Source: a virus. Taken from it: 64,000 nucleotides of DNA. Position 1 is the stretch's first letter, and every line of letters starts with the position of its first letter. The DNA lies in the IMG/VR virus record IMGVR_UViG_3300031718_000003, positions 1 to 64,000 of that record; one strand, written 5' to 3'. The position numbers and the translations under genes are program-made. Under the pieces are notes generated by a model. That model had not been told where the DNA came from. It saw only the letters and a list, made by a program, of their open reading frames with translations, and did not search any database. Shown here piece after piece: positions 1-64,000 of the stretch.

Positions 1-41
1 TTCTGGTTCACCCCGAAGAAATGAGTGTTAAGAAGTTGAAG

Positions 42-806
42 TTACGGCCCAATCACATAGGAATTGGAGAAGATGTTCCAGTTTCCTCGTGGGTCCCTGC
101 CGTTATTGGCTGATTCACACTGCGAGAGCATCGCCGGTGAGTTGATAGACCGGATAGTCCTCAGCGAGTTCCGTGCGGTTAGCATCGCACTCTCAGTCAT
201 CTTGCCGCCCTGGTTCTCAAAGCGATCGGCCAGGCGCATCGCGAGGTTGTATTCGATGGCCTCCTGATACGCCGGCGGAATAATCACCGTGTCACCAGAG
301 GTCACAAACTGCTCGACAGCCTGCCAGAGATACAGGGCGATCTGCCAGCCGTTCAGCGGAACCGGAAACACGCTGACGCGGCCATTCGGCACGCTCGGCT
401 CGTAGTAGAGGATGTACGGCACGTTCGATTGCAGGAGTTTTGGCGACACCGAGGCCCATTCCTGACTACCCCAGAGCACGCGCATGGGCTGCTCGATGAC
501 GGGGTCGACGTCGGTGAACAGGAAGCCAGCCTGCTCGATCTTCTCCGGTCGGTCGATTTCCCAGTCGATCGGTCCATCGGTAGGGTCCATGCCGATGATG
601 TAGGTGTCCTGGCCGGAGTTTAGCGGGAACACGTTGCGCGTCACCGCGTAGATCATGAGCCGCTGGGCCTTCCAGGCGTCGAGCATGGAATTCAATACGT
701 TGAAGCCCTCGGTCACTTGTTCGGGTGATGGGCCACGGCCAGGGGCGCCCATGACGTGGGCGATGCGGAGTGAGGTGTTGATGAGAGCGGAGACTAGTAA
801 GGGCAT
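42..806 (-). CDS. P22 gp4-like head completion / head-tail adaptor protein
   Basis: N-terminus (LINTSLRIAHV...PSPEQVTEGFNVLNSMLDAW) and C-terminal PPAYQEAIEYNLAMRLA resemble podovirus adaptor proteins; lies downstream of the coat gene. Confidence 0.6.
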   Translation of the reverse strand: MPLLVSALINTSLRIAHVMGAPGRGPSPEQVTEGFNVLNSMLDAWKAQRLMIYAVTRNVFPLNSGQDTYIIGMDPTDGPIDWEIDRPEKIEQAGFLFTDVDPVIEQPMRVLWGSQEWASVSPKLLQSNVPYILYYEPSVPNGRVSVFPVPLNGWQIALYLWQAVEQFVTSGDTVIIPPAYQEAIEYNLAMRLADRFENQGGKMTESAMLTARNSLRTIRSINSPAMLSQCESANNGRDPRGNWNIFSNSYVIGP

Positions 807-906
807 GAGAAGACTGAATTAAGAGAAAGATGATTTCTTCGGGGTGAGCCAGGCGTCGCAATCGGCAACCCGCCGTTTGCGCCTGTAGACAGGTGCGGGG
901 TAGTTC

Positions 907-1383
907 CTAAATCGGTCCGCGGGCGTTGAAATCGAACGCCAAGCCCCGGCGACGCTTACCCGAGAAGCGCGCCGGAGTTTTCAGGTGAATGGTATCGCCG
1001 ATTTTGAGGGACGAAGAACTGGCGGCGTCGTAGGTTCTGAATCTCTCCTCAGGGGCCATCTGAAGCCGCAACCGCGCCTCGCGTTCTTCTTCCCGATTCT
1101 TTACCAGCACTCCGCCTTTGGCGTGGTCCTCCGGGTCGCGCGGCTCCGGGTAGACCCACTTGGGGAATTCCTGGTCAACGCGAGCCGCTTGCTCTGGTGC
1201 TGCAGCCGCTTGCTCTGGCGCTGCTTCCTGGAACCGTGAGCGGCGGTGGGCTAGTTGCGGATTCGCGGCGGCAAAGATGTCGGCGAAAAGGGGCGTTTCC
1301 TCGGCTGGTTCGACGTGTGGAAACTCCACAACCGGCTGTGCGCCGCCGTACTCGCCGAGCTTCTGAGTGAACATCTCAGCCAT
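907..1383 (-). CDS. hypothetical mosaic protein
   Basis: Shares QEFPKW...DH.KG..LV.N.EEE with 4073..4342; contains a 66-bp segment also present at 36051-36116. Confidence 0.5.
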   Translation of the reverse strand: MAEMFTQKLGEYGGAQPVVEFPHVEPAEETPLFADIFAAANPQLAHRRSRFQEAAPEQAAAAPEQAARVDQEFPKWVYPEPRDPEDHAKGGVLVKNREEEREARLRLQMAPEERFRTYDAASSSSLKIGDTIHLKTPARFSGKRRRGLAFDFNARGPI

Positions 1384-1945
1384 TTTCAGCGCTGCGGAAC
1401 AGATGGTTGCTCCATCTCACTTTCGCCGGATCGGCTTTTATTTCGTCGATCTTGGCGCGCACCGCGTCAATTCCACTTTTCATGGGCTCATTGAACAGGC
1501 GAAACAGAGAGAGCGCATTGTTATAGAAAGAGACGCCCTCACCGTCCGTTCCCCAGCAGGAGCCCAGGCCGCATAGTGACGCGAGAGCCTCCAGGCTTGC
1601 GCCGGGCATGGCTTGCGGATTCCAGTGCTCTACGATCCAAGCAAGCTCCGATTGTTCTGCTGCTCTGGCCTCGGCCTTGGCTTTCAGTTGCTCGATGGCG
1701 TCAGGTTCGGCTTTACGGACTAGCGTCAGCACTGGGGCATCGAACCACGAGCACTCGCCGCCGTCCTCGGTGAATATGAGGGAATAGTGTTGCCGGAGAT
1801 ATTCTGTATTAGGACCATTGCTGTCGCCGTAGAGATCGCTGTACGAGCCCAGTACAAGCGCCTCTCCCTTTCTCCAGCCACTCGAGATTACGAGGTCGCC
1901 GCGCTGAAACTTCTGTGCGTGGGTTAACATGTCAGCCGAGGTCAT
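1376..1945 (-). CDS. hypothetical phage protein
   Basis: ORF overlapping its neighbours in operon fashion. Confidence 0.55.
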   Translation of the reverse strand: MTSADMLTHAQKFQRGDLVISSGWRKGEALVLGSYSDLYGDSNGPNTEYLRQHYSLIFTEDGGECSWFDAPVLTLVRKAEPDAIEQLKAKAEARAAEQSELAWIVEHWNPQAMPGASLEALASLCGLGSCWGTDGEGVSFYNNALSLFRLFNEPMKSGIDAVRAKIDEIKADPAKVRWSNHLFRSAENG

Positions 1946-2171
1946 CCCTCAAATTCCGTTCGAGGACGTCGAGTGCCTGCTCTTTGATCTGTTGTGGTGT
2001 GATTACCGAACCGTAGTTCGCTTTCACCATCCCAACTGCCTCGCAGGCCGCCCAGAGTTCGTCGCCATCAATCCAAAGGAGCATTCGGTCAACGAGTGGA
2101 TCGGTAATGCGGGCATCAACGAAACGCTTGCGCACCTCCTCCTTTAGCTTCTGCGTTGCGTCGTAGGTCAC
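1932..2171 (-). CDS. hypothetical protein
   Basis: ATGA-type coupling with 2168 ORF. Confidence 0.5.
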   Translation of the reverse strand: MTYDATQKLKEEVRKRFVDARITDPLVDRMLLWIDGDELWAACEAVGMVKANYGSVITPQQIKEQALDVLERNLRDDLG

Positions 2172-2730
2172 ATCCCTTCACCCTCTTCGCAGTCGATGGT
2201 CACCTTCACACAGGCGATACGCGGTTCCTCGTAGATGCGCCCTTCTGGCTTGGTGAGGTGTAAAAAGATGCTGCCGTCCTTGAAGACGTTGATCCACACG
2301 TCCCGCTTGATGCGACGCGGCATGTTGACCAGGTCGAGGGTATCCAAACCCGAATAGTATTCGCCCCGCCCCGTCCATCGGCCCAACTGCCACTCGCCGG
2401 AGGTTGGCTTAGCAATAGACCCATGTATTGGATATGCCCCACCAGCATCCGTTGCGTAGATCCGCACCTCGCGTCCGTCCCGCGTGCGCATATGCTTTGA
2501 GAGATCGAGCGTCGGCTTCCCTGGCTCTCCCTTTGGGCCGGGGCAGTCGGTTCCCCCGGCATAGTAGATACCGCAGTTCTTGCAGCGCGCCGTGTCCACG
2601 ATGGTCCATTTGTGGTCCAAGTGTGTAACGACGCATGGATTGGAGTCTGTGATCCATCCGTTGTCACGGAGTTTGCCGCAGTTCTTGCAGCGCAGCTCCT
2701 CGATCGTGGTCCAGTCGTGTTTCACGCGGT
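2168..2730 (-). CDS. hypothetical phage protein with CxxC pairs (start approximate)
   Basis: RTRDGREVRIYATD...YPIHG motif typical of small phage proteins; two CKNCG motifs. Confidence 0.5.
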
Positions 2731-3085
2731 ACCCTCCAGGCGCAAACGGCGGATCGTCGGGGGCCGCGCCTGGCTCGCCCCGAAGCAAAAAGCATTTGTT
2801 TGAAGCTGGCGCCCACCCATCACAGGAAGCCTTGGAAGTTCCGGCTGGAGAAGAGAAAACAGTTAATTAACTATTCCGAGGACATTCAGCCGAACTGAAC
2901 GGCCCTAGATCCTTGCATCCATTCACCGTGCAACCTTACCATTTGTGAAACCTTACAACCTGGAGCCTGTAAAAACCTTGAGCCTTGAAGTTTTGCCAAC
3001 TGCCCCCCAGGAGGGCTTGCAAATTCATTATAATGAACGGGCCGATTCATTATCATGAATTCAAGCGCCCTTGGGGGGCAGCGGC

Positions 3086-3160
3086 TGGAGTCTGAAACAG
3101 GATTTGAACCTGCGACACCTCGATTAACAATCGAGTGCTCTACCGCTGAGCTATTCAGAC
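3086..3160 (-). tRNA. tRNA-Asn (GTT) with encoded CCA
   Basis: Minus strand GTCTGAA TAGCTCAGCGGTAGAGC A CTCGA TTGTTAA TCGAG GTGTC GCAGG TTCAAAT CCTGT TTCAGAC T CCA folds into a cloverleaf. Confidence 0.9.
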
Positions 3161-3541
3161 ACTTGAATTGCCATCAAGTGTTTAGTCTCGATCGCGAGAC
3201 CAGCGTCCCATCTTTCCCGGTTTTTATCTCTGCGTGTCGGGCGTGAATTGTCAAAGACCAAAAATCTGGAACTTCTTTGCTTCGGGGTCTCGACTAGAGG
3301 CCCGCACACGTTGCGGCCTTGTCTGCAGATAATCTCAGGCCCTTATCTGCGTCTCTAGCCAAGTCAATTGCCCTCACCCCTGTTCGTTTGCGCCTGATCT
3401 CTCGACGGTTCCGAACGCAAACGGCGGATTGGACCACAGGCCGCTGAGGATACTCAGCCTTGTCCCCGGATAAGCAGGGACCTCCCGCGTGCCAATGGCC
3501 AGCGACAGCTACTCACCCCGAAGTCATAAAAAAAAACAGCG

Positions 3542-4054
3542 CTACAGCCCTATCACATCCGTGACGGCATTGGTAACTTCTAATTGCGCATCGATGAGTG
3601 ATGGCTCATCGCGGTAGAGCGCGACTTTCTCATCCCGTGTCGCGGGATCGTAGTAGCGCCGGATCTTAACATCCACTGTCTGGCCAGCCGACTGCTGCGC
3701 TTTGCCTTCCCGCAGGTTGCGGTCGGTGAGCGAAGCCCAGATGGCCTGATCGAGTTTCGCCAGGTCGCGGCGACGGTGGACCCATTCGGCGATCGACTTC
3801 TTGATATGGTGGCCACCCAGCTCGATCGAGACGGTAGTCTCGATGTTGGTCTTCTGGATCGCGACCCGCAGCTTCAGGATGCGCTGCACCGAATCCGTGT
3901 ACGACTGGATCCACTCATCCACCTGGCGGCGTTGATCGGGATACACTGCGGTCTCGAAATCGAGATCCGCGCAATGTAGCGCTACCTTTTTCTGGAGATC
4001 GGCCAGCTTCTCGGCCAGCCGCTTGATCTCCTTCATGGCCTCAATGATCTTCAT
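3542..4054 (-). CDS. DIP1984/DUF6847-like coiled-coil protein
   Basis: MKIIEAM...LRVAIQKTNIET...SIAEW...IDAQLEVTNAVTD pattern. Confidence 0.6.
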   Translation of the reverse strand: MKIIEAMKEIKRLAEKLADLQKKVALHCADLDFETAVYPDQRRQVDEWIQSYTDSVQRILKLRVAIQKTNIETTVSIELGGHHIKKSIAEWVHRRRDLAKLDQAIWASLTDRNLREGKAQQSAGQTVDVKIRRYYDPATRDEKVALYRDEPSLIDAQLEVTNAVTDVIGL

Positions 4055-4072
4055 TGAAGTCCAGTTTAGCGC

Positions 4073-4342
4073 TTATTTTCCTGCTGCTGCGCGCGCCCTG
4101 GCGTTCCGGCTCGGCGTGCGGACTGGCGCGGTCTCGGGTTCCGCCGTTTCCGGTTCCTCGGTTGGCTCGATTTCAGGGGAGAAGTGACCGTGCTTCTTAT
4201 GCCAGGCGGTCTCTTCCGCTTCATTGCGCACGAGGGTTTTGCCGGAGGCGTGGTCGTCTGGGTCCGCGTTAGGAGCGGTTAGCCATTTGGGAAATTCTTG
4301 GAAGACATACGGGGGCTTGGGGGGGCGTTCGTCGAGGTTCAT
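4073..4342 (-). CDS. hypothetical phage protein
   Basis: RBS AAGGA upstream; QEFPKW motif. Confidence 0.55.
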   Translation of the reverse strand: MNLDERPPKPPYVFQEFPKWLTAPNADPDDHASGKTLVRNEAEETAWHKKHGHFSPEIEPTEEPETAEPETAPVRTPSRNARARAAAGK

Positions 4343-4927
4343 TATAGTTCCTTTTTCAAGATTTGGATTGCTTCGGGGTCGGTCAGAAGTCGCTATCGGC
4401 GGGCGTTCGTTTGCGCCTGTTCAGGCCGCCGCTTTCATTCAATAAAGTGGCCCATGTGCTCACAGACGACTGACCGTGGTGGCGCGAGAGCCGGATCCAG
4501 ACCGAGTAAACTCCGCGCGTGCGTCAGCGACTCGGGCGTTACCCTCCAGGATTTTCCGGGGCAGTCCAGGTTAGGCTCAGCGGTCACGTATACCCAGACT
4601 GCAAACGGGTACGCGGATTGATTGCGAGCGGGTTTGGGTCCGCATATAGAACAGCCGTGTTCAACGAGGAATTGGCGCGTGGATGCTGCCGCCTCTTTGG
4701 TTGAGATCATGCCGTCGAGCGTCACGCTCCGCATCCCTTGGTTTCTAGTGCGCACCTACACAGCCTTCGCGCTTCGGCGATGGATTGCTCGGCGGTATCA
4801 AGGGAGCCATCCGCCGCGGCGCGGGCTGCGTCTTTGAGATTCTGCACAATCCCGCGCGTGAGCTGCTCGATGAGCGCGTGCCTGTAGTGCTTGTGGTCGG
4901 GATCGGGAACTAGTGTGAGGTCCGGCA

Positions 4928-5200
4928 TCAGTGTTTGCTCCAGTGAGATCCGGGCTTGCCATCGCTCGATCTATTGTCGCCTTTCGGCATATGCCCTGAG
5001 CCGCCGAGTATGCGGTCGGCCTTGGCGTCGATCGAAGCCTTCTGCGCCGGGGTGATGTTTCCCGCGCTCTCCTGCTGTGAGGCGCGTGCTTTGGCATTGG
5101 CCGCATGACTAGCGTCCGGCATGGGATATTTTCGTTCCGCCGGCAGACCGAACGTGGAGGCGGGGAGCTTGTTGCGTTCTTCGGCGTGTAGTTTTGCCAT
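4928..5200 (-). CDS. small basic phage protein (RNKLPASTFGLPAERKYPMPD..HA.NA..RA family)
   Basis: Recognisable conserved phage motif; RBS AAGGA. Confidence 0.6.
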   Translation of the reverse strand: MAKLHAEERNKLPASTFGLPAERKYPMPDASHAANAKARASQQESAGNITPAQKASIDAKADRILGGSGHMPKGDNRSSDGKPGSHWSKH

Positions 5201-5287
5201 TTGTATTTTCCTTTGGATTTGCCGGGCGCGCCGAAGTTCAGGCGCAAACGGCGTATGGTCGAGAGAAGAGCCGGGCTGACCCCGAAG

Positions 5288-6094
5288 CTAAGTGATTTGA
5301 CTCAAATCCGTAAATAGTTGTTGGTAGTGAAACCCACTTGGCGCGACCCCATTGGCTGCAATAAAGTCTTTTGAGAGGATTGCCCAGGCTTCCGAACCAT
5401 ATAGTTTCAAGAATCTCCAGGTGGCATCGTAGATCGTGGCCCAGGTGACGAGCTGCGTCCCCGCGTGGTTCTGCTGATCGACTCCATATGCCACGAGCGG
5501 TACACAGTGGCCGCCCCAGCTTCCCGGAGCGCCGTCGCCTGTCGTGTCCTGTGGGACATCCCATACCGGGCAGCCATTTATGCCGGGGAAGGTCTGTTGC
5601 GCCGTTATAGGAAGATTGAGACCGACGAAACAGCCGCCAAACAGCCAGATGGCCTGCTTGACCTCGGCCTGGTTCGTAATATCGACCGAGACAAAGGCAT
5701 CAATCTTGTGGCCGCCGATTCCGGTGTTGCGCCAGTACTTCAGTGCGTCCAGCATGACGCAACCGTTGTCGGTCGAGGGATCGCCAGCAACGTAGCCGCT
5801 GACATCCTCGTAGGCTGCGAGGATTTGATTTTCACTCGGGGTGCAGAGGCTTTCGGCGTTTGCGGTCCAGTCCTGGATCAAGTGCCCAGCGGCGGCGATG
5901 ACGCAGTCGCCCAATTCGTCGTTACCGAACATAGGAAAAGCTGGGACCTTGCCGGCATACCCGGAGTTTTCCGGGGGCGCCCATAGCCCGGTCAGGTACT
6001 TGCCCAGTTTGAGCGTTCGCTTGTCCGTTCTGGCCGGCTTTCGGCCCAGTTTGATAGGACCGTGAACCGGGTGCTGGAATGTCGGTAGGGTCAC
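5288..6094 (-). CDS. papain-like cysteine peptidase
   Basis: GND..GDCVIAA (Cys), GGHCVPLVAY (His), VTW motifs. Confidence 0.7.
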   Translation of the reverse strand: MTLPTFQHPVHGPIKLGRKPARTDKRTLKLGKYLTGLWAPPENSGYAGKVPAFPMFGNDELGDCVIAAAGHLIQDWTANAESLCTPSENQILAAYEDVSGYVAGDPSTDNGCVMLDALKYWRNTGIGGHKIDAFVSVDITNQAEVKQAIWLFGGCFVGLNLPITAQQTFPGINGCPVWDVPQDTTGDGAPGSWGGHCVPLVAYGVDQQNHAGTQLVTWATIYDATWRFLKLYGSEAWAILSKDFIAANGVAPSGFHYQQLFTDLSQIT

Positions 6095-6876
6095 TTGTGG
6101 TACTCCGATTTCTTGCGGGTCTCGCCAGGTTTTTCAGCCGCTGCGACTGGCGGCGAGAGGATTCCATCGGGCGGCCCGAATGGGGCTGTCGTACGGCCGC
6201 TCCAGTTCGCGGCAATATGCGCATCGGCGCTTTCGAGGTGATAGCCAACAATCTCCGGAATGAGCGATCGCTTCGCGCGGGGCCACTGCATGGCGAATAC
6301 GGTGTCGGTCCGGCCTGCGTCGGAGTGTTGCTCGGGATAGGTCAGCCTTCCACTCGCTGCGTGCCACAACTGGAAGAAGCCGAGCGGGATATAGCCCCAG
6401 CCCTCCGCTTCCACACAGAGGCGCGTCCCCAGCGGAAACTTGTCCAGGTGTACGTAGCTTCTCGATTCGTGCTGCAACTGCGGCAGGCTCATAAAACGCC
6501 GCCATTGCTGGTAGTCGCGGCAGACGTGACGGTCGATCCCGTACAGGAACTCAGGATCCGGATTCATAAACTCCAGGAATTTGCGTGTGAGCGGAGGGAG
6601 CAGAATATCGGCGTCCATGTGCAGCAAATAGGCATCGCGATCAAGGGCTTCCAGCCCCACATTGATCCCCCTGCCTTTGTAAAAGCTGCCCCAGCGCGTT
6701 TCGAAAAGGTCGGTCGGAATGCAGGTGACATTCCAGTACTCGCACACGCGGCGCGTGGCCTTGTCCTCGGGGGCCGTGACCACGACGAGCTTGTCGAATA
6801 GGACTCTGTTGTGGCAGAGGGTTTCCGCGAGGAAGTCGGCGTACCCAACCGACGTAACTACACACTCAATTTTCAT
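6091..6876 (-). CDS. GT-A fold (family 2-like) glycosyltransferase
   Basis: KGRGINVGL...LLHMDADILLP DxD motif, GFFQL. Confidence 0.7.
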   Translation of the reverse strand: MKIECVVTSVGYADFLAETLCHNRVLFDKLVVVTAPEDKATRRVCEYWNVTCIPTDLFETRWGSFYKGRGINVGLEALDRDAYLLHMDADILLPPLTRKFLEFMNPDPEFLYGIDRHVCRDYQQWRRFMSLPQLQHESRSYVHLDKFPLGTRLCVEAEGWGYIPLGFFQLWHAASGRLTYPEQHSDAGRTDTVFAMQWPRAKRSLIPEIVGYHLESADAHIAANWSGRTTAPFGPPDGILSPPVAAAEKPGETRKKSEYHK

Positions 6877-7607
6877 TCAATGCCTGGCTTAATGCCCGGA
6901 CCAGTGCGATTTTCCGCTGCCCTCGTGGGCGACGTGGTCCCGCTTGCCGCTGCGCTTGACCGCGTGGTTCTCGGGGTACTGCTCGGTGTTGGGCTGGGTG
7001 TTTGAGTTGCCGGTTTGCACATCTGGCTTGATGGGCGGCTCTTGGGTTGTGCCATTGTTCATGGTGTCGTAGTCGTTTGCGTTTGATGGGATTTTCATGG
7101 TTTGCTCCAGCGATAAAAGTCTTGATTGCTTCGGGGTGAGTAGTGTGCGCTCTGGACTAATCAGCGTTTGCGCCTGAACAGGAGGGACTGGCCATTGGCA
7201 AGCGGTATCCCGCGGCCACCGGCCAGGAACAGGCGCAAACGGCGGATGGTCGAGAGCGCACGCTACCGACCCCGAAGATAAAAGGAAACAGCTTGTGTTA
7301 ATTGAAGAAATTCAAAGCGACGACTGCTCTTCTTCCCTTATTTTTTTCGCTTAGCATAATTCGGTTTCCGTATTCACTGGGAAGATGTGCAGATTGACCC
7401 GGTAACTCGTCGCGACGCCGGCGAGGGCGTCTTCTGCCTCCTCGCGGGTGGCGTAGTAGTAGAGGTGCTTGGCTAACCGCAAGGCTTCTACCCGATTCCG
7501 CGCAAGTGTAAAGACCACAGGAGGCAGCGCGCCATGCTTGGGTGCGATCTGTTTAGGGGGAACCACCTTGTCTCGATTCTACGCGACTTCGGAAGTGATG
7601 ACCTGAC

Positions 7608-8006
7608 TCAGGCGGGATCGTAGGTCACAAGTACAGTATTGCCAGTCGTCCCGTCTATCCACATTTCAGAAATGTTGATTGCGGCATCGGGGTCGGTGTC
7701 GGAGTAGCTGCCGCCAGGGGTGTTGACATCGGCTGCTTTTACGAGCTCAGCGATCAGTTGGCCGGCGGTTCCGATCGCGGGCGCTCGGCCCTGACCGGCC
7801 TGGAGCACGTAGCCGGTTCCGCCGCCGGCATTCGGGAGCATCTGGATGAATAGCCGCTTTACCCGGAAGAAGGGCACAAAGAACGTCGAGCCGGTGGGCG
7901 CTAGCGTGCTAGTCCAGCCTGCCGTGGCCATGGCTGCGGCGGAAAGACCGGAGTAGAGATTGACTGGTGCTCCGTTGGTGAGGGTGAGGGTAAGAGAGAT
8001 TTTCAT
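7608..8006 (-). CDS. putative structural protein
   Basis: Thr/Gly-rich beta-type composition, head module. Confidence 0.45.
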   Translation of the reverse strand: MKISLTLTLTNGAPVNLYSGLSAAAMATAGWTSTLAPTGSTFFVPFFRVKRLFIQMLPNAGGGTGYVLQAGQGRAPAIGTAGQLIAELVKAADVNTPGGSYSDTDPDAAINISEMWIDGTTGNTVLVTYDPA

Positions 8007-8171
8007 TTTGAGTCCGCGTTAGAGGATGAAGAAGGTTTCTTCGGGGTCAGCAGCCAACGCCCTCGTCGATCAACGTTTGCGCCTGTTCAGACAGCACGGA
8101 AGAACGGGCGCAAACGGCGGATCGCCGGGAGCAATCAACTACTCACCCCGAGAAAAGGCTTTAGAGTTAGC

Positions 8172-8957
8172 CTAATACGACGGAAAAAATGACGCTCCAT
8201 CCCAGCATTCAATGAGTGTTTTACCCACTACTGCTGTAGATGCCAGCCCTATATTCCCGGCGGTGGTGGTAGTGAAGATGCCGCTAGGAATCAAGTACAG
8301 GCATTGTCCCGCCTGCATGTTGGCTGGAACCGTGATGGTAGCGATGGCCGTGGTTCCCGAGACGTGGAACACTTCCACGGTCGGAGCGATGGTGGTGGCC
8401 GAAGCGATCGCCGCGGCGACAAGTTGCGCCGTGGGCGAATTGGTGTAGTCAGTGAACGTGGCCCACTGGTTGTTGGCGTTGCAGCCCCACATATTGCCCG
8501 TGGTGTAAACGATCCAGGGAGCGACAGACGGCGTGACGGTCGAGGTGCCCGTGGCCCCTCCGCATCCGCCCGAGGGATCGAAGTTATGGAAGTAGCCGGG
8601 AGGGCCAACCCATACGACGGCGCCCGAGATGTGCGCGGTGGCGATAGTCCCCGAGTAGCCGCGTTCCACCGTGATGGTGGTCGAATTGACGCCATTGACG
8701 CGCATCAGTTCGCGATCGACATAGAGCAGGGTGTAGTTGGGGGCGGTCGAGGCAGCGCCGCCGAGGCCGCCCTGCGAGATAGCGACCCCAGGGGCGGTGA
8801 TGCCGGTTGCGGAAGCGACGACGACGAAGCCTTTAGAAGTATTGGCGCTGATGCCGGCCGAGAGCGTGGTCTGGGTCATGGCGGTCTGGCCGTACATGAC
8901 AGCGTTGATGGCGCTAATCGCCAGCAAGAGGGTGAGTGAGCGAAGGATGTTTTTCAT
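8172..8957 (-). CDS. putative capsid decoration / structural protein
   Basis: Directly downstream of coat gene; ELMRV...ITVERG...TAHISGAVV motif; start MKNILRS at 8957. Confidence 0.55.
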   Translation of the reverse strand: MKNILRSLTLLLAISAINAVMYGQTAMTQTTLSAGISANTSKGFVVVASATGITAPGVAISQGGLGGAASTAPNYTLLYVDRELMRVNGVNSTTITVERGYSGTIATAHISGAVVWVGPPGYFHNFDPSGGCGGATGTSTVTPSVAPWIVYTTGNMWGCNANNQWATFTDYTNSPTAQLVAAAIASATTIAPTVEVFHVSGTTAIATITVPANMQAGQCLYLIPSGIFTTTTAGNIGLASTAVVGKTLIECWDGASFFPSY

Positions 8958-8997
8958 GGTTGTAGTTTTTCCTTGTGTTTTTCTTGGGCTTCGCGGC

Positions 8998-10815
8998 TTA
9001 GCCCGGAATTCTACAGGCCAATTCTGGACGCAGAGTCTTACAGCCTCCGAGCACATCGAGACGCGTGATGCGCCGGTTGGTGCCCATGATGAACCCGCGG
9101 GTCAGGCGCATACTGAGCCCGATCTTGGGATTCGTTACACGTTCGGACCAGTCCAATCCACCCGGTGTCTCAAGCTGTACGACAACCAGCGTGAAAGCAT
9201 CCCTGTGAAATGCGAGGGCCTGTGGAGAGCTGACCGCCGACATCGCCGTGATGGTCGCGGCAACCGTCGAGTTCCAGATCTTGATCGAAGCGGAAGCGGC
9301 CGGCAATGCCGCCACGGTCTGGAACGGGTCCGTGGGGTCGGCGGAAATGGGCGGCGAGATGTTGACGGTCGCGGCGCCGGCGCCGGAACCACTCGTCACA
9401 TCCGCAGTCACCACGAACGTGCGCAGTACGCCCGTATCGCGATAGCTGATGGGATTGACAGAATTCACCCCGAGGATCGAGATGATGTCGCCGCGATTCA
9501 GCACCTGGGTGGACGCGGTCCAGCCGGTGGTGAGAATCGAGGAGCCGCTCTGATTGGCGGCGGTGGTCATGGTTGGAACCGAGAGCGTGAAGGCGCCGGT
9601 GGTAAACCGGGTCACGTTCTGGTCCATCGACCATTTGAAGCCCAGCCCGATACCCATCGTTCCCGAGAGGTACTGCTCGGAGATGGTCTTGGGCGGGTTG
9701 AATAGCGCCGCGCCGAACTCAACCGCCGCCGCTTCCATTTCGGGCGATACGGTCAAAGCGCGGAGTTTCCCGACGGGAGCGCCGGAATTGGAAAGCTGCA
9801 CGCCCGCCGAGGTGTAAACCGTGCGGGTCGTTGGCGTGACACCGGGCTGCGTGCCGATCGCCAGGTTGTAGACGTCGGCGTAGAGGTCGAGTACTTCGCC
9901 GTCGATCTTGTTGGCTATGGTTTGGACCGCAGGTTCGATGTATCTTTCACCGAATCTGTCGATCGTTAAAGTGAGGTCCTGGTCGGAAACGTCGAGATCA
10001 CACCTGAATGTTCAGTTCGGGGCGTTAGGCCGAACCCGTGGCCAAAAAGCCACCGCTGCACGTCACCGTGCACGAGCGGACCATGTCACAACCCCCAGGT
10101 TTCCCCGTGGGTTCTTCCCATTTCGGCTCACTTGAGCCTACGAGCTTTCGCTCTGGTCTCTGCGCCTTCTCCACGCTGCTCTGTGGAGCTTGGTTCACAG
10201 TTGTCTTCCGGATCGTTTCCATGGATTGAAAGAGATTCTGTGAGTTAAGGAAGTTTCTTCAATGGCGATTGCTCGCCAAGGGGGCTAGTTGATCCAACCC
10301 CACAAACGATTGATCGTGATGGGGACTGCGGTCTCGCGGATGTCCTCGGGCTGCGCGGCATCGCCGACGCGGCCACGAAACCTGACGGGAATTCTTCCGT
10401 TTACAGTGTCGTTGACGTTACGATAACTTCGCTAGAGATTATCGGAGCTTGCTCAGTTGAGCAAGGCTTGCTCACCTTTCGATGAGGACCAGACTATATC
10501 ATCGCCCCGAAGGGCGTCCCGCGCTTCCGGCCGCTCGGCCGTACTCCCCGAAGGGATAGTCGTTGAACCTTCTCATCGCTGAGCTTGGCTGCTGATTGCC
10601 CTGGCGTATTGCGCTTTAGGTTTCCAGCAATTCACGGGATTTACAGTCAGGATCACTCCTGACAGGGGCTACACTATTAACCCGATTTTGTTGCCGGGTA
10701 GGGCGAAGTCCTGATCGAACTCGCGGTTCACGTTCTTGAATTGGACCAGGTTGTTTTCCAACCGCATGAGCGAGTTCTGTAGAATCGCCACAGGGTTGAG
10801 TAGTTCGTTTGCCAT
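8998..10815 (-). CDS. P22-type major capsid protein, three exons (10815-10680, 10409-10297, 10002-8998), 417 aa after splicing
   Basis: Spliced read MANELLNP...KIGYTVNGRIPVRF...RLWGCDLDVSDQDLTLTIDRFGERYIEPAVQTIANKID...LAFHRDAFTL...TRLDVLGG...RPELACRI matches the P22 coat family pattern; exons total 1254 nt in frame. Confidence 0.88.
10003..10296 (-). ncRNA. group I intron 2 in coat gene, no ORF
   Basis: 5' exon GGGGU pairs with intron GCCCC (U-G splice pair); R-like GCGCAGAGACCA and S-like GTGACATGGTCC; terminal G; removal restores frame. Confidence 0.82.
10410..10679 (-). ncRNA. group I intron 1 in coat gene, no ORF
   Basis: P AATTGCTGGAAA, Q AATCAGCAGC, R GTTCAACGACTA, S ATGATATAGTCT; P1 GGGU/GCCC; P10 AGUGU with exon ACACU; terminal G. 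Confidence 0.9.
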
Positions 10816-10884
10816 CTTGCCTTTTTTGGTTTGGCGATCACCGCACGCGCGGGACGCCTGGGTTGAACAAACTGCAAAAACGAT

Positions 10885-12144
10885 TTACCGCGTTGCCTCT
10901 TCGGCTTCGTACATGCGCCGGTACACGTCGGGATCCAGCGCCTTCAACTGCTGGGCATTCAGATCCTTCAACGAACGGCGCGCGGTCGTGCCGCGGCTGC
11001 CCACGGGCCTGATGGGCGTGGACTTCGCGGTGTAAACGGGGGCAGGAACCACAACAGGAATCGGGCGCACTGGTCTCGCAGCAGCCACAGGTTCCACATG
11101 GATGGGGTCCTCGGGTACTTCTTCCGCCTGGGCGCCAGCTTCAGCATCAGCCAGCGCTTGTTGCTCCTCGGCGGTTAATCCGGCAAATTCTTGAGCTTCA
11201 GCCTCAGCCGCTTCCGTAGCCAGCTTCAGCGCAATGTTTTCAACTTCCCGATAAGCCAGGCTCAACAGGCGGCGCTGCTCAAACTGGGAGCTGCCAGCTT
11301 TTTGCATGGTCGCGTCATTAATGCGCTTCAGCTCTGCGTCGTGTGTCGCGAGGTAGTACAGCACTTCGCCGCCTGCGTCCGAGTCCCTCACGGCGAGCGT
11401 GAGAGGGCCAGAGAAGGGGCGATTGTTGTTTTCCGGTCGCTTCAGCACTTCGGGAAAATCAGGGTGTTCCGCTACAGCCGCGTCAAACTTGGTCTTCCAG
11501 CGCTCGGTTTCCGCTGCCTGCTCGGCTTCCGCTGCGGTGCGGGCCTCGCGGGCGGCAGTCGATTGACGCTCAGATTCCTCGCGTTCGCGCGTTTGCCGCT
11601 CGGTTTCTTTCTCGATCCTCCGGTTATCGCGGTAGGTCCAGCCTGCTAATGCTTCGATGAATTCTTCGTAGCTTGCGAAGTTCTCGAGGGCGGGCTTGCC
11701 TTCCGCGGCCGGCGGTTTGACTGCTTCCGGTTCGAGCTTCTTAACAGGTTCCGGGGCTTTTTCCACTAGCGGTGCAGCAGCTTGTGTAGTGGTTTTGGCT
11801 GCCAGTTCCCGTTTTAGACGCTCGTTCTCAGATTGGAGATTGACTATTTTCTTTCTGAATCCGCCCAATTTTTTATGAGGGACTACCGGAACTTCTTTTC
11901 CTTCCGGGTCTTGACCATCGGCACTCTCCAATTCCGTACCGTCCGGGGATAAGTTCGCCTGATCGGTCGCGGGGTCTGCGGCTGCTGGCTCTGCAACAGC
12001 TTCGGCAGTTTCAGGGTCCGGCTGATCGTTGACGGTTTCTGTGTGGACGTCGTTGAAACCTTCGTCCAGAATCTTCTGGATCGTTTCGGCGGATTGGGTG
12101 CGTGAGGTGACGATTAACTCGGGTAGTTCTTCGGTGACGCGCAT
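10885..12144 (-). CDS. capsid scaffolding protein
   Basis: Acidic, coiled-coil protein between portal and coat; KPALENFASYEEFIEALAGW and GEVLYYLATH motifs. Confidence 0.75.
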   Translation of the reverse strand: MRVTEELPELIVTSRTQSAETIQKILDEGFNDVHTETVNDQPDPETAEAVAEPAAADPATDQANLSPDGTELESADGQDPEGKEVPVVPHKKLGGFRKKIVNLQSENERLKRELAAKTTTQAAAPLVEKAPEPVKKLEPEAVKPPAAEGKPALENFASYEEFIEALAGWTYRDNRRIEKETERQTREREESERQSTAAREARTAAEAEQAAETERWKTKFDAAVAEHPDFPEVLKRPENNNRPFSGPLTLAVRDSDAGGEVLYYLATHDAELKRINDATMQKAGSSQFEQRRLLSLAYREVENIALKLATEAAEAEAQEFAGLTAEEQQALADAEAGAQAEEVPEDPIHVEPVAAARPVRPIPVVVPAPVYTAKSTPIRPVGSRGTTARRSLKDLNAQQLKALDPDVYRRMYEAEEATR

Positions 12145-12313
12145 GAGTGGTATGGTTCCTTTGATACAGGCCGCAGATCCCTAATTTCTTAAGGCCAGGT
12201 CTGTTGGGTTGGGATTAGGATTCCAGAAAGATAAAAATGCTTGTTGCTTCGGGGTCAGACACAAACTGCTTTCAGCCCCCAACGTTTGCGCCTGATCTGT
12301 CAGAATAAGAAGC

Positions 12314-12736
12314 ATGAGATCAAGTTCGGATGTTCGCAGGAGAATAAAGGTGGCCCGGAACGTTGTGAGACGGTTCGTTCGCCATACGCCGAATGCAAAG
12401 ATCGTCGAGCTGCTCGATGCGGCACGTCAAGGTAAGGTCACGTGCTTTAAGGCTGGGACCTGCCTTGTGGATAGCGTCTATGGGCGCAGGGCGTGGATGG
12501 ACAGAGCTGGCTTCCACTTTGGTCAGACGACTTACCATGCCTGGGTCTTGCTTGGTTTCAGGGGGAATGAGAGATCCTTTTCTATCCTGGCTGGAGGAGA
12601 CGATCGTCTGCGCAATCGGAGGCTGGTGCCTATCATTCTCGCGGAAGTGAAGCGGCGCAACGCTATCCATTGGCATTCCCCGGCAGTTGGGCTGGCCGGC
12701 CCTGCAGGCACGACCGTACTCGTATCTTGGCAATAG
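12314..12736 (+). CDS. hypothetical moron gene, opposite strand to the late operon
   Basis: ORF fills the portal-scaffold gap; preceded by the dispersed element. Confidence 0.45.
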   Translation: MRSSSDVRRRIKVARNVVRRFVRHTPNAKIVELLDAARQGKVTCFKAGTCLVDSVYGRRAWMDRAGFHFGQTTYHAWVLLGFRGNERSFSILAGGDDRLRNRRLVPIILAEVKRRNAIHWHSPAVGLAGPAGTTVLVSWQ

Positions 12737-12754
12737 TCCCACGCACCCATGTGG

Positions 12755-14980
12755 TTATTGTTCCCCTTGTGGCTGGCCCTGCTGTGCCTGCGCCTGTTGC
12801 TGTTGCGTAGCCATATCCTGCTGGTGCTGCTGATCGGTCTGCTGCATCCCCTGCTCGTGCTGTTGCTGTTGGTCGGCCTGCTGGGATTCCGCCTGGATGC
12901 CGACGTTGGCTTGCAAGAGATCGAGGCGATGCTTGATGGAACCAAATTCCAAGGCCGCGAGCTTCTGGGCTTCGGCGCTCTTAGCTGACAGCTCGGCGAC
13001 GACGATATTGGTCGCGTTGTTCTGGCTTGCGATGCGTTCGCGGCTCTCGAGATCCAATTGCTTGGTCTCGATGATCTGGCTTAGCTTGTGAAGCTGCTGG
13101 GTCATCATCTGGATCATGGTCTGTTGCTGCTGCATCTGGGCCTGGACCTGCGGTGGAACGGGGTCTTGGTCGCCGCTTTGTGCGACACCAGGGGGCATCA
13201 GGCGATCGGCGAGCTCCTGGGCTTGCGGGATGTCCAACATGCGAACCAGGATGTCAGCGCCGCGCGCCATCACCTGGGGCATGGCTTGCGCGAGTTGCAT
13301 GAGTTGATCGGCGCCCTGCTGACGGCGAGAGGCGTAGCTCGGCCCGGTGCCGATTGTGACGTCGTAGCGCGCGGGCCGGTGGTTGATGCCGATTTTGAAG
13401 ATCCTCTGGACCGCGCCTTCCTTAAACATCTGGTTGATCTTGATCTGCTTCACCGTTTGGTCCGGGTTCACGATGTTCATGACCCGAGGCTCGGAGTAGA
13501 CGTAGGGGATCAAGTCCAGCTTGATTCGCGCATCGTGCTTCATGGCGCGCGCCAGGTTGTCGTGATAATTGAAATGGGCGTTGTCGCTCTGCCTCTGCCG
13601 GGCATTGATTGCCACCCCGGACTTCTCCGGGGCGGGAGCGCCTAACGATGGATCAAACGTCGAGAGCGCGGCCTTGGTGTCGTCGGAAGCCGCCCTGATC
13701 GCCTGGGTGATCGCCTGGACGGCCGGCTCGGCGTTGATGCGAATCGGGGCCGGGATGGGGTCGTTCTGGTCGCCGATGTGTTTGTATTCGAGGTAGCTGA
13801 AGGCTTTGCGGTTCGCGTCCGCCCATGTCGCCTGATGGCCTTCGAGCTGGCCTTCTGCCACGAGCCATTGCGAGATTGGCGCGAGGCCGATGGCTTCGGC
13901 TTCCTTCGACCGCATGTAGTCGTATTGCAGGTTGGCATCCTGGGCCATGCGCACCATACCGTGCAACTGGCGTTTGCCGTCCTTGATGATTTCGCGCCCC
14001 AGTACCGGTACGAGCGGTATCCACTTACCCGGCCAATCGACCTTCTCGATGATGCCCATGCCGGTTAATTTCGCCATTTTGACCGTACGCTTCTCCACTT
14101 GCCGCTCACCCAACTGGCGCATACCATCGGGGACTTTGTTCTTCGCAACTACCTTCCGGTTATCGAGAAGGACGACGGTTTCCAGGTCGGTTTCGACATA
14201 CCAGTACTCCGCCACTCGCACGGCGCCGTTCGGGAACCACTCGGTCCGGACTTTGTCGCCGGTTGCCGAGAAATCGGCGAGTCCCGCTGCATGGGCGTCG
14301 GGGTACAGGTCTTCGAATACGTCCTTGTCGATGTCCTCGGTGACAAAGCAATAGCGCATGTCCGAGTAATCGAACTGGTCTGCGGCCGGGTCCGGATAGA
14401 CACAGAACGGGTTTGCGATGCGGCCGACGACGATCTTCTGCTCAAACGAGTCGTCTGCTTCGTACTCGAATAGAATCCTCCACCACGCCCGCCCGATCTG
14501 CACCGCAGGCTCGTAGGCGCTCATGTAGGCGATTTCGGCCGAGGAGTCCTGATCGATGTTGCGTAGGATGCCTTCCAGAATTTCCGCGGTATCTTTATCG
14601 GCGCCGGCGCCTACCGGGGAGATCCGCGCCTCGGGCGGCGATTGCCGCATGTCGTTGATGACTTGATCGATACTCGGGCCGATCTTGTCGAACACGAGAC
14701 AGGGACGCCCCTGACGCTCGGCCTTCATGACCGGGTCCCAGTGGTCGCCCGCGAGGAAGTTCAGTTCGCTTTGGGCTTTGATGCGCCATTCCGATTCGTA
14801 GGATTGGACGGTGCGGAATCGCTCGAGCGCCTGGTCGTGCAGGTCCTGATCGGCTTCGGAGACCGGTGCATCGCCCGATTTCACGCGGCTCGCAATTCCC
14901 ACGGCCATCGGTTGGCGCACGCTTGCACTGGTGGCTACGGTGGCTAGGGATTGTTGGGTATTAGGAGGAGAAGGAGACAA
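12755..14980 (-). CDS. P22-like portal protein
   Basis: GDHW...RPCLVFDKI, VRVAEYW, WPGKWIPLVPVLG, SGVAINARQRQSD, YDVTIGTGPSYASRRQ; Q-rich tail. Confidence 0.92.
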   Translation of the reverse strand: MSPSPPNTQQSLATVATSASVRQPMAVGIASRVKSGDAPVSEADQDLHDQALERFRTVQSYESEWRIKAQSELNFLAGDHWDPVMKAERQGRPCLVFDKIGPSIDQVINDMRQSPPEARISPVGAGADKDTAEILEGILRNIDQDSSAEIAYMSAYEPAVQIGRAWWRILFEYEADDSFEQKIVVGRIANPFCVYPDPAADQFDYSDMRYCFVTEDIDKDVFEDLYPDAHAAGLADFSATGDKVRTEWFPNGAVRVAEYWYVETDLETVVLLDNRKVVAKNKVPDGMRQLGERQVEKRTVKMAKLTGMGIIEKVDWPGKWIPLVPVLGREIIKDGKRQLHGMVRMAQDANLQYDYMRSKEAEAIGLAPISQWLVAEGQLEGHQATWADANRKAFSYLEYKHIGDQNDPIPAPIRINAEPAVQAITQAIRAASDDTKAALSTFDPSLGAPAPEKSGVAINARQRQSDNAHFNYHDNLARAMKHDARIKLDLIPYVYSEPRVMNIVNPDQTVKQIKINQMFKEGAVQRIFKIGINHRPARYDVTIGTGPSYASRRQQGADQLMQLAQAMPQVMARGADILVRMLDIPQAQELADRLMPPGVAQSGDQDPVPPQVQAQMQQQQTMIQMMTQQLHKLSQIIETKQLDLESRERIASQNNATNIVVAELSAKSAEAQKLAALEFGSIKHRLDLLQANVGIQAESQQADQQQQHEQGMQQTDQQHQQDMATQQQQAQAQQGQPQGEQ

Positions 14981-15106
14981 GGCGAATTACTCAGAAAGGG
15001 GAAAAGCAGTTGATAACCGACACAAAGACAGATGATTTCTTCGGGGTCCGTGGTCGATTGCCCTCCGCGCTCGACGTTTGCGCCTAGAGGGTCTAAACTG
15101 TCAGAT

Positions 15107-15385
15107 ATGCCTTGTTCCGACTACCACGATCACGGGCCGACCCCAGAAGAGGTCCGCCGTCAGGACATCATGTGCCGTCTGGCGTGCGAGTACTGTTCGA
15201 CGCTAAAGACCACGGGTAAGGAAATTCCGCTCTACGCGCGAGAGTGGTGGCAGCAGCACGAACGTGACGATAAGGCTCGAATTGTCACAGAAGCGAAGCG
15301 CGAGCGCGTGCCTCAATTGGTGCGCTCCGGCCTTGCAAAACTGACCCCGAAGGAGTGCGAGGCGCTGGGCCTGCGGAAATTCTGA
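15107..15385 (+). CDS. hypothetical phage protein (moron)
   Basis: MPCSD...WWQQHERDD...GLAKLTPKECEALGL, a common small phage family. Confidence 0.55.
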   Translation: MPCSDYHDHGPTPEEVRRQDIMCRLACEYCSTLKTTGKEIPLYAREWWQQHERDDKARIVTEAKRERVPQLVRSGLAKLTPKECEALGLRKF

Positions 15386-15388
15386 CCT

Positions 15389-15724
15389 TTATGAGTACCC
15401 CGTTGTATCCAGTTCCTGCGCATGCCGCCGCATCCGGCTGAACATTGGGACGCGCGTGCCGGTTTTATTGCCCAGCCACACCGATTTCGCGGTATGGGCC
15501 ACGTGGTTGGACATCGCCTGCAATGCGCCTGGGTTTTTGAACACGAAAGATTTCGTGGCCTTTATTGCGTTCGGCCCCGAGCCGAAGTGGTGCGTGGCCG
15601 TGAATCCGTTCGCCGCGGGGTGAATATGGATCGAGGTCAGCTTGGGCGCGTGGACCGACAGCACCTTTGGAGGGTGCGGAGGCTTGGCGATAGCTAGCGT
15701 GGTTTTGGGTAGAGGCGCGAACAT
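15389..15724 (-). CDS. hypothetical protein
   Basis: IHIHPAANGF.ATHH motif shared with 16498..16806. Confidence 0.5.
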   Translation of the reverse strand: MFAPLPKTTLAIAKPPHPPKVLSVHAPKLTSIHIHPAANGFTATHHFGSGPNAIKATKSFVFKNPGALQAMSNHVAHTAKSVWLGNKTGTRVPMFSRMRRHAQELDTTGYS

Positions 15725-15839
15725 TTAAGTTCTTCCGTTTCCTTTTTTCTTCGGGGTCGGCCCGGAACTGCCATGAGCCTCCAACGTTTGCGCTCGGTCC
15801 TTTGGTTTGATACTAATCAAAAGCGAGGAAAACACAGAA

Positions 15840-16226
15840 ATGGACAACATCCCCTTGGAGGAAGTAATTGCGCGTGTCTGCCACGCCGCTAATCGGGCCT
15901 ACTGCGAGTCCATGGGCCACAATTCACAGCCGCCGTGGGACGAGGCGCCCGAATGGGAGAGAAGTGTGGAAATCCGGGGCGTGCAACTTCATTTAGCAAC
16001 CCTCAAAGCTGGTGAAAAGCCTGGGCCTGGGACGTGGCACGAGAAGTGGATGGAGAAAAAACGTCGCGAAGGATGGTGCTACGGCCCGGTGGAAGATGCG
16101 GTTACGAAGCGTCATCCTCATTTCCTGCCTTATGTCGATCTGCCTATGGAGCTGCGGATGAAAAACCACATCTTTGTCGGTATCGTCGGTGGATTTTTCG
16201 AAGCGCTGGAGAGTTTCAGGAGCTAG
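15840..16226 (+). CDS. RyR-domain phage protein (moron)
   Basis: IARVCHAANRAYC...HEKWMEKKRREGWCYGPVED...HP..LPY.DLP. Confidence 0.75.
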   Translation: MDNIPLEEVIARVCHAANRAYCESMGHNSQPPWDEAPEWERSVEIRGVQLHLATLKAGEKPGPGTWHEKWMEKKRREGWCYGPVEDAVTKRHPHFLPYVDLPMELRMKNHIFVGIVGGFFEALESFRS

Positions 16227-16497
16227 GAAGTGGAAACTCTGGATCGAGCACCCATCCTTTCAGCACACGGCATCCATCGGCCCTGATTCGGCTGACCTCG
16301 AGGCCAAGCGGCAATTCTTCGCCGTAGTCGATCCTTACTAGCGCCAGCTGGTGGGCGTCAATGAATACAACGTTGTGCTCAATGGAATAGAATTCCGGCA
16401 CTTGTCGTCGCTCAGTGGTTTGATAGAGTCCGGCCGGCAGCGTGTCGAGATCGTAGCCAGGTGCGAGCGCCTGGCGCGCAAATTCCCGCCCTCGCAT

Positions 16498-16806
16498 CTA
16501 CGCCGCCTTGGGTTTTTCCTTACCCTGCGCGGGCTGCGTTTTGACGCTCTTGGCCGGCGCGGCAGCATCTTTTTCCTTTGACTTCGGTTTCTTGCCGCCA
16601 CCGAAGGTGTCGTTTACGTGCGCTCCCAGGTCCTCCGAGTCCATGAACACTTTGCGTTCCGGCTCGGGGAAGGGGTCGTCTTTGGAGGTGGGGTGGTGGT
16701 GGGTCATGGCGACGAAACCGTTGTCGGCGGGTTCGATTTCCATGCGCCGTACCCCTTTATGGGCGGCTGCTGGCTTGCGGGCTGAGGCTGTGACTACTTG
16801 TTGCAT
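16498..16806 (-). CDS. hypothetical protein
   Basis: RBS AAGGAG; MEIEPADNGFVAMTHH motif. Confidence 0.55.
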   Translation of the reverse strand: MQQVVTASARKPAAAHKGVRRMEIEPADNGFVAMTHHHPTSKDDPFPEPERKVFMDSEDLGAHVNDTFGGGKKPKSKEKDAAAPAKSVKTQPAQGKEKPKAA

Positions 16807-16925
16807 GAGGTGTGTTTCTCCTTTGAGATTTGGGTGAAGATGATTTCTTCGGGGTCAGACAAGACTCGCTCTCGGCCATCAACGTTTGCGCCTAGAGGGT
16901 TTAAACTGAATTCAAGAGTCCCACT

Positions 16926-17207
16926 ATGAATCGCCGCCACTTCTTCGCGCTGGTTGCCGCTCTGTTCACGGGCCGGAAGGCGCTGGGCGCGACCCCGACT
17001 CCTGAGGCGTCGGTGGTCGAATACTCTTATCACCTTGTGAATGCGATGCCCGCCAACTTTCATCACTGGATAAGCCCGATGAAGCAGATGGGCCCCGAGT
17101 ACTTCTTCTGTGATGGAAGCGACATCTATGTTTGGCCGCCGTTGCGGAGGATCACCGAAGAGACGAGGCCCGCGAACAGCAGGAAGAAGCCAAGCGGCGG
17201 AAGATAG
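16926..17207 (+). CDS. hypothetical protein with Tat-like N-terminus (MNRRHFF)
   Basis: Twin-arginine-like start; promoter-like TAAACT upstream. Confidence 0.45.
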   Translation: MNRRHFFALVAALFTGRKALGATPTPEASVVEYSYHLVNAMPANFHHWISPMKQMGPEYFFCDGSDIYVWPPLRRITEETRPANSRKKPSGGR

Positions 17208-17228
17208 TCGAACTTCGACGCGCTGAAA

Positions 17229-17711
17229 TTACGAGCCACTGACGATCGGCTTCTGCGCGACCGGGTGCTCGCGACCCTTCGCCACCTGGTGGATCGGGAC
17301 TACCTGCCCGTTCTTCACATGGTGGTAGAGCGCATCCGGGTCGTTCAGGGCAGATGACAACAGGTGGTACGGCCTGCCCTCGGGATCGTGAATCACGTGG
17401 CTCCCGTCGGTGGGAAGATGGCAGTGCTCGAGCAGCTCCTGGATCGACGTGTGCTGTTTCACTGTCGCGGTCTGCCGCTTCTTGTGCTCGCCGTATTCCA
17501 GTTCGATGCGCTTCGGCGTGAAGATCTCAGGTTCTTCCTTCTTGGCTGCGCCTTCTTCAGCCAGGGCGTCACCGAGCGTCGCGGCGTCCTGTTTCAGCTT
17601 AGCGCCCGATTCAGAGTCAGGGTCAGACGGTTCATAGTCAGGGTCAGACGGTTCATAGTCAGGGTCAGGCGTTGGATCGTTCGGGTCTGGAACAGCATTT
17701 TTGTTGGGCAT
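17229..17711 (-). CDS. hypothetical protein with PDYEPSD tandem repeats
   Basis: RBS TAAGGAG; 21-bp tandem repeats near 17617-17667. Confidence 0.55.
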   Translation of the reverse strand: MPNKNAVPDPNDPTPDPDYEPSDPDYEPSDPDSESGAKLKQDAATLGDALAEEGAAKKEEPEIFTPKRIELEYGEHKKRQTATVKQHTSIQELLEHCHLPTDGSHVIHDPEGRPYHLLSSALNDPDALYHHVKNGQVVPIHQVAKGREHPVAQKPIVSGS

Positions 17712-17874
17712 TCAGGTTCTCCTTATTGGAGTTAAGTCTACTTCTTTTCTTCGGGGTCCGTGGTCATCGCACTGATCGGGCGTTCGTTTGCGCCTGATCT
17801 CTCGACCAGTCCGAACGCAAACGGCGGATTGGTGAGAGAGACAGCTACCCCGAAGCCATGATCTTTAGCTTTAT

Positions 17875-18411
17875 CTAATCCTCCAGCACAGCCAACACAT
17901 GCTGCGTGGTCTCGGCATCTTCGTGGAGGATCATATACTCCTTGCCTTCGAACATCACTTCTGAGCCTGGCCTCTGGAGGTAGAGGATGCGGTCGCCGAT
18001 CTTCAGCTCCATGGGCCGACGCTCGGTATACAGGTGGCCATCAGCTCCCGTGTGCAGTAGCTCGGTGTTGTTTGATCCGCAGTGTGGGCAGTTGGCTACG
18101 GCGTGACCGAAATCATTGGGGCCGCTGACGCGTCGAATTGTGCTCGTGTAAAAAGGATCTCTATGACCACTCACATCGCTACAGTGTCTACACCACAAGC
18201 CAATGGCGCGGTCTCCCGGACCCACCGCGATCACCAGGCCGGTGCGGTAATAAACTTCCTCCTGGCGCGCCCGCTCCGGAATCCAGATTGATCCGCGCAT
18301 CGCCGGCGCTTCGTCTGGGAGCACGAGCACCTGGTCTTCGAGGGGTTCGAAGGTGGCGGGGTCGAAGAATTGCCCCACGTATGCCTCGGTACGCTTATAT
18401 GTGAATGGCAT
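17875..18411 (-). CDS. groES: GroES-like co-chaperonin with zinc-finger insertion
   Basis: FEPLEDQVLV...GSIWIPE...GLVIAVGPG...ELKIGDRILY...GSEVMFEGKEYMILHE...VLAVL. Confidence 0.8.
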   Translation of the reverse strand: MPFTYKRTEAYVGQFFDPATFEPLEDQVLVLPDEAPAMRGSIWIPERARQEEVYYRTGLVIAVGPGDRAIGLWCRHCSDVSGHRDPFYTSTIRRVSGPNDFGHAVANCPHCGSNNTELLHTGADGHLYTERRPMELKIGDRILYLQRPGSEVMFEGKEYMILHEDAETTQHVLAVLED

Positions 18412-18909
18412 AACTAAAATCTACTTCATGGCTTCGGGGTCGGTGGGCAGAAACAATCCGCAACCCGCCGTTTGCGCCTGGAGCGTCGAGTACCATTGGA
18501 AACCCCGCTCTGCGCTCATTGCTCCGCGGAGATATTGCTCTCGGACTTTTGGTTCGTTCTTCACGCATGCGTCCAGGAAGTCGTGAATGTGTGCAGTAAG
18601 TTCCTCAAGGGCCGGGGGTCTCGTCAGCCCAGGCGCAAACGTTGAGCGCGGGGAGCAGCGCCGGGCGGACCCCGAAGTAATCGGCATTGCGTTCATCTTG
18701 GAGTTAATTCAGCCTCGCGAGAGCTCTCTCAACACTGGTAACCACGGATCGCTGCCAGTTTTGATCGACCATTTGAAAATAAACGCGCAGCGCTTCAGCC
18801 AAGCTCATGGTTCGAACGGCGCCGATCGAGGAATAGCCACTGCCGAATAAACCGCACCAGTAAGCTTCTGGTGGTTTGCCAACAGGCAGAATGCGGAGGC
18901 TGGGTTTCA

Positions 18910-19332
18910 TCACACACTCCGCGCATACTCCAGGCATCGGCTGTCATCTTGGCGTATCCGCTGCTGCGCCGCCCAGATAAATGCGCCGTGAATCTCGCGA
19001 TGCGCTTTATCCCCCCGAGGTTTTACGCTCGCGAGCAGCCTCACGTCCTCAGGTTTCATCGCCGCCACCTGGTCGTGGGCGAGCTGAAATACGTCGGTCG
19101 GCTCCGGCTCACGAAAGCTGAAGCCTTCCATGCGCACTGGCTCGTACACCCACTTGGCGGAGCCACTAGCGGCTTCGGCTAGAACCGCCTGCGCGGTTGC
19201 GGTCGAGAACCGGCTGTCGAGCAGCATCTGGGTGTAAGTGTAGAATAGCCAGTGCGATCGCTGCCATTCCAGCTCCTGAGCGATCAGGCTGACACGGGTT
19301 CCGCGCGTGAAGGTTGGATTTTTTTGTCGCAT
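18910..19332 (-). CDS. hypothetical protein
   Basis: ORF in operon. Confidence 0.45.
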   Translation of the reverse strand: MRQKNPTFTRGTRVSLIAQELEWQRSHWLFYTYTQMLLDSRFSTATAQAVLAEAASGSAKWVYEPVRMEGFSFREPEPTDVFQLAHDQVAAMKPEDVRLLASVKPRGDKAHREIHGAFIWAAQQRIRQDDSRCLEYARSV

Positions 19333-19343
19333 TCGCAGCAGTT

Positions 19344-19583
19344 TTAGCCGGGTAATTTGGGTTCAGCGGCGACGGTGGCCGCCTCGGTTTCGGCGATTGT
19401 CGAGTGCGCGTTGAAGTCCTTGCTCATGACGCCCATGGCGGCAAGGCCGCCTACCATTGCGTATTTTGAAATCGCAACGAGCCAGGGCATATGCACGAAC
19501 AGCTCCGGGGAGAACACTACGAAACCGAAGCTCGCAGTGATAACGGACGTTACCGACGTCTTCCAGTTCTTCCAGAGGTTCAA
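19344..19583 (-). CDS. putative holin-like small membrane protein
   Basis: NWKTS + two hydrophobic segments + SKD; TTG start overlaps the upstream stop. Confidence 0.5.
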   Translation of the reverse strand: MNLWKNWKTSVTSVITASFGFVVFSPELFVHMPWLVAISKYAMVGGLAAMGVMSKDFNAHSTIAETEAATVAAEPKLPG

Positions 19584-20020
19584 ACTGAGGCCTCGGCAAG
19601 AACCAGTGCCATGGAATACAACTGGCCCGGCGATACCTCGCGCGCCAGGAAGCCGGGGAAGATTCCATCCTGTTGCAGCGCGAGCACGCAGGAACCCGAG
19701 CACATCAGATCGTTGCGCTCGTCGGGGAGAAACGGCAGCGCAAACCCGATATCGGCGGCCCAGTCGTAGCCACGGCCGGTCTGAGCCTGCGCCCATGCGC
19801 GCACTGGAGCTTCGGGATATTTCGACGGGATCTCGACAAAGTCCCAGAGCTTGTCTGATCCGTCGAACGGCAAAAGGTTCACGGCGGGCGTTTTTTCCGC
19901 GCGCGCGCTGAACGCCACACCATCGGTAAACACCAGCTCTACGTGCGAATAGGGGGAATGCGTGCCGTATTCGATGGCAACCGACAGGATGCCGGCGCCT
20001 TTGTGGAATGCCAGTTTCAT
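19580..20020 (-). CDS. permuted papain-like (YiiX/NlpC-P60-like) amidase
   Basis: SPYSHVELVF...GRGYDW...CS..C...SPGQL. Confidence 0.7.
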   Translation of the reverse strand: MKLAFHKGAGILSVAIEYGTHSPYSHVELVFTDGVAFSARAEKTPAVNLLPFDGSDKLWDFVEIPSKYPEAPVRAWAQAQTGRGYDWAADIGFALPFLPDERNDLMCSGSCVLALQQDGIFPGFLAREVSPGQLYSMALVLAEASV

Positions 20021-20195
20021 TGGAATTTGCCCTAAAATGGAAGAATCTGTGGCCCTTTGTCGCGGCCAGTGTTCGGGAGACACTGACACAATAAAACACA
20101 GATGAGCAATCGCATCGAATCGAACGCGGGAAACAACCTCTTCCCAAAGCCTAGTGGGCGAGCCGTCTTAATCGGGCCGGACGGCTCCAGGGCAT

Positions 20196-20396
20196 TCAAA
20201 CTTTTGGATGCTGCTCCCGAATCTCAGCCTGGAAGAACTTTCCTTTCGAACCGGATTCCAGAAATCGCTTGACCTTCGCGAGTGGAATTATATGCCTGCT
20301 GACTGCGCCGCTATGCCAGTGAATGCGGACCTGGTTGGTTGCGGGATCGTGCTCGATCGCCTGGATCGCAGAGGAGTCTACGGGATGGAAGTTCAT
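20196..20396 (-). CDS. KTSC domain protein
   Basis: VDSSAIQAIEHD...SKGKFF..EIR. Confidence 0.8.
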   Translation of the reverse strand: MNFHPVDSSAIQAIEHDPATNQVRIHWHSGAVSRHIIPLAKVKRFLESGSKGKFFQAEIREQHPKV

Positions 20397-20671
20397 GAGG
20401 CACTGTCGCCGCGCGCGGCATCAGCCATCCGCTTCTTCCAGTAGGTGACGACAAACTTGACCATGGACTCGCCAGCGATGCCGAGGAGTGCGCGTGCGCG
20501 GCTTACCTGCACCTTGACCGTAGCCACCGAAGTGCCAAACCGCTCCGCAATCTCCTGATAGCTCAGGCCCTCCTCGCAGATCAGTTTGATGATCTCACGC
20601 TCGCGCGGGCTGAGTCCGCGCTCGTGTTCGCCGGTACGGCCATCCAGGCTGATGCGCGCATCCCCTATCAT
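20393..20671 (-). CDS. LuxR/sigma4-type HTH protein
   Basis: LSPREREII...GLSYQEIAERFGTSVATVK. Confidence 0.75.
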   Translation of the reverse strand: MIGDARISLDGRTGEHERGLSPREREIIKLICEEGLSYQEIAERFGTSVATVKVQVSRARALLGIAGESMVKFVVTYWKKRMADAARGDSAS

Positions 20672-21049
20672 TTTACCGGCTCGACATACTCGGCGGGCAT
20701 CAACCGCACGCGGTTCGCGATGATTTGGCCGACGTGATTCACTTTAGCGGGAATCTCAATGTGCGCGAGGCCGTTCTCGATCTTGATGAGCTTGCCGATT
20801 ATTTCCATGCTCGGGTCGAACGCTGTGGGACCGCGGTAGCGCACGGCATCGCCGGGCCGGAGATGCGGGTGCAGGATGAGATTCTTGACGCGCTCGGCTT
20901 CGCCCGCCTGGCGCGCCGTCCACAGTTCGGCTTGGGTTGGGGCTACCATAGATCCATCCAAATAAAAGACGGGGCCTTGCCTGGCAATTGATCGCGGATG
21001 GCTCGTTCGGACACTCTGCGCCGACGGCAGGTAGGGCGGAAGCCTAACG

Positions 21050-22480
21050 TCACGTCATCCAGCTCCGATCCCCGCCTGGCACATGGACAGCCGACGGCCT
21101 CGGCTGCGGCTTCGATGTCAAAGTTTTCAGACCCGTGGTGGACAGGACGTACCGGACGCAATCCATCAAATGGTCGTTTTTCTTCACGATCTTGCCCTTC
21201 TCGTCCCGATGATAGCGCGAGATCTCGCGGCGAAAGTTCTGAAGATGCTCCTGAACCTTCAACCTCCCCGATACCAGCCGCTCCCACACGATTTGAATGC
21301 CGGTCTCGACAGCGTTCTCACAGGGATGGAGCATCAGACCGGCCTTGCGGTAATGCTCCATCAGAGAACGGCCATCCACCTGCGAGCTTTGGAGGCAGCC
21401 GGGATCGACTACGCCATGTATCCACTCGCCCCTGGCGCGGATCGCCATCGCGTGGGAAGCTGGCTCGCCGGCGCTTTGATAGTGTTCGTCGTAGAGGACC
21501 AACTGCCCGTTGCCGGGATTCTCGGCCGCCCACAAGGCCGCCGTGAGCCGCCAGCCCACATCGAGTGCATAGACGCGCCGCCAGGAGGCGGGAATGGGCG
21601 CGGTCTTGATCAGGAAGTCCTCTTCCGGCAGGGGATAGATGGCGCCCGCGCCGAGCGACGGCTCGCCGAGTGTCCGCGCTTTGATCTGGTAGGCGGGAGT
21701 CGTGGCAATCAGGATGTCCTTCTCCGCCTGCTCCATGTGCGGAACGTCCTTCCAACCGGCCTGTATCCAGAATTTGTGCGCCGCGGCGCCTTCCTTCGGC
21801 TCCAGAAATCCGGTTACAACCTCACTCATGCCCTGGAGCGGCGTGAAAGTGGTGTAGAGAATCCCGCGGGTTGTGACGGTGCGAAACAGGATCTCGGTAT
21901 AGATGTCCTCCGGAGGCTCTTCGTCGAGCCATGCGAAGTCCAGTGAGACTCCCTCGAAGCTCTTCCGGCCCTGCTCGTAGGTCTTCAGCCCAACGCTCGA
22001 CCAGGCGCCAGAGACGTGCTTTACCCAGATCGTCTCGATCGATCCGCTGAGACCTGAGCGGCGCGGAAGCGTCTTCACGATCCGGTCCGCCGGGATCATG
22101 CCAGTGCCCTGCGCTTCGAGTGTGCCTGCGAGTTTGAACTGCACGATATTGCGAGTGCTCTCCGAGGTCGTGCCGCACGCCCAGCCCGCGGTAGGTCCAC
22201 TGAAGCGCTTCCCCGTCCACCACACCGGATAATTTCCAGTTAGATGACAGGCGGTCTCGTACGCGCCCGCATCTGACTTCCCGATGCGATTCGCGGCGCA
22301 GAATAATCTTTCCTTGTACGTCGCGCCGGCGGCGAAGAATTCGAGCTGCTTCGGATAAAGCGCGCGCCGGCGCGGCCCCGTCTCCGGGAAATATCCCCGC
22401 CACTTGTTGCGCTTCTGGAAGTCCAGGGCCGCCTGAATGGTGCCCAGATCGACCATGTCCGGTAAGCTGACAACGGTCAC
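21050..22480 (-). CDS. terL: terminase large subunit (P22 gp2-like)
   Basis: Walker A AANRIGKS, Walker B AWLDEEPP, TFTPLQG, nuclease LDVGW...NDHLMDCVRY. Confidence 0.93.
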   Translation of the reverse strand: MTVVSLPDMVDLGTIQAALDFQKRNKWRGYFPETGPRRRALYPKQLEFFAAGATYKERLFCAANRIGKSDAGAYETACHLTGNYPVWWTGKRFSGPTAGWACGTTSESTRNIVQFKLAGTLEAQGTGMIPADRIVKTLPRRSGLSGSIETIWVKHVSGAWSSVGLKTYEQGRKSFEGVSLDFAWLDEEPPEDIYTEILFRTVTTRGILYTTFTPLQGMSEVVTGFLEPKEGAAAHKFWIQAGWKDVPHMEQAEKDILIATTPAYQIKARTLGEPSLGAGAIYPLPEEDFLIKTAPIPASWRRVYALDVGWRLTAALWAAENPGNGQLVLYDEHYQSAGEPASHAMAIRARGEWIHGVVDPGCLQSSQVDGRSLMEHYRKAGLMLHPCENAVETGIQIVWERLVSGRLKVQEHLQNFRREISRYHRDEKGKIVKKNDHLMDCVRYVLSTTGLKTLTSKPQPRPSAVHVPGGDRSWMT

Positions 22481-22902
22481 TAGCCTCCCGAGTCCGCAAT
22501 CGCCTCGCGAATCTGTTGCGCCGCGAGGCCGGGCCACTGCGCTTCCGGCATCCGCACGTACGTCCATGCGTCGAGGCCGGCAATGCGCCACTGCCCGCGC
22601 GGCGTCTGGTAGAAATATTGCTCCGCGTTTGCCGAGTAGGGTCCCGTTCCATAGGGATTTTCAGCCTTGATCTGCCCGTTCCCGAACGTTTCAGCCATAT
22701 ACTGGGCCGTCGCCTCGGTCGCAAAATACATGGGATTCAGGCCCGTCGATTGCCCCGTCTGTGAATTGGTTACCGCCGGCACGATGAACGTAGGGACAAA
22801 CGGAGGCGCAACCGGAGCCGCGCCCGGCGTGGGAGCAGGCGAGGGCGCAGGTCCGGAGATCTCAAATGGTCCCCAGGTGGGGGGCGGCGTGGAATTACTC
22901 AC
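22480..22902 (-). CDS. hypothetical Pro-rich protein between terS and terL
   Basis: RBS AAGGA; stop abuts terL start. Confidence 0.55.
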   Translation of the reverse strand: MSNSTPPPTWGPFEISGPAPSPAPTPGAAPVAPPFVPTFIVPAVTNSQTGQSTGLNPMYFATEATAQYMAETFGNGQIKAENPYGTGPYSANAEQYFYQTPRGQWRIAGLDAWTYVRMPEAQWPGLAAQQIREAIADSGG

Positions 22903-22982
22903 AATGTGTTTTCCTTTTTTGCTTCGTGGTCAGTAGACTGCGCTCTCAGCGATCCGCCGTTTGCGTTCGGACCCGTCAAGAG

Positions 22983-23167
22983 ACTCGAGGTGCAGTTTTC
23001 CCTTGCATTTCCACTGATTCCCATTTAGACTGTAAAGCGTTGATAGAGCGCAGTTTATGTGAAAATATTTCATTGAACACTTATCGCCCCCCGATAAGTG
23101 TTCCGTTCGATTTCCCAATGTTTTGGCACTTTGTCGATTTGCGCTCGGCTGGGCATAGAAAAACAGG
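22983..23167 (+). repeat. 185-bp direct duplication of the rep-internal segment 40777-40961
   Basis: About 6 mismatches by eye; contains TTGCAT-17-TAGACT and CACTTATCG-N5-CGATAAGTG. Confidence 0.92.
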
Positions 23168-23185
23168 AAATCAGCGTTGTCTTTA

Positions 23186-23222
23186 GTTGCAATATCCAGC
23201 TCACGGAAGAAGGTAGTGAGAC
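23186..23222 (+). CRISPR. solitary CRISPR repeat 1
   Basis: GTTGCAATATCCAGCTCACGGAAGAAGGTAGTGAGAC, one mismatch to array repeat 9 (61960-61996). Confidence 0.93.
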
Positions 23223-23804
23223 TCAGCTTCTGCTTTGCGCTCTCATCAGTTTCTGCTTTGCGCCCTCAAGCTCCTCTGCTGTAAATAGCTCCGCGAGCGC
23301 CGTAACGGCTACTGGGATCGCTTGGCCGCCTGGTCCGCTCAGTTCTTTGCGATCCACCCAGTCGCCCATCTCGTGCGCCACCTGTTCCTCGTGGAGGCGC
23401 ATCTCGCGCAGTATCCCGGTATCGACGAGGAACTCTTCTACGACTTGGCTCTCATCGCCCGCGCCGATCGACTTCAGTTGGCAGATAACCAGCCCGGTGC
23501 TGCCGCCTGGCGCTTTGCCGGCCAGCTTCGCGGCACGCTCACGGACGACCTGGTCCATGAGTGCGAGCCGCCGGTTCAGCCGCGCGAGGCGAACTTCCTT
23601 GACCGCAGCGCCGGACTCCTTCACGCGCTTGCGCCATTCCCCGACCCAGTGGTCCACCTCGCGGGCGAACTCCGGGGTGGCCTTCCAGCGTTGGATCTGC
23701 CGCGCGCTCACTCCGAGCCGCTTGCCGATTTCATCGTTCGTCAGGCCGCCGAGCGACACCATGCGCGCGGCTTTGTAACGCGTTTTATCCCAGGCCCAGT
23801 CCAC
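23223..23804 (-). CDS. terS: terminase small subunit (N-terminal HTH)
   Basis: LTNDEIGKRLGVSARQIQRWK.TPEF; C-terminal ELSGPGGQAI; upstream of terL. Confidence 0.8.
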   Translation of the reverse strand: MDWAWDKTRYKAARMVSLGGLTNDEIGKRLGVSARQIQRWKATPEFAREVDHWVGEWRKRVKESGAAVKEVRLARLNRRLALMDQVVRERAAKLAGKAPGGSTGLVICQLKSIGAGDESQVVEEFLVDTGILREMRLHEEQVAHEMGDWVDRKELSGPGGQAIPVAVTALAELFTAEELEGAKQKLMRAQSRS

Positions 23805-23806
23805 GA

Positions 23807-24013
23807 GTTAGCGCACCCGGGGCACAGACCCCATCGAGCCACTGAAGATGCCGAAGACACTCAGCAGCCACAGCACGACGCAGATGATAACCACGACGTT
23901 CAGGAAGTTCTTGATGGGCGGGGCCATCGGAATTAGGGCGCATGTCATTCAAGGTCATCCCACAAAAGCAGCACTATGACGACCAGGGTGATGATGAGAC
24001 TGATAATCGGCAT
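23807..24013 (-). pseudogene. disrupted two-TM small membrane protein (Thivi_2564-like)
   Basis: MPIISLIITLVVIVLLLW and IPMAPPIKNFLNVVVIICVVLWLLSVFG lie in different frames, with stops near 23935-23950. Confidence 0.55.
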
Positions 24014-24060
24014 GGCTTTTTTGTTCCTTTTTCAGACATTCCCATTTAGACTGTAAAGCG

Positions 24061-24097
24061 GTTGCAATATCCAGCTCACGGAAGAAGGTAGTGAGAC
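24061..24097 (+). CRISPR. solitary CRISPR repeat 2
   Basis: Identical to 23186-23222; preceded by ATTCCCATTTAGACTGTAAAGCG. Confidence 0.93.
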
Positions 24098-24100
24098 TTT

Positions 24101-24499
24101 TCAGACCTTGGCAGTTTCCGCCGGCAGCATGGGAAGTATGATCGGCGCCGTATCTCCCGGGCTCAAAGCAACGAGTTTGGCCATTCCCTGTCGCAGCAAT
24201 TCCATGCGAATCGTTTCCATCAGCACCATCTGATGTGTCGCGGCTTGGCGGGCGAGCTCGGCAACCTCCTTGGCGGACGTCACCGCTGTTGCGTTGACAA
24301 CGGTCGCGGCTTCGAGACGGTTCATTTGGTCCTTCAGGCTCGAGCCGGTATCCGTTTTGAATTCCATCGCCATCGCGAGAAGCACGGGATGCAGCCTGGC
24401 GACCACGCCGAGAAAACTAATCAGCTTCCAGAGCGCGGCAAAAATAGCGATTGTGCTTACAGCGCAGCCAGCGACCGCGGCTAAGGTTACCCAGTTCAT
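24101..24499 (-). CDS. hypothetical membrane protein, possibly lysis-associated
   Basis: N-terminal TM then GSSLKDQMNRLE motif; strong RBS. Confidence 0.55.
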   Translation of the reverse strand: MNWVTLAAVAGCAVSTIAIFAALWKLISFLGVVARLHPVLLAMAMEFKTDTGSSLKDQMNRLEAATVVNATAVTSAKEVAELARQAATHQMVLMETIRMELLRQGMAKLVALSPGDTAPIILPMLPAETAKV

Positions 24500-25045
24500 T
24501 CACTCCCTCCCCACTGGCTGATCTTCGCGCGGTGAGCCATCCGCCGTTTGCGCCTGAACTGTTCGCTACCATCTAGATAAGGCAGCGCGAGCGCCGCCGC
24601 ACGCAGCCCGAAAAAGAAGACGGCAACCACCACGATGACAACAACGTCAGTCATTCTCTGCCCAACCGGTACTCCGCCATCCCCAGCTCGCAGACGACCG
24701 ACATCTTGCGGCACAGGACTCCCAACCGTATGAGCACCTGCTCATGCGGTAGGCGCCGGTATTCGGCGTCAGACGCGGCCACCCTGATCTCGGCGCGCAG
24801 CATCTGGAAGCGTGCAAGCAGTGACTCCGCCGGAGGCTCGTAGTCGCGCGAGAAGGCCGCAGCGAGCTCCGCGGCTTCGCTCTCGTCCTGCGCCATAGAT
24901 TTCACTGCGCTTAAAGCGGTCATCGATCGCCCGCGTCCTGCCTTCGTTTTGGGCTGCGCCCGCATCGCTGAAAAAGGAGAGTTGCGCTCGGTTCAAAATC
25001 GCGATATGCTCTTTCGGTCCGCGTCCCTCGCGAAGGACTACGGCA

Positions 25046-25687
25046 TCACTTATCGATGTCGATAAGTGACTGGCTGGCCGCGCCCGCGCCTCTTTGGGGA
25101 TCTGACACGGTAAAGCCGGTCCCGCGCCCGCCGAGCGCTACGGCTGTTTCACAGTCGTTCGCGCCAACTCGCACCACGTCGTGATCACGGACCAGAAGCT
25201 GGTACCAAGCGGGCATTCCCGCGGGCGCTTTCTTCTGCGCCAGTGGCAGCAGCGTGTTGAGCACCCCGGCTGCTACATTGCCCGTCTTCACCAGCGAGGG
25301 CTTCGCTTTTACGACGTCCAGATTCATCAACGCAGCCAGGCCCGCCGCGGCGTAGGAGCCATACGCAAACGCCTGCGCCCAGAACGACTGTGTCTCGACG
25401 GTGGCTAGCAAATCGTTGGCTTGAGTGTTGATCAGAAAACCTATACCGTGCGCGGCCAGCTCCTGGTATATCTGGCCCGCCGGAACGTCCTGCTGCCCGC
25501 ACGCCACAACGTTCCAGACTGTGTAACTTGGCTGATCTTCGCGCGGTGAGTAGGTACGGCTGACCGCGCCAGGCACGGGCATACTGGTCGCGACACGCGG
25601 CTCTGGCGGAAGCTTCACCGCCGCGCGACGCGCGATACACGCGGTAAGAGCCAGCAACAAAATAGGAACGAATGCGCGACGACGCAC
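25046..25687 (-). CDS. putative lipoprotein
   Basis: Lipobox LTAC. Confidence 0.55.
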   Translation of the reverse strand: MRRRAFVPILLLALTACIARRAAVKLPPEPRVATSMPVPGAVSRTYSPREDQPSYTVWNVVACGQQDVPAGQIYQELAAHGIGFLINTQANDLLATVETQSFWAQAFAYGSYAAAGLAALMNLDVVKAKPSLVKTGNVAAGVLNTLLPLAQKKAPAGMPAWYQLLVRDHDVVRVGANDCETAVALGGRGTGFTVSDPQRGAGAASQSLIDIDK

Positions 25688-25690
25688 CGC

Positions 25691-26053
25691 TTAGAATTTA
25701 TCCTTGTCTTTCTCGATCCAGCCCGGATCGGAGAATAATTTCCGCCACGCTTGCCTCACGATGTGCGCTTGCTTCGCGTTGAACGTGCCCTTGGCTTCGA
25801 GCTCGTCTTTGAGACGATTCATTTCGGTCGCAACTGCGTTGAACTTCACGCGGAACTGCTCGAGCGCGTATTCGGTGGCGCGCCTGTTGGCTTCGCTGCT
25901 TTCGGATCCCCGATCCTGGAGCATCCGCGCAAACGCCTGGCGGTTGTACTCCACATCCTGTTGCGCGGTTTCCTGGTGGACCTGCTGAGCCAGGATGCTC
26001 GACGACACCAGCAAAACAAAGCAAGCGGCAACGCGAATAGCGGTGTGTGGCAC
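25691..26053 (-). CDS. secreted hypothetical protein
   Basis: Signal peptide-like N-terminus. Confidence 0.5.
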   Translation of the reverse strand: MPHTAIRVAACFVLLVSSSILAQQVHQETAQQDVEYNRQAFARMLQDRGSESSEANRRATEYALEQFRVKFNAVATEMNRLKDELEAKGTFNAKQAHIVRQAWRKLFSDPGWIEKDKDKF

Positions 26054-26341
26054 GGGGCACGCTGAGGAAAAGTGGAATTGGGACTCAGGAAGATTTAAGG
26101 CAGGACGTTGCCGCTAGCCTGGGGACGGTCAAGTACAACAAACGTCACCATCGGCCAAATAGTGTCGAGCGTCAGGACGCTTTCCAAGCCGGTCCATCCG
26201 TCCACGTAATCCACCGGGCCCAGATCGTGCCGCCTGGTGCGCAGATGAATGCGTTCCCGTGTGAATACTCCGTTTCGCCGGATCGTCTCGCGCCCCACGA
26301 CGCCCACGTCGCCGGCGCTGAAAGCGGTCCGCTGATGACTG

Positions 26342-26866
26342 TCAACGTGCATGAGCGGCGCGCGCGTCCCTGCGGACGGGAATGATTTCAACGTCGGAAA
26401 CATCGACTTCAGTTGACGCGCCGGAACGCAGCAGATCGATCGCTATAACCAGCCGATGCTGCTTCTTAACACGAATAAGAACGCCCTCCAGGCCTTCGAG
26501 GGGTCCGCGCTTCACCCGTACGCGCGTGCCGGCCGTGAGTCCGGCGTCCCCATGGACCGGCTGCGGGGAGCTCATGAGTAGACGAAGCGCTTCAATCTCG
26601 CTATCCGGGATCGCTTCGATTTCCATGCCATGCCCCAGAATACGCGAAACTCCGCTGATTGAGAGCACGCTTACGCGCTGGTCGGCGGTGTCGGCAAATT
26701 GGCAAAACAGGTATCCGCGAAACAGTGGGACATCGACGAGGAGCTCGCGGCGCACGATCTGGATGCACGGAAGGAAGACGCCTAGCGCGGGCTTGCGGGT
26801 GATTTCGACAGAAACGCGTTGCTCGCAGTTGGAACGGGTCTGAACCGCATACCATCGACTCAGCAA
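26342..26866 (-). CDS. NusG paralog (UpxY/RfaH/LoaP-like antiterminator)
   Basis: WYAVQTRSNCE, PLFRGYLF, KOW VRVKRGPLEGLEGVL; at the head of the late region. Confidence 0.88.
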   Translation of the reverse strand: MLSRWYAVQTRSNCEQRVSVEITRKPALGVFLPCIQIVRRELLVDVPLFRGYLFCQFADTADQRVSVLSISGVSRILGHGMEIEAIPDSEIEALRLLMSSPQPVHGDAGLTAGTRVRVKRGPLEGLEGVLIRVKKQHRLVIAIDLLRSGASTEVDVSDVEIIPVRRDARAAHAR

Positions 26867-27065
26867 GGCAGCGCTTCGCCCCTTTCATTGCAAGCACGAT
26901 CCGGTCATTTGGATATATCGGCAGGGAGGGGTACGTTGTCCCAAAATCCAAATGCTTATGGCTTCGGGGTGAGTCGTTGTCGCACTGAAGCCGTCCGCCG
27001 TTTGCGCCTGATCACTCGAGCGCGCAAAGAACCAGGGCGCGGAGGGATAGCCAAAGCGGTAAGCG

Positions 27066-27698
27066 CTACTTGATATTCTGCGCCAACCGCGCGAGCGCGA
27101 TTGCGGCAGGTGTGATCGCCGTTCTGTGGGTGGCCGCTCCCATATCCACGCCGTACGTAGGGTCCATCAGTGGATCACCGACAATGTGCGGCACGCCGAG
27201 GATGTGCCCGACTTCGTGCGCCATGATGGTGTACGCGTCCATTCGGTCTTGATCCAGGTTCGTGACTACAATTCCGCCATTCGTCGCGCACGCGATGGAT
27301 TGCGGGCAGGCACAATTGTTTCGCAGTAGTTTCGGCGCCTTGATCTTTACCCCTAACGCAATCTCCCAGTCGCGCGTGGCTGTGGTGACCGCTTGGCGCA
27401 GCGTCGGGTCGAGTATTTCGTCTTCGTAACACACCTGGTCATAGAGCACCGAGAACACGCGAGCAGGAGCAAACAACGTATTCCCGCCCACCTCCGCGAA
27501 TACGCCCACCGTACCTTCATTGCGCATTTCTGTCCTCACGTGGTGGCCCCACGCGACGAATATCGCCGCGCAGATGAAGGCACCCGGAGGCGCCAGGAGC
27601 GCCACCAGCACGACGCAGTAGTACGCTCGGCGGCGGCGTTGCTCGCGACGCTTCTCGACAAACTGTTGCACCGTCCAGGTGTCGAAATCGTGTTTCAC
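27066..27698 (-). CDS. membrane-anchored matrixin-like zinc metalloprotease
   Basis: HEVGHILGVPH...LMDP (HExxHxxGxxH plus Met-turn). Confidence 0.75.
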   Translation of the reverse strand: MKHDFDTWTVQQFVEKRREQRRRRAYYCVVLVALLAPPGAFICAAIFVAWGHHVRTEMRNEGTVGVFAEVGGNTLFAPARVFSVLYDQVCYEDEILDPTLRQAVTTATRDWEIALGVKIKAPKLLRNNCACPQSIACATNGGIVVTNLDQDRMDAYTIMAHEVGHILGVPHIVGDPLMDPTYGVDMGAATHRTAITPAAIALARLAQNIK

Positions 27699-27910
27699 TT
27701 CGCCTCTTTAAACTTTCGGAACCGCGACATTTGCGGACGGAAGGGACAAATTTCCGCTTCTGCCGATATTAACGATGGTAGAACATTGTTAACCGGAAAA
27801 GGTTGACGGCCCAACTTTCGCGTTTCGCCGATTTCCCCGGTTTGGCGCGGCGTTGAGCGGTTTCCGCCACCGAAGCGCTACTCTCAAACCAAACAGAACG
27901 GAAGGGCAGA

Positions 27911-28555
27911 ATGCCATCCAAAACCAAAAACATTGACCAAAACAGCCCTATTTCAGCCCCAGTCGAACAGAATTGTCAAACTGTACGCCTCAGACGCCGA
28001 AGTTCGCCGGAACCGCCGAAACACCTCTCTCCTACGCAGCTCGAGGATCTGTTCCGCGTGATCTACTCGAAACGCGACGAGGCCATCTTTCGCATCGTCT
28101 ATTGCAAAGCCCTGCGCGCGAGCGAAGTCGGCCGCCTGGAACTCAGTGACTGGGATGAACGCGAGAAGATGCTGAGCGTACATCGACTAAAAGGATCTCG
28201 CTCGGCGGCCTTCGCGATGCACGACAAGGAGCTGCGCGCGCTGCGCGCCTGGCTAAAGGTCCGCGGCCGAGCGCCGGGCCCGCTGTTTCCCAGCCGCAAC
28301 CATCGCCCAATCTCGCGCATTCGCATCTGGGAACTGATGCGGCAGTACTGCAAAGAAGCTGGCATCCCCATGCGTCTCGCACATCCGCACGCGCTCAAGC
28401 ACTCCCGCGGCTCACACTTACTCGAGGAGACGGGCAAGATCCACGTGGTGCAGGACGCGTTAGGACACAAAAGTATCGCGTCTACGATGATCTACGCGCA
28501 AGTTTCCAACCGCGATCGGACGGAGGCCATAGCGCTCAATCGCAATAAATACTGA
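27911..28555 (+). CDS. tyrosine recombinase, catalytic-domain only (FimB/FimE-like size)
   Basis: LRASE, RLKGS, HPHALKHS, LGHKSIASTMIY. Confidence 0.88.
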   Translation: MPSKTKNIDQNSPISAPVEQNCQTVRLRRRSSPEPPKHLSPTQLEDLFRVIYSKRDEAIFRIVYCKALRASEVGRLELSDWDEREKMLSVHRLKGSRSAAFAMHDKELRALRAWLKVRGRAPGPLFPSRNHRPISRIRIWELMRQYCKEAGIPMRLAHPHALKHSRGSHLLEETGKIHVVQDALGHKSIASTMIYAQVSNRDRTEAIALNRNKY

Positions 28556-28571
28556 TGCGCTCACTTTTCTC

Positions 28572-28600
28572 TTGACGCTGTTTGCGCATTCTGCTATGAT
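28572..28600 (+). promoter_or_regulatory. sigma70-type promoter
   Basis: TTGACG-17-TATGAT upstream of small ORFs at 28654 and 28929. Confidence 0.65.
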
Positions 28601-30271
28601 ATCTTTGTGATCGAGAGATCAAAAGCCCGAATCCATCGGGCGGGAGAAAGAAAATGAAAAAAACGTGGACTATCAACAACGGCTGGAACCGGCTTAACAA
28701 TTGTGGCCAGATGATTCTTTGTGAGGTCGGCCCGCGCGACTTCGACCCAGACTGGGAACGGCACGAACAGAATGCTGCAGCTGGTGTGCATACAGCGCCT
28801 TACGTAAACAAAGGAACCGCCTACGTTTTCGCGAGAAAGCGAGACTGGGAGGCCGCTGTCGAGTACTTGCGCGCGAACGGGTTTCTGGGCTGACTGGGCT
28901 GACTCAGGAGAAAGAGGAGAAAGAAAAAATGAGCCAAACAGAAACAAACACAAGATGTGCGCGCATGAAGAAGATCGGCGGAAACGAGTTTTTCTCGACA
29001 TTGCGCGGAGCGAAAAGCGCCGGCAAGCGAAGGGGCTATGCGAGTGGCGCGAAAATTCTCGACACGGAAGAGGGATTCTGCCTTTTAGCTTTAGGGGAAG
29101 GCGCAAGCCAACGGTCTTATAATCTTCTGCGCCACTCCTCGACCATCGCAGAAATGCGCAATGGACGTTGGGAGGAATACTGACGTGTCCCGCATGGTCA
29201 AAAGTGCGTAACAAGCTCCGCCGCGTGCCTCGGTCGCGCGAGCGATCCTCCGCATAAGCAGAGCGTCCGAAGGGAAATCGGGGCCGGGTACGTAACTCCG
29301 GCGAAAGGTTCTAACACGGAAAAAATGAGCCGAACCCTGACATCGACCGCTGCTCGCCGCATGGCCGCAAGACGCAAGACCTACGCCGGCGGCAGGCCTC
29401 GTAAACCGACAGCCTGTCCGAAATGCGGCGCCGACTGCAAATCCTACCGCCTCGCCCAGGTCCACTGCGCCCGCTGAGCCTCTACGCCGCTTTTGCTTTC
29501 GCCTTCGGCACAAACTCCACAGACCGCTCGCCGATCCGTTCCTTCGCAATGAATTTCGCGTGCTCGTGTTTCGGCAGCAGCTTGCGCAACTCGCCCAGTG
29601 GTATGCTCACCCACTTTATCGCTTCCTCTTTGCCGAGCCTCGCGATTACCTTCGCTATGTCGATGATGCTGGATTTGTTGCCGCGCTCGCTAACCACAGC
29701 CATGTACTTGTTGCCCGAAACGCTTACGGCTTCGGCCGCACGCTGTTTTGGAAACCACGTTGGGATCGAGAGCCGGATGAATTCCAAGCGTGCGCGACGG
29801 GTTGCGGTGGCTGCATCATGGGCTATGTCTTCCTTATTGAGCGCTGCTTTTAGTGCTCCTCCTTCATCGATCAGCCGTATACGTTCGGGTGGTAATTTCA
29901 TAACGCTTCTTTCTTCGGGGTCGGCCCGGCGCTGCACTCAGGCTTTCCGCCGTTTGCGCCTGATCGGTCGTGCAACTTTAATCGGGCCTTCCGCCGGAGC
30001 GTACAAGCGCGCTACGGTCCTGTACAGCGCTGCCACCTCCCTGGAGCCCAGCAGAAAACTGCGCCGATACGGCCCTGGACCGCCCGTGCCGTCGATTTTC
30101 ACTGTGATCACCGCACCGCCGCGTGGAATATAGTGTCGAAGATATGGCCGCTCGAGGGTGAAGGTCATAGTCTGGGCGTCTTCAACCGCGAACAGCCTCA
30201 GGGAGACGCCTTTGGTGCGAGCCATATCTTCGCAATCCAACGTAACTCTCTTTTTCTTCTGACGCGCCATT

Positions 30272-30946
30272 TTACGCTGCCTTTCTGCCCCGCAGCTCCA
30301 TGTGCCTCCGCATGTGATCGAGCGCACGGCGGTGCAGCCGGCTCGCATCGGAGCGCTTCAGCCCCAACTCCTCGCCGGCGGCCCTGATGCTTGTTTCCAG
30401 TCCGAAGTAGTGCCTATCGATCATGGCCAGCTCGTCGGCGCAGAGGCTTAGCCGTGCCTGCCGGATGTCTCGCCGCTGCTCGTTACGCTCGGTGAGATGG
30501 TGCGCCAGGCCGCCACCCGCCCGGTCGGCCGCCGGCATCTCCACCAGCTCGCCGTCCCGCAGCCGGTGATCTCCCCCGCAACGCACGGAATCCATGATTG
30601 CGTCGTGGATTCGCAGCTTCGCGAAGACCCAAAACGGAACTTTACACCGGGGCGCCTGATACCGTTCCGCGGCATGAATCAGTCCGATGCACCCGGCGCC
30701 CTTCAGATCATCCAACTCGAACCGGCGCGGGAGTTTTGCCTGCATGTCCTTGGCAACGATGTCTACCAGATGTAGATTGAGGAGAACGCGGTCATCGCGG
30801 ACACTTAGAGACGCTAGGTCAGGGAAATGGACGAGTTTGGCGTGAGATTTGATGCTTCTATTATCGGCAGGATGGGAGGATTTGTCCCAATCACGCGGAA
30901 ACTGCTTATGACTTCGGGGTGAGTAGCTGTCGCTGGCCATTGGCAC
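30272..30946 (-). CDS. FliA/WhiG-like compact sigma factor (start uncertain)
   Basis: Region 2 ELDDLKGAGCIGLIHAAERY...FWVFAKLRIHDAIMDSVR and region 4 HTH; region 3 largely absent. Confidence 0.8.
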   Translation of the reverse strand: MPMASDSYSPRSHKQFPRDWDKSSHPADNRSIKSHAKLVHFPDLASLSVRDDRVLLNLHLVDIVAKDMQAKLPRRFELDDLKGAGCIGLIHAAERYQAPRCKVPFWVFAKLRIHDAIMDSVRCGGDHRLRDGELVEMPAADRAGGGLAHHLTERNEQRRDIRQARLSLCADELAMIDRHYFGLETSIRAAGEELGLKRSDASRLHRRALDHMRRHMELRGRKAA

Positions 30947-32133
30947 GCGGGAGGTCCCTGCTTATCCGGGGACAAGGCTGAGTATCCTGCTGGCCTGTGG
31001 TCAAATCCGCCGTTTGCGCCTGATCCTCAGTGCGCCAACATCGAGCGCCACCGTTCCGCCGTCAAGGTAGGGTTTCCGGATGGTCCGGATACGGTCTCGC
31101 CAGGAAACTCGCGGCCATTACTTAGATTGGCGACTATCCTTGCGTGGCCAGCCAGAGCCTCGGACTCGCTCGCATACGCCTCGTGGTACAGGCCCTTACA
31201 CGAACCCTCGTGAAACACCATTGTTTCGAAAGGCCACGGCTCCTCGGCAGCATAATCGGACTCCCAAAACGGACACAGGGCAGGCCGATTGTCTCCGCCG
31301 CCGCCTGAGTAGGTTCGAATGGTGCTCACGTCAAACCGTTCGCCTTGTGGATTAGCTACAGAACCAGAAAATCTGACCTTTTCACTCATAGTTGGCCTTC
31401 CCCGTCAAACAGCGGCAGTCTTCGTTTTTCGCAGTGCCCACGGTGGTGGCGCTCGTAGTGCCGGCCGGAGAAATAGCGCGCGCAATCCGGGCACAGGATG
31501 AGCCGGATCGAGCGCGAACGCGACTTCAGCCGCTCGGGCTGGCCGCGCCACACATGGAAGCGAATCGGTAGTGGATGCACCTAACGTGTAATATATATGG
31601 GAATGGGGAGTTTTGCTAGGGTCTTGCCGGAATCGCGTCAGTCTGGCTTAGCACTCGTCGGTGGCCGCGCCGCCGTCGCGATCCCCCTGCGCGAAGAGTT
31701 ACGCGCTCTGTTATGGGACTCGCACCTTCAGCGCCAGCAGCAGTTGCAACGCATAGAAAACGCCGAGGAGCGCCAGCTTTTTCTCATCGCCCTCACTCTC
31801 GATCTACAATTCGAACTCGCCAACAACATGCTCGTCTCCAGAACCCAGACCCCCTTAATTAACCCCGGTCCGGGATCAGCACCAGAACAAGGCAAGTAAG
31901 ATCCTTACGATCTGCGTCTCTAATTTCGGCAATTATATACTTGCCTCAAACACGGCACCGGGCGTACAATGAATCCGGACGAGGAGCCAGTTTCGCACGA
32001 GGCAGAAAATCATGGTAACCGGTCCTGCCGCCTTCGATAATTTCAAGCGGCTAATGCAGGCGTTGCTGAGGGCACCGAAGGAAAAGAGCGCAGGCGCTAA
32101 GCCGCCCACACGGCGAAGAGCGCGTCGCAAAGC

Positions 32134-32568
32134 GTGAACGTCTTTCGGCGGCTCGTCGTTATGATGCGCTGGAATCTTCTCTGGCTGCGGCTCCCTGTGG
32201 TTTTCTTCTTGCTCTTGGCCGCTTACGATGGATTGGAAGCGTACAAGTATGGCCGCGTTTTAATCGAGCATTGGACATGGGGCCTGCTACTTTCTCCCGC
32301 TGCTGACTTGTGGATTATGCTCAATTTCGTCGCCGTTCTATTGCCCGTACAAGCGTCGCTTGTGATTCCAACATTCTTTGATCCCAAAGCGGAAGAATTA
32401 TACGCGCACCGTACGCGCAACACGCTGACGTGGGCATTCGGTCTTCCGGTCGCGGTGTTTGTTCTGTGGGTGCTCATGTGGGGATCTTTCCCGCTGGAGA
32501 ATAACGCAGATGGCACCTACATGCGGATGCTCCCGTTTATTCCGTGGCCATCGGCTCCGTTCTTCTAA
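32134..32568 (+). CDS. multi-TM passenger protein
   Basis: Hydrophobic ORF inside IS1595. Confidence 0.55.
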   Translation: MNVFRRLVVMMRWNLLWLRLPVVFFLLLAAYDGLEAYKYGRVLIEHWTWGLLLSPAADLWIMLNFVAVLLPVQASLVIPTFFDPKAEELYAHRTRNTLTWAFGLPVAVFVLWVLMWGSFPLENNADGTYMRMLPFIPWPSAPFF

Positions 32569-32580
32569 TGGGCGAGCTTC

Positions 32581-33513
32581 TTAGCTTGGCTTGCGAAATC
32601 CGACCTTCATGTCTCGGTCGAATTTCTGCTCCATAATAACGTCAAGGTTAAACGGCTCTCCGGGTTTGTGGGTGGCGACAATTCTCAATAGATTCGCTTT
32701 ATCGGCATACTGTATAAGAAACACGGCCCCCGCATCATCCAAGATCTCGAACTGCTTTCGCAAATATCCTTTTCGTTGCCCGAGTTCCAGGTTGAGCGCT
32801 CGACGAATCTCGAAGACAACTGCGTCCGCCGCTTGTAGGGGGTCGCATTCTTTCTCGTTCATTTTGGAAAAACTTGCCATGTATTTCGCGGCGTCTGGAT
32901 TGGTGCGTGTCAAATTATCGTAAGCATCGCTCGCAAGCGCGCTGTGTTCTTCGTCTTGGTCGCAGACGTAGGACACCCTATCGGGCTTTTCTAGCCCCTT
33001 CATGGCCCTGGCACACTGAATCATCGCCAAATCGTATGCTAGCCGGTAGGGGTTGTCGCCTAGAATAGCGCGGGCATTTGCATCCTGAATGACATCGTAA
33101 AAATCTTCCTGCACGATACCTATGCCAGCAAGTGTTCGATAATTCCCGTATGAGCGCGGATCGACGATCACCTTCAGGAATTCGTGACTGATCGAGTCAA
33201 GCCGTTCACGTTCGGCAGGCGTGATGTTCTTTTCGTCCGCAACAAACTTTGAAAATTCCCCGGTGCCCCGTTCGCATTGGGATGCCTTGAAGTACTTAAT
33301 GCCGATGTCGGGCCTCTTTCGCAGGGCCTTCCACGCGCGTTCCAGCTCAAAGATTGCAGTGCCTCGCGCGAGTAAACCGCCCACAGCAAAAATACCCGAC
33401 TGTCTCATGTCGAAACTTTCGTCCATGTACGAGTCGATCACAGCGTAACAGCTTTCTTTGAATCTGCTTATGCGAATAGCTTTCGCCAATTCCTCGAACG
33501 GCCACTCCTGCAT
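32581..33513 (-). CDS. DUF3800-like (RNase H fold) passenger protein
   Basis: YMDES...CDQ...PLQAADAV. Confidence 0.7.
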   Translation of the reverse strand: MQEWPFEELAKAIRISRFKESCYAVIDSYMDESFDMRQSGIFAVGGLLARGTAIFELERAWKALRKRPDIGIKYFKASQCERGTGEFSKFVADEKNITPAERERLDSISHEFLKVIVDPRSYGNYRTLAGIGIVQEDFYDVIQDANARAILGDNPYRLAYDLAMIQCARAMKGLEKPDRVSYVCDQDEEHSALASDAYDNLTRTNPDAAKYMASFSKMNEKECDPLQAADAVVFEIRRALNLELGQRKGYLRKQFEILDDAGAVFLIQYADKANLLRIVATHKPGEPFNLDVIMEQKFDRDMKVGFRKPS

Positions 33514-33673
33514 CCCACTCCCTTCCGGGAATTTGCTACACTTCCCTGCAGGAAGGGCTTTGGATGCAACGGTGGCACGCTGCGGCCAGCTAAGCCCGCC
33601 AAAAAAAGCACAATAAGACGGCCTGTAAACTCAGGCCGTTCTGCGTTTCGGTCTCCGTCCTCGCCGGATGGCT

Positions 33674-34612
33674 TTAGTTCGCGGTGGCGCCCACCTTGCC
33701 AGTCAATTCCGCATACGTGAGCCGCTTGCCAGCGATCCGCGACAGCACGGTCGTGAATCGCTCCGTGTCGCTAGCTTCATGGCGATTGTTGTAGCGAAAA
33801 GATTGTTCGTCGATGTAGCGGGCTAGGTGATAAGGCTCGACGCTAATGTACGTTCCGTGCAGCCCACGCTTTAAGAGCGACCAGAAATTTTCCATCGTGT
33901 TGGTATGGACGTTTCCGTTGGCGTACTCAATGGCATGGTTGATGACAGCGTGTTGATAATCAGTCTCTAGCCCTTCATACGATTTTAGTTCGTCGCTGAA
34001 AATCGCCGATCCAGCTTCCACATGCTCGCGAACCTGCTTTTGCAATTGCTTCTTGCGGCGGTTGTCCACCACGAAAGCCCGAACATCGCCGCCGCGCTCA
34101 ACCATACCGAGGACAATGGTCTTGTCCTTACCGCCGGTTCCGGTGATGACGCGCTCTCGTTTCTCCTTGTGCATGTTGCGCGCTTTGCCGCCGATGAAAC
34201 TCTCGTCCACCTCGACCTCGCCGCCAAGCTTCGTAAACCCGCCGCTGCGCATGACGCGGCGAATTCGGTGAAGCATGAACCATGCGGTTTTCTGGGTCAC
34301 GTTCAAATCTCTGGCAACCTCACAGGAGCTAACGCCGTTCTTGCAATTGGCGATCAGCCACGCGGCGGCAGCCCACTTATCCAAGCCAATCGGGGAGTCC
34401 TCGAAAATCGTGCCGACCTTAACCGAGAACTGCTTCTGGCAGGCTCGGCATCTCCACAGATCGCGGGTGGAGATAACGGCAATGTTTTTGGAATCGCAGC
34501 GCGGGCAGATCGGGCCGTCCGGCCAGCGCCACTTGGCGATGAAGTCCAGCGCGTTCTTCGGATCGGAAAAGAATTGGATTGCTTCGAGAAGGCTTCCAGG
34601 TGCGCTGTCCAT
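33674..34612 (-). CDS. IS1595-family transposase
   Basis: Zn ribbon CPRC/CRAC, VTQKTAWFMLHRIR, VEVDES, SDE, HTNTMENFWSLLKR. Confidence 0.95.
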   Translation of the reverse strand: MDSAPGSLLEAIQFFSDPKNALDFIAKWRWPDGPICPRCDSKNIAVISTRDLWRCRACQKQFSVKVGTIFEDSPIGLDKWAAAAWLIANCKNGVSSCEVARDLNVTQKTAWFMLHRIRRVMRSGGFTKLGGEVEVDESFIGGKARNMHKEKRERVITGTGGKDKTIVLGMVERGGDVRAFVVDNRRKKQLQKQVREHVEAGSAIFSDELKSYEGLETDYQHAVINHAIEYANGNVHTNTMENFWSLLKRGLHGTYISVEPYHLARYIDEQSFRYNNRHEASDTERFTTVLSRIAGKRLTYAELTGKVGATAN

Positions 34613-37239
34613 GTATCAACTATGCGCTTTTTTTGTGTTTGAGTCAAGTATATAGTTGCCCTAATTTCTTGTTGTCAAGGGATAATTGCCATGATCATTA
34701 AAAAGCAGGGGGGGGGGAACTGCGGGCCGCAGATGGCGCATCCCCTGCGGCCCTTCGCGTTGATAGCCCTCCGGTATCGATCTTTCGACGAGCAGCTCAG
34801 CAAACCGGATGCGCCCGGTACACGCTGGCCTCTAGGTCTGCACCAATCGACTTCGGCAGACTCACACCGCCCGGAACTGCGGGCCTCTCTCTCAGTGGTA
34901 TGTCGAGATTACGAAGACGCTCCGGCTCCGGCTCCGGCCGCCATGGTTTTCGGCTGTGCTCCGATCGGGGCGCTCGTCCGCGCGATCTGGTAGTAGTCGA
35001 AGGTGATGCGGTTCCCACCGATGCTGAGCGCGATATTGCGCAGCTCGTTCAGTTCGTTCTCGTCGACCAGGCATTGGCCATGATCGTTCAAGCGCGTCAC
35101 GCTCATGTGAAACCCTGGCGGAGTTCCCTGCGAAGCCGCGGTATTCTGTTGCTTTGCTTTCCATCCTGTTGGACGTGGCATTGATTCTCCTTACGAATAA
35201 ACTATATAAAGCACTATATAACAAGTTGAAGCATCATGGCTTCGGGGTCGGTCAGGCTCTGCCGTCAGCGATCCGCCGTTTGCGCCTGGTCCGTCGATGG
35301 CCCTGAAGAAAACGCTTTTCCGACTAACCGCACGGCAGGCTCAACACATCCGGGCGACTGCAGTTTGTGCTCGTAATAGATTACGGTCCGCAGGGTGTGT
35401 CTGGTCGCTTCGCTGAATTCTACCGAGCCGGAAGTTCTGCAATTAGCGCAACGCCACCGTTGATGAAGACGGGGAAGCATATCAGCAAGACGATTTCTTC
35501 GGGGTCGGTGTTCCTGCGCCTTCAGCGCTCAACGTTTGCGCCTGTTCCAGCTCCAGCTCAGACTTCACCAGGTCGAACTGTTCCTTGTCGGCGAGTACCA
35601 GGCCACCGACCACCTTCCGGTCCAGCAGGACCGCGACGAAATCTCCTCCAACGCCAAACGTTAGTTGCGTACCAGCTTTTACTTTGCGCGCTCGTAGCAC
35701 GTTCGACAGTGGAGCATACCAGACAGACATGGAACGCTCGCACATGCTCTTCAGCACATCGAAGCTGTTGATCATCGCTCGGCCCTCAAGGCGCAAACGG
35801 CGGGTTGCGGATTGCTTCCGCCCACCGACCCCGAAGAAAAACGCATTTGCTTCATAGTAGTTTCCTCAGTAATCTCAACCCAATGACCCCTATTGAATAC
35901 CCACCAGGGATGAAACAACATCTGAATCTGGTAACTCAAAAGCCGTTTCGGACGGAAACTGAATTGGTGGATCAACTTTCCCCGTTTTGTCCAGAGGTTC
36001 ACTACCAGCACCTAGATTCACTCCATGGCTTCGGGGGTCTTGACGCTGCTCGCGGCGTCAAAGATGTCGGCGAAAAGGGACGTTTCCTCGGCTGGTTCGA
36101 CGTGTGGAAACTCCACCGTTTGCGCCTGCGTATTCAACTCCCATCGGGCCCAATGCCCGTTTCGATAAGACAAGAAGCGTATCGAGTAAGGCGTGCCCCT
36201 GATCAGGGCAGCATGGGTCGCCTCTCGCATACGCGCGAGGGCTGCTTTGACCGCAGATATAGTGGTGCAGCAAAGCCCCCCGTCGAGCGAGTACCAGCCG
36301 TTCGAAACGCGCCGAATCGGTACAACGGAAATGTAGAAGCGGATGTGGCCGAGTTCTTTATCCCATGCCCAGCGCTCGTCTGGCGATGGAGCGGGAGGCT
36401 CCTGCATGTGCCAAGGCAGGATATCGGCGTTATGTGTGGGCATCTGATGACTCCTCGATATCTACCATCCCCTGGACCGCCTGGACCGCCCTGCGCAACG
36501 CCCCGAGCGTCACGGTCAGATTGCCGTGGATTTCGCTCTCAGGGTTAAATGGCCAGTCGCGGAGCAGTTTCGTCGCGAGTTGCGTCTCGCGCAGCGCCAC
36601 ATGGAGCATCGAGAGCTGCGTCGGTGGGGGTTCGGGATCCGCGCAAGTATTCTTGCCCTCGCTATGCAAGGATGCTTGCGCCATTGCGGAAGAGTTCGGA
36701 TGTGCTTGCGGGTTACTGTTTCGTGGTGCGGTGTGGGCGGTGTGGGGCATGGGTTGGCTTCTCTTCTTCCAATCGGGCGGAGTGAAGGGCTGTTCAGTGG
36801 GGGGGAACCAGAGGGATTTCATATCGGTTATCTCGCCTCGCGATTAGTCACTGCCGGCGATATCAGACGATCCAGGCCGAATGACATCTCGAAGACCGGC
36901 AGCCTGAAATCCTTCCATTCCCCGTCCTCGTGCTGGTGTGCCCCAGGGGCTTTTAGCTGCCGGCCACAGTCCGGGCACTCATAGGTCATGATCGTCATTT
37001 AGACCCTCCAGGCGCAAACGGGTAGTTCGCTAAATCTGCGTTGATAGTTCTTCACGTATGCTCTCCGGTACAGGCAGGCCCTTCGCGATCAGATCCCGCA
37101 CGATCCGAATGGAGTTGTCCAACTGATCGACCCGCCGCGCCGCTTCGTCACGCTTGGCCTGGATATCGCGAAGCAAAGGCAGCCATGGACTTTCGGCACT
37201 TTGCACGTTCTCTGTTTTTTCTCTTGCATATCGTTTACC

Positions 37240-38173
37240 CATGATGCGAACCCTACTCCTATTCGTGTCTCTCTGTCCTGTAGCATCACCATTCACCCCT
37301 CAGCCACCGGAACGTCCACCAGCTCCACCAGTGGCCAAACAACAACGCACTGAAACCGGAGCCAGAAAAGAAGACCCCGACGGCCAAGGCAAGAACGCCA
37401 GGGATAGGTCGTCCCCTGAAGATCAAAAGGTCAAAGCCAACGAGGAAAAAGGCGCCTCCAAGACCGAGTCCGATGAGAATTTGGAGGTAAATAGGCGGCT
37501 CGCGACGTTCACTGGATGGTTGGTGGCCGTCGGCGTCGTCCAGTTCGCGGCCCTCTTTGCTCAAGCTATTATCTTTTGGCGCACCCTGAAGGAAAACCGC
37601 AAACTCATTCACGCTAGCCAGCGTTCTGCGGATGCAGCTAAGCTGAGCGCCGATGCCGCGATAAAAATCGGTGATACCCTCATTGGCGGCGAGCGAGCCT
37701 GGCTTCTTCCAGTAGATATCAAGCCGCCATCGCTTTTTGAAATGGGGGCCGGTGGTAGCGTATTCAACTCGTTTACGTTCGACCTGATAAACCAAGGCCG
37801 AACCGTAGGACGGCTGACCGGTCCCTTCAAAGCGAGATTCCGTTCGCTCCCGCGAAGTGCGGATCTGGCAGATGTTCCAGATTACGGCGGAATGGGTTCC
37901 ATAGCTCCCGAAGCCATCTTCGGGCGTGTTCTCGCTCCCGGAGAGCGCAACGGCCTTATATCCATCCCTCTCGGAGAAAATGTTGACAAACAAATGCTGG
38001 CCCGCATCGAATCGCAGGAGACACTGCTCCACGTATACGTTTCCCTGACGTACTTCGATTCTTTCGATAAGAAGCGGGAGCTTCAGTTCGGCTACATGTA
38101 TCGGCCCACAAGAGGCAGCGAGCCGGCCCGTTGGGATCTGATCAATAAACAGGAGTACAACAAGCACACGTAA
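37240..38173 (+). CDS. membrane-anchored moron protein
   Basis: Signal peptide, TM, AADAAKLSA...ERAWL motif. Confidence 0.6.
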
Positions 38174-39543
38174 AGCAACGAACGCGACCAACGCACATTT
38201 AGCGCAGTACCCGCAAACGGCGAATCGCGCCAGTGCGCCAATCACTGACCCCGAAGAAATCGTTTTCATGTTCTTAGAAATCGCCTTTTTTCGTGAATTG
38301 GATGGCAATGTTCCTCCATTCTCCAAGCCAGATCCCACACCCAGAAGAGCTGAGCGTTGTGGGTGTAGGGATTCTCGCTCTGGGGTACGCCTGTATTGTG
38401 GTGCGCTGCCCCCAGGTTGAATACCGTGTCCCATTGGGATTCTGACCAGGCCATGACTACTCCAAACCCGATGCTTCTAATTGCTTCGGGGCCGGCCCGG
38501 AGCCGCTATCAGCAGTCCGCCGTTTGCGCTCGGAAAAGTCGTGGTCGCCTTTGTGCTTGCGCTGTAGCGTGCAGCGGCGTTTGTGGCCGCCGATGTCCGC
38601 CCGGCCCATACAGCGCCGGACGGGCTTCTCGCCCAGCATGAACGCGCGGAACTGGTTCCAGCCCCTGAACCGCTTCGGGATTCCACCGCGCATTCCACGC
38701 CACGCCTCGCGCAGCTTTTCGATCTCGCGGCGGCGCTCGGCCGCGAGGAACTGTTCCCATAGCTTGCGCCGGTTCTCTTTTGAGCGCGCCCGGGCCTCTG
38801 GCGTAGCTTCCTCGTCCAGTTCCGGGTGGAACCTCCGCAGCTCCTTCACCGCGCGCGAGAAGGCTAGTTTCCGGCCCCGCTCGATGCTATAGGTATCGCC
38901 CGGCCGGCAGATCGCCCTGACAGTTACAATCTCATGGTAGTTTTCGTCCGCGGTCCTCAATGACTGCTCGATGATGATGCGTTCAGTGCGGTGGTACTTG
39001 GTATGTTCGTTTACTCGTAAATCTGGCATTTAGAAACTCCTCCTTCTTTCTTCGGGGTCGGTAGCTGTCGCTCTCGATGATCCGCCGTTTGCGCCTGATC
39101 GATCGAGCGCTTCGCAGTTGTCGCACTTTCGCCGGCCACGGGGGTAGTGCGAAATGTCCACACCACAGCGGGCGCAGAAGTGTAACCAGTTGGCGCGTTT
39201 GTTGGCCGACGCCGGCACTTCACCCATCTTGAGCAATCTGTCCAGGTACCTAAGGCGCTGGCGCCCGGCACGCAACGCGTATGTCTCGCGCCAGCTCATT
39301 GGATTGCTTTCGCCGGCTGCGTGTTGATCCACGCGTCCCTTTGTTCCTGCTGCTCTTTGCTCAGTGGAAAGCCCATCTCCCGCGCCACACCCCAGCATTG
39401 CCCCCATGGAACCTCGGCAAAGTTCGTCACGCCTAAACGGCTTTTGATGGCGCGCCACATCAGCTCGTCGAGGTTTGGCCAATACTTTCCCTGCGCCTGG
39501 AGATCGGCGACTTCCTGCGCCGCGACATCGTACTCGCGGCGGC

Positions 39544-40236
39544 TCACGGGACGCGCTCCATGCTTCCATGGAGATTCGCTTCTAGTTCACGAATTTCGCG
39601 TTCCCGCTCTTCGTCGCTTTTTCGCGGCGTTTTTGCCATGGAGTCGGCAAGTTCCTTCTCCATAACCCGCGAGTTGCCAGGCGCGCACTGCGCGATCTTC
39701 CGTTTCTTCTGTGCGGCCTGATACTCCTCTTCCGGGTACAGGTGGCGGATCGCTTCGAGGTCCGCAGCTTGTGGGCGGGGTATTCGGGAGTGCTGGATCA
39801 CACGCGCTACGAGTTTGTCGGATTGAGCGTCGTTACTGGCGATCTGGCCGGGTAATAGCCTCGCTCTTGGTGGCGCTTCAAGTTCCGGGGTGATCACGGC
39901 GCCCAGCAGCTTCTTTTGCTCCGCTGCGGTGAGGATCTTCGGGCCGGCCCAATTCGGGTTCTCGGAAGGGACCCCGTCCGGATATACGGTGGAGTGGACT
40001 TCAAAGCCGTCGAGGGGTGTGAATTTTGAGCAGTACACCGCACGTAATTCGAGTGGGCCAGGCCATTCATTAAATAGAGCCACAGCGCGCGCTGCTAGCC
40101 AGCAGACCTGTGTATCATTCGCGCACATGCGCCCGATTAGATTGCCGATCTCCGCCCGCGTGCCGGGTTCCGACGGGAAGAACTTGAGCTGCGCCAGGAC
40201 GTCGAGAGCTTCGTTTAAAGCAAGCGCGCTAACCAC
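39544..40236 (-). CDS. hypothetical protein, possible helicase loader (follows Rep)
   Basis: Position and coupling downstream of the replication initiator. Confidence 0.45.
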   Translation of the reverse strand: MVSALALNEALDVLAQLKFFPSEPGTRAEIGNLIGRMCANDTQVCWLAARAVALFNEWPGPLELRAVYCSKFTPLDGFEVHSTVYPDGVPSENPNWAGPKILTAAEQKKLLGAVITPELEAPPRARLLPGQIASNDAQSDKLVARVIQHSRIPRPQAADLEAIRHLYPEEEYQAAQKKRKIAQCAPGNSRVMEKELADSMAKTPRKSDEEREREIRELEANLHGSMERVP

Positions 40237-41434
40237 GGGGTTCCTTTCTCATTTGCCGCGCGTAGAGAATCTGCATCGCTTCCTGGTTTTTACCCGCTGC
40301 CCTTCCGCCGCGCGGATCCGGCGGAATTGACTCCCATTGCCGGTTATCGATCATGTCGCTCAGGGTGGGTTTGCAGAATTGCCAGCCTTTTATATCCCAG
40401 TACACGGCCCATGCAGCGATGCCGGATTCAATGTCATCGAGACGCACGCCGAGTCTGACCGCATCGCGAATCATCGTCTGGCAGGTATCGCGGCTGGCCC
40501 GGCGTCCAGCGCCGGTTTTTTTCCAAGAACGAAAGAGCTTGTCGAAGCGTGTCCGAAATTCCGGGTCGGAGAGTGTAGGCCGAGGGGGGGGGAATTCGCC
40601 GCCCCCCGCTTGCGGGGGGTAGGGGGGTTTCTCCTTAGTAGTTACAGTAGTCACATCCTTATATGTAGTTATCGGGGGGAGAAAGTGTTCGAGGGTCTTT
40701 TCGATAAGTGATGCGACCCCGGCTTCGATCTCTTTTTCGATAAGTGATCGCTTATCGATTTCGATAAGTGATGGTAACTCGAGATGTAGTTTTCCCTTGC
40801 ATTTCCATTGATCCCCGTTTAGACTGTAAAGCGTTGATAGAGCGCAGTTTATGTGAAAATATTTCATTGAACACTTATCGCCCCCCGATAAGTGTTCCGT
40901 TCGATTTCCCAATGTTTTGGCACTTTTTCGATTTGCGCTCGGCTGGGCATAGAAAAACAGGCGTGTAGGAGAGCCGGGGCCACCTCTCGATCCACGGCGA
41001 ATCTCACCGTCTTCGGCCATCGCCGTCAGCTCTGCGGACACGTTCGGCAATAGAATCCCCGTGTCTCTCGCGGCGTCCTGTGGCCCGGCGGGGACTTTCG
41101 CCAACTTGCCTTGCCGGTTGACGAGTTTCATGGCTGTCCGGCCGTGAAAGCGCGGCACGCCGGCCTTTGTGATGGAGTGCTGAATACTTCCGATGCCAAC
41201 CGTGGCCAGAGTGAACCAGGCGCGTAACCGCTCCCGCCGGGAGCATAGGGGACTGCGCATGATGTATTCCGCCCGGCGGCGGATGTCCTGAAAATAGCGT
41301 CCGGCGTCAAGCCCTAGATCTTTCGCGAGCACTTCATCGCGAGCGAGCCCCAGGCGCCGTAGCCAACTGGGATGGTCGGGCCCTTCTTTACCGACGGGTT
41401 TTCTTGCCTGGCGTTCCGCGGCGGAACCGAGCAT
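40229..41434 (-). CDS. phage replication initiator with internal origin
   Basis: wHTH-like N-terminus, KPPYPP linker, C-terminal F...W.../K....WE domain; internal iterons. Confidence 0.65.
   Translation of the reverse strand: MLGSAAERQARKPVGKEGPDHPSWLRRLGLARDEVLAKDLGLDAGRYFQDIRRRAEYIMRSPLCSRRERLRAWFTLATVGIGSIQHSITKAGVPRFHGRTAMKLVNRQGKLAKVPAGPQDAARDTGILLPNVSAELTAMAEDGEIRRGSRGGPGSPTRLFFYAQPSANRKSAKTLGNRTEHLSGGDKCSMKYFHINCALSTLYSLNGDQWKCKGKLHLELPSLIEIDKRSLIEKEIEAGVASLIEKTLEHFLPPITTYKDVTTVTTKEKPPYPPQAGGGEFPPPRPTLSDPEFRTRFDKLFRSWKKTGAGRRASRDTCQTMIRDAVRLGVRLDDIESGIAAWAVYWDIKGWQFCKPTLSDMIDNRQWESIPPDPRGGRAAGKNQEAMQILYARQMRKEPRG
40698..40893. repeat. iteron cluster / putative origin
   Basis: TTTCGATAAGTGAT x3 (40698-40772), palindrome CACTTATCG-N5-CGATAAGTG, AT-rich patch. 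Confidence 0.7.
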
Positions 41435-43912
41435 CTCTTCTCTCCCTCTTTTCTCTCAGCGTGTGATGTAGGCTATCCAGGCGCTGAGGGAGCCGATAGC
41501 GAGGGCGACTGCTGTGGCGATAGTCCTGAGTTTTCGGGTGGTCATAAACACATTTCTTTCTTCGGGGTCGGTAGCCTGCACAGTTCGGCTATCCGCCGTT
41601 TGCGTTCGGAACGATCGAGCGATCAGACTCATGCCGCACCTCGCGCGATCTTCTCGAGCTGCCATTCGCGCACCAGCAGCTTGAGCACTTCCGATTGGCG
41701 CGTCCCGATCGTCAGATCGGCATACCAGTCCTTGACCGCGTGAGCCCAGACTTCGCGGCGCTCTATATCTTCGGCGTTTGCCTCGGCCCACTCGAGAATG
41801 CGCAGCTCCGCTTCGCGCAGGCGGTCACGCTCGGGTAGGGAAGTGGCGTTGCAAGTAGCTGGCGCGCTCATGACTCTCGCTCCTGGCTCTCCGTGATCCG
41901 GAAATGCTTCACGTTTCCGGCCATGGCCTCAAGCTGCTTCAACCGCGCCTTCATGTCCGCGAGATGTTGCTCGCCCTCCTCAATCCATTTTTTGAGCTTG
42001 GGGCGGTCCTCTTCAATTTGTTCGCGCGTTGGACTCAGGCGGCGCTCCAGGCGCTCGGCCTCCCGGCGTTGCTCCTCTTCTTCTCTTTGCTGCCGCCAGC
42101 GTTCGCGGCGCTGCTTACGGGTCTCGTAAAACTGCGGGTCACATAGCAAATCGGCTGTTTGTTTGATTCCGCGCTCGGCGCCGACCGCAAAACTGTGAGC
42201 TACATCGCGGACGACGCATTCCGTGTACGTGGTCAGCCAGCGCAAAACGTCGGGAGTTCGCAAGGATGCGGGTGCTCGGTTCGCATACCGCTCTACCAGG
42301 CATGCAGCCGAATCAAAATGATTTCGTTTTGAAACCGCAGGGGGCAATTGGGCGTTCTCCGCGCTCATACCGCCCCGCCCGCCGCACGCACGCGCTGGCG
42401 CGGATCGATGTAGCGATTGCGCTTGCGGTGTTCCTTTTGCTCCAGCTCCACAACTGCGCGCTCGTAGCTCTCGCCGAAGTGAGGAATGCGAATGTAGAGC
42501 GCGCTCTGCGTCTCCGGCGCCAGCCGGTGGAAGCAACGGCCACAGAATGCGTGCTTGCGCTTCTTGCTGCGCCCGCAGTGGCAGCGCTCGCTTTGCAGGA
42601 TGGCGTATTGCTCGCGCTCGGTGAGGGTTGTCATGCCGCGCCTCCTGTTTCAGGGCGACACGGAGCCCGCACCAGCGACGGCGCAGCGCGCCGAAGCGGC
42701 ATCAACAAAACAAGCTTTTCTAAGGGATCTCCGACTTGACTATCAAGCCGATACAGGACAGAATCAAAAAAGCACAGCATCGTGTTTGCCCTCCTTTTTT
42801 GGGCACAGCATCGTGTTTTGTGTACCTGTGGCTGGTTTGGTTTTCGTTCGCTCTCAAGCCCTTCGAAAAGTTTAGGAGTGAACGAAAGGAGGACTCAGTT
42901 GCGGGGGCGGCCTAGCGGCCGCCGGCATAATACACGTTGTCGGGAGGCTTTTCTCCCGGCGACCGGGTGAGTCAGCCTCCCGCGACTTAACCGTGACTTC
43001 CGATAACGAATAACTTGTCCCGGTAACTTCCCCACCCAATTTCCACTGCTGTAAAACGAGAGCGCATGAGGTGCGCCTCTCGTGCGCATGGCGCAAGAAG
43101 CTATGGAATACGTACGCGACATCTGCGAGGAGCTTCATTCACTCTCCAGAACCGAGAGCCTGGCGAGCGGGGGTGTTCTGAAGGGCCTTAGGGAAAGCCC
43201 ATCCCCCGCTGTCAGGATCCTTTACTGCTATCCAACGGGCTGGCCGGCCACGTCGAACCATTCCACTATACAGGATTCCACAAATTTCGCAATTGAGTTT
43301 ACTAGGGCATCCCCGTCGCCAATAAACTTCGGTAGGCGTTTTTCCAGGGTACGTCCACAGCAATTCCACCGCAAGGGCACCCGTCGTTTCCCGGTCACGC
43401 GATTCGCGCGAGCAGGCTGTCATCGAGCATCGCGCACAAACGCCGGTCACCCCCAACCGGAGCGCCTTCCAGCTCCATCTCGAGGAATCGGAGCACCCTA
43501 TCCCGCGCGCCCTCGTAGTCGAACGGAACAATGTGCTCGGGATCGGCGCGTAGTTCCCGGACCGCTATCGGCCGGATGGCCACAGCCCATTCATAGCCCG
43601 TGGCACGCACCTGGGCGAGATCGCGAAACTCGCGCCGCTCGCGGTCGTAGCGCCACAGTACCCAGAGATATTCCCGCCCGCCAGCGGACCCGGCATATTC
43701 GAGCAGAATCGCCGGCTCCGGGAGTTCCACTCGCGGGATGGCGTCGCCAGGCCGTAGTACTTTACCCTCGAAACCGAACCCGTCGAACGCTTTCGGATCG
43801 ACGCGGGACAGTACTTTGATCCAATCGCCCGCATGGCGTTTCCGCGCCGACCGCGGCAGCCGCACATCGTCTTCGCGGCAGATCGCGCGTCCGCGGATAA
43901 AGGGTTTGGGAC

Positions 43913-45031
43913 TTATATACATGACTCCCCGAGCCTCTGTATAGATTCTGCCGATGCTCCGACAGCGCTCATCCCGAGCGCAAGGTGATTCAAAGCTGCG
44001 TTGTGATCGCGTCCAAGCGTTAGCCCGCAGGCGCACGCGTGCGTTCGTTCGGCGAGCGTCTTAGGAACGATCTTTCCGCAGCCAGAACACTTCTGAGATG
44101 ACCGCCATGGATTGACCGGCACAGCCCAACGCCCAGCTTGTTCGGCTTTGTACGTCGTGCACCAGATCAATACTCCCCAGGCAGCATCCATGATCGACTT
44201 TGCAAGATTCGACCGCGCCATGTTGCGAATCGTTAAATCCTCATAGGCGATCAAATCGTAGTTTGAAACCAGCCACTTTGAAACGTGATGAATGTAATTC
44301 AGCCGGGCATTCGCAGCTCGCTGATGAGTACGCCGCAGCGCTTCACGGGCGCGTACGCGATTCTTTGAGCGTTTCTGCTTACTGGATAGAGACCGGCTCG
44401 CCGCCGCAATCCGGCGCTCGTGTTTCCGGGTCCAGCGCGGATTCTCGATGGCCGAGCCGTCGCTGAGCGTTGCGAGTGACGTTAAACCTACGTCGATTCC
44501 AACAGGATTCGAGACGGCGCACTTATCCGGCGCGGGGCCGGCGTCGCACACTACCGATGCCGTCCAGCGCTTGCCGCCGCGCTTGATCGAACAAACCTTC
44601 GCGCGCCCTTCAATCTTCCGGCCGCCGCGCGCGCGTATATCACCAACGTTGGGAATCTTAATGGACTTCTCCCGGCACACTGGGAGACCGAACGCGAAGG
44701 AATCGTAGCGCCGCCAGGATCGGAAGCGTGGAAACCCCGGCTTTTCGCCGGCCTTGCATCTCCGGAAGAAAGCTTTGAACGCCCGGTCCAGCCGCCGTAA
44801 CGGGTCGCGTTGGATATCGCACGCCATCCACTGGAATGCCGGATCTTTACGCAACTCCGTCAGTTCGTCCTGTTGATCGCGATATGTGATGCTTTTTCGG
44901 GCCATGCGCCAAGCGTCCCGTCTCTCCTGGAGCGCTGCGTTGTATGTCTCGCAATTGTCAGTCAGGATGCGTTCCAAGGCTGCCGTTTGCGCAGCATTCG
45001 GACGAAGACGGAATTGAAATGTCCTCAGCAT
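43913..45031 (-). CDS. tnpB: TnpB RNA-guided nuclease, no tnpA
   Basis: MLRTFQFRLRP, GFPRFRS, VGIDVGL, IAYEDL, SSQKCSGCG...RDHNAALN; D-E-D intact. Confidence 0.93.
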   Translation of the reverse strand: MLRTFQFRLRPNAAQTAALERILTDNCETYNAALQERRDAWRMARKSITYRDQQDELTELRKDPAFQWMACDIQRDPLRRLDRAFKAFFRRCKAGEKPGFPRFRSWRRYDSFAFGLPVCREKSIKIPNVGDIRARGGRKIEGRAKVCSIKRGGKRWTASVVCDAGPAPDKCAVSNPVGIDVGLTSLATLSDGSAIENPRWTRKHERRIAAASRSLSSKQKRSKNRVRAREALRRTHQRAANARLNYIHHVSKWLVSNYDLIAYEDLTIRNMARSNLAKSIMDAAWGVLIWCTTYKAEQAGRWAVPVNPWRSSQKCSGCGKIVPKTLAERTHACACGLTLGRDHNAALNHLALGMSAVGASAESIQRLGESCI

Positions 45032-45034
45032 AGG

Positions 45035-45352
45035 TCAGTCACGGGAATTATCTATATAAATCCCCTTATTTTCACATCCCACCAACCGTTCCCTCACGGC
45101 AAACAATACTGCTTCCACAACCGAGTGAATCCCAAGTTTCAGGTACAGCCGGCTTCGATGCGTATCAGAAGTTTTAGGTGAAATACCCATACGGAATGCT
45201 ACTTCCTTGTTGCTTAATCCATGGGCTAATAGGATGAGTACCTGGGTCTCTCGTGAGGTTAAGGATAGAACCTTTAAGATCTCGCTGCGTCCTTCTTCGG
45301 GGTGAGCCAGGAGCTGCTCCCGGCGGTCCGCCGTTTGCGCCTGTGGCGTCAT
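45035..45352 (-). CDS. LuxR-type HTH regulator
   Basis: LTSRETQVL...GLSNKEVA...ISPKT..THRSRLYLKLG. Confidence 0.8.
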   Translation of the reverse strand: MTPQAQTADRREQLLAHPEEGRSEILKVLSLTSRETQVLILLAHGLSNKEVAFRMGISPKTSDTHRSRLYLKLGIHSVVEAVLFAVRERLVGCENKGIYIDNSRD

Positions 45353-47823
45353 AGGGTATCCTTTGCATCGATTCTCCTGAGCAATTCACGCGCTCGTATC
45401 ACAGCGGGCGGATCATTACCTGGTTGGTCCCAGACCACACCGGAGCGATATAGGGGTCCCGCGATCCATGCGTCAAAGAGGCTAAGAAGATCACGGAGCG
45501 CCTGGGCCAGCTCCCCGTCAGCGGCTTGTGCCCGTGGTGTCATGCGGTCTCCTTTGCTTCGGGGTCAGTGGTTGTCGCACTGGGGCGATTCGCCGTTTGC
45601 GCCTGTGGCGTTGATGGATCAGGCGCAAACGTTGAGGGCTGACTGCTGCCGTCTACTGACCCCGAAGAAATCAGCGTTCGTGTCTGTGAAATTGTAGTCA
45701 CCTGGGGGTACCGTGTGTGCGTCTGGGCCCCGGATTCCCATTGAATAACCGTGCATTCAGGACACCTACGGATCTTGGAGGGCACTGGGAATACGTCCAT
45801 TTCCGCGCCGCACGCTGGGCACAGGTACGTCATTGGCGCCGCCCTCCTATCAGTCTCCGCACTGTCGCAAGAACCGCGACGGCAATCAGCAGACCGATCA
45901 TCAGATCGGTGTTAGGCGCATTCGGGATCTGACACTCGGCCAGGGCCATCTGACCAAAGATCCCGCCGGTGCACAACAAAATGATGAACACATATTCAGT
46001 CCAATCGCTTTTCATGCGCTCCTCCGCGCTGATAGTTGCCCTGCGGCGAAGCCGTGTTGCCGCACCTGGTGAAATAGGGCGCGCACGGCATTGTCTACCA
46101 CGAGGATGGCTTGGTAATCGCCCTGGTTCCAGCCGCACTGCGCCAGGCGCTGGGCCAAGTAGTGATTGACGCTGAGCAGAAAAGAGAGTGCGCTGAATTC
46201 GTTGCCATCGAATAGCAGGGAGTAGCGCAGCCACGCTATGTCGTCGCTGGGGCGGACATCGGGAACCTGCATCTGGCGACGAGCGCGGGCTTGATTGAAT
46301 TTCGTAAAATCGTTCGGCATGATTACTTCGCTTTCCGCCGCAGTGCGGCTTTCTCTCGCATCCGTTCTTCCGCTACACGCCGGGCTGCGAGCCACAGGGC
46401 AGCATCGTAGGCCAGGGTATAGCGCTGGCGCGTGCCCTTAAACCGCATCTCCATGTGCCGGGGATGCAGCGTCACCAGGAGCGGCTTGCCGTGGTCGATG
46501 AAGGCGGTTTCTCGGGTGAGTGGGGAGTCTGGTTTGATCAGGGTCATGAATCAACTTCTCTTTTCTTCCGGGTCAGTGGGCGGAAGCTGTGGCCGGTCCG
46601 CCGTTTGGGCCTGATCCGTCTTTCGCGGCCACCACGGAGAGTTGATGATCGGGTTGAGCGCGCATTGCATCCACCGCGGCTCCTGACCATTGATTTCCAT
46701 CTGGCAAGGGGCAAAGCGATCGGAGATCAGGGCGCATTCGTTACCACCCTGTCCCATGAATCGCCCAGCCATTAGCGCCACGTGGGACTTTCCGTAAAAA
46801 TGGCAGCTCATGCTATACCTCCGTCTCATCCGGCTCGACTTCCAGGATCTCGCCTACCGCCAGCAGGCGCTCGATATCCAGTTCCGCCTCGTGGGCGATC
46901 CTCGCGACGCGGATTCGGGCTTCTTCTCCGGTGTCGGCATCGATGTTCAACCAGACTGTCAGATTTACGAGAACTTTCATCGTCCTTCCCCCACACAGAG
47001 ACTGAGTTCCTTCTTTAACGGCGACGCGGGCGAGATCCTTTCCGCAAAGCCAGGCGGAAAAATATAGCACGGCGGGACGATGTTGAAGCGCGATCCGCAT
47101 TCCGGGTTGGCGCACATGATGTTCTCGCACATGCCGCCCTCCGGACCATGGAAAAAGCCATCCTTCCCATGACAGTCCGGGCATTTGCCGTTCGTGAAAA
47201 GACTCATCCTCAGGGCGTCCTCCTCCACGGCAGACTCTTCAGGCGCAAACGGTGGAGCACTGAGGGTGGAATCCTGGCTCACCCCGAAGCCATGAGCATT
47301 TTTATGTTTCACTGAACCTCCTTGGATTGACGAATTGTACGGCTAACAGGGTAAGGCAGCGCAATCTGCCCCTTCAACTCGCTCACCTCGAATACCCGAT
47401 GCGTTCCACGGCGATACGCCCGGCGGACGGCCTCCACGTGGCGCCGGCAAAGATTGGCACAGCCGGTTCCCCAAAAGCAGTGCTTGGCCGCTGGCTCGTG
47501 GCCATTGTCGAAGGCGCAGCGGTCGGTGTGGCGCGAGGGTTTCAAGTAGCAGGGCATCATAGCTGCACCTTGAAATTCGGCCCTGCTGTCTCGGGATGCT
47601 CGACCACGTACTCGGCTTGGGCCTTGGTGCAGGGATGGTAAACCACGACGACCGGTCCGTCCGTGCATACGTGGGATTTGTTGTTATACGCCCGCTCCAT
47701 CTGCCTCACGATGTCGTCGTCATCGAGCAACACCTCGAACAGCCCTTCGATGCGCCGGTTCATGCGGTCGGTGCAGCCGAATTGGAGATGAATGCGGCGG
47801 AGATTGCGTTTTTCTGGCATAAG

Positions 47824-48270
47824 CTAACTCCCTTTTTCTTCGGGGTCAGCCGGGTTCTTCTCCCGGCGGTCCGCCGTTTGCGCCTGGGGTTTCCAGTGGT
47901 AGATGTGGCCCTCGAAAGGCAGGCGCCCCGCCCAGAAGCCGATCATGTCCAGGAAGGAGTTGAAGCCGTCCCGGCGAGCGAGCAGCTCCTTTTCGGAGTC
48001 ATCGAGCGCCACGCCGTTAATGTATACGTCCGCATAGCAGCCGCGCGGGCCCGGCGCCATCCGGATTTCCTCCACCTTCACGCAGAGCGCCCGAAGCAGT
48101 AGTCGCGCTCCCTTGCGCCGCAGCCCCGTATACAGATGCATCGTGCCGCCGACGAGGTCTATCAAGCCTGGGCGTCCCCTGCGCGAGCGGCGCGGAGCGC
48201 GGATGGTATGCGTCTTCCGTCCGTCCAGGATGAACGGCACGAAGCGCGGCTGGAAATTGTAGATGCCCAT
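47824..48270 (-). CDS. ASCH/PUA-like domain protein
   Basis: F...ILDGRKTHTIR...LYTG.R...LARRDGF. Confidence 0.65.
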   Translation of the reverse strand: MGIYNFQPRFVPFILDGRKTHTIRAPRRSRRGRPGLIDLVGGTMHLYTGLRRKGARLLLRALCVKVEEIRMAPGPRGCYADVYINGVALDDSEKELLARRDGFNSFLDMIGFWAGRLPFEGHIYHWKPQAQTADRREKNPADPEEKGS

Positions 48271-48484
48271 TAGATCCCCTGTCCGTTCGGCCAGTCAGTG
48301 AATGGCTCACGTTCCCGAGTCAGTGGCTCGCCGAGTTCGAGGTATCGGTCGTCCCTCCACGCTCGACGCGCCTCGCGCAAACAACGCTGATGCGTTGGCT
48401 CGTCCAGGTATCCAGCGAATTGCCGCTCCCCATCGGCGAACTGGTCTCCGCACCAGTCGCATCCTCTCGACGCCATGTACACGC

Positions 48485-48871
48485 TCATAACGCCTTCCTC
48501 ACCTTCTGGCTGAACGCCTTCTCCTCCTGATACTCCTCCCTCAATTCCTGGATCGCATCGTCCAGATTGATGCCGTAACGCTGCTCCCATGCCCGCCGGC
48601 CATGTTCAATCGAGTAGCGCCCGAATCCGTGTAGGTGTTGGCATAGTGGGAGTGGTACCGTCCTGTGATCGTTTTTCTGCGCCCCAGCGCACTCTTTGAC
48701 GTGGTGGGCGGTGGTGTAGCAGCGTCCCGAGCAGAGCGGATCGTGCTCGGTGACGAGCGGGGCCTGGGCGTGAATCCAGTGGAGATATTTGCGGTCCACG
48801 GTCCTACCGCGACGCGGCCGCGCGCGCCGGAAGTTTGGGCGCACGCGGCGAAGGATGGAGAAGAAGCTCAT
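48485..48871 (-). CDS. DUF968/HNH-like protein
   Basis: YLHWIH..P...AHH...ND..TVPL...H. Confidence 0.55.
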   Translation of the reverse strand: MSFFSILRRVRPNFRRARPRRGRTVDRKYLHWIHAQAPLVTEHDPLCSGRCYTTAHHVKECAGAQKNDHRTVPLPLCQHLHGFGRYSIEHGRRAWEQRYGINLDDAIQELREEYQEEKAFSQKVRKAL

Positions 48872-49482
48872 TTGCGCACCAGCGACAGCTTACCGAAAGC
48901 CATTTCTGCGCCCATGACCGGCTCTTTCGCATCCAGGGCCTTCTTCACAGCAGTTTTGCTGATTACCAGCTTGGGATTCTTGACGGCTTCCAAAACCTTG
49001 GTATTCAGGTCGATGTCGAGCGAGCCGATCAGCTCCTCCCACAGCACGGCGGGTAGGCTGACGGTTGCTGTCTTGTAGTCGGCGGGCACGGCGGCTTCGT
49101 CCGTGATGTTTACCGTATCGGGGCATTGGCGTACGCTGAGTGTAGAGACGTTACCTTCCAATTTTCTGTAGCGCCCTTTCTCGTCCAGCCCGATCGCTTC
49201 GATGACGTGGCAGACATAGCCTTCGAGCCGTTCCTGCTGCCGCTCGTACCACGCTTTACGTTCTATGAGCCGCTTGATCTCCTGGGCGGCGAAAGCCTGC
49301 TGCATTTCCAGATGCGCGAGGTAATGCGCCACACGGTCCCGCTTGTCGGCCGCGGCGAGTAGTGCGGCGCCGAAGTCGGCCAGAAACTGCTCCTGCTGCT
49401 CGGGGGTCACGGTTTCGGTGGATTCCGCCAGGGCGAGGACATTGTCCTCGCAGTCGTATAAAGTCAACGCTTGGGCAGCCAT
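48868..49482 (-). CDS. Siphovirus Gp157-family protein
   Basis: EIKRL..RK, VNITDEAAVP..Y, ISKTAVKKAL...V.GA. Confidence 0.75.
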   Translation of the reverse strand: MAAQALTLYDCEDNVLALAESTETVTPEQQEQFLADFGAALLAAADKRDRVAHYLAHLEMQQAFAAQEIKRLIERKAWYERQQERLEGYVCHVIEAIGLDEKGRYRKLEGNVSTLSVRQCPDTVNITDEAAVPADYKTATVSLPAVLWEELIGSLDIDLNTKVLEAVKNPKLVISKTAVKKALDAKEPVMGAEMAFGKLSLVRK

Positions 49483-50438
49483 TATTTGGCCTCCTTTTCA
49501 GCGATCCCGACGAGCTCGCGGTATGCCTTTACTGCGTCTTCGGTTGAGGTGAATTGGGCGGCATTGGTCAATGACACGCCGGTGGCGCCGTGGTAGTGAT
49601 TCAAAACAGCGAAGTACTGGACTTCACCGACACGTTCACGGAGTTGATCCATGAGTACGATGAATTGCCGCTTGCCTGTCCATGGCTTAACAAAGGCAAC
49701 GCTTTTTGCTTCCGGGTGAGTGGTCGATTGCTGTGCGCTATTCGCCGTTTGGGCCTGAACTTTCGCTTTCAATTCGGCTTCGGCTTTATTGAACGCTTCG
49801 ACCTTGGCGTCCGCCACGGCCTTCTGGGCTGCGGTTGGGGTTACCGCCGGGCCGTCGGTGGCTTCCGGGTCGGAGGCGTTACGGCGGCGGCGCGTTTCCG
49901 TGGGCGGGGGATTATTGTCCCGGCCCTTGTAAACCTCCATGCCGATCCCCAGATGGGAAGCGATCTTGGTCAGGGCGTCGGTGCAGGCGCCCTTGTAGGC
50001 GTCGCCGCGATCCTCGTTGTCATTGCCGCCGTAGGCTTCCATGTGTATGCCGTAGCGCGGGACTGTGAAGTACGCCTTCATGACCACCATGGTGGCGGGA
50101 CGCTCGATGGTCTTTCCATCCTTGGTGATCGTCTTGGTGAATGCCTGGGACTCGACGAATTCGTACACTTCGTGCCATCCGCCTGGCCCGAAGACTTCGT
50201 TCAGCCGCTCGATGACGTACGCGGGCTTGATGCTGGACAGGTAGGATTTGGTGGGGTGCGGGGTAATCGCTCGCGCCGGCAGCGGGGCATTCAACTTCTC
50301 GATCATCGCGGGGGGTACTGGTTCCGGCTGTGCTGGAAGGACCACAGGGCGCGGCTGCTTCTCCTCGTAGACTTTCATGATGGAGGCTTCAAGCATGCGC
50401 TCCATATCGGATTTCGGGGTGAGTTCCAGGCTGCTCAT
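49482..50438 (-). CDS. Rad52/Sak-family single-strand annealing protein
   Basis: YVIERLNEVFGPGGW...AYKGACTDALTKIASHLGIG. Confidence 0.85.
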   Translation of the reverse strand: MSSLELTPKSDMERMLEASIMKVYEEKQPRPVVLPAQPEPVPPAMIEKLNAPLPARAITPHPTKSYLSSIKPAYVIERLNEVFGPGGWHEVYEFVESQAFTKTITKDGKTIERPATMVVMKAYFTVPRYGIHMEAYGGNDNEDRGDAYKGACTDALTKIASHLGIGMEVYKGRDNNPPPTETRRRRNASDPEATDGPAVTPTAAQKAVADAKVEAFNKAEAELKAKVQAQTANSAQQSTTHPEAKSVAFVKPWTGKRQFIVLMDQLRERVGEVQYFAVLNHYHGATGVSLTNAAQFTSTEDAVKAYRELVGIAEKEAK

Positions 50439-50783
50439 TTGCCTGCTCCTTTCGTCGCCAGCGCAAAACCGAAAAGAAACATTTCCAGAAGGTTGCAACC
50501 GGGCGCGGGAAGCGGTATGGTTTCCTGTATCCGATTAACGACGACAACATGATCAACCGGCCCTGAGCACTTATCGGCGTCGATAACTGATAGTGTTCGG
50601 GGCCGGGCTTCGGTCTTTAATTCCTGCATTTTGCTTCGCTCCTTTTCCCCCCTGTAGGGGAATCTCTGTACCGCAACCACTATAATGCGTAGCGGCTTCG
50701 CATGTCAAGGAAAAACTGCGGAGCTGCTGCGCATAAAAACCTTGCATTGCTGAGCGAACCGGCTTAGCATATACTTGTCGCTC

Positions 50784-50936
50784 ATGAGGAAGCGGCAAAA
50801 GGTGAAACTGATCGATCCTGCCAAGATTGGGAAAAAGGGAGGGAAGCAGCGCGCCAAGAACATGACGGCGCAGGAACGCAGCCAGAGCGCGCGCAAGGCA
50901 GCGCAGGCGAGGTGGAAGAAGGAAGCGGGCGCGTGA
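50784..50936 (+). CDS. small basic KGG-type protein, first gene of the rightward operon
   Basis: GKKGGKQRAKNMTAQERSQSARKAAQARW; similar to 61226..61486; next to the strand-switch region. Confidence 0.6.
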   Translation: MRKRQKVKLIDPAKIGKKGGKQRAKNMTAQERSQSARKAAQARWKKEAGA

Positions 50937-51199
50937 GGCTGAGGAAGCTGTGGCCTTGGCTGAGGGCTGTGGCGCTTTGGTTATTCAGCGTGGCGATACT
51001 GCTGGTCTGGAACCATGGGTTTCATTTGTTCTATCCCGACACCTGGGAAGGGTACCGGAACGGCCACTACAACAAGTCGGCGTTCTCGCTCGTGGTGCTC
51101 GCCGGGGTGACGTACTGGCTGGTTTGGATGACGCGAAAGAAGAAGGCGGGCGGCTAAAGAGGAAAAGCTCAAAGGCGAAGAAGAGGGAAAAAGCAGACT

Positions 51200-51745
51200 G
51201 TGGCTGAAGTAGGTCATCCATTTCGCTACCACTCAGGAGTGGTGAATACCAAGAAGGAAATCCTGGCGCGGGCCATCGAGCTTGTTCGGAACGCCATAAT
51301 CCTTGCGCCCGATCTCCCGTCCCATGCGCTCGCTGCGCAGGTCATCGAAGAGGCCGACCACGAGTTACTCTCCCCGCTCGGTACCGGTCTTGTGCAGACC
51401 TTTTTCGTCCGGTTGATTTATCAGGAACGTGCAAGGATTGCGCGCCAGGCGCAACTAAAGTTGCCGGGGTTTGAGGAACTTCCGCTCCGTATCTCGACTC
51501 CAGAGGGAGGCCGCCCGCTTCTGGAGAGGTCTAGAATTACGCAGGTACGCGGGTACTTGGTGGTCCTGAAAAAGCGTCACCATGAACGCTTAAGGAACGA
51601 TCCAAAAATCGCGCTGGTTGAGGCGCTAATCAAACGGATGCTCAAGTACACCCGCAAGCATCCGGGTATAACAGTTGGCGAAATCGTAAAACTGGAAGTG
51701 GAAAACCGGGATTTTACGCAGGGCGGTTTTACGGGAAATCAATAA
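51200..51745 (+). CDS. hypothetical protein
   Basis: ORF in rightward operon. Confidence 0.45.
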   Translation: MAEVGHPFRYHSGVVNTKKEILARAIELVRNAIILAPDLPSHALAAQVIEEADHELLSPLGTGLVQTFFVRLIYQERARIARQAQLKLPGFEELPLRISTPEGGRPLLERSRITQVRGYLVVLKKRHHERLRNDPKIALVEALIKRMLKYTRKHPGITVGEIVKLEVENRDFTQGGFTGNQ

Positions 51746-52080
51746 CTTGCAGAAATGCAATATATCCCAAACCCGCTACAGAAACGACGTGGGGCGAAAG
51801 AGGAAGGCGGCAAGAGTGAGTGACAACCAAAATGCAGTAGCCAGATGGAAGCGCTACCCGGTACGGATCAGCCAACTGATTGAAGAGTTACAGGAACTGA
51901 AGGCGGAGCATGGCGATCTCGAAGTCTGGCACGAGTACGATCCCCTCAGTTGCTCTGATGATCCAATACGCGAACCGGTCTTGCATATCGAAGAGATCGA
52001 CGATGCAGGCGACCAGGAGAGGAAGCGCGTGGTGATCGGTCGCGTTTGCGTGGACGACGTGGACGACGACGAAGATCCCG

Positions 52081-52803
52081 GTGAAGGGAAGGAGGGCCGA
52101 TAAAGTGCGCAGGCGGTTCTGGAGCGATGCCGAGGTCGCTCGCTTGCGGAATCTATTCCCAACGCGGCCCACCAAAGAAGTTGCCCGGATGCTGAACCGC
52201 ACCGTGTGCGCGGTCAACGGAACAGCCCACAAGTACGGCATCGCCAAGTCCCAGGAGTTTCTCGATAGCGGGGAAAGCGGCCGCTTGCGCAAGGGCCATC
52301 ACGATGGACGGGGAAGCCGCTTTCGATTCCAGAAAGGCATCGTACCGTTCAACAAGGGTCTGCGCCGGCCACGCTGGCACACGGGGCGCATGCGCGAGAC
52401 GCAATTCAAAAAAGGCGAGCGGTCGGGAATGGCCGCCCGGAACTACCGGCCCATCGGCACGATCATGCCCGATACCCAAGGGTTCCTGCACATCAAGGTG
52501 CAAGACCACGAGGGGCGGATGGGCTGGCACCCGGAAGTCTGGCCCATGTACAACCGATATCTGTGGGAGCAGCATCACGGCCCGATCCCTCCGAAGCACC
52601 TGGTCGTGTTCAAGGACGGGAACCGCGCGCATTGCGTGATCGAGAACCTGGAGCTGATTTCAATGGCCGAGAACGCGCGGCGCAATCGGATGTGGAACAT
52701 TCTGCCACGCGAGTTGGCGGAGGTGATTCAGTTGCAGGGCGTACTGAAGAGAAAGATCGGGAGGCTGAGAGATGGCAAAGAACAAAATCAGCGACCTGCG
52801 TGA
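52081..52803 (+). CDS. HNH endonuclease with FxKG repeats
   Basis: WEQHHGPIP...VVFKDGN...IENLELIS..EN. Confidence 0.8.
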   Translation: MKGRRADKVRRRFWSDAEVARLRNLFPTRPTKEVARMLNRTVCAVNGTAHKYGIAKSQEFLDSGESGRLRKGHHDGRGSRFRFQKGIVPFNKGLRRPRWHTGRMRETQFKKGERSGMAARNYRPIGTIMPDTQGFLHIKVQDHEGRMGWHPEVWPMYNRYLWEQHHGPIPPKHLVVFKDGNRAHCVIENLELISMAENARRNRMWNILPRELAEVIQLQGVLKRKIGRLRDGKEQNQRPA

Positions 52804-53059
52804 CCACTTGTTCGAAACGATTGAAGCGCTGAAGGACAAGGACAAGCCGATGGAGCTGGAGCGCGCCCGCACCATCAGCGCGGTTGCGCAAACAATCATC
52901 AACAGCGCCAAGGTTGAAGTGGATTTATTGAAAGCGATCGATGGCACCGCTATCGGGAGCAGCGCGTCCTTCTTCGGCGTTCCCGACGATGGCCCGGACC
53001 TCCGCAGGCCGAAGCGGATCAACGGAGGGGCGAACGGGCATGAGAGGTTCGCATCATGA
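52772..53059 (+). CDS. conserved phage protein that typically follows this HNH family
   Basis: KNKISDLRDHLFETIEAL...ERARTI..VAQTIINSAKVEVD. Confidence 0.7.
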   Translation: MAKNKISDLRDHLFETIEALKDKDKPMELERARTISAVAQTIINSAKVEVDLLKAIDGTAIGSSASFFGVPDDGPDLRRPKRINGGANGHERFAS

Positions 53060-53898
53060 CCCACGAACCCAAATGCCGTATCTGTTCGTGCACCGAGGAT
53101 CACGCCTGCGCCGGTGGGTGCTCCTGGGTGCATACGCCGCTCGATCGGAAGTTAGGGCCGATCTGCAGCACGTGCATCGGATTGATGGAGAAGTTGGCGG
53201 TGTTCACCGAGGATAGCCGGAACGGGAATCTGGCCGCTGTGATCCGGGCGTACAAGGAAGTGACGGCGCGGGCGCGGGCGCGGACAGACCAGGAAAGGCG
53301 GGAGGATAAACGGCATGAATCACGTTTACGAAGTGAAGTTCGAGACACGGTACACGGGATGGGGATGGCTGGAGGATAGTGCCCGCGTTCTCGCAAATGG
53401 AAGCGCCACGAAGGCCGTTGAGATGGTTCGGCGGCACGAGATGAAAGAGTCTTTTGAGGACTTCACCAAGGGCCACAAGCGCGTTATTCGCCGCGCCATT
53501 GGTTTTAGGATGACGGGCGTCCAACAGTTGACCCATGTCGACTACTAACGGAAGTGACGCGCGAGGAGATCGCGACATTCGAGCGCGAGCTACGAAAGGC
53601 CGGCGCATGACGAAGGCAAAAAGGCAGTCACCTCTTATCAGTTTGGCACGCGCGGCACGAAATAATCCGGGCGCGGCCTTGCAATTGGCTGCGATCAAAT
53701 ACCTGAAGGCCAAGGGCTGGAATGTGATTTTGATTGGTGAGATCGAGATTCAGACCTGGGACGCCGGAGATGCAGCCAAAGGGAAACACAAGCTGGCCGT
53801 CGGTTTCCAAGGTATCGGCGCTCAATCCTCTAGGCGCAAACGGCGGATCGGTGAGGGCAGCATCCGACCGACCCCGAAGCCATGAAGGAGACGAAATA

Positions 53899-54618
53899 AT
53901 GTTCTTTCAGCGATTGCTCACTTTGGCGCTGCTGGCAACAGCAGCAAATGCGGATTCCTTGAGTTGGACCCTTGGCACAGTACTACCTGCCGGGGAGTAC
54001 CGGCTCGAGCCGTTTTCCGACCCGGCTGGTGTTTCCGTGGCAACAGCCGTAAACGGCGACGGCATCATAGTTGGGGATGTAAGTCCTTTATGGGGTGGGC
54101 CGCCTGTCTATGGCGTAATATGGGCGCCTACCGAGGACTTTCAGGGGGATGTGTACCCTGAATTTGTGTTTCCCCCCTATGCAGACGGAGACTCGGGCAC
54201 GCAAGCGCTGGATATTACCGATAGCGGGCTCGTTCTATTCTCGTACGACCTGTCCAATTCAGGGCGGCCTGGAGGGTACGATATCTATGACATGAACACG
54301 GGCACGTGGTCCCTGCCCGGAGATAGCCCCGCAGACCTCGGCTGGGACCACACGCCGAGCCTCACCAATGACAAGGGCTGGAAAATTGAGTACGGGACGA
54401 TTTATGACCTACCGGAAGTAGGCCACCCGGTTATCGGCGATCAAGCGTTTCTTGTCGAGACGCCGGAGCCAGGAGGATTGTGGTTGATACTGCCGCTAGC
54501 TATGCTCCTTGTCGTTGCGCTTAACCGTTCTTCCGTGAAGGGTCGCGCACCAAGCGAAGAGGAGATTGCCGCCAACAAAGCGGCTGAGGAAGAGTGGAAT
54601 CAGATGGGAGGCATTTGA
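53899..54618 (+). CDS. secreted protein with PEP-CTERM-like sorting signal
   Basis: Signal peptide ...AANADS; TPEPGGLWL + TM; RBS AAGGAG. Confidence 0.6.
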   Translation: MFFQRLLTLALLATAANADSLSWTLGTVLPAGEYRLEPFSDPAGVSVATAVNGDGIIVGDVSPLWGGPPVYGVIWAPTEDFQGDVYPEFVFPPYADGDSGTQALDITDSGLVLFSYDLSNSGRPGGYDIYDMNTGTWSLPGDSPADLGWDHTPSLTNDKGWKIEYGTIYDLPEVGHPVIGDQAFLVETPEPGGLWLILPLAMLLVVALNRSSVKGRAPSEEEIAANKAAEEEWNQMGGI

Positions 54619-54669
54619 CCCTGATGACGGTGGACGAGGATTCAGAGGGGAATTATATAGATAATTCCC

Positions 54670-56469
54670 GTGACTGACCTAATGCTAAAGATCTCAGACG
54701 ATCTCTCTTTGCCAAGAAATGCTGTAACCGAAAAACTGGCATGGATCGGAAGGACTGGTTCTGGGAAAACCTATGGAGCCACGAAAGCGGCTGAGCAGAT
54801 GCTCGCTGCTGACGCTCAAGTCGTTACTCTCGATCCTGTTGGAGTGTGGTACGGATTGCGTCTGGCTGCGGATGGTAAATCTCCAGGGCTGACATTGCCA
54901 GTATTCGGCGGCCTCCATGGAGACATTCCGCTTGAGCCCGGAGTTGGTGCGATGATGGCCGATTTAATCGTAGATCGTGGTCTATCTGCTGTTCTGGATG
55001 TGAGCCAGTTTGAACACGACACCGAGAAGGCGCGATTCGCCGGCGACTTCGCTAGCCGCTTCTTCTTCAGGAAAAAGGCGCGGCCATCTGCCGTTCATAT
55101 CTTCATTGAGGAAGCGCAGGAATTTTGCCCGGAAGAGCCGCGACGAGGAGAAGAGAACATGGTGCATGCGTTCACCCGCATGTGGAAACTCGGGCGTAAC
55201 TTTGGCATTGGCGGCTCCCTAATTACGCAGAGGCCGCAGGAAGTTAGTAAGAAGGTGCTGAACCTGGCGGAATGTGTTTTTGCTTTTCAGTTAACGGGTC
55301 CCCATGAGCGTAAGGCACTAGAAAAGTGGATAGCGGAAAGAGGCATCGACGAGGATATCGGGGCGATTCTGCCGAAACTCACGGTCGGGCAAGTTCGCGT
55401 CTGGAGCCCTGCATGGCTAAAGATATCGAAGACGATACAGATTTTACCCAAATCTACGTTCGACGCATCGAGCACTCCGGGAGTCGGCAAGCGTGCGGCC
55501 GTACGAGAACTCGCACCGATCGATCTTGAAAGATTGCGCGTCGATATGGCCGCGACCATCGAAAAAGCCAAGGCTGAAGACCCGCGTGAGCTGCAACGCC
55601 AGGTCCGCGAGCTGAAAGCGAAGATCGCGCAGATGGATAAGGCCGCACCGGTTACGAAAGGCGGCGCGCCGGCAGACGCGGAACAGTTAAAGCGCGAATT
55701 CGACCGTGGGGCGAATTCAGTGAAGGGCCTCCTGGCTAAGGAGCTGCGCGCCTGCTCGAAGACCGCTGCAGCCATCCAGCCCGCAACGCTTGCCGCACTG
55801 CGCGACATGGCGGCAGCGGCGGCACGGGCCATAACACATGTCGAGCAAGTCCAGATGCCATCCATGCCGAGCCTCGAAGGTGTCATCGAGCAAGCGAAGG
55901 CAACACGCTCGCCAGCGGTTCTCCCGGTGCGCACAAAAGTTCCCGTGGAGCGCACGAAAATGGCCGCCGCGAACGGAGAGGCATCCAAAATCGGCAATAC
56001 CGGTCTTCGGCGCATGCTGATCGCTCTCGCGCAGCGCCGTAACGGGATCTCCACCAAGCAGCTTGGGGTGCGAGCGGGGATCTCTAGTAAAAGCGGAACC
56101 TTCGGGACATACCTCGGGCGTGGAAGGGCCAATGGCTGGATCGCGGGAGAACGCGGGCAGTTGAAAATAACCGAGGCGGGAGTTGCGGCGCTGGGAAATT
56201 ACGAGCCGCTTCCGGAGGGTAGGGAACTGCTGGAATATTGGCTGAACGAATTAGGGGATAGCGGGGCCGGGCGCATGCTTAGCGCGCTCGCTGAACGCTA
56301 CCCGCAGGGTTTTACGGCGGAGGAGCTGGGGAAACAAGCGGATATCAGTTCTGCGAGTGGCACGTTTGGGACGTACCTGGGGAGATTGCGGTCGTTGGAG
56401 CTGATTAGTGGGTCGAGGAGTGAGTTGAAAGCTAGTGATGAGTTTTGCCTATGGCTTCGGGGTCGGTAG
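54670..56469 (+). CDS. HerA/DUF87-like P-loop ATPase with two C-terminal wHTH-like repeats
   Basis: GRTGSGKT, IFIEEAQEF, GRNFGIG..LITQRP; duplicated SGTFGTYLGR. Confidence 0.8.
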   Translation: MTDLMLKISDDLSLPRNAVTEKLAWIGRTGSGKTYGATKAAEQMLAADAQVVTLDPVGVWYGLRLAADGKSPGLTLPVFGGLHGDIPLEPGVGAMMADLIVDRGLSAVLDVSQFEHDTEKARFAGDFASRFFFRKKARPSAVHIFIEEAQEFCPEEPRRGEENMVHAFTRMWKLGRNFGIGGSLITQRPQEVSKKVLNLAECVFAFQLTGPHERKALEKWIAERGIDEDIGAILPKLTVGQVRVWSPAWLKISKTIQILPKSTFDASSTPGVGKRAAVRELAPIDLERLRVDMAATIEKAKAEDPRELQRQVRELKAKIAQMDKAAPVTKGGAPADAEQLKREFDRGANSVKGLLAKELRACSKTAAAIQPATLAALRDMAAAAARAITHVEQVQMPSMPSLEGVIEQAKATRSPAVLPVRTKVPVERTKMAAANGEASKIGNTGLRRMLIALAQRRNGISTKQLGVRAGISSKSGTFGTYLGRGRANGWIAGERGQLKITEAGVAALGNYEPLPEGRELLEYWLNELGDSGAGRMLSALAERYPQGFTAEELGKQADISSASGTFGTYLGRLRSLELISGSRSELKASDEFCLWLRGR

Positions 56470-56552
56470 TCCGCTCTATCAGCGGGCGTTCGTTTGCGCC
56501 TGATCCCTCGACCACAGGAGCGCAACAGTTAAAATGAGGGAGATTAGTAAAA

Positions 56553-58289
56553 ATGGCCGTGGAAACGAAAACTTATATCGCTTATACTTACGGCTGCCCC
56601 CAGCCCAATCACCAGGTATTTAATTATGCCTTGGCCGAGATGCGCCGCCGCAACGATCTCTGGAACAAACTAGTCGAAATAGATCGCCGATTTCGCCTAG
56701 CTTCCTGGAATATCTATGCGGATGTCCCCGAACAGAAAATCGCCGATGAGTTGGCGGGCGTGATCAGGGCGTGGCGCGAAGAACTCAAGGGCCGCCGGCA
56801 AAAGGCGCGCCGCCGCGTGGATGCCACGGATCTCGTGGAAAAGATCAAAACTGCGAAGATGGAATTACGAGTCGCCTCTAAAACCGCTAGAATTGCCCGC
56901 CGTGCGGCCATCGAACGAAACCGGGCGGCGCTGAAGACCCTGGACGAATTACGCCGGTCCGAAGTCAATAAGGCGTGTCTTGCGAGCAATCTCTACTGGT
57001 GTAACTGGGATGAAGTGCTCGCAAAATACGAAGTAGCGCGAGTTCGCGCCATGAAGGCCGGGGTACTGCTACGTTTTCATGCATGGAGCGGCGTTGGAAA
57101 ACTCACTGTGCGGTTCCAAAAAGGGCTCGCTTCCGATCTGGTGTTTGGTGGGGATACGAGATTGCAAATCGATCCCGTCAACAGTGACGCCTGGAATTCC
57201 CCGGCGCGCAGTGTCCGCGGAAAAAGTATGTATACAAAAATTCGTATACGCATGGGATCACACAATCGCAAACCTGTATGGTTCGAAGCGCCCATGGCGA
57301 TGCACCGCCCGTTGCCGGAGAGAAGCGTGATCCGCACCGCCGCGATCGCCTCCGAGCAGATCGGAGGCGTTTTGCGCTGGCACGTCATCCTAACGCTTGA
57401 ACTGCCATCTGCGCGTCAGGCGAGGATCGGTCCGGCGGTAGGTGTAGATATCGGATGGCGCTTACTGCCTGGAAGGCTGCGGGTCGCATACTGGGTCGAT
57501 GAATATGGCGGCAAAGGCGAAATCGCGCTCTCCGACTCCATTGTCTCGCAATTCGCAAAAGTACGGGATCTTGATGCAATCTTGGGAAATCATTTCGAAC
57601 TCGCAAAGGTAAAACTTGGTGCGTGGCGCGCGGGGTATTTCGAACCGCTGCCGGAATGGCTCAATCTCACCCGTATGGATCAGTGGAGAGATCAGCGCCG
57701 GTTCTATGAGCTTTGGACACTCTGGAAGGATTCCCGATTTGCTGGCGACACTTATGGATTCGATACCGTATCCGAGTTTGCCGAGCGCTACGCTCATTTG
57801 CGGAACTGGCGCGAGAACTTACAGGATCAGGTCATCGCCCGCAGGAAGGACACGTACCGGAAAGCCGTATGCGATCTGCTCCGGAACCACGGGGACGTGT
57901 TTCTTGAGAAATTCGATCTTCGCAACATCGCTGAAACACCGGACCCGGAGACGAGTCCCACAGTAGTAGTAATGGATTCGGCTCGCCGCCGCGTGATTGC
58001 CGCGCCTGCGAGTTTGCGTGAGATGCTGGTCCATAAGGGCCAGTGGATGGAGGTTCCAGCACCGGGGACCACGCAGGAATGCGCCTGGTGCGGTTATGCC
58101 GCTGCCTGGGATGCGGCCCCAAGCATACTGCATCGTTGTGGAGGATGCGGAAAGCTCTGGGATCAGGATGAGAATGCAGCAGTCAACATCCTGCGGCGTG
58201 GTTTAGCGCAGATTGGGAGGGATTGGAAGCCGGAATTCGATCCGCGAAAAGCGGACGGGATGGAAGTGGCCGAAACCGTTGCGGGTTAA
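56553..58289 (+). CDS. cas12m: type V CRISPR effector, Cas12m (V-U1)-like
   Basis: 578 aa; LYWCNW...LRFHAWSGVGKLTVRFQ and MHRPLP resemble Cas12m; RuvC VGVDIGWR / VFLEKFD / WDQDENAAVNI; Zn finger; array begins 14 bp downstream. Confidence 0.8.
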   Translation: MAVETKTYIAYTYGCPQPNHQVFNYALAEMRRRNDLWNKLVEIDRRFRLASWNIYADVPEQKIADELAGVIRAWREELKGRRQKARRRVDATDLVEKIKTAKMELRVASKTARIARRAAIERNRAALKTLDELRRSEVNKACLASNLYWCNWDEVLAKYEVARVRAMKAGVLLRFHAWSGVGKLTVRFQKGLASDLVFGGDTRLQIDPVNSDAWNSPARSVRGKSMYTKIRIRMGSHNRKPVWFEAPMAMHRPLPERSVIRTAAIASEQIGGVLRWHVILTLELPSARQARIGPAVGVDIGWRLLPGRLRVAYWVDEYGGKGEIALSDSIVSQFAKVRDLDAILGNHFELAKVKLGAWRAGYFEPLPEWLNLTRMDQWRDQRRFYELWTLWKDSRFAGDTYGFDTVSEFAERYAHLRNWRENLQDQVIARRKDTYRKAVCDLLRNHGDVFLEKFDLRNIAETPDPETSPTVVVMDSARRRVIAAPASLREMLVHKGQWMEVPAPGTTQECAWCGYAAAWDAAPSILHRCGGCGKLWDQDENAAVNILRRGLAQIGRDWKPEFDPRKADGMEVAETVAG

Positions 58290-58647
58290 CGATTTGCGGA
58301 GCCGTTGCAATACCCAGCTCACGGGCGAAGGAAGTGAGACAATCAGTCCGGTTGGTCCCGATTCAGTCCCGATTCAGGGTTGCAATACCCAGCTCACGGG
58401 CGAAGGAAGTGAGACGATAGACACGGCAGCATCGAAAACGACACTAAATATGTTGCAATACCCAGCTCACGGGCGAAGGGGTAGTGGGGTCTTTTGAATT
58501 TCCACCGTCTTGATTTTCAGTCATGCTGGAATTGTGATTCCTCCGGCGTTTCCTCACTTGCTGCCTCGCTTTCCCGGCGTCCCGTGGCGCTATCCGCGAC
58601 CGCTCCCGCAGGTATATCCTTGGAAGGCTCCAAGGAGAGCAAGAGCC

Positions 58648-59451
58648 ATGACGATAGCGGTCGGGGTCCTGGCAGGTGATGGGGTGGTGTTAGCAGCGGA
58701 CACGGAGTACACGTGGGGCTATCTCAAAACGAGCGGAGAAAAGATATGGACCGCTGAAGGCCACGGAGCCTTGGCCATTGCGGGCGCTGGCAATGGTGCG
58801 TACTTGTCCGCAATCGCTCAGCAGATGATTGATGCGTTTAAAGCTGCGCCGAAGACGATCTCCGTCGAGCGCCTTTACGAGAAATTCTCAGAAATCCTGA
58901 CAGACTTTCATAGCAAGCATGTCATAAGGTTCGCGCATCTCGGCAGTTCGGTCGCTATTTCGCTGCTAGTCGCGCTCCAACGAGGCAAGGAGGCGTATCT
59001 TTGGGCAAGTGAAAACGATTCCCTGGAGAGATGCGGACCCTATGCGTCCATTGGTTTGGGCTGCGAATACGCCAATGCCCTTTTGGGTGAGATGTTCGCG
59101 GGTACGGCGGTGTCTTGGAAGGCGAGCGTTCCGTTGGCTGAACGCATCGCGGCCTATGCGGTGTTTGAGACGAAAAACAACGTACGGGAGTGCGGAAAAA
59201 AAACCTCTCTCGTCGCCATCCAGAAGGGGCACATTGTGGAAACGAGCGCACAGAAGATGCTGCTCATTAATTCGCACCTCAATGCGTTTTCTGAGATCCG
59301 GATCTTGGGGACGAAATATGCTCTTGGGTTCCCATACCCCGACGCGACAAGTGCGTCAGAAAAACTCATGGCCTACTTGGGCGGATTGCGGCAAGACGTG
59401 CTCGCGATTGAAGGCCAAACCTTCGAAGGAAAAGGGCGGAGTCTTGAATAA
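58648..59451 (+). CDS. proteasome beta-like Ntn-hydrolase passenger
   Basis: M-TIAVG...GVVLAADTE...KI...AGAG...YASIGLG; Thr1 after Met; RBS AAGGAG. Confidence 0.65.
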   Translation: MTIAVGVLAGDGVVLAADTEYTWGYLKTSGEKIWTAEGHGALAIAGAGNGAYLSAIAQQMIDAFKAAPKTISVERLYEKFSEILTDFHSKHVIRFAHLGSSVAISLLVALQRGKEAYLWASENDSLERCGPYASIGLGCEYANALLGEMFAGTAVSWKASVPLAERIAAYAVFETKNNVRECGKKTSLVAIQKGHIVETSAQKMLLINSHLNAFSEIRILGTKYALGFPYPDATSASEKLMAYLGGLRQDVLAIEGQTFEGKGRSLE

Positions 59452-59456
59452 CCTCT

Positions 59457-60305
59457 CTAGGCGACACGGCTCAGTTCTCTCGTCTCGGACAACGCGACGA
59501 TCTCTTCGAACGACCACACATGATCCGCGATCCCGGCTGCCATTGCTGGCGTAACTCGTAGCGTCTGATGGATGCGCGCGAAGTTGTAATACATGTAGTG
59601 GAGGGCCACGGCTGCCTCGTGGTTCTCGATCTTCTTTGAAAAGCCGTTCGTCAACCGAGTGAAGCGGCGCATGGACATCCGCATTGTGAGATTCTGGCGT
59701 TCCACATAGCTCGTGCTGATATGCCTTGGTTCGGGATCGCCGAGTCGGATGATCTTCTCGGCGCCGGTGCAAACCGCAGGGCTGTACCGCTTTTGCGGCT
59801 CGGGTTCGTTGCCGAAGTATTTCACGAGCTGCGCGTAATCCACTTCGTCGGCGAAAGCATCAATCACGGCGTTGAGGTAAACTTTGTGGCCGTCCGTGGT
59901 AAGTTGGACACGATGGGCGAGTTTGCGTTCCAGAGCGGCGATGAATTCCGTGGCGCTGCCAGCTCCCCTATCGCCCACGAGCCAGCATGGAACAAGCTTG
60001 GTATCCGCGTCGATTGCGACCCAGACCCAAGCGTCGCCTACGACGCGCTCTTCGGCCATCTTCGTGGTGACGTTCTTCTGCTTGCAGCCGATATAGCTCC
60101 AGATCTCGTCACATTGAATACGTCGGCATTTCAGGTTGCGGAAGACGCGGTCCTGATAGCGGTAGCAGGCGATCCCGACCTCAACGAGGAGACGCGTCAC
60201 CGGGCGCTTCTCGTGGCCCGTCATGCGGCAGATGGAACGGATGGAATTTCCTTCGACGAGTGCGGCAATGATTCGGGCGCGTTCTCCGATGCTCAGCCTG
60301 TTCAT
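59457..60305 (-). CDS. IS1-family transposase
   Basis: HTH GNSIRSI.R, IQCDEIWSYIG.K, TTDG...Y, STSYVERQNLTMRMSMRRFTRLTNGFSKK. Confidence 0.93.
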   Translation of the reverse strand: MNRLSIGERARIIAALVEGNSIRSICRMTGHEKRPVTRLLVEVGIACYRYQDRVFRNLKCRRIQCDEIWSYIGCKQKNVTTKMAEERVVGDAWVWVAIDADTKLVPCWLVGDRGAGSATEFIAALERKLAHRVQLTTDGHKVYLNAVIDAFADEVDYAQLVKYFGNEPEPQKRYSPAVCTGAEKIIRLGDPEPRHISTSYVERQNLTMRMSMRRFTRLTNGFSKKIENHEAAVALHYMYYNFARIHQTLRVTPAMAAGIADHVWSFEEIVALSETRELSRVA

Positions 60306-60346
60306 AGGTCTATTATGCGCTAGCGCTCGCGCATAGTCAAGGGGAA

Positions 60347-60820
60347 ATGACGATGGCTAACTGGATAGATGAGTTATGCGAGGAGATTCTCCGGGATGGC
60401 CGCCACAAAAGCGTGGCGGAGGAATTGCGATTACACCGCGCCGGGGTACTGGAGCAGGAGGGCCGGTTTTTCTTTGAAGAGCTGAGGCGAGAGGTTAAAG
60501 ACGGGCTGCCGACCATAGGCACGCGCCTGGGCCTATCCCCAGCGGACCTCCGATTCGAGGGAAAGGACGATTTCTTCCAGATAACAAACCATTCTCACTA
60601 CCCAGTGGTCACCGTCAAGGCCGAATACATGCTGAAGCGGGTTTTGCTCAATATCAAGAGGAAGCAGGCTGATGTCCGCACTCCAGCGGAAGAGACGCGG
60701 GATTCTATCGATTTTTGTGTCAAGGCTGACGATGAGCTTTACTTCTGCCACAAAGGAACGACACTCCCGGGAATTGATGAGGCGGTAAAATTGGTATTCA
60801 GGCCGCTATTTTCCACCTGA
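60347..60820 (+). CDS. IS1 passenger, hypothetical
   Basis: Divergent from the transposase. Confidence 0.55.
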   Translation: MTMANWIDELCEEILRDGRHKSVAEELRLHRAGVLEQEGRFFFEELRREVKDGLPTIGTRLGLSPADLRFEGKDDFFQITNHSHYPVVTVKAEYMLKRVLLNIKRKQADVRTPAEETRDSIDFCVKADDELYFCHKGTTLPGIDEAVKLVFRPLFST

Positions 60821-60839
60821 TCCTTCAGTGCCCGTTAGC

Positions 60840-61229
60840 CTATTCGCCGGGCTGTTTGGCTGCTTGTAGCGCTTTGCGCCGGGCCGCCGCCGATACACTA
60901 TCGATCTCAGACTGAGGCGCGCCATTAGCTTTCAACGCAACGATCCGCAAGGCCTCCGGCACAGGAATCGCAAGATTCTCGGGTTCCTGATAGAACCGGT
61001 CTACGGCTTTTACTAGCTCAACCATGCTGAGCGGTTCTGGAATGTACGGGCGTGACGGAGAACGAGCTGCCCGTAACCCATCCAGAAAACCGACTAGGTA
61101 ATTCCCCTTGTCCATGAAAACCTGCCAGTGCCGCCCGTTGCACATGCCATTCGTAAAGGGCGGAATGGCTGGCTTTTCCTGAGCTACAGAGAGCAGAGTT
61201 AACGCAAGCAGAATCAAGGCAGGTTTCAT
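60840..61229 (-). CDS. IS1 passenger, secreted small protein
   Basis: Signal peptide; NG..W...YL.GF.DG...VDRFYQ.PEN..IP. Confidence 0.6.
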   Translation of the reverse strand: MKPALILLALTLLSVAQEKPAIPPFTNGMCNGRHWQVFMDKGNYLVGFLDGLRAARSPSRPYIPEPLSMVELVKAVDRFYQEPENLAIPVPEALRIVALKANGAPQSEIDSVSAAARRKALQAAKQPGE

Positions 61230-61486
61230 CGGGGATCTTTACCCGTTTTTCCCCACCGCGCCTGCGCAGCTCGCTTGGCCGAAGCCTTGCGCTGCGCTGG
61301 GCTGAGCCTTGCGTTCAAGGTGGCCGCGCCCTTTAGCCCGCCACGCCGCCCCATTTCGCGCATGATCTGAGAGACGGTGGAGCGGTCATCGAGATCTACG
61401 GGCAGTTCGGAGCCGGTGCTCTTAGCTACGATGGATGCAGCAAACTGATTGATGTCCTGCGATTTTGTCCGCGTGCGCTTGGGCAT
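61226..61486 (-). CDS. IS1 passenger, KGG-type basic protein
   Basis: DINQFA..IV...MGRRGGLKG...LSP.QR...AKRAAQARW; TTGACG-17-CATACT promoter inside the TIR end. Confidence 0.65.
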   Translation of the reverse strand: MPKRTRTKSQDINQFAASIVAKSTGSELPVDLDDRSTVSQIMREMGRRGGLKGAATLNARLSPAQRKASAKRAAQARWGKTGKDPR

Positions 61487-62888
61487 GACAGCTTCAAGTA
61501 TGGCAGGTTACGGGCCAACGTCAAGCCTGTGGAAATTCAAAAGACCCCACTACCGGCGAAGGAAGTGAGACTAGGAAGCTGTATCCGGCTCCCCGCGTTC
61601 ACATTCGTTGCAATACCCAGCTCACGGGCGAAGGAAGTGAGACCGATCAGTGCAAGGCGTACTCGCCGAATCACAAGGGGTTGCAATACCCAGCTCACGG
61701 GCGAAGGGAGTGAGACACGAAATCGGCAAGCGGCTCGGAGTGAGCGCGCGGCAGTTGCAATACCCAGCTCACGGGCAAAGGGAGTGAGACCTAAACGGCG
61801 TTCCAGTTCCGGCGGAATGCACTCCGTTGCAATACCCAGCTCACGGGCAAAGGGAGTGAGACGTGTCAAGGCGTGGCTGAAAGCAGTCAAGCTGCTCGCC
61901 AGTTGCAATACCCAGCTCACGGGCGAAGGAAGTGAGACAGCATCACGACCGTAAGGCCGGTTGCAATATCCAGCTCACGGAAGAAGGAAGTGAGACGCTC
62001 AATCTCATGTCGCTGTGACGCCCGGATAACTGTTGCAATACCCAGCTCACGGGCGAAGGGAGTGAGACAAGATTTAGAAACAGGTTTAACTGGAAGCAGG
62101 AAGGGTTGCAATACCCAGCTCACGGGCGAAGGAAGTGAGACAATATGGTGCTGCTTCGCTTTTCAGAAGTTGCAATATCCAGCTCACGGGAGAAGGGAGT
62201 GAGACGAGACGAAAGAATCGCAGCAACAGCGGGGGTGGGGGTATTGCAATACCCAGCTCACGGGCGAAGGAAGTGAGACTATTATGCCCCTCGGCATGTG
62301 TGAAAAGACCAACCGTAGTTGCAATACCCAGCTCACGGGCGAAGGGAGTGAGACCGTTAAAAGCATAGGCTAGGGGAAGACGGATTTTCGTTGCAATACC
62401 CAGCTCACGGGCGAAGGGAGTGAGACCGGAGCATATCCCGCTGAAGGTTCTTTGGAACGGAGTGTTGCAATACCCAGCTCACGGGAGAAGGGAGTGAGAC
62501 TCGGCAGATTTCCAGCGGGACCAAAGCCCGCAGAGCGGTTGCAATACCCAGCTCACGGGCGAAGGGAGTGAGACACATCTTGAGGGTTTCACGACAGAAG
62601 AGATGCCAACAGGTTGCAATACCCAGCTCACGGGCGAAGGAAGTGAGACAAACAAGTGCCCAGGTCAACAAAAATGTTTGGGGAGTTGCAATACCCAGCT
62701 CACGGGAGAAGGAAGTGAGACGTGGTCAACCGTTCCGAACGCAAACGGCGGACCGCTGAAGGCAGAGCCGGGCTGACCCAGGAAGAATTATGTGTGCGTT
62801 GCCAATTGGGGTCAAATGGGTCTTCATCCGGCCAGCGATCATACAAGAAAATGTCATCCTGTAAATTCACGGCATAGCTTGGCATAGT

Positions 62889-63245
62889 TCACCGCTGCTC
62901 CTTTCGGAAATCGGTCAGACGTTTCTTCCGCCCAGCCAAAAAGCCATCGTCACCATCAGCCTTTCGAAATCCAGCCGGGACTCCCCACAAACGGAAATGC
63001 TCCTCGAGCGCCGCCCAGAATGAGCTAACCGGAGATCGCGGTTCCGGGCCGGTCCAAACCTTGCTCTGATCAAATCGCAGCCGGTTGTGAAAGCGGTAAT
63101 CTTCGGACCTCTGGAGTTTCCGTAGTGGTTCATTTTTAAGCTTGTCGCGCAACTCCTCTTGCATCTGAGCCAGTGGAATTTTCGGTGTGGATTTACTGCC
63201 CCGCGGGCGTCCTCGAACGGGTTTGGCCGTAAGTTGCGGTAGCAT
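62889..63245 (-). CDS. hypothetical basic protein
   Basis: ORF downstream of the Ig-repeat gene. Confidence 0.4.
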   Translation of the reverse strand: MLPQLTAKPVRGRPRGSKSTPKIPLAQMQEELRDKLKNEPLRKLQRSEDYRFHNRLRFDQSKVWTGPEPRSPVSSFWAALEEHFRLWGVPAGFRKADGDDGFLAGRKKRLTDFRKEQR

Positions 63246-63251
63246 AGCAGC

Positions 63252-64000
63252 TCAGAACGTCACTACCGAACCAACATTCACAACGTTCCCCAAAGTTACC
63301 GTTACCCCCGGACCCGCAGCCGATGACGAGACCACCAACTGGATTGGGGACACTTGCTGGAATCCACAAGCGTTGGTAGCCGTGATCGTTAAGTTGTAGA
63401 CGTTAGGCAGTGTTGGCGTCCAGGTGAATACACCGCTACTGCTGATGCTGGCGCCGCCTGGAAGTATCCCCGTCCAAGTAATCGGGCTGTCGCCCGTAGC
63501 GCCAAATGTAATACTGTATGGACTGGCAACGAACCCTGAAGGTAATGGGCTAGTCGTAGTAATGACCGGCAACGTGCACGTCGTCAGCGACTCGGTAGAT
63601 GACGGGTTGCCATTCGTCGAAGTTACCGACACGGTGAATGTCGATGTGCTCGGAGACGTGCCGCTAGGCATTCCGCTCACCACATTCCCCGACAAGGAAG
63701 CCCACCCCGGTAGTGAGCCACTCGTGATACTCGTGGATGGGGACGGGCAACTAGCGCTGGGCACGGTCACGCTGTAAGACGAACCAATATGGGCGCTCGG
63801 AAAGCCGTTGATCTGACAGGTACTTGCCTCGTAAGCTCCTACGGACGGTGGACTTGGCCGTACGATTCCCGCAAAATCAGCGATGGATTCCAGAACAGCC
63901 GTGCCACCCGCAAGTGCTGGACTGCTCGACTGTAATGTGAGGTCCCCCGTAGCCGGGCTGGTGTATTGTGGGTCCGTGATCGTGCCGAACGTTGCAGCTT
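63252..64000 (-). CDS. C-terminal part of an Ig-like (He_PIG) repeat protein; starts outside the window
   Basis: GSLPGW.SLSG..VSG.P and ITTTSPLPSG...YS.T..ATG..PITW...LP.G.SIS.SG repeats. Confidence 0.6.
   Translation of the reverse strand, partial: AATFGTITDPQYTSPATGDLTLQSSSPALAGGTAVLESIADFAGIVRPSPPSVGAYEASTCQINGFPSAHIGSSYSVTVPSASCPSPSTSITSGSLPGWASLSGNVVSGMPSGTSPSTSTFTVSVTSTNGNPSSTESLTTCTLPVITTTSPLPSGFVASPYSITFGATGDSPITWTGILPGGASISSSGVFTWTPTLPNVYNLTITATNACGFQQVSPIQLVVSSSAAGPGVTVTLGNVVNVGSVVTF

What the first reader, a model, noticed from the sequence alone, without database searches (positions are those of the whole stretch)
61717..61753. Array spacer matches the phage's own terS at 36/37 nt
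Seen: spacer ACGAAATCGGCAAGCGGCTCGGAGTGAGCGCGCGGCA equals minus-strand 23698-23734 except at position 2 (GAC vs GAT, synonymous Asp). The 5' flank is GAACG, and the target is in the terS HTH, between the two solo repeats. Inference: either a weapon against a near-identical competitor phage, with self-protection by a seed mismatch, non-PAM flank or the IS1 insertion upstream in the array, or deliberate self-repression of packaging by a DNA-binding Cas12m.
Basis: partly seen in the sequence, partly recalled or inferred. Interest (0 to 1): 0.8.

Follow-up and report, generated by a model that had tools for sequence, protein, structure and literature searches.

The report
Phage Cas12m spacer matching own terS
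A soil phage that carries its own non-cutting CRISPR protein (Cas12m) has one guide that copies 36 of 37 letters of its own DNA-packaging gene; it is probably disabled, and I found the same pattern in five other Cas12m phages.

Summary
Spacer 5 (61717-61753, +) equals the minus strand at 23698-23734 at 36/37, with C versus T at guide position 2 (GAC/GAT, both Asp24 of terS). The record is a 74.8-kb virus contig. It carries a 578-aa Cas12m (E 6e-110 to a solved Cas12m), an 18-spacer array with no Cas1, and a 3,075-bp IS1-like element inside repeat 3.

The 5' flank (GAACG) is neither T- nor C-rich, unlike the PAMs published for Cas12m. In the one ortholog tested, a single PAM-proximal mismatch abolished activity. 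No copy of the perfect (GAC) target turned up. A 97%-identical sister contig and contigs from two soil runs all carry the phage's own GAT allele.

Among 27 whole Cas12m phage records with arrays, 6 hold a spacer matching their own genome, against 0 cross-genome matches. Four of the six have their mismatches at guide positions 1-4.

Best reading (0.5): a tolerated, disarmed spacer picked up from the phage itself or close kin, in an array filled in trans. Rivals are a kin-exclusion weapon (0.22), attenuated self-repression (0.12) and a captured host array (0.1). The scan had already noted single cases of this kind on other DNA; the recurrence and the seed-end clustering of mismatches are what I add. 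Two solitary repeats flanking terS remain unexplained.

The parts
61717..61753 (+). Spacer 5 of the array (5th from the cas12m-proximal end). The first 17-20 nt would form the guide.
   Evidence: The guide length of about 17-20 nt is taken from PmCas12m and Cas12m2 papers.
23698..23734 (-). Self protospacer in terS (codons 24-36), matching 36/37 with T instead of C at position 2. The crRNA would pair with the + strand, which is the template strand of terS.
23223..23804 (-). Putative terminase small subunit (193 aa) with an N-terminal HTH.
   Evidence: Pfam HTH_23 2e-7. PHROG 2538 and 7344 terminase small subunit. Lies upstream of TerL.
21050..22591 (-). Terminase large subunit.
   Evidence: Pfam Terminase_6N 2.3e-22.
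56553..58289 (+). cas12m, 578 aa, intact. D299/E452/D539 and the CxxC...CxxC zinc finger are invariant among relatives.
   Evidence: PDB 23vw_A 'DNA-binding protein Cas12m' E 5.7e-110 over residues 4-548; 8hhl Cas12m2 2.4e-29. Pfam Cas12f1-like_TNB. Alignment A1.
58304..58479 (+). Array part 1: repeats 1 and 2, spacers 1 and 2, and the first 28 nt of repeat 3. It starts 14 bp after the cas12m stop codon.
58480..61554 (.). IS1-family element of 3,075 bp inserted in repeat 3. It has perfect 26-bp terminal inverted repeats and an 8-bp target duplication GGCGAAGG, and carries passenger ORFs.
   Evidence: DDE_Tnp_IS1 2.4e-8 in the ORF 59457-60305 (-).
61555..62721 (+). Array part 2: the rest of repeat 3, then 16 repeats and spacers 3-18.
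23186..23222 (+). Solitary repeat 1, ending at the base before the terS stop codon. It differs by 4 nt from the array consensus and by 1 nt from the array repeat at 61960.
   Evidence: It keeps the stem and the pseudoknot.
24061..24097 (+). Solitary repeat 2, identical to solitary repeat 1, 3 nt from the stop codon of ORF 24101-24499 (-).

Best explanation
Spacer 5 is a genuine spacer taken from this phage's own lineage, either from itself or from very close kin. It sits in a phage-borne type V-M (Cas12m) array that has no adaptation genes, so it must be filled in trans at its cas12m-proximal end.

Cas12m orthologs bind DNA and block transcription rather than cut it. A self-matching spacer is therefore not instantly lethal. 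One that hits an essential gene such as terS can persist only if binding is disabled.

Three things argue that binding is disabled here:
- a mismatch at guide position 2, in the PAM-proximal seed;
- a 5' flank (GAACG) unlike the T- or C-rich PAMs known for the family;
- at present, an IS1-like insertion that separates the spacer from the cas12m-side transcription start.

The spacer therefore most likely does nothing to the phage's own terS today.

Shown: the match, the Cas12m identity, the absence of Cas1, the array polarity seen in a sister-phage group, the IS insertion, and the recurrence in other phages. Inferred: no cleavage, the PAM, the effect of the mismatch, the loss of transcription, and the origin of the spacer.
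For: - The match is real and unique among the 18 spacers.
- The effector is a Cas12m. Published D-E-D, H-D-D and N-D-D Cas12m orthologs all bind dsDNA without cutting it, in a PAM-dependent way, with T- or C-rich PAMs (PMC11013384).
- In PmCas12m, single mismatches within 12 nt of the PAM abolish activity, and the guide is about 17 nt (bioRxiv 10.64898/2026.03.26.714355).
- No Cas1 was found in this record (91% complete), nor in the other Cas12m phage records I searched.
- In the G001/L096 group, sisters 98.5-99.6% identical differ by two extra spacers at the effector-proximal end. The newest of these matches G001's own integrase gene at 35/38, again with a mismatch at position 2. All sisters share the carrier's target allele.
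- Survey of 27 whole phage records with arrays and 258 spacers: 6 self-matches with 3 or fewer mismatches in 6 genomes, against 0 cross-genome matches at that level. All 8 mismatches lie at positions 1, 2, 2, 2, 4 or within the last two bases, and none in between.
- Every other copy of the terS target carries the same GAT and the same flank.
- The IS has clean inverted repeats and a target duplication inside repeat 3. The scan found no + strand sigma-70-like promoter between the IS and spacer 5.
Against: - The PAM of this ortholog is unknown. It is only 45% identical to the nearest solved protein and about 25% to those with published PAMs.
- Tolerance of a position-2 mismatch has been tested in only one ortholog, and in human cells.
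- Two of the six self-matches in other phages are perfect, one next to a CCCC flank. Functional self-binding may therefore exist in the family.
- The target gene is also bracketed by two structurally intact solitary repeats. A purely accidental spacer does not explain this: the chance that a random self-match falls in that 838-bp cassette is about 1%.
- Three of the four mismatched self-spacers begin with AC, against 9 of 158 spacers overall. That hints at a mechanism I cannot name.
- The promoter scan covers sigma-70-type sites only.
Confidence: 0.5

Rival explanations
1. Kin-exclusion weapon. The spacer is active against close relatives whose terS carries GAC. Cas12m silences their terS-terL operon during co-infection or superinfection of a lysogen, and the carrier is spared by its single seed SNP.
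For: - Virus-borne arrays are known to aim at related viruses, and V-M systems on mobile elements are linked to competition between elements (PMC11656645).
- The difference is a synonymous wobble base in an essential gene.
- Seed-end mismatches in 4 of 6 self-matches are what allele-specific discrimination would look like.
- The phage encodes an integrase-family recombinase, so it may be temperate.
Against: - No GAC allele was found anywhere. L081, X1 and X2 all carry GAT with the same non-T/C-rich flank.
- In G001, all four sisters carry the carrier's allele, and there the spacer variant would be non-synonymous (Arg to Thr).
- The IS now uncouples the spacer from cas12m.
Confidence: 0.22
2. 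Attenuated self-regulation. Cas12m loaded with spacer-5 crRNA binds the phage's own terS weakly and throttles packaging-gene transcription, for example in lysogeny. The two solitary repeats might be part of the same circuit.
For: - Cas12m is a natural CRISPRi effector.
- The crRNA would pair with the template strand near the 5' end of terS.
- Self-matches recur in 6 of 27 phages, and two are perfect.
- The solitary repeats keep the stem and pseudoknot and flank the same gene.
Against: - The seed mismatch and the flank.
- The IS insertion.
- In sister contig L081, one solitary repeat has a stem-breaking change. The solitary repeats differ at 3 of 74 positions while terS differs at 1 of 582, so they are not visibly conserved.
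- The guides that would follow the solitary repeats have no second target in the genome.
Confidence: 0.12
3. Fossil of host or plasmid immunity. The cas12m and array module was captured from a cell or plasmid that had been immunised against this phage lineage, and the phage is an escape variant.
For: - There are no adaptation genes.
- V-M systems are plasmid-enriched.
- An earlier unchecked note says the module is bracketed by the genome's bipartite element.
- Spacers 10, 13 and 18 look AT-richer than the phage by eye (GC not computed).
Against: - In G001 a self-matching spacer was added while the array was already phage-borne.
- No bacterial genome of 185,579 species holds this repeat; there were only three single 20-mer hits without a full repeat.
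Confidence: 0.1

Closest known systems
Type V-M CRISPR-Cas12m (MmCas12m2, GoCas12m, PmCas12m; PDB 8hhl, 8pm4, 23vw)
   Same: - Effector homology over the full length.
- A 37-nt repeat with a 3' stem and pseudoknot, ending in GAC.
- The array lies directly downstream on the same strand.
- No adaptation genes.
- Carried on a mobile element.
   Different: - It is encoded by a phage of about 75 kb, and I found 58 IMG/VR viral contigs encoding such proteins.
- One spacer matches the carrier's own essential gene.
- Solitary repeats lie 35 kb from the array.
- The PAM, and binding without cutting, are untested for this ortholog.
Virus-borne CRISPR (mini-)arrays in interviral conflict (Saccharolobus portogloboviruses SPV1/SPV2, Medvedeva et al. 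2019, as summarised in PMC11656645)
   Same: A virus carries spacers derived from its own kind, and the carrier is spared.
   Different: - Those arrays borrow the host's effector and have a demonstrated related target.
- Here the phage brings its own effector.
- The only known targets, self and sister, carry the same mismatch.
Tolerated self-targeting spacers against resident prophages in bacteria (seed or PAM-adjacent mismatch, or an inactivated system)
   Same: A near-perfect self-match with the single mismatch beside the PAM side, and an IS disrupting the locus.
   Different: - The 'self' is the virus itself rather than a host chromosome.
- The effector is a DNA binder, so the cost is silencing rather than cleavage.
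Self-targeting regulatory CRISPRi (type IV-A in Pseudomonas oleovorans; CreR and scaRNA-type cr-like RNAs)
   Same: An RNA-guided DNA binder with a guide that matches the carrier's own gene.
   Different: Those guides have a valid PAM and either partial PAM-distal complementarity or a full match. Here the defect is in the seed and the flank.
Solitary repeat units / RNA anti-CRISPRs (Racr; Camara-Wilpert et al. 2023, as summarised in PMC11656645)
   Same: Single CRISPR repeats in a phage genome, away from any array.
   Different: They copy the phage's own array repeat rather than a known host repeat, and they exactly bracket the gene that the spacer matches.

Membership tests
Type V-M CRISPR-Cas (Cas12m) | Effector homologous to Cas12m over its full length, with RuvC and a zinc-finger TNB domain | tested here: met
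   23vw_A E 5.7e-110 (residues 4-548), 8hhl 2.4e-29, 8pm4 2.8e-26. PF07282. D299, E452, D539, C510, C513, C529 and C532 are invariant in 20 relatives.
Type V-M CRISPR-Cas (Cas12m) | Adjacent CRISPR array on the same strand; crRNA made of a repeat handle followed by the guide | tested here: met
   the array starts 14 bp after the stop codon; the same layout appears in most of 58 viral loci; the stem and pseudoknot show compensatory changes. Processing itself was not tested.
Type V-M CRISPR-Cas (Cas12m) | Binds PAM-flanked dsDNA without cleaving it | not testable with these tools
   Published for D-E-D, H-D-D and N-D-D orthologs (PMC11013384). This ortholog has D-E-D.
Type V-M CRISPR-Cas (Cas12m) | Usually lacks cas1/cas2 | tested here: met
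   no PF01867 match in the 74.8-kb record (91% complete). Cas2 and Cas4 were not searched.
Virus-borne arrays aimed at related viruses | A spacer has a fully matching, PAM-flanked protospacer in a related virus that is absent or mismatched in the carrier | tested here: not met
   the only relatives (L081, X1, X2) carry the carrier's allele and flank. The databases are sparse for this lineage; the best TerL relative is 63% identical.
Regulatory self-targeting CRISPRi | The guide matches the carrier's own gene next to a licensing PAM with an intact seed | tested here: inconclusive
   The seed is mismatched at position 2, and the flank GAACG is unlike the published T- or C-rich PAMs. The PAM of this ortholog is unknown.
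RNA anti-CRISPR solitary repeat units | A solitary repeat mimics the repeat of a host CRISPR system | tested here: not met
   no full copy of the repeat in one genome for each of 185,579 species. The repeat matches the phage's own array.
IS1 family insertion sequence | DDE IS1-type transposase, terminal inverted repeats starting GGT, and an 8-9 bp target duplication | tested here: met
   PF03400 2.4e-8; 26-bp perfect inverted repeats and an 8-bp duplication. It is atypically long (3,075 bp, with passenger ORFs).

The most novel reading that the evidence does not exclude
Mismatches at guide positions 1-2 would set the binding strength, so that the phage uses its own CRISPRi to time or restrain packaging and integration. 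The solitary repeats flanking terS would be part of that circuit. This would be a virus regulating its own life cycle by RNA-guided DNA binding.
Probability: 0.1. Interest if true: 0.9.

Novelty: new variant of a known kind. Interest (0 to 1): 0.6.

Why it matters
Cas12m is a natural DNA binder that does not cut. On a phage, this changes what a self-matching spacer costs: silencing rather than suicide.

About one in five of the phage Cas12m arrays I surveyed holds a near-perfect copy of the phage's own DNA. The few mismatches sit at the PAM-proximal end. That gives a natural data set on three questions: how these arrays are filled without Cas1, which seed positions matter in vivo, and whether phages ever use CRISPRi on themselves.

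It also corrects a recent claim that phage-encoded Cas12m is a single first case, since I found 58 IMG/VR contigs encoding such proteins. Finally, it points to a compact D-E-D Cas12m clade with testable native targets.

Tried and rejected
Tools and blanks
- No RNA holder was listed for the terS region, so I can say nothing about expression.
- Read laying could be used once, and I spent it on terS.
- A search for a paper on PDB 23vw/23vu ('Cas12m4a') found nothing.
- No structure or complex prediction was run.

Searches for relatives and targets that found nothing useful
- terS protein in IMG/VR: no relative.
- Protospacer core and repeat core in IMG/VR: 0 hits.
- INPHARED phages with the terS-terL region and with the whole array: nothing useful.
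- 80 TerL-related loci (63% aa identity or less): no spacer or repeat hits.
- Repeat 20-mer in genome contigs: three single hits without a full repeat, about the number expected by chance.
- IMG/VR scans for relatives of the G011 and G017 targets returned only the carriers themselves.

Readings I rejected
- L082 and L083 share 24 nt with spacer 5. They are unrelated bacterial genes with an EIGKRLGVS motif, so I rejected them as targets.
- The guides that would follow the solitary repeats have no second site in the genome.
- An apparent similarity between spacer 8 plus its variant repeat and the flank of solitary repeat 2 is not above shuffled controls.
- Asp codon usage (GAT 134, GAC 142) gives no hint which allele is ancestral.

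Technical failures
- My first fuzzy-regex survey timed out; I redid it with BLAST.

Full report
**What is there**

The 37-nt spacer at 61717-61753 (+) recurs once, on the minus strand at 23698-23734, with one mismatch. None of 100 shuffles gave two matches. The mismatch is at spacer position 2 (C in the spacer, T in the target). It is the wobble base of Asp24 of the 193-aa ORF 23223-23804 (-). That ORF has an N-terminal HTH_23 (residues 7-42) and matches PHROG terminase small subunit families. It lies upstream of a Terminase_6N large subunit (21050-22591). The flank 5' of the protospacer, on the strand identical to the spacer, is ...CTGACGAACG.

**The genome**

The window is the first 64 kb of a single 74,759-bp virus record. 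CheckV rates it 91% complete, and it has no terminal repeat. It carries one tRNA-Asn and an integrase-family recombinase at 28025-28507. Three soil metagenome runs hold part or all of the terS region.

**The CRISPR system**

- ORF 56553-58289 (+, 578 aa) matches a solved 'CRISPR-associated DNA-binding protein Cas12m' (23vw_A) at E 5.7e-110 over residues 4-548. It also matches Cas12m2 (8hhl) at 2.4e-29.
- D299, E452 and D539, and a CxxC...CxxC zinc finger, are invariant among 20 relatives.
- A D-E-D triad does not imply cutting. Published Cas12m orthologs with D-E-D, H-D-D and N-D-D triads all bind dsDNA in a PAM-dependent way without cleaving it. Their PAMs are T- or C-rich (PMC11013384; PMC10442227).
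- The array begins 14 bp after the stop codon, on the same strand, with 37-nt repeats ending in GAGAC.
- A 5-bp stem (columns 15-19 with 31-35) and a 3-bp pseudoknot (10-12 with 20-22) are kept through compensatory changes: C10-G22 to U10-A22, and C19-G31 to G19-C31 in two related phages.
- Repeat 3 is split by a 3,075-bp IS1-family element (58480-61554). It has perfect 26-bp inverted repeats, an 8-bp target duplication GGCGAAGG and a DDE_Tnp_IS1 transposase.
- The array thus had 19 repeats and 18 spacers. Spacer 5 is the second one after the IS.
- The record has no Cas1.
- A simple scan finds sigma-70-like sites on the + strand only in front of cas12m. It finds none between the IS and the rest of the array, and it finds a terminator-like hairpin inside the IS. 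This is weak evidence that spacers 3-18 are now poorly transcribed.

**Is the self-match likely to act?**

Three things argue against it.

1. In Cas12 effectors the guide follows the repeat handle, and its first bases pair next to the PAM. Mature Cas12m guides are about 17-20 nt. In PmCas12m, single mismatches within 12 nt of the PAM abolished activity.
2. The flank GAACG is neither T- nor C-rich.
3. The IS uncouples the spacer from cas12m.

None of these was measured for this ortholog, which is 45% identical to the nearest solved protein.

**Is there a competitor with the perfect target?**

I found none.

- The protospacer core is absent from IMG/VR.
- In the JGI metagenome contigs it occurs in three records. 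Two are unrelated bacterial genes that share 24 nt through an EIGKRLGVS motif.
- The third, L081 (1,168 bp), is 97% identical to 23109-24287. It carries the same GAT, the same flank and both solitary repeats.
- Logan contigs of runs X1 and X2 cover the site with no difference. Contigs drop rare variants, so this is not proof of absence.
- The lineage is poorly sampled: the best TerL relative in IMG/VR is 63% identical, and nothing matches in INPHARED.

**The wider pattern**

A profile of Cas12m relatives found 58 IMG/VR viral contigs encoding such proteins. Most have an array directly downstream on the same strand, with repeats of the same build. A 2026 preprint calls its case the first phage Cas12m, and a 2024 review mentions 'some prophages'.

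I fetched 32 of these records whole. With the window's own record that makes 33 records and 3.08 Mb. I compared every spacer with every genome:

- Arrays were detected in 27 genomes, giving 258 spacers of 28 nt or more.
- Six genomes hold a spacer that matches their own DNA outside the array with 3 or fewer mismatches.
- No spacer matches any other genome at that level.

| Genome | Target | Match | Mismatch positions |
|---|---|---|---|
| This phage | terS | 36/37 | 2 |
| G001 | integrase | 35/38 | 2, 37, 38 |
| G011 | 559-aa ORF | 34/35 | 1 |
| G017 | not identified | 33/36 | 2, 4, 35 |
| G010 | 134-aa ORF | 36/36 | none |
| G019 | not identified (flank CCCC) | 36/36 | none |

- All eight mismatches lie at guide positions 1-4 or in the last two bases. 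None lies in the roughly 30 positions between.
- The self-matching spacers rank 1, 1, 5, 5, 5 and 5 from the effector side.
- No Cas1 was found in any of the Cas12m phage records I searched.

**The G001 group**

This group is the most informative. Five sister phages are 98.5-99.6% identical and share their spacers. G001 has two extra spacers at the effector-proximal end. This shows where new spacers enter, and that the array grew while it was phage-borne. The newest spacer matches G001's own integrase gene (PF00589). All four sisters carry the same target allele as G001. The mismatch is therefore on the spacer side, and the spacer cannot tell G001 from its known kin. There the spacer variant would be non-synonymous (Arg to Thr).

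**Reading**

The simplest account is as follows. Arrays on Cas12m phages are filled in trans, and the phage's own or kin DNA is a frequent donor. Because the effector does not cut, such spacers survive long enough to be seen. Those that hit important genes persist only when the seed end is defective. Spacer 5 fits this account. I give it about 0.5.

| Reading | Confidence |
|---|---|
| Tolerated, disarmed self- or kin-derived spacer | 0.5 |
| Kin-exclusion weapon | 0.22 |
| Attenuated self-repression | 0.12 |
| Array captured from an immunised host or plasmid | 0.1 |

- Kin exclusion remains possible because sampling is thin and the SNP is synonymous. The available relatives speak against it.
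- Attenuated self-repression is kept alive by the two perfect self-matches elsewhere and by the solitary repeats.
- Capture from an immunised host or plasmid is possible, but it is not what happened in G001.

**What stays unexplained**

1. Two identical solitary repeats on the + strand abut the stop codons of terS and of the gene upstream (23186-23222 and 24061-24097). They bracket exactly the cassette that holds the protospacer. They keep the crRNA stem and pseudoknot, and only the 37 bp is duplicated. Their flanks show no similarity to each other by eye and none to array units beyond shuffled controls. The guides that would follow them have no second target. Between the window and L081 they differ at 3 of 74 positions, one of which breaks the stem. 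By contrast, terS differs at 1 of 582 and the flanks at about 4%. They are therefore not visibly conserved, and the terS block looks recently exchanged or swept.
2. Three of the four mismatched self-spacers begin with AC, against 9 of 158 spacers overall.
3. The PAM-distal mismatches sit at the very end of the spacers. This suggests ragged ends at acquisition rather than selection.

**Relation to earlier notes of this scan**

Single cases of a phage Cas12m spacer matching the phage's own gene had been noted on other DNA. The solitary repeats of this genome had also been noted. What I add is the cross-genome count, the control, the polarity seen in sister phages and the mismatch map.

Noticed in passing
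window 23186-23222 and 24061-24097 (+); L081:78-114 and L081:942-978: Two identical solitary CRISPR repeats bracket an 838-bp cassette (terS plus a small hydrophobic ORF). Each abuts a stop codon of a minus-strand gene. Only the 37 bp is duplicated. They are present, slightly mutated, in a 97%-identical sister contig.
   Followed up: partly
window 23223-23905 versus L081: The terS block differs at 1 of 582 positions between the window and L081, while the flanks and the solitary repeats differ at about 4%. The low-divergence block starts at the end of solitary repeat 1, which suggests a recent exchange or sweep of the terS allele.
   Followed up: partly
window 58480-61554: An IS1-family element of 3,075 bp, far longer than a classical IS1. 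It carries passenger ORFs: 313 aa with a weak proteasome-like hit, plus 157, 129 and 86 aa of unknown function. It is inserted with an 8-bp duplication inside a CRISPR repeat.
   Followed up: partly
L087-L144 (IMG/VR): 58 viral contigs encode Cas12m-like proteins, most with a downstream array, and several are complete genomes with terminal repeats. This contradicts a 2026 preprint's claim of a first phage Cas12m.
   Followed up: partly
G001 (L096/L150), G010 (L131:943-978), G011 (L177:15319-15353), G017 (L119 about 13016), G019 (L206 about 3023): Five other Cas12m phages carry a spacer matching their own genome. Two matches are perfect; three have mismatches at guide positions 1-4 and at the far end.
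   Followed up: yes
L105 18368; L113 and L114 5285; L131 18312; L091 3802, 13691, 14655, 14705: Degenerate solitary repeats (3-6 mismatches) lie kilobases away from the array in other Cas12m phage contigs. Their neighbourhoods were not examined.
   Followed up: no
L082:2308-2331, L083:2280-2303: Soil bacterial genes share 24 identical nt with spacer 5 (positions 3-26) through an EIGKRLGVS peptide motif. I judged this a coincidence of motif and codon bias.
   Followed up: yes
window 23223-23268: A 23-nt tandem duplication (21/23 identical) lies at the 3' end of terS, immediately after solitary repeat 1.
   Followed up: no
window 23109-23167 and 40903-40961: The first 59 nt of L081 match both of these places in the genome. 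This is probably a copy of the genome-wide bipartite element that other first-stage notes describe.
   Followed up: no
window 53734-56469: A 294-aa ORF with no family match and a 599-aa ORF with weak HerA/AAA_10/Zot-like P-loop hits lie directly upstream of cas12m on the same strand. They may form a defence or accessory island.
   Followed up: no
window 61939-61996: Spacer 8 is only 21 nt long. It is followed by the one array repeat that carries the solitary-repeat signature (U10, A22, A23). This may be a trace of a deletion or recombination, but no flank homology exceeded the shuffled controls.
   Followed up: partly
G017 (L119 11707-12096 and 17947-18549): One phage carries two arrays with variant repeats on opposite strands flanking the self-target region. 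The self-matching spacer is in the distal array.
   Followed up: no
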